IMG/VR virus record: IMGVR_UViG_2558860161_000004
Strand: one strand, 5' to 3'
Length of the DNA stretch: 7,256 nucleotides
Source of the DNA: a virus
Lineage: Duplodnaviria; Heunggongvirae; Uroviricota; Caudoviricetes
Part shown: in pieces, positions 1 to 7,256 of the stretch
Numbering within the stretch: position 1 is the first letter of the stretch
How the letters are laid out: the number at the start of each line of letters is the position of its first letter
Translations under genes and position numbers: made by a program
The notes under the pieces: generated by a model
What the model was told of the DNA's origin: nothing
The model's input: the letters and a program-made list of their open reading frames with translations, nothing else
Databases searched by the model: none

Positions 1-594
1 ATGCTTATTGGCTATGTACGCGTGTCAACAAATGACCAGAACACGGAATTGCAGCGTAACGCGCTGGAGTGCGCAGGATGCGAGCGGATTTTTGAGGATA
101 AAATCAGCGGCACGAAGTCCGACAGACCGGGACTGAAAAAACTGCTCAGAACATTATCAGCAGGTGACACTCTGGTAGTCTGGAAGCTGGACAGGCTGGG
201 GCGTAGTATGCGGCATCTGGTCATTCTGGTTGAGGAACTGCGCGAACGCGGCGTTAATTTTCGCAGTCTGACGGATGCTATTGATACCAGCACGCCGATG
301 GGGCGTTTTTTCTTTCATGTGATGGGTGCCCTGGCTGAAATGGAGCGAGAACTCATTGTCGAGCGGACACGCGCCGGACTGGAAACGGCCAGAGCCAAAG
401 GTCGTATTGGTGGCAGACGTCCGAAACTCACCGCGAGTGAGTGGGAGCAGGTCGGACGGTTGCTGGCTGCGGGGGAATCTCGTCAACGTGTGGCGCTGAT
501 TTTTGATATTGGCCTGTCCACGCTCTATAAAAAATTTCCCTCATCAGCGACAAAGAATAAATTGTGTCATCCCTTAGCCAACCGGGACAAATAG
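1..594 (+). CDS. Site-specific DNA invertase, serine recombinase of the Gin/Pin/Cin/Hin family
   Basis: 197-aa ORF starting at the window edge. N-terminus MLIGYVRVSTNDQ carries the catalytic serine (Ser9) in the resolvase/invertase motif. The C-terminal part (GRPKLT...ALIFDIGLSTLYKK) matches the helix-turn-helix DNA-binding domain of this family. From memory it is near-collinear with phage Mu Gin (about 190 aa). No search was run. Confidence 0.93.
   Translation: MLIGYVRVSTNDQNTELQRNALECAGCERIFEDKISGTKSDRPGLKKLLRTLSAGDTLVVWKLDRLGRSMRHLVILVEELRERGVNFRSLTDAIDTSTPMGRFFFHVMGALAEMERELIVERTRAGLETARAKGRIGGRRPKLTASEWEQVGRLLAAGESRQRVALIFDIGLSTLYKKFPSSATKNKLCHPLANRDK
94..158. promoter_or_regulatory. 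Candidate Fis-dependent recombinational enhancer inside the invertase 5' coding region
   Basis: In Hin/Gin/Cin systems the enhancer with two Fis sites lies within the first ~200 bp of the invertase gene. Here there are 15-bp G-N13-C windows with AT-rich cores at 94-108 (GAGGATAAAATCAGC), 97-111, 131-145 (GACTGAAAAAACTGC) and 144-158 (GCTCAGAACATTATC). The 97-111 and 144-158 centres are ~47 bp apart, close to the ~48 bp spacing reported for hin. Motif match is degenerate, so this is a candidate only. Confidence 0.25.
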
Positions 595-653
595 CCTGAC
601 ATCTCCGGCACAACTGAAAATACCACTCACCCATTAACCACGGAGTTAAACGG

Positions 654-1844
654 ATGAGTGACTATCATCACGGCGTGCAGGTGCTGGAGATTAACGACGG
701 CACCCGCGTCATTTCCACCGTATCCACTGCCATTGTCGGCATGGTCTGCACGGCCAGCGATGCGGATGCGGAAACCTTCCCCCTCAATAAACCTGTGCTG
801 ATTACCAATGTGCAGAGCGCAATTGCAAAGGCCGGTAAAAAAGGCACGCTGGCAGCATCGTTGCAGGCCATCGCTGACCAGTCAAAACCGGTCACCGTTG
901 TCGTGCGTGTGGAAGACGGCACCGGCGAAGACGAGGAAACGAAACTTGCGCAGACCGTTTCCAATATCATTGGCACCACCGACGAAAACGGTCAGTACAC
1001 CGGACTGAAAGCCCTGCTGGCGGCGGAGTCGGTAACCGGTGTTAAACCGCGTATTCTCGGCGTGCCGGGACTGGACACCAAAGAGGTGGCTGTTGCACTG
1101 GCATCAGTCTGTCAGAAGCTGCGCGCTTTCGGGTATATCAGCGCATGGGGTTGTAAAACCATTTCCGAGGTGAAAGCCTACCGTCAGAATTTCAGCCAGC
1201 GTGAGCTGATGGTCATCTGGCCGGATTTCCTCGCATGGGATACGGTCACCAGTACTACCGCCACCGCGTATGCCACCGCCCGTGCGCTGGGTCTGCGTGC
1301 CAGAATTGACCAGGAGCAGGGCTGGCATAAAACGCTGTCCAATGTCGGGGTGAACGGTGTTACCGGCATCAGCGCCTCTGTATTCTGGGATTTGCAGGAG
1401 TCCGGCACCGATGCTGACTTGCTTAACGAGTCAGGCGTCACAACGCTGATTCGCCGCGACGGTTTCCGCTTCTGGGGTAACCGTACCTGCTCTGATGACC
1501 CGCTGTTCCTCTTTGAAAACTACACCCGCACCGCGCAGGTGCTGGCCGACACGATGGCTGAGGCGCACATGTGGGCGGTGGACAAGCCCATCACCGCAAC
1601 GCTGATTCGCGACATCGTTGACGGCATCAATGCCAAATTCCGTGAGCTGAAAACAAACGGCTATATCGTGGATGCGACCTGCTGGTTCAGCGAAGAATCC
1701 AACGATGCGGAAACCCTCAAGGCCGGAAAACTGTATATCGACTACGACTATACACCGGTGCCTCCTCTTGAAAACCTGACCCTGCGCCAGCGTATTACCG
1801 ATAAATACCTGGCAAATCTGGTCACTTCGGTTAACAGCAATTAA
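654..1844 (+). CDS. FI: Contractile tail sheath protein (P2 gpFI family)
   Basis: 396-aa ORF, the same length as P2 gpFI. The translation (MSDYHHGVQVLEIN...LANLVTSVNSN) matches my recollection of P2 FI essentially end to end. GGAG Shine-Dalgarno at 642-645, 8 nt upstream of the ATG. Followed immediately by the tube gene, as in P2. Confidence 0.95.
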   Translation: MSDYHHGVQVLEINDGTRVISTVSTAIVGMVCTASDADAETFPLNKPVLITNVQSAIAKAGKKGTLAASLQAIADQSKPVTVVVRVEDGTGEDEETKLAQTVSNIIGTTDENGQYTGLKALLAAESVTGVKPRILGVPGLDTKEVAVALASVCQKLRAFGYISAWGCKTISEVKAYRQNFSQRELMVIWPDFLAWDTVTSTTATAYATARALGLRARIDQEQGWHKTLSNVGVNGVTGISASVFWDLQESGTDADLLNESGVTTLIRRDGFRFWGNRTCSDDPLFLFENYTRTAQVLADTMAEAHMWAVDKPITATLIRDIVDGINAKFRELKTNGYIVDATCWFSEESNDAETLKAGKLYIDYDYTPVPPLENLTLRQRITDKYLANLVTSVNSN

Positions 1845-1856
1845 GGAGCCTGACCG

Positions 1857-2375
1857 ATGGCAATGCCGCGCAAACTCAAGTTAATGAACGTCTTTCTGAA
1901 CGGCTACAGCTATCAGGGCGTTGCAAAGTCCGTCACGCTGCCAAAACTGACCCGTAAGCTCGAAAACTATCGCGGTGCGGGGATGAACGGCAGCGCACCG
2001 GTAGACCTCGGCCTTGATGACGATGCGCTGTCAATGGAGTGGTCGCTCGGGGGCTTCCCGGATTCGGTTATCTGGGAGCTCTATGCCGCAACCGGCGTGG
2101 ATGCCGTACCGATTCGTTTTGCTGGCTCTTACCAGCGCGACGATACCGGCGAAACGGTGGCCGTCGAGGTGGTCATGCGTGGACGTCAGAAAGAAATCGA
2201 CACCGGCGAGGGGAAACAGGGAGAAGACACTGAGTCGAAAATCTCCGTGGTCTGCACCTATTTCCGGCTGACGATGGACGGTAAGGAGCTGGTCGAAATC
2301 GACACCATCAACATGATTGAGAAGGTGAACGGCGTCGACCGGCTGGAGCAACACCGCCGCAATATCGGCCTGTGA
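1857..2375 (+). CDS. FII: Tail tube protein (P2 gpFII family)
   Basis: 172-aa ORF, the same length as P2 gpFII (MAMPRKLKLMNVFLNGYSYQGV...). Strong AGGAG Shine-Dalgarno at 1846-1850, 6 nt before the ATG. Lies directly downstream of the sheath gene. Confidence 0.95.
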   Translation: MAMPRKLKLMNVFLNGYSYQGVAKSVTLPKLTRKLENYRGAGMNGSAPVDLGLDDDALSMEWSLGGFPDSVIWELYAATGVDAVPIRFAGSYQRDDTGETVAVEVVMRGRQKEIDTGEGKQGEDTESKISVVCTYFRLTMDGKELVEIDTINMIEKVNGVDRLEQHRRNIGL

Positions 2376-2382
2376 TTTTCAT

Positions 2383-2403
2383 CCGGTCAGCCAGGCTGAC
2401 CGG
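2383..2403 (+). other. Perfect 21-bp GC-rich palindrome (potential RNA hairpin) in the FII-E intergenic spacer
   Basis: CCGGTCAGCC-A-GGCTGACCGG read directly from the sequence: 10-nt arms that are exact reverse complements around a central A, giving an 8-9 bp stem with a 3-5 nt loop in RNA. It starts 8 nt after the FII stop and is followed by TTAACCCTGATTC, which is not a U-tract. Confidence 0.4.
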
Positions 2404-2431
2404 TTAACCCTGATTCAGAAGTGAGAAAACC

Positions 2432-2707
2432 ATGAACAAAGAAAATGTGATTACCCTGGACAATCCGGTCAAGCGTGGTGAGCAGGTCATCGAACAGGTC
2501 ACGCTGATGAAACCCAATGCCGGGACGCTGCGCGGTGTCAGTCTGGCTGCGGTCGCGAACTCCGAAGTCGATGCACTGATTAAGGTGCTGCCGCGCATGA
2601 CTGCACCGATGCTGACCGAGCAGGAAGTCGCCGCACTGGAACTGCCTGACCTTGTGGCGCTGGCCGGTAAGGTGGTCGGTTTTTTGTCGCCGAACTCGGT
2701 ACAGTGA
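2432..2707 (+). CDS. E: Tail assembly chaperone gpE (zero-frame product)
   Basis: 91-aa ORF, the same length as P2 gpE, ending ...GKVVGFLSPNSVQ. Located between the tube and tape-measure genes, the conserved position for the chaperone pair in contractile and non-contractile tails. Confidence 0.92.
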   Translation: MNKENVITLDNPVKRGEQVIEQVTLMKPNAGTLRGVSLAAVANSEVDALIKVLPRMTAPMLTEQEVAALELPDLVALAGKVVGFLSPNSVQ

Positions 2708-2859
2708 CGTTTCCGAAAAATCTGTCGGTCGATGACCTGATGGCGGATGTGGCAGTGATATTTCACTGGCCGCCATCAGAACTGTATCCCATGAGCCTGG
2801 CCGAACTCATCACATGGCGCGAAAAGGCGCTCCGGCGAAGCGGAAACACGAATGAGTAA
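2432..2859 (+). CDS. E': Tail assembly chaperone gpE+E' fusion made by programmed -1 ribosomal frameshift (join 2432..2686 and 2686..2859)
   Basis: I translated the -1 frame by hand from the slip site. After GGT TTT TTG the -1 frame reads V A E L G T V T F P K N L S V D D L M A D V A V I F H W P P S E L Y P M S L A E L I T W R E K A L R R S G N T N E and stops at TAA 2857-2859. The predicted fusion is 142 aa, matching P2 E+E'. The E' stop overlaps the T start codon at 2852. Confidence 0.8.
2680..2686 (+). promoter_or_regulatory. -1 frameshift slippery heptamer T TTT TTG (X XXY YYZ)
   Basis: Zero-frame codons GGT(2678-2680) TTT(2681-2683) TTG(2684-2686) place the six-T run plus G exactly in X XXY YYZ register, 7 codons before the E stop. 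This is the same heptamer class described for P2 E/E' and analogous to lambda G/GT. Confidence 0.8.
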
Positions 2860-5299
2860 CAATGTAAAATTACAGGTATTGCTCAGGGCTGTTGACCAGG
2901 CATCCCGCCCGTTTAAATCCATCCGTACAGCGAGTAAGTCGCTGTCGGGGGATATCCGGGAAACACAAAAATCACTGCGCGAGCTGAACGGTCACGCATC
3001 CCGTATTGAGGGATTCCGCAAGACCAGTGCACAGCTTGCCGTGACTGGTCATGCACTTGAAAAGGCACGGCAGGAAGCCGAAGCCCTTGCCACACAGTTT
3101 AAAAACACCGAACGTCCGACCCGTGCTCAGGCGAAAGTGCTGGAATCCGCAAAGCGTGCGGCGGAGGACTTACAGGCGAAATATAACCGCCTGACGGATT
3201 CCGTTAAACGCCAGCAGCGGGAACTGGCCGCTGTGGGAATTAATACCCGCAATCTTGCACATGATGAGCAGGGACTGAAAAACCGTATCAGTGAAACCAC
3301 CGCACAGCTTAACCGTCAGCGCGACGCGCTGGCGCGTGTCAGTGCGCAACAGGCAAAACTTAACGCAGTAAAACAGCGTTATCAGTCCGGAAAGGAACTG
3401 GCCGGAAATATGGCCTCAGTGGGCGCTGCCGGTGTGGGGATTGCGGCGGCGGGAACGATGGCCGGTGTTAAGCTACTGATGCCCGGTTATGAGTTTGCGC
3501 AGAAAAACTCAGAATTGCAGGCCGTGCTAGGTGTGGCAAAAGACTCCGCCGAAATGGCCGCATTACGCAAACAGGCGCGCCAGCTCGGCGACAATACCGC
3601 AGCCTCGGCAGATGATGCAGCCGGTGCGCAGATTATCATTGCGAAAGCCGGTGGGGATGTTGATGCCATTCAGGCGGCAACGCCGGTTACACTGAATATG
3701 GCGCTGGCGAACCGCCGCACGATGGAAGAAAACGCCGCCCTGCTGATGGGGATGAAATCTGCCTTTCAGCTTTCAAACGATAAGGTCGCTCATATCGGGG
3801 ATGTTCTCTCCATGACGATGAACAAAACCGCCGCCGATTTTGACGGCATGAGCGATGCGCTGACCTATGCCGCACCTGTGGCAAAAAATGCCGGTGTCAG
3901 CATTGAAGAAACCGCCGCAATGGTCGGGGCGCTGCATGATGCAAAAATTACAGGCTCAATGGCGGGGACGGGAAGCCGTGCCGTGTTAAGTCGCCTGCAG
4001 GCACCAACGGGAAAAGCATGGGATGCACTCAAAGAGCTTGGCGTGAAAACCTCAGACAGCAAGGGAAACACCCGGCCAATATTTACCATTCTGAAAGAAA
4101 TGCAGGCCAGTTTTGAGAAAAACCGGCTTGGTACTGCCCAGCAGGCTGAATACATGAAAACTATTTTCGGGGAGGAGGCCAGCTCAGCCGCCGCCGTGCT
4201 GATGACTGCCGCCTCAACCGGAAAGCTGGACAAACTGACCGCTGCGTTTAAAGCCTCAAACGGGAAGACTGCCGAGCTGGTAAATATCATGCAGGACAAC
4301 CTCGGCGGTGACTTTAAGGAGTTTCAGTCCGCTTATGAGGCGGTGGGGACAGACCTGTTTGACCAGCAGGAAGGCGCACTGCGTAAGCTCACACAGACGG
4401 CCACAAAGTATGTGTTAAAACTCGACGGCTGGATCCAGAAAAACAAATCACTGGCGTCAACCATTGGCATCATTGCCGGTGGCGCGCTGGCGCTTATTGG
4501 CATCATCGGTGCAATTGGTCTTGTAGCCTGGCCGGTTATCACTGGCATCAATGCCATCATCGCGGCAGCAGGCGCAATGGGGGCAATCTTCACGACGGTT
4601 GGCAGTGCTGTTATGACGGCCATCGGGGCGATTAGCTGGCCGGTTGTGGCCGTGGTGGCCGCCATTGTCGCCGGGGCGTTGCTTATCCGTAAATACTGGG
4701 AGCCTGTCAGCGCATTCTTTGGCGGTGTGGTGGAAGGGCTGAAAGCGGTATTTGCGCCGGTGGGGGAACTGTTCACGCCACTTAAGCCGGTGTTTGACTG
4801 GCTGGGCGAAAAGTTACAGGCCGCGTGGCAGTGGCTTAAAAACCTGATTGCCCCCGTCAAAGCCACCCAGGACACCCTGAACCGTTGTCGTGACACGGGT
4901 GTCATGTTCGGGCAGGCACTGGCTGACGCGTTGATGCTGCCGCTTAATGCGTTCAACAAACTGCGCAGCGGTATTGACTGGGTACTGGAAAAACTCGGTG
5001 TTATCAACAAAGAGTCAGACACACTTGACCAGACCGCCGCCAGAACTCAAGCCGCCACGTATGGCAGCGGTGGTTATATTCCGGCGACCAGCTCTTATGC
5101 AGGCTATCAGGCTTATCAGCCGGTCACGGCACCGGCTGGCCGCTCTTATGTGGACCAGAGTAAAAACGAATATCACATCAGCCTGACGGGTGGCACTGCG
5201 CCGGGGACACAGCTTGACCGCCAGTTACAGGATGCGCTCGAAAAATACGAGCGGGGTAAACGTGCGCGCGCCCGTGCCAGCATGATGCATGACGGTTAA
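2852..5299 (+). CDS. T: Tail tape measure protein (P2 gpT family)
   Basis: 815-aa ORF, the same length as P2 gpT. The N-terminal third is rich in Q/R/A/L/E heptad-like sequence (coiled coil). A long Gly/Ala/Ile-rich hydrophobic segment lies at about residues 532-616. It sits immediately downstream of the E/E' chaperone pair. All of this is typical of tape measure proteins. Confidence 0.95.
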   Translation: MSNNVKLQVLLRAVDQASRPFKSIRTASKSLSGDIRETQKSLRELNGHASRIEGFRKTSAQLAVTGHALEKARQEAEALATQFKNTERPTRAQAKVLESAKRAAEDLQAKYNRLTDSVKRQQRELAAVGINTRNLAHDEQGLKNRISETTAQLNRQRDALARVSAQQAKLNAVKQRYQSGKELAGNMASVGAAGVGIAAAGTMAGVKLLMPGYEFAQKNSELQAVLGVAKDSAEMAALRKQARQLGDNTAASADDAAGAQIIIAKAGGDVDAIQAATPVTLNMALANRRTMEENAALLMGMKSAFQLSNDKVAHIGDVLSMTMNKTAADFDGMSDALTYAAPVAKNAGVSIEETAAMVGALHDAKITGSMAGTGSRAVLSRLQAPTGKAWDALKELGVKTSDSKGNTRPIFTILKEMQASFEKNRLGTAQQAEYMKTIFGEEASSAAAVLMTAASTGKLDKLTAAFKASNGKTAELVNIMQDNLGGDFKEFQSAYEAVGTDLFDQQEGALRKLTQTATKYVLKLDGWIQKNKSLASTIGIIAGGALALIGIIGAIGLVAWPVITGINAIIAAAGAMGAIFTTVGSAVMTAIGAISWPVVAVVAAIVAGALLIRKYWEPVSAFFGGVVEGLKAVFAPVGELFTPLKPVFDWLGEKLQAAWQWLKNLIAPVKATQDTLNRCRDTGVMFGQALADALMLPLNAFNKLRSGIDWVLEKLGVINKESDTLDQTAARTQAATYGSGGYIPATSSYAGYQAYQPVTAPAGRSYVDQSKNEYHISLTGGTAPGTQLDRQLQDALEKYERGKRARARASMMHDG

Positions 5300-5313
5300 G
5301 GAGGTGACGAAAA

Positions 5314-5793
5314 ATGATGCTCGCGTTAGGTATGTTTGTTTTTATGCGCCAGACGCTGCCACACCAGACCATGCAGCGTGAATCAGATTATCGCTGGCCG
5401 TCAAATTCCCGTATCGGTAAACGGGATGCCTACCAGTTTCTCGGTGTGGGTGAGGAAAACATGACGCTTGCCGGCGTGCTTTATCCCGAACTGACCGGCG
5501 GGAAGCTGACGATGACCACGCTCAGGCTAATGGCAGAGGAAGGCCGGGCGTGGCCGTTGCTGGATGGCACCGGCATGATTTACGGCATGTATGTCATCAG
5601 CAGGGTGAGTGAAACAGGGAGTATTTTCTTTGCAGACGGCACACCCCGAAAAATTGATTTTACGCTGTCGCTCACCCGTGTTGATGAATCACTGGCCGCG
5701 CTTTATGGCGATATCGGTAAACAGGCGGAATCGCTCATCGGTAAGGCTGGCAGTATGGCGGCTAAATTCACGGGTATGACGGGGGCGGAATAA
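5314..5793 (+). CDS. U: Tail protein gpU (P2 GpU family; tail/baseplate assembly component)
   Basis: 159-aa ORF, the same length as P2 gpU. Strong AAGGAGGTGA Shine-Dalgarno at 5298-5307, ending 6 nt before the ATG. Position between T and D is as in P2. The precise structural role is not asserted from sequence. Confidence 0.92.
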   Translation: MMLALGMFVFMRQTLPHQTMQRESDYRWPSNSRIGKRDAYQFLGVGEENMTLAGVLYPELTGGKLTMTTLRLMAEEGRAWPLLDGTGMIYGMYVISRVSETGSIFFADGTPRKIDFTLSLTRVDESLAALYGDIGKQAESLIGKAGSMAAKFTGMTGAE

Positions 5794-6956
5794 TGCTGGA
5801 TGCGCGGACATTTAATGCAGGCAGTACGCTGACGCCGGATTACATGCTGATGCTCGACAGCAGTGATATTACCGGTAATATCAGCGACCGTCTGATGAGC
5901 ATGACCCTGACGGATAACCGGGGCTTTGAGGCTGACCAGCTTGATATTGAACTGAACGATGCCGACGGGCAGGTCGGGCTGCCGGTTCGTGGCGCTGTCC
6001 TGACGGTGTATATCGGCTGGAAAGGTTTTGCCCTGGTATGCAAAGGGAAATTTACCGTTGATGAGGTTGAACACCGGGGCGCGCCGGATGTGGTCACCAT
6101 CCGCGCCCGGAGTGCAGATTTTCGCGGGACGCTCAATTCCCGCCGTGAAGGTTCATGGCATGACACCACGCTCGGTGCGATTGTTGAGGCGATAGCCTCC
6201 CGTAACAGGCTGGAAGCCAGTGTCGCTCCGTCACTGGCCGGAATTAAAATCCCACACATCGACCAGTCGCAGGAGTCCGACGCGAAATTCCTGACCCGTC
6301 TTGCAGAACGCAACGGCGGTGAGGTGTCGGTAAAAATGGGAAAACTGTTGTTTCTCAAAGCGGGGCAGGGGGTGACGGCCAGTGGTAAAAAAATCCCGCA
6401 GGTCACCATAACCCGCAGCGACGGCGACCGCCATCATTTTGCGATTGCTGACCGTGGAGCCTATACCGGCGTAACGGCAAAGTGGTTACACACCAAAGAC
6501 CCGAAGCCACAAAAGCAGAAGGTAAAACTGAAACGCAAAAAGAAAGAGAAACACCTGCGCGCACTGGAGCACCCGAAAGCGAAACCGGTCACGCAGAAGA
6601 AAGCGCCAAAAGTACCGGAAGCGCGCGAAGGTGAATACATGGCAGGTGAGGCTGACAACGTTTTTGCCCTGACCACGGTATATGCCACGAAAGCACAGGC
6701 CATGCGTGCTGCTCAGGCGAAGTGGGATAAACTGCAACGGGGCGTTGCGGAGTTCTCCATCATCCTGGCTACCGGTCGTGCAGATATTTACACGGAAACA
6801 CCGGTCAGAGTGTCAGGCTTTAAGCGCGTCATAGACGAGCAGGACTGGACAATCACTAAGGTGACACACTTTCTGAATAATTCCGGCTTCACGACGTCCT
6901 TAGAGCTTGAGGTCAGGCTTTCTGATGTGGAGTATGAAACAGAAGATAATGAGTGA
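5793..6956 (+). CDS. D: Tail protein gpD (P2 late control gene D family; probable baseplate hub-like protein)
   Basis: 387-aa ORF, the same length as P2 gpD. Its start overlaps the U stop by one base (TAATG at 5791-5795). It contains an internal lysine-rich low-complexity stretch. The hub-like role is from literature on P2-like tails and R-type pyocins, not from this sequence. Confidence 0.92.
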   Translation: MLDARTFNAGSTLTPDYMLMLDSSDITGNISDRLMSMTLTDNRGFEADQLDIELNDADGQVGLPVRGAVLTVYIGWKGFALVCKGKFTVDEVEHRGAPDVVTIRARSADFRGTLNSRREGSWHDTTLGAIVEAIASRNRLEASVAPSLAGIKIPHIDQSQESDAKFLTRLAERNGGEVSVKMGKLLFLKAGQGVTASGKKIPQVTITRSDGDRHHFAIADRGAYTGVTAKWLHTKDPKPQKQKVKLKRKKKEKHLRALEHPKAKPVTQKKAPKVPEAREGEYMAGEADNVFALTTVYATKAQAMRAAQAKWDKLQRGVAEFSIILATGRADIYTETPVRVSGFKRVIDEQDWTITKVTHFLNNSGFTTSLELEVRLSDVEYETEDNE

Positions 6957-6974
6957 TATTTTTATTTTATCTGT

Positions 6975-7003
6975 TTGTTTTATAAGGATAAATTAACTAA
7001 AAT
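6975..7003 (+). promoter_or_regulatory. Candidate sigma70 promoter for ogr (-35 TTGTTT at 6975-6980, 17-bp spacer, -10 TAAAAT at 6998-7003)
   Basis: Read directly from the sequence in the AT-rich 81-bp D-ogr spacer. The -10 matches TATAAT at 5 of 6 positions and the -35 matches TTGACA at 3 of 6 (TTG), with a 17-bp spacer. P2 ogr is known to have its own promoter in addition to read-through from the late operon. Confidence 0.45.
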
Positions 7004-7037
7004 GGCACCATTAACAAAACCGGAAGAGGTGCTCGCG

Positions 7038-7256
7038 ATGTTTCATTGTCCTTTATGCCAGCATGCCGCACATGCGCGTACAAGTCGCTATATCACTGAC
7101 ACGACAAAAGAGCGTTATCACCAGTGTCAGAACGTGAATTGCAGCGCCACGTTCATCACTTATGAGTCGGTACAGCGATACATCGTGAAGCCGGGAGAAG
7201 TCCACGCCGTAAGGCCGCACCCGTTGCCGTCAGGGCAGCAAATTATGTGGATGTAA
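7038..7256 (+). CDS. ogr: Late gene transcriptional activator Ogr (zinc-finger protein, Ogr/Delta family)
   Basis: 72-aa product MFHCPLCQHAAHARTSRYITDTTKERYHQCQNVNC... with the Cys-x2-Cys-N22-Cys-x4-Cys zinc-binding motif, matching P2 Ogr in length and sequence from memory. GGAAGAGG Shine-Dalgarno at 7022-7029. The ORF track's 93-aa version starts at an upstream TTG (6975) with no Shine-Dalgarno; the ATG at 7038 is the credible start. Confidence 0.9.
   Translation: MFHCPLCQHAAHARTSRYITDTTKERYHQCQNVNCSATFITYESVQRYIVKPGEVHAVRPHPLPSGQQIMWM

Follow-up and report, generated by a model that had tools for sequence, protein, structure and literature searches.

A Pin/Fin-type DNA invertase gene upstream of the sheath gene in a P2-like Escherichia coli prophage and its predicted tail-fibre switch

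In phages Mu and P1, which belong to the same mechanism class as the locus described here, the invertases Gin and Cin act on the G segment (3 kb) and the C segment (4.2 kb), respectively, with alternative fibre genes (S/U versus S′/U′), 26-bp crossover sites, and an enhancer located inside the invertase gene. In Mu, Salmonella and P1 this Fis-dependent enhancer is expected in the 5′ coding part of the gene, and the two Fis sites of the hin enhancer are 48 bp apart. Kahmann et al. (1985) reportedly place the Mu enhancer inside the invertase gene, and the distance between the hin enhancer and a hix site is given as about 100 bp (PMC3798978). Two further systems stand closer to the present one. 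The e14 element of E. coli K-12, whose invertible P segment is served by pinE, carries the stf constant part, a crossover site, the stfP-tfaP and tfaE-stfE alternatives, a second site, and pin; Fels-2, a P2-family phage of Salmonella LT2, features the order J, I, H, G, G′(−), H′(−), invertase, FI, FII, E, E′, T, with Fin (STM2702) as its invertase and two inverted 26-bp sites, the nearer of which lies 54 bp from the start codon. In phage P2 itself, the interval between G and FI is annotated as a terminator followed by fun(Z), and a recent preprint (iLund4u, 10.1101/2024.10.15.618418) reports that a DNA invertase often occupies this Z/fun hotspot, with adjacent genes inverted. Finally, fibre segments of P2-like prophages have been observed to flip within EPEC cultures by both sequencing and PCR (PMC4272514).

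Here, we analysed a stretch of 7,256 nucleotides, referred to in its entirety as the window, whose base 1 is the first base of an invertase ATG and whose base 7256 is the end of the ogr stop codon. Both ends of the window are thus gene boundaries, a choice of cut that by construction leaves out the invertible segment, its crossover site and the promoter of the invertase, and the upstream region was read in relatives that are 97.6-99.3% identical to the window. Between nucleotides 574 and 7200 the window aligns to P2 (NC_001895) at 97.0% identity with zero gaps, its FI-FII-E-E′-T-U-D-ogr order is collinear with that of P2, and the Pfam families agree for all genes (Table 1); the carrier is a P2-like (Peduovirus) E. 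coli prophage. The gap-free P2 identity from nucleotide 574 onward places the invertase gene just 5′ of FI, at the position held by Z/fun in P2. In the relatives, homology to P2 ends at the 3′ end of gene I and resumes at window positions 562-574, and a cassette of approximately 3.6 kb, judging by these alignments, stands in for P2 H, G, the terminator and Z/fun (approximately 4.9 kb), thus extending beyond Z/fun alone. The original prediction of a complete serine invertase spanning nucleotides 1-653 at the Z/fun position is upheld as to the ORF, its location and FI as the next gene, but needs correction in two respects: nucleotides 595-653 are the pF promoter region, and the replaced interval runs from the end of gene I through H, G and the terminator to Z/fun.

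Table 1. Features of the window, with synonymous-site statistics for the invertase gene (30-gene alignment; obs/exp, observed over expected synonymous differences).
Feature	Position	Strand	Remarks
Pin/Gin-type DNA invertase gene	1..594	+	197 aa, small serine recombinase, N-terminal catalytic domain and C-terminal HTH
Putative Fis site I (GTGTCAACAAATGAC)	22..36		codons 8-12; G..C 15-mer in 24/30 invertase genes
First constrained patch	codons 9-16		obs/exp 0.54; z = -10.6; bootstrap 0.46-0.61
Gap without constraint between patches	codons 17-23		obs/exp 1.03
Putative Fis site II (GCGCAGGATGCGAGC)	71..85		codons 24-29; G..C 15-mer in 27/30 invertase genes
Second constrained patch	codons 24-31		obs/exp 0.69; z = -7.3; bootstrap 0.60-0.80
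Later codons	codons 36-135		obs/exp 1.04; 8-codon windows from codon 36 on, 0.94-1.17
Ogr activator site of late promoter pF	557..585	+	P2 annotation 17555-17583 via gapless alignment; overlaps last ten invertase codons
Right-hand cassette/P2 backbone boundary	562..573		P2 identity from nt 574; other P2-like phages from nt 562
pF transcription start, FI-FII-E-E′-T-U-D operon	628..630	+	homology to P2 17626-17628, 99% identical alignment
Tail sheath gene FI	654..1844	+	first gene of conserved P2 backbone
FII	1857-2375		P2 late tail operon
E	2432-2707		P2 late tail operon
E′	ends 2859		P2 late tail operon
T	2852-5299		P2 late tail operon
U	5314-5793		P2 late tail operon
D	5793-6956		P2 late tail operon, then ogr

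The right-hand boundary of the cassette falls inside the invertase ORF, so that its last 7-11 codons and the stop codon consist of P2 backbone DNA, and this accounts for a C-terminal protein tail that is not conserved and is 13 residues longer than that of PinE. In the activator site of pF, the TGT half-site at 563-565 and the entire distal half are kept relative to P2. Terminator-like matches within the invertase ORF are weak, with 5-bp stems, and an Rfam scan of the window matched no family. Further into the tail operon, a plus-strand hairpin at 2383-2403 lies between the FII stop codon (2373-2375) and the E start (2432); it consists of a perfect 9-bp stem and a 3-nt loop (CCGGTCAGC-CAG-GCTGACCGG), is kept in P2 and has no T-run after it, and the surrounding region (2370-2435) folds with -19.9 kcal/mol (z = -2.6). 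This hairpin may act as an mRNA-stability or attenuation element between the abundantly expressed sheath and tube genes and the following genes, which are required at low copy number.

The invertase ORF is intact over its 594 nucleotides. As Fis/enhancer-dependent invertases we considered proteins with a catalytic N-terminus and a C-terminal helix-turn-helix, about 185-195 aa in length, and the 197-residue product features a Resolvase N-terminal domain at residues 3-135 (PF00239, E 1.5e-52) followed by an HTH_7 domain at residues 138-181 (PF02796, E 5e-13). Comparison with the solved Mu Gin matches residues 1-182 of both proteins (E 1.5e-93), and the Gin structures 3UJ3 and 4M6F match end to end, whereas gamma-delta resolvase is matched with E 3e-33 and the gamma-delta/Tn3 resolvases overall with about 1e-30, far more weakly than Gin. 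When aligned with Gin and Cin, the active-site residues S9, R7, R42, D64, R65 and R68 are all kept. In Hin, McLean et al. (PMC3798978) found K47, K/R48, K/R51, Q151, R154 and L155 to be conserved in Fis/enhancer-dependent invertases only, the first three making up a basic patch on helix B, while the other three lie on helix 1 of the DNA-binding domain and form the patch that contacts Fis; their counterparts K46, K47, R50, Q150, R153 and L154, numbered as Hin minus one, are all present here. Protein identity amounts to 86.4% with e14 PinE, 82.7% with Fels-2 Fin, 77.4% with P1 Cin and 75.9% with Mu Gin, and only a single residue (T129 here, A in the other protein) separates the window's product from WP_000905108.1 of E. 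coli SC492 and YZ3E2001. By its sequence, the protein is a member of the Hin/Gin/Cin/Pin subclass and predicted to be a catalytically active, Fis/enhancer-dependent invertase, in agreement with the family membership proposed originally.

Upstream of the invertase, all eleven relatives scanned share one gene order: fibre gene H, tfa on the plus strand, tfa on the minus strand, a fibre C-terminal fragment on the minus strand, and the invertase gene. Each of the eleven contains exactly two gix/pix-like sites of 26 bp in inverted orientation, while no such site was found in 66.6 kb of control DNA and the site scan found no crossover site within the window itself. The site sequences are identical in nine of the eleven relatives, and in the SWYHX138 pair the inner half-site differs by one SNP. 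Of the two sites, the left one (TTCTCGCATACC-TT-GGTTTGGGAGAA) is located within H and the right one (TTCTCCCAAACC-AA-CGTTTATGAAAA) ends 55 bp 5′ of the invertase ATG, corresponding to window coordinates of about -81 to -56; their central dinucleotides, TT and AA, are the same once the inverted orientation is allowed for, and both share the pattern of the annotated Mu gix boundaries of the G segment and of P1 cix. The intervening segment of approximately 1.9 kb contains oppositely oriented fibre 3′ ends, each with its own assembly gene, and the full cassette in these relatives thus reads: constant N-terminus of H, left site within H, H C-terminus A, tfaA (+), tfaB (−), H C-terminus B (−), right site, 55-bp spacer, invertase. 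When the SC492 segment is flipped in silico between the central dinucleotides, H stays open, with lengths of 432 versus 426 aa, and the two alternatives have 279 N-terminal residues in common, ending in LLAYLGLGE. A Collar domain is found in H_A and is absent from H_B, and both tfa products are Caudo_TAP chaperones. The minus-strand ORF next to the invertase, annotated as 'hypothetical' or 'tail collar fibre' in the relatives, corresponds to the alternative fibre C-terminus. The relatives therefore bear out what had been anticipated for the upstream DNA, namely a pair of inverted gix/cix-like sites of about 26 bp, the nearest of them just 5′ of position 1, and a tail-fibre segment as the target of inversion; for the window's own invertase copy, we infer from them that the same kind of segment lies 5′ of the gene.

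The inversion itself is captured in three pairs of relatives. SC492 and YZ3E2001, the two genomes that most closely match the 5′ end of the window, are collinear outside the crossover sites and inverted between them, with 99.8% identity over 1950 nt in reversed orientation; the in silico flipped version of SC492 is collinear with YZ3E2001 over 5200 nt, gap-free, and the predicted flipped junction, built before YZ3E2001 was examined, is present in the latter with 100% identity over 401 nt. GPEC1209 and GPEC1210, sister isolates from chicken (Georgia, USA) that are 97.8% identical to the whole window, have 100% identical flanks (1078 nt on the upstream side, 4083 nt on the downstream side), and their sole difference is inversion of the 1.87-kb interior. 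The third pair, SWYHX138.261ft and SWYHX138.33gt from Thoroughbred horse faeces (Hong Kong), is likewise inverted in the segment, and there the inner half-site SNP travels with it, which places the exchange at the site centre. The expectation that both orientations occur thus holds true in these pairs, and across genomes the junction is present in the as-found orientation in 348 cases and in the flipped one in 25. A separate observation comes from draft assemblies: five contigs begin inside a 26-bp crossover site beside a Gin-like invertase (L008, 1-12; L009, 1-24; L011, 1-19; L014, 1-22; L022, 1-19), the species concerned being Yokenella regensburgei, Citrobacter sp. wls619, C. pasteurii, Kluyvera georgiana and Photorhabdus antumapuensis, and in 12 of 80 loci fewer than 260 nt are available upstream of the invertase, mostly through a contig end. 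Typical assembler k-mers exceed the length of the shared half-site, and such breaks therefore suggest that the cultures used for sequencing contained both orientations.

To locate a possible enhancer, we codon-aligned 30 nonredundant invertase genes of the enterobacterial type, namely those of the window, Mu and P1 together with genes from 27 species genomes, and set the synonymous differences observed against those expected for each amino acid. Synonymous-site analysis of all 58 nonredundant proteobacterial homologues gave no clear signal; the signal emerged after amino-acid normalisation and restriction to the enterobacterial, phage-type group, with the other 28 serving as a negative control. 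It consists of two constrained patches at nucleotides of about 22-48 and 70-93, separated by a stretch free of constraint (Table 1). The 28 non-enterobacterial, plasmid-type homologues show no dip at either patch (obs/exp 1.12 and 1.20), which argues against a generic effect of the 5′ end of the mRNA. Within the first patch, nucleotides 22-42 (GTnTCAACAAATGACCAnAAC) are nearly invariant: at the third codon positions 27, 30 and 33, the same base occurs in 93-97% of the 30 genes, and the codon for serine 9 is TCA in 97% of sequences, even though serine has six codons. The conserved G..C 15-mers are of a kind typical for Fis cores. The centres of the two putative Fis sites lie approximately 49 bp apart in the register chosen here, compared with 48 bp in the hin enhancer, and that of site I is approximately 98 bp from the crossover-site centre in the relatives, compared with about 100 bp for hin. 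On the basis of these patterns, the two patches likely represent a Fis enhancer. Fis motifs are degenerate, however, and some of the constraint in the first patch could stem from demands of translation initiation. In many beta- and gammaproteobacterial genera we also encountered, time and again and with nearly the same score, a group of homologues that share approximately 64% identity with the query (loci L037, L039, L045, L047, L049, L050, L052, L055, L061 and L066 among them). Their candidate site (TTCTTGAAAACGTAGGTTTGTGACAA) is a different one and lies 0.8-2.8 kb upstream, the enhancer position is free of synonymous constraint, and the group looks like a widely transferred invertase borne on plasmids or transposons.

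Scans for sigma-70 promoters returned no consensus promoter in window positions 1-760 or in the 300 nt 5′ of the SC492 ATG, and expression of the invertase is thus assumed. By analogy with gin, its promoter would be weak and situated in or near the proximal crossover site.

In light of these results we propose, with a probability of roughly 0.88, the classical reading of the locus: a functional Fis/enhancer-dependent invertase flips the neighbouring segment and thereby switches the tail-fibre tip of a P2-like prophage. In such a scheme, invertase dimers would occupy the two inverted 26-bp sites, and host Fis would bind two sites approximately 49 bp apart within the first 90 or so nucleotides of the invertase coding sequence. 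The dimers, the sites and the Fis-bound enhancer would then assemble into an invertasome, where exchange at the central TT/AA would flip the 1.9-kb segment and join the constant part of H in frame to either C-terminus (432 or 426 aa), with the matching assembly chaperone downstream. Orientation would decide which fibre tip and chaperone are expressed from the pV late transcript, and a population of lysogens could consequently release particles of two receptor specificities. For the window itself, we infer Fis binding, catalysis by its protein, the upstream segment and the effect on host range.

The arrangement recurs in other genomes. Of 5426 complete E. coli genomes, 549 contain the invertase-FI junction, scored as at least 80% of window 1-1200, and so do six deposited phage records, which represent four phages, two of them deposited twice: S164, pro483, the P2-like phage of O157:H43 T22, and Salmonella phage MET_P1_103_31. 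Up to seven places per complete E. coli genome match window 1-1200, and the closest of these genomes are 99.3% identical over nucleotides 1-1200 and 97.9% over the whole window. Most of the window is present in 1554 complete E. coli genomes as opposed to the 549 with the junction, which puts the cassette in about one third of the P2-like tail clusters of these genomes. Closely related prophages occupy two chromosomal positions, beside yegQ/trhP in some strains and beside pflB in others (L001, 16037-17889; L087 and L088, 11538-13390; L089 and L091, 3′ of ogrK), with ogr annotated as 'ogrK' throughout. Individual copies deserve separate mention. In E. coli FDAARGOS_1058 (L090, 4501-5093) the invertase is annotated as frameshifted while the sites and the segment are still there, and the switch is probably frozen; in E. 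coli Z217-2 and Z217-4 (L092 and L093) the prophage is heavily deleted, with the sheath gene truncated and most of FI to D apparently gone, while the invertase and ogrK persist in the remnants, as does the invertible segment with its two crossover sites. In the SWYHX138 strains tfa is a pseudogene. Some copies of the cassette are thus decaying, as evidenced by the FDAARGOS_1058 frameshift and the SWYHX138 pseudogene.

This decay gives substance to a different reading of the window, in which its gene is intact but orphaned, the upstream segment or one of the sites having been lost or mutated, so that nothing flips and the locus is a decaying remnant. Besides the frameshift, the pseudogene and the Z217-2/Z217-4 deletions, such a scenario can draw on the fact that the window begins at the ATG and leaves the upstream DNA outside. 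We nevertheless regard it as unlikely: all eleven relatives scanned hold both sites and the full segment, pro483 (one of the eleven) and S164 were deposited as phage genomes, the window's ORF is intact with every catalytic and Fis-contact residue in place, and its product is one residue away from the protein encoded by SC492 and YZ3E2001, a pair that differs by the very inversion in question. Less plausible again is that the protein is a resolvase or an integrase, acting in cointegrate resolution or in prophage integration and excision instead of inversion. Its Pfam domains are indeed common to the Tn3/gamma-delta resolvases, but the match to gamma-delta falls far behind that to Gin, all the residues specific to Fis-dependent invertases are present, the surroundings offer neither a transposase nor a res-like context, and the large C-terminal domain of serine integrases is missing; moreover, the sites are inverted and the rearrangements seen between relatives are inversions. 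Match strengths, subclass residues, site orientation and observed inversions effectively refute this possibility, to which we assign next to no weight.

It is also conceivable that the host is the main beneficiary of the invertase, which would work in trans on further invertible segments of the chromosome or give rise to fibre/tfa products that change susceptibility to other phages, and would thereby functionally replace the anti-phage cargo of Z/fun. In favour of such a role, Fin can reportedly replace Hin and is cited as a second contributor to flagellar phase variation (Kutsukake 2006, as cited in PMC4272514), and genomes contain up to seven places matching window 1-1200. PinQ/PinR inversions are reported to block T2 adsorption, and the Z/fun locus is a known defence hotspot (10.1101/2024.10.15.618418). 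Against a predominantly host-serving role, the target in cis, with sites at a distance of 55 bp, is fully sufficient to explain the gene, and the cassette is present in the intact, inducible phages pro483 and S164; we consider such a role very unlikely as the main explanation, while it is compatible with, and not exclusive of, the tail-fibre switch. Going beyond host-range diversification, one can imagine the switch as a defence or exclusion device of the lysogen, with one orientation giving a fibre or tfa product that blocks adsorption of other phages, as reported for PinQ and PinR, or with action of the invertase in trans on other prophage segments, which would have displaced the Z/fun anti-phage cargo. 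In addition, the ORF ends within the Ogr site of pF, and an activator bound there at late times of infection could hinder transcription of the invertase and 'freeze' the fibre orientation during particle assembly. We put forward this combined device-and-freeze idea as speculation and deem it improbable.

With the tail-fibre switch as the preferred reading, the locus can be set against its known counterparts. The closest invertase is e14 PinE, and the likeness extends to the whole cassette: the gene order is the same, the proximal crossover site (TTCTCCCAAACCAACGTTTATGAAAA) is identical to the right site of the window's relatives, the distance to the ATG is approximately 55 bp in both, and one fibre end together with tfaE is 85-89% identical in DNA. 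The carriers differ, however, e14 being a defective lambdoid element with mcrA downstream, whereas the cassette here belongs to a complete P2-type tail cluster and directly precedes pF and FI, with the ORF 13 codons longer than pinE and running into the P2 backbone. Fels-2 has the same order of tail genes around its invertase, but belongs to the genus Felsduovirus, has approximately 2.7 kb between site centres as opposed to 1.9 kb, carries other fibre ends, and uses the core dinucleotide TC/GA instead of the TT/AA of the window's relatives. Mu shares the spacing of 54-55 bp between site and ATG, and the Mu and P1 invertases are 76-78% identical to that of the window, but both phages have unrelated backbones and larger segments, and in P1 the invertase is found on the opposite side of the segment.

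A tail-fibre inversion cassette on a P2-type backbone is thus already known from Fels-2, pro483, the EPEC prophages and the iLund4u preprint, and the tail-fibre invertase described here opens no new biological question. Its value lies in annotation, where such genes can be designated Pin/Fin-type tail-fibre invertases in place of the generic 'recombinase family protein'. With the cassette in about a third of the clusters, host-range predictions for these prophages need to consider both fibre ends, and in their assemblies the segment may appear in either orientation or be interrupted at the crossover site. The nearest precedents on the same backbone are pro483, in which the gene is already annotated as 'DNA invertase', S164, the P2-like phage of O157:H43 T22, and the prophages of EPEC E2348/69: all already contain the cassette, are 95.8-97.2% identical in DNA over window 1-1200, and differ from it by allelic variation in the variable fibre ends only.

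Follow-up and report, generated by a model that had tools for sequence, protein, structure and literature searches.

A probable P2-type programmed -1 frameshift signal in the tail operon of a P2-like prophage, with candidate flanking elements

The locus raises the question of how the E' segment, an open frame displaced by one base relative to the tail gene E that it overlaps, comes to be translated, and which features of the surrounding sequence could bring this about. The window, by which we mean the whole stretch of 7,256 bases analysed, was identified from its open reading frames and database matches as a tail-gene block of a P2-like (Peduovirus) prophage. From the sequence, the E/E+E' signal is with high confidence a P2-type programmed -1 ribosomal frameshift in the tail operon of this prophage. 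Because the frameshift at 2680-2686 is a textbook feature of P2, and lies here in a very common E. coli prophage, it is already known.

Gene layout, slip site and predicted products

The operon has the order FI-FII-E-E'-T-U-D, in which P2 and E. coli genomes in RefSeq are also annotated, and the E/E' pair is flanked by FII, for the tail tube, and T, for the tape measure. The features, in window coordinates, are as follows.

1-594, + strand: DNA invertase (recombinase family), open reading frame
654-1844, + strand: FI, sheath, open reading frame
1857-2375, + strand: FII, tube, open reading frame
2432-2707, + strand: E, tail assembly chaperone of 91 aa and zero-frame product, open reading frame matching Pfam PF10109
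2680-2686, + strand: slippery heptamer T TTT TTG, X XXY YYZ register checked
2686-2859, + strand: E' segment in the -1 frame, 57 codons and a stop, matching Pfam PF06528
2432-2686 then 2686-2859, base 2686 read twice, + strand: E+E' fusion of 142 aa, conceptual translation
2705-2707, + strand: TGA stop of E in the zero frame, seven codons past TTG
2852-2859, + strand: overlap of the T start (ATG 2852) and the E' stop, ATGAGTAA, with E' ending 8 nt into T
2852-5299, + strand: T, tail tape measure protein, open reading frame, annotated as such in P2 and RefSeq E. coli
5314-5793, + strand: U, open reading frame
5793-6956, + strand: D, open reading frame
3' of D in the window, + strand: ogr, start only, open reading frame

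Across the whole window, the best E. coli matches show about 98% identity, and their genes bear the same names in RefSeq; window-like DNA was found in 3141 of 5426 complete E. coli genomes. Among phage records, 74, all of them P2-like, are 95-99% identical to the 521 bases around the slip site. E, which RefSeq names 'phage tail assembly protein', matches PF10109 (Phage_TAC_7) at E=2.6e-12 and 47 bits (cut-off 25), and the -1 product matches PF06528 (Phage_P2_GpE) at E=4.9e-22 and 75-78 bits (cut-off 23). A sequence search of the PDB returned no relative of E+E' among solved structures, and an Rfam scan of positions 2300-3000 gave only two chance-level hits (E=0.31), far under the gathering scores.

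Two features lie outside the E/E' pair itself. The DNA invertase at 1-594 is directly upstream of FI; in a matching E. coli genome, where the corresponding region is 1438-3594 of locus L081, the invertase adjoins oppositely oriented tail-fibre and tail-fibre-assembly genes. This region looks like an invertible host-range segment that replaces the corresponding part of the P2 reference layout. The FII-E intergenic region contains a GC-rich stem-loop, CCGGTCAGCC-A-GGCTGACCGG, at 2383-2403 (z=-3.3), without a U-tract, and hairpins of differing sequence recur at the same place in relatives. It may be an mRNA stabiliser or partial attenuator, set between the abundant FI and FII products and the low-level E-T-U-D genes.

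Within E, TTTTTTG at 2680-2686 is the only in-register XXXYYYZ heptamer, the zero frame running GGT(2678) TTT(2681) TTG(2684) TCG CCG AAC TCG GTA CAG TGA(2705-2707). The -1 frame from 2686 reads VAELGTVTFPKNLSVDDLMADVAVIFHWPPSELYPMSLAELITWREKALRRSGNTNE and then a stop, 58 codons when the TAA at 2857-2859 is included. A TAA five codons upstream of the heptamer closes the -1 frame on the other side, and E' can thus be entered only within a 12-codon overlap, which contains the heptamer. The window contains TTTTTTG about as often as chance predicts (2 observed against 1.92 expected); what makes this copy significant is its register, position and conservation. The initial annotation had placed the heptamer in exact X XXY YYZ register seven codons before the E stop, with a -1 frame open for 58 codons and ending 8 nt into T, and these coordinates were verified (stop at 2857-2859, ATG at 2852).

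In the mechanism that we propose, most ribosomes would translate E from 2432 to 2707, stopping at the TGA at 2705 to yield the 91-aa chaperone. A minority would slip back by one base with tRNA-Phe in the P site on UUU (2681-2683) and tRNA-Leu in the A site on UUG (2684-2686), both tRNAs presumably re-pairing on UUU UUU (2680-2685). The shifted ribosomes would then read the -1 frame from 2686 to the TAA at 2857-2859 and produce the 142-aa E+E', such that E' would be translated only as a C-terminal extension of E. If lambda G/GT is a guide, the E part common to both products would be expected to bind the tape measure protein and the E' part to recruit the tail tube or sheath subunit, with neither E nor E+E' present in the virion.

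The route of slippage bears on the peptide expected at the junction. The canonical tandem slip, in which UUG is decoded as Leu, would give the junction GFLVAELG and the predicted tryptic peptide VVGFLVAELGTVTFPK, while a P-site-only slip or a U7 transcript would give GFFVAELG and the predicted tryptic peptide VVGFFVAELGTVTFPK, 34 Da heavier. The junction proposed in the initial annotation, GF/FVAELG, is that of a plain -1 conceptual translation and needs correction, as canonical tandem slippage predicts GFL/VAELG. A further variant is found in the RefSeq record of P2, where the join (NC_001895 position 19685, or 686 in locus L001, read twice) re-reads the base after the heptamer and gives GFLFAELG; this fits neither the tandem (GFLV) nor the plain -1 (GFFV) junction, and is one base off either.

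Compared with P2 (NC_001895) without gaps, 511 of 525 bases are identical, leaving 14 differences (97% identity), and neither the heptamer nor the 20 bases on each side of it contains any difference. The E+E' product is identical to the P2 reading at 139 of 142 residues, the three substitutions being N29S, the only one in E, and T/A and A/T in E'. P2 gpE/gpE+E' (Christie et al. 2002) is the same gene pair in the same position of the FETUD operon, with products of 91 and 142 aa in both; the window differs in carrying an invertase upstream of FI, a difference unrelated to the frameshift. The RefSeq record of P2 annotates E (91 aa) and a joined CDS for E+E' (P2p25/P2p26), marks a misc_feature 'site of -1 translational frameshift', and describes the fusion as 'shares amino terminus with gpE; -1 frameshift; essential tail protein'. 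Likewise, a study of Burkholderia P2-like phages (PMC3091744), with reference to Christie et al. 2002 and Xu et al. 2004, places the -1 frameshift of P2 at TTTTTTG and derives both E (91 aa) and E+E' (142 aa) from a single start. For lambda, a large review of recoding (PMC5009743) gives a G:GT ratio of 30:1, and describes P2 and related phages as 2- to 3-fold more efficient. Our account of P2, a fusion made by a -1 shift at TTTTTTG at two to three times the lambda frequency, is taken from this literature and the P2 record.

The view that the locus holds a conserved and non-novel chaperone frameshift was borne out by the 97% DNA identity to P2, the identical slip site and the joined CDS of P2. 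The comparison of the -1 product with P2 E' that had been proposed as a check was likewise positive, in both the PF06528 match (E=4.9e-22) and the near-identity of the two fusions (139/142).

Conservation of the site and competing readings

We searched one genome per bacterial species; proteins related to the fusion, with identities of 36-100%, were encoded at 79 loci, in Enterobacterales, Yersinia, Serratia, Rahnella, Cupriavidus/Ralstonia, sphingomonads, Tolumonas and Crenobacter, beta- and alpha-proteobacteria included. The window, P2 and 77 further loci make up the 79 distinct site-carrying sequences used below; being related, these are not independent trials, and their flanks have diverged extensively. 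Of the six peptide patterns by which the loci were located, one (LAGKVVGF) ends one codon before the heptamer, a mild ascertainment bias; distant loci that lack this peptide still carry the heptamer.

The motif NNT TTT TT[G/A] is invariant in zero-frame register in all 79 distinct sequences, down to 36% protein identity. Among the 78 fetched loci that have the site, the last base is G in 70 and A in the other 8, and no locus with both halves present and intact lacks the motif. The first T is always the last base of GGT, AGT, GAT, TAT, AAT or CCT, codons for six different amino acids; in the same genes, T occupies 15% of third positions, TTT makes up 46% of Phe codons, and TTG and TTA together 7% of Leu codons. 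Codons that differ in amino acid yet end in T, against these backgrounds, indicate that conservation acts on the nucleotide sequence and not on the protein. No relative has a stop in the -1 frame between the site and the conserved domain, and in all 79 sequences the -1 extension is 54-83 codons long after the site. The E stop lies seven codons after the site in 60 of the 79, and 6, 13, 14, 17, 23 or 35 codons after it in the others.

We additionally noted exceptions and anomalies among the recovered loci. Two (L058 and L079) lack the site, of which L079 matches E' only. At position 1723 of L058, from the Enterobacter sp. EA-1 chromosome, a T5 run replaces the T6 run, and E contains a second frame break; homopolymer sequencing errors in the assembly, or a decaying prophage, are the most likely causes. 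Enterobacterial-type P2-like sequence, at 83-93% protein identity, was also present in assemblies labelled as Chryseobacterium sp. 18061 and Vagococcus sp. WN89Y (L004, L011 and L013), occurrences that most likely reflect contaminated or mislabelled assemblies.

Transcriptional slippage, which we consider improbable, would also produce the fusion. RNA polymerase would add a U within the T6 run, maybe aided by a nascent hairpin immediately upstream, as at terminator-like slippage signals, and the U7 mRNA would encode E+E' with the junction GFFVAELG. The homopolymeric T6 run itself is consistent with this reading, as is a stem immediately next to the T run, at 2659-2680, that was returned by a scan for terminator-like structures, and the weakness of the heptamer as a ribosomal site in E. 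coli reporters means that another mechanism could supply the product. The stem is, however, G.U-rich (z=-0.98), 30 of 200 shuffled sequences fold as well, and its 5' arm varies at synonymous sites in relatives without compensation. Moreover, the reporter value of 0.118% for UUUUUUG already includes any transcriptional share from T6, with a U7 run giving only 0.33% (PMC4066793), figures too low to allow much slippage by RNA polymerase; T7 or T8 runs occur in 0 of the 79 sequences, the next base always being a purine that keeps the Leu codon; and the P2 record and the literature call the event translational. The fold score (z=-0.98) gives the stem and T run no support as a terminator or slippage signal.

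Even less credit can be given to the proposal that E' is an independent small gene, with its start at GTG 2704 (51 aa) or ATG 2740 (39 aa), to which the heptamer would be incidental. RefSeq/PGAP does contain such a CDS, named 'GpE family phage tail protein', and the Pfam GpE model starts at the Met of ATG 2740. Against this, GTG is found at the position of 2704 in only 4 of 79 relatives, 44 of which have GTA; neither GTG 2704 nor ATG 2740 is preceded by an SD-like sequence, and the latter lies within the 5' arm of a stable hairpin. Across the 79 relatives, widely conserved start-type codons of E' occur only inside the conserved domain, without an SD. Neither the -1 frame that is open to the domain in every relative nor the synonymous-site conservation of the heptamer would be needed by a gene with its own initiation, and P2 is annotated as a fusion.

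That the heptamer and overlapping frame are a functionless coincidence can be dismissed: although TTTTTTG occurs at chance frequency in the window and an in-register XXXYYYZ would be expected in a 12-codon overlap in about 5% of single sequences, this reading is already refuted by a register that is invariant in 79 diverged sequences from Enterobacterales and beta- and alpha-proteobacteria, and the -1 product is a conserved Pfam domain.

Candidate elements around a weak heptamer

Programmed -1 ribosomal frameshifting, as the preferred reading, leaves the efficiency of the site to be accounted for. In E. coli reporters covering all 64 heptamers, frameshifting at U_UUU_UUG amounted to 0.118% unaided, rose to 0.247% when the IS911 stimulators were present and reached 0.765% in combination with the IS3 pseudoknot; the corresponding values for U_UUU_UUA were 0.094, 0.266 and 1.27% (PMC4066793 supplement). 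U_UUU_UUG is absent from the efficient E. coli motifs and among the best in eukaryotic assays (PMC4066793). Given this weakness in reporters, tandem slippage on the heptamer alone does not explain the efficiency of several percent reported for P2.

Classical stimulators were not found at the expected positions. The initial annotation had suggested that a stimulatory structure be sought 5-9 nt downstream of the slip site; no stem-loop or pseudoknot was identified there, the 60 nt after the heptamer folding no better than shuffled sequences (z=-0.04). This negative outcome agrees with PMC3091744, according to which a downstream hairpin was not found in P2 or its relatives. A GCCG-NNNN-CGGC stem 2-3 nt after the heptamer was rejected as too close; as it lies in a dual-coding stretch, it is also inseparable from protein constraint. 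An internal Shine-Dalgarno sequence at 9-14 nt upstream is likewise missing, the nearest SD-like element ending 2-5 nt upstream. Ribosome queueing behind the E stop or a distal hairpin, judged by geometry only, was also rejected as a general mechanism, as the distances of 7 and about 17 codons would put no trailing ribosome on the slip site, and the distance to the stop varies between 6 and 35 codons.

Two candidate elements flank the heptamer.

2669-2677, + strand: Shine-Dalgarno-like sequence AAGGUGGUC, candidate context element, complementary to the 16S rRNA 3' tail
2737-2779, + strand: hairpin inside E', outer stem of 10 bp (CUGAUGGCGG/CCGCCAUCAG), inner stem of 6 bp

The SD-like element AAGGUGGUC ends 2-5 nt before the heptamer. 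Its predicted duplex with the anti-SD has an energy of -14.0 kcal/mol in the window and a median of -12.2 in 79 loci, against -3.6 +/- 2.5 kcal/mol elsewhere in the same E genes, where only 0.08% of 16-nt segments are as strong. The codons within it are biased, with AAG:AAA at 55:3 compared with a background of 140:201 and GTG in 68 of 79, and the native pairing is about 4.8 kcal/mol stronger than that of synonymous recodings (mean z=-1.5; 66 of 79 below -1). This bias was observed in several peptide contexts and is absent in the most divergent alpha-proteobacterial loci. According to the recoding review, an upstream SD stimulates -1 shifts at 9-14 nt and +1 shifts at 3 nt. The spacing of 2-5 nt falls outside the former range, with its lower end near the 3 nt of +1 shifts; a stimulatory role is thus not predicted by current rules and would be purely hypothetical.

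The hairpin begins 50 nt downstream of the heptamer, in a 100-nt segment with a fold z of -3.8, and is too distant for a classical stimulator. It recurs across Enterobacterales, with 93.5% of cells paired in 51 distinct sequences. There is little covariation, essentially from one lineage, in which GCG/CCG is changed to GCC/GGG at the cost of a Pro-to-Gly replacement. Compared with synonymous recodings that keep the peptide, the native hairpin gains about 9 kcal/mol in stability (mean z=-2.9). Of the 429 in-frame 54-nt segments of the window it takes first place, with a few others close behind. ATG 2740, which encodes the Met where the Pfam GpE model starts, is sequestered in its 5' arm. As most ribosomes end at 2707, positions 2708-2851 should be mostly untranslated; in a putative role, the hairpin could suppress spurious initiation, or could protect 2708-2851 from RNases or Rho.

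We tentatively propose, while considering it rather unlikely, that the AAGGUGRUC SD-like element and/or the hairpin raise the weak U_UUU_UUG to several percent, or protect or silence E', as cis-elements undescribed in the literature searched. That search returned no described SD-like or other stimulator of a TTTTTTG tail-chaperone site, which does not prove that none has been described.

Related systems, coupling to T and consequences for annotation

The slip site of lambda is G GGA AAG, unlike the T TTT TTG found here. The layout itself resembles lambda gpG/gpGT (Levin et al. 1993; Xu, Hendrix & Duda 2004, 2013, 2014), where two overlapping ORFs likewise lie between the major tail and tape measure genes, and in both lambda and the P2 type the second ORF is in the -1 frame and gives a low-frequency fusion. 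The lambda order V-G-T-H parallels that of tube gene, E, E' and tape measure, and the T/H overlap of lambda is 8 nt, the same as that of E'/T here. With overlapping ORFs, a slippery sequence and a shifted second ORF, E/E' has the G/GT-type layout. BLASTP gave no alignment of E with lambda gpG at E<=100, and the definition of the G/GT family does not require similarity; a lack of similarity to lambda gpG is also mentioned in PMC5009743. Lambda differs as a siphovirus with a ratio of about 1:30, the figure reported for P2 in the same source being 2-3 fold higher. The functional importance of a fixed E to E+E' ratio, as claimed in the initial annotation, stands as documented for lambda G/GT (PMC5009743), whereas for P2 it has so far been inferred only.

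Two further systems share parts of the signal. E. coli dnaX (A AAA AAG) is a bacterial case of tandem -1 slippage on X XXY YYZ with an upstream complement to the anti-SD, as here; as described in the recoding review, however, its SD is 10 nt upstream and a stem-loop lies within a few nt, compared with 2-5 nt and no nearby 3' structure here. The HIV-1 gag-pol site U UUU UUA belongs to the same U6-purine class, read by tRNA-Phe and tRNA-Leu, and TTTTTTA is present in 8 of the related loci; the HIV-1 site differs in being eukaryotic and in having a 3' stem-loop.

The end of E' is tied to the start of T in nearly all relatives, where the E' stop and T start overlap as ATGAGTAA/ATGAGTGA or ATGA. 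The anti-SD complementarity of T (2832-2851) is the weakest of the six operon genes tested, at -3.7 kcal/mol compared with -5.1 to -17.8. With E' ending 8 nt inside T and the ribosome-binding site of T very weak, shifted ribosomes probably help to start T, and we infer that translation of T is plausibly coupled in part to frameshifted ribosomes.

In RefSeq/PGAP annotation, E' is given as a free-standing 51-aa CDS from GTG 2704 (2704-2859 in the window, 5704-5859 in L081), leaving the 142-aa fusion unannotated, and several phage records have only hypothetical proteins at the E' locus. These entries, the 'GpE family' CDS and the hypothetical proteins elsewhere, agree with the earlier remark that automated annotation misses the fusion. 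As PGAP calls a stand-alone 51-aa E', protein databases lack the 142-aa product for thousands of genomes.

P2-like phages, which rank among the commonest prophages of E. coli, require the E:E+E' pair to build their contractile tails. The heptamer conserved in the family shifts frame poorly in E. coli reporter assays, and the flanking SD-like element and hairpin are testable candidates for how the ratio is reached. If true, the SD-like element or the hairpin would represent a non-canonical stimulator geometry for bacterial -1 frameshifting.
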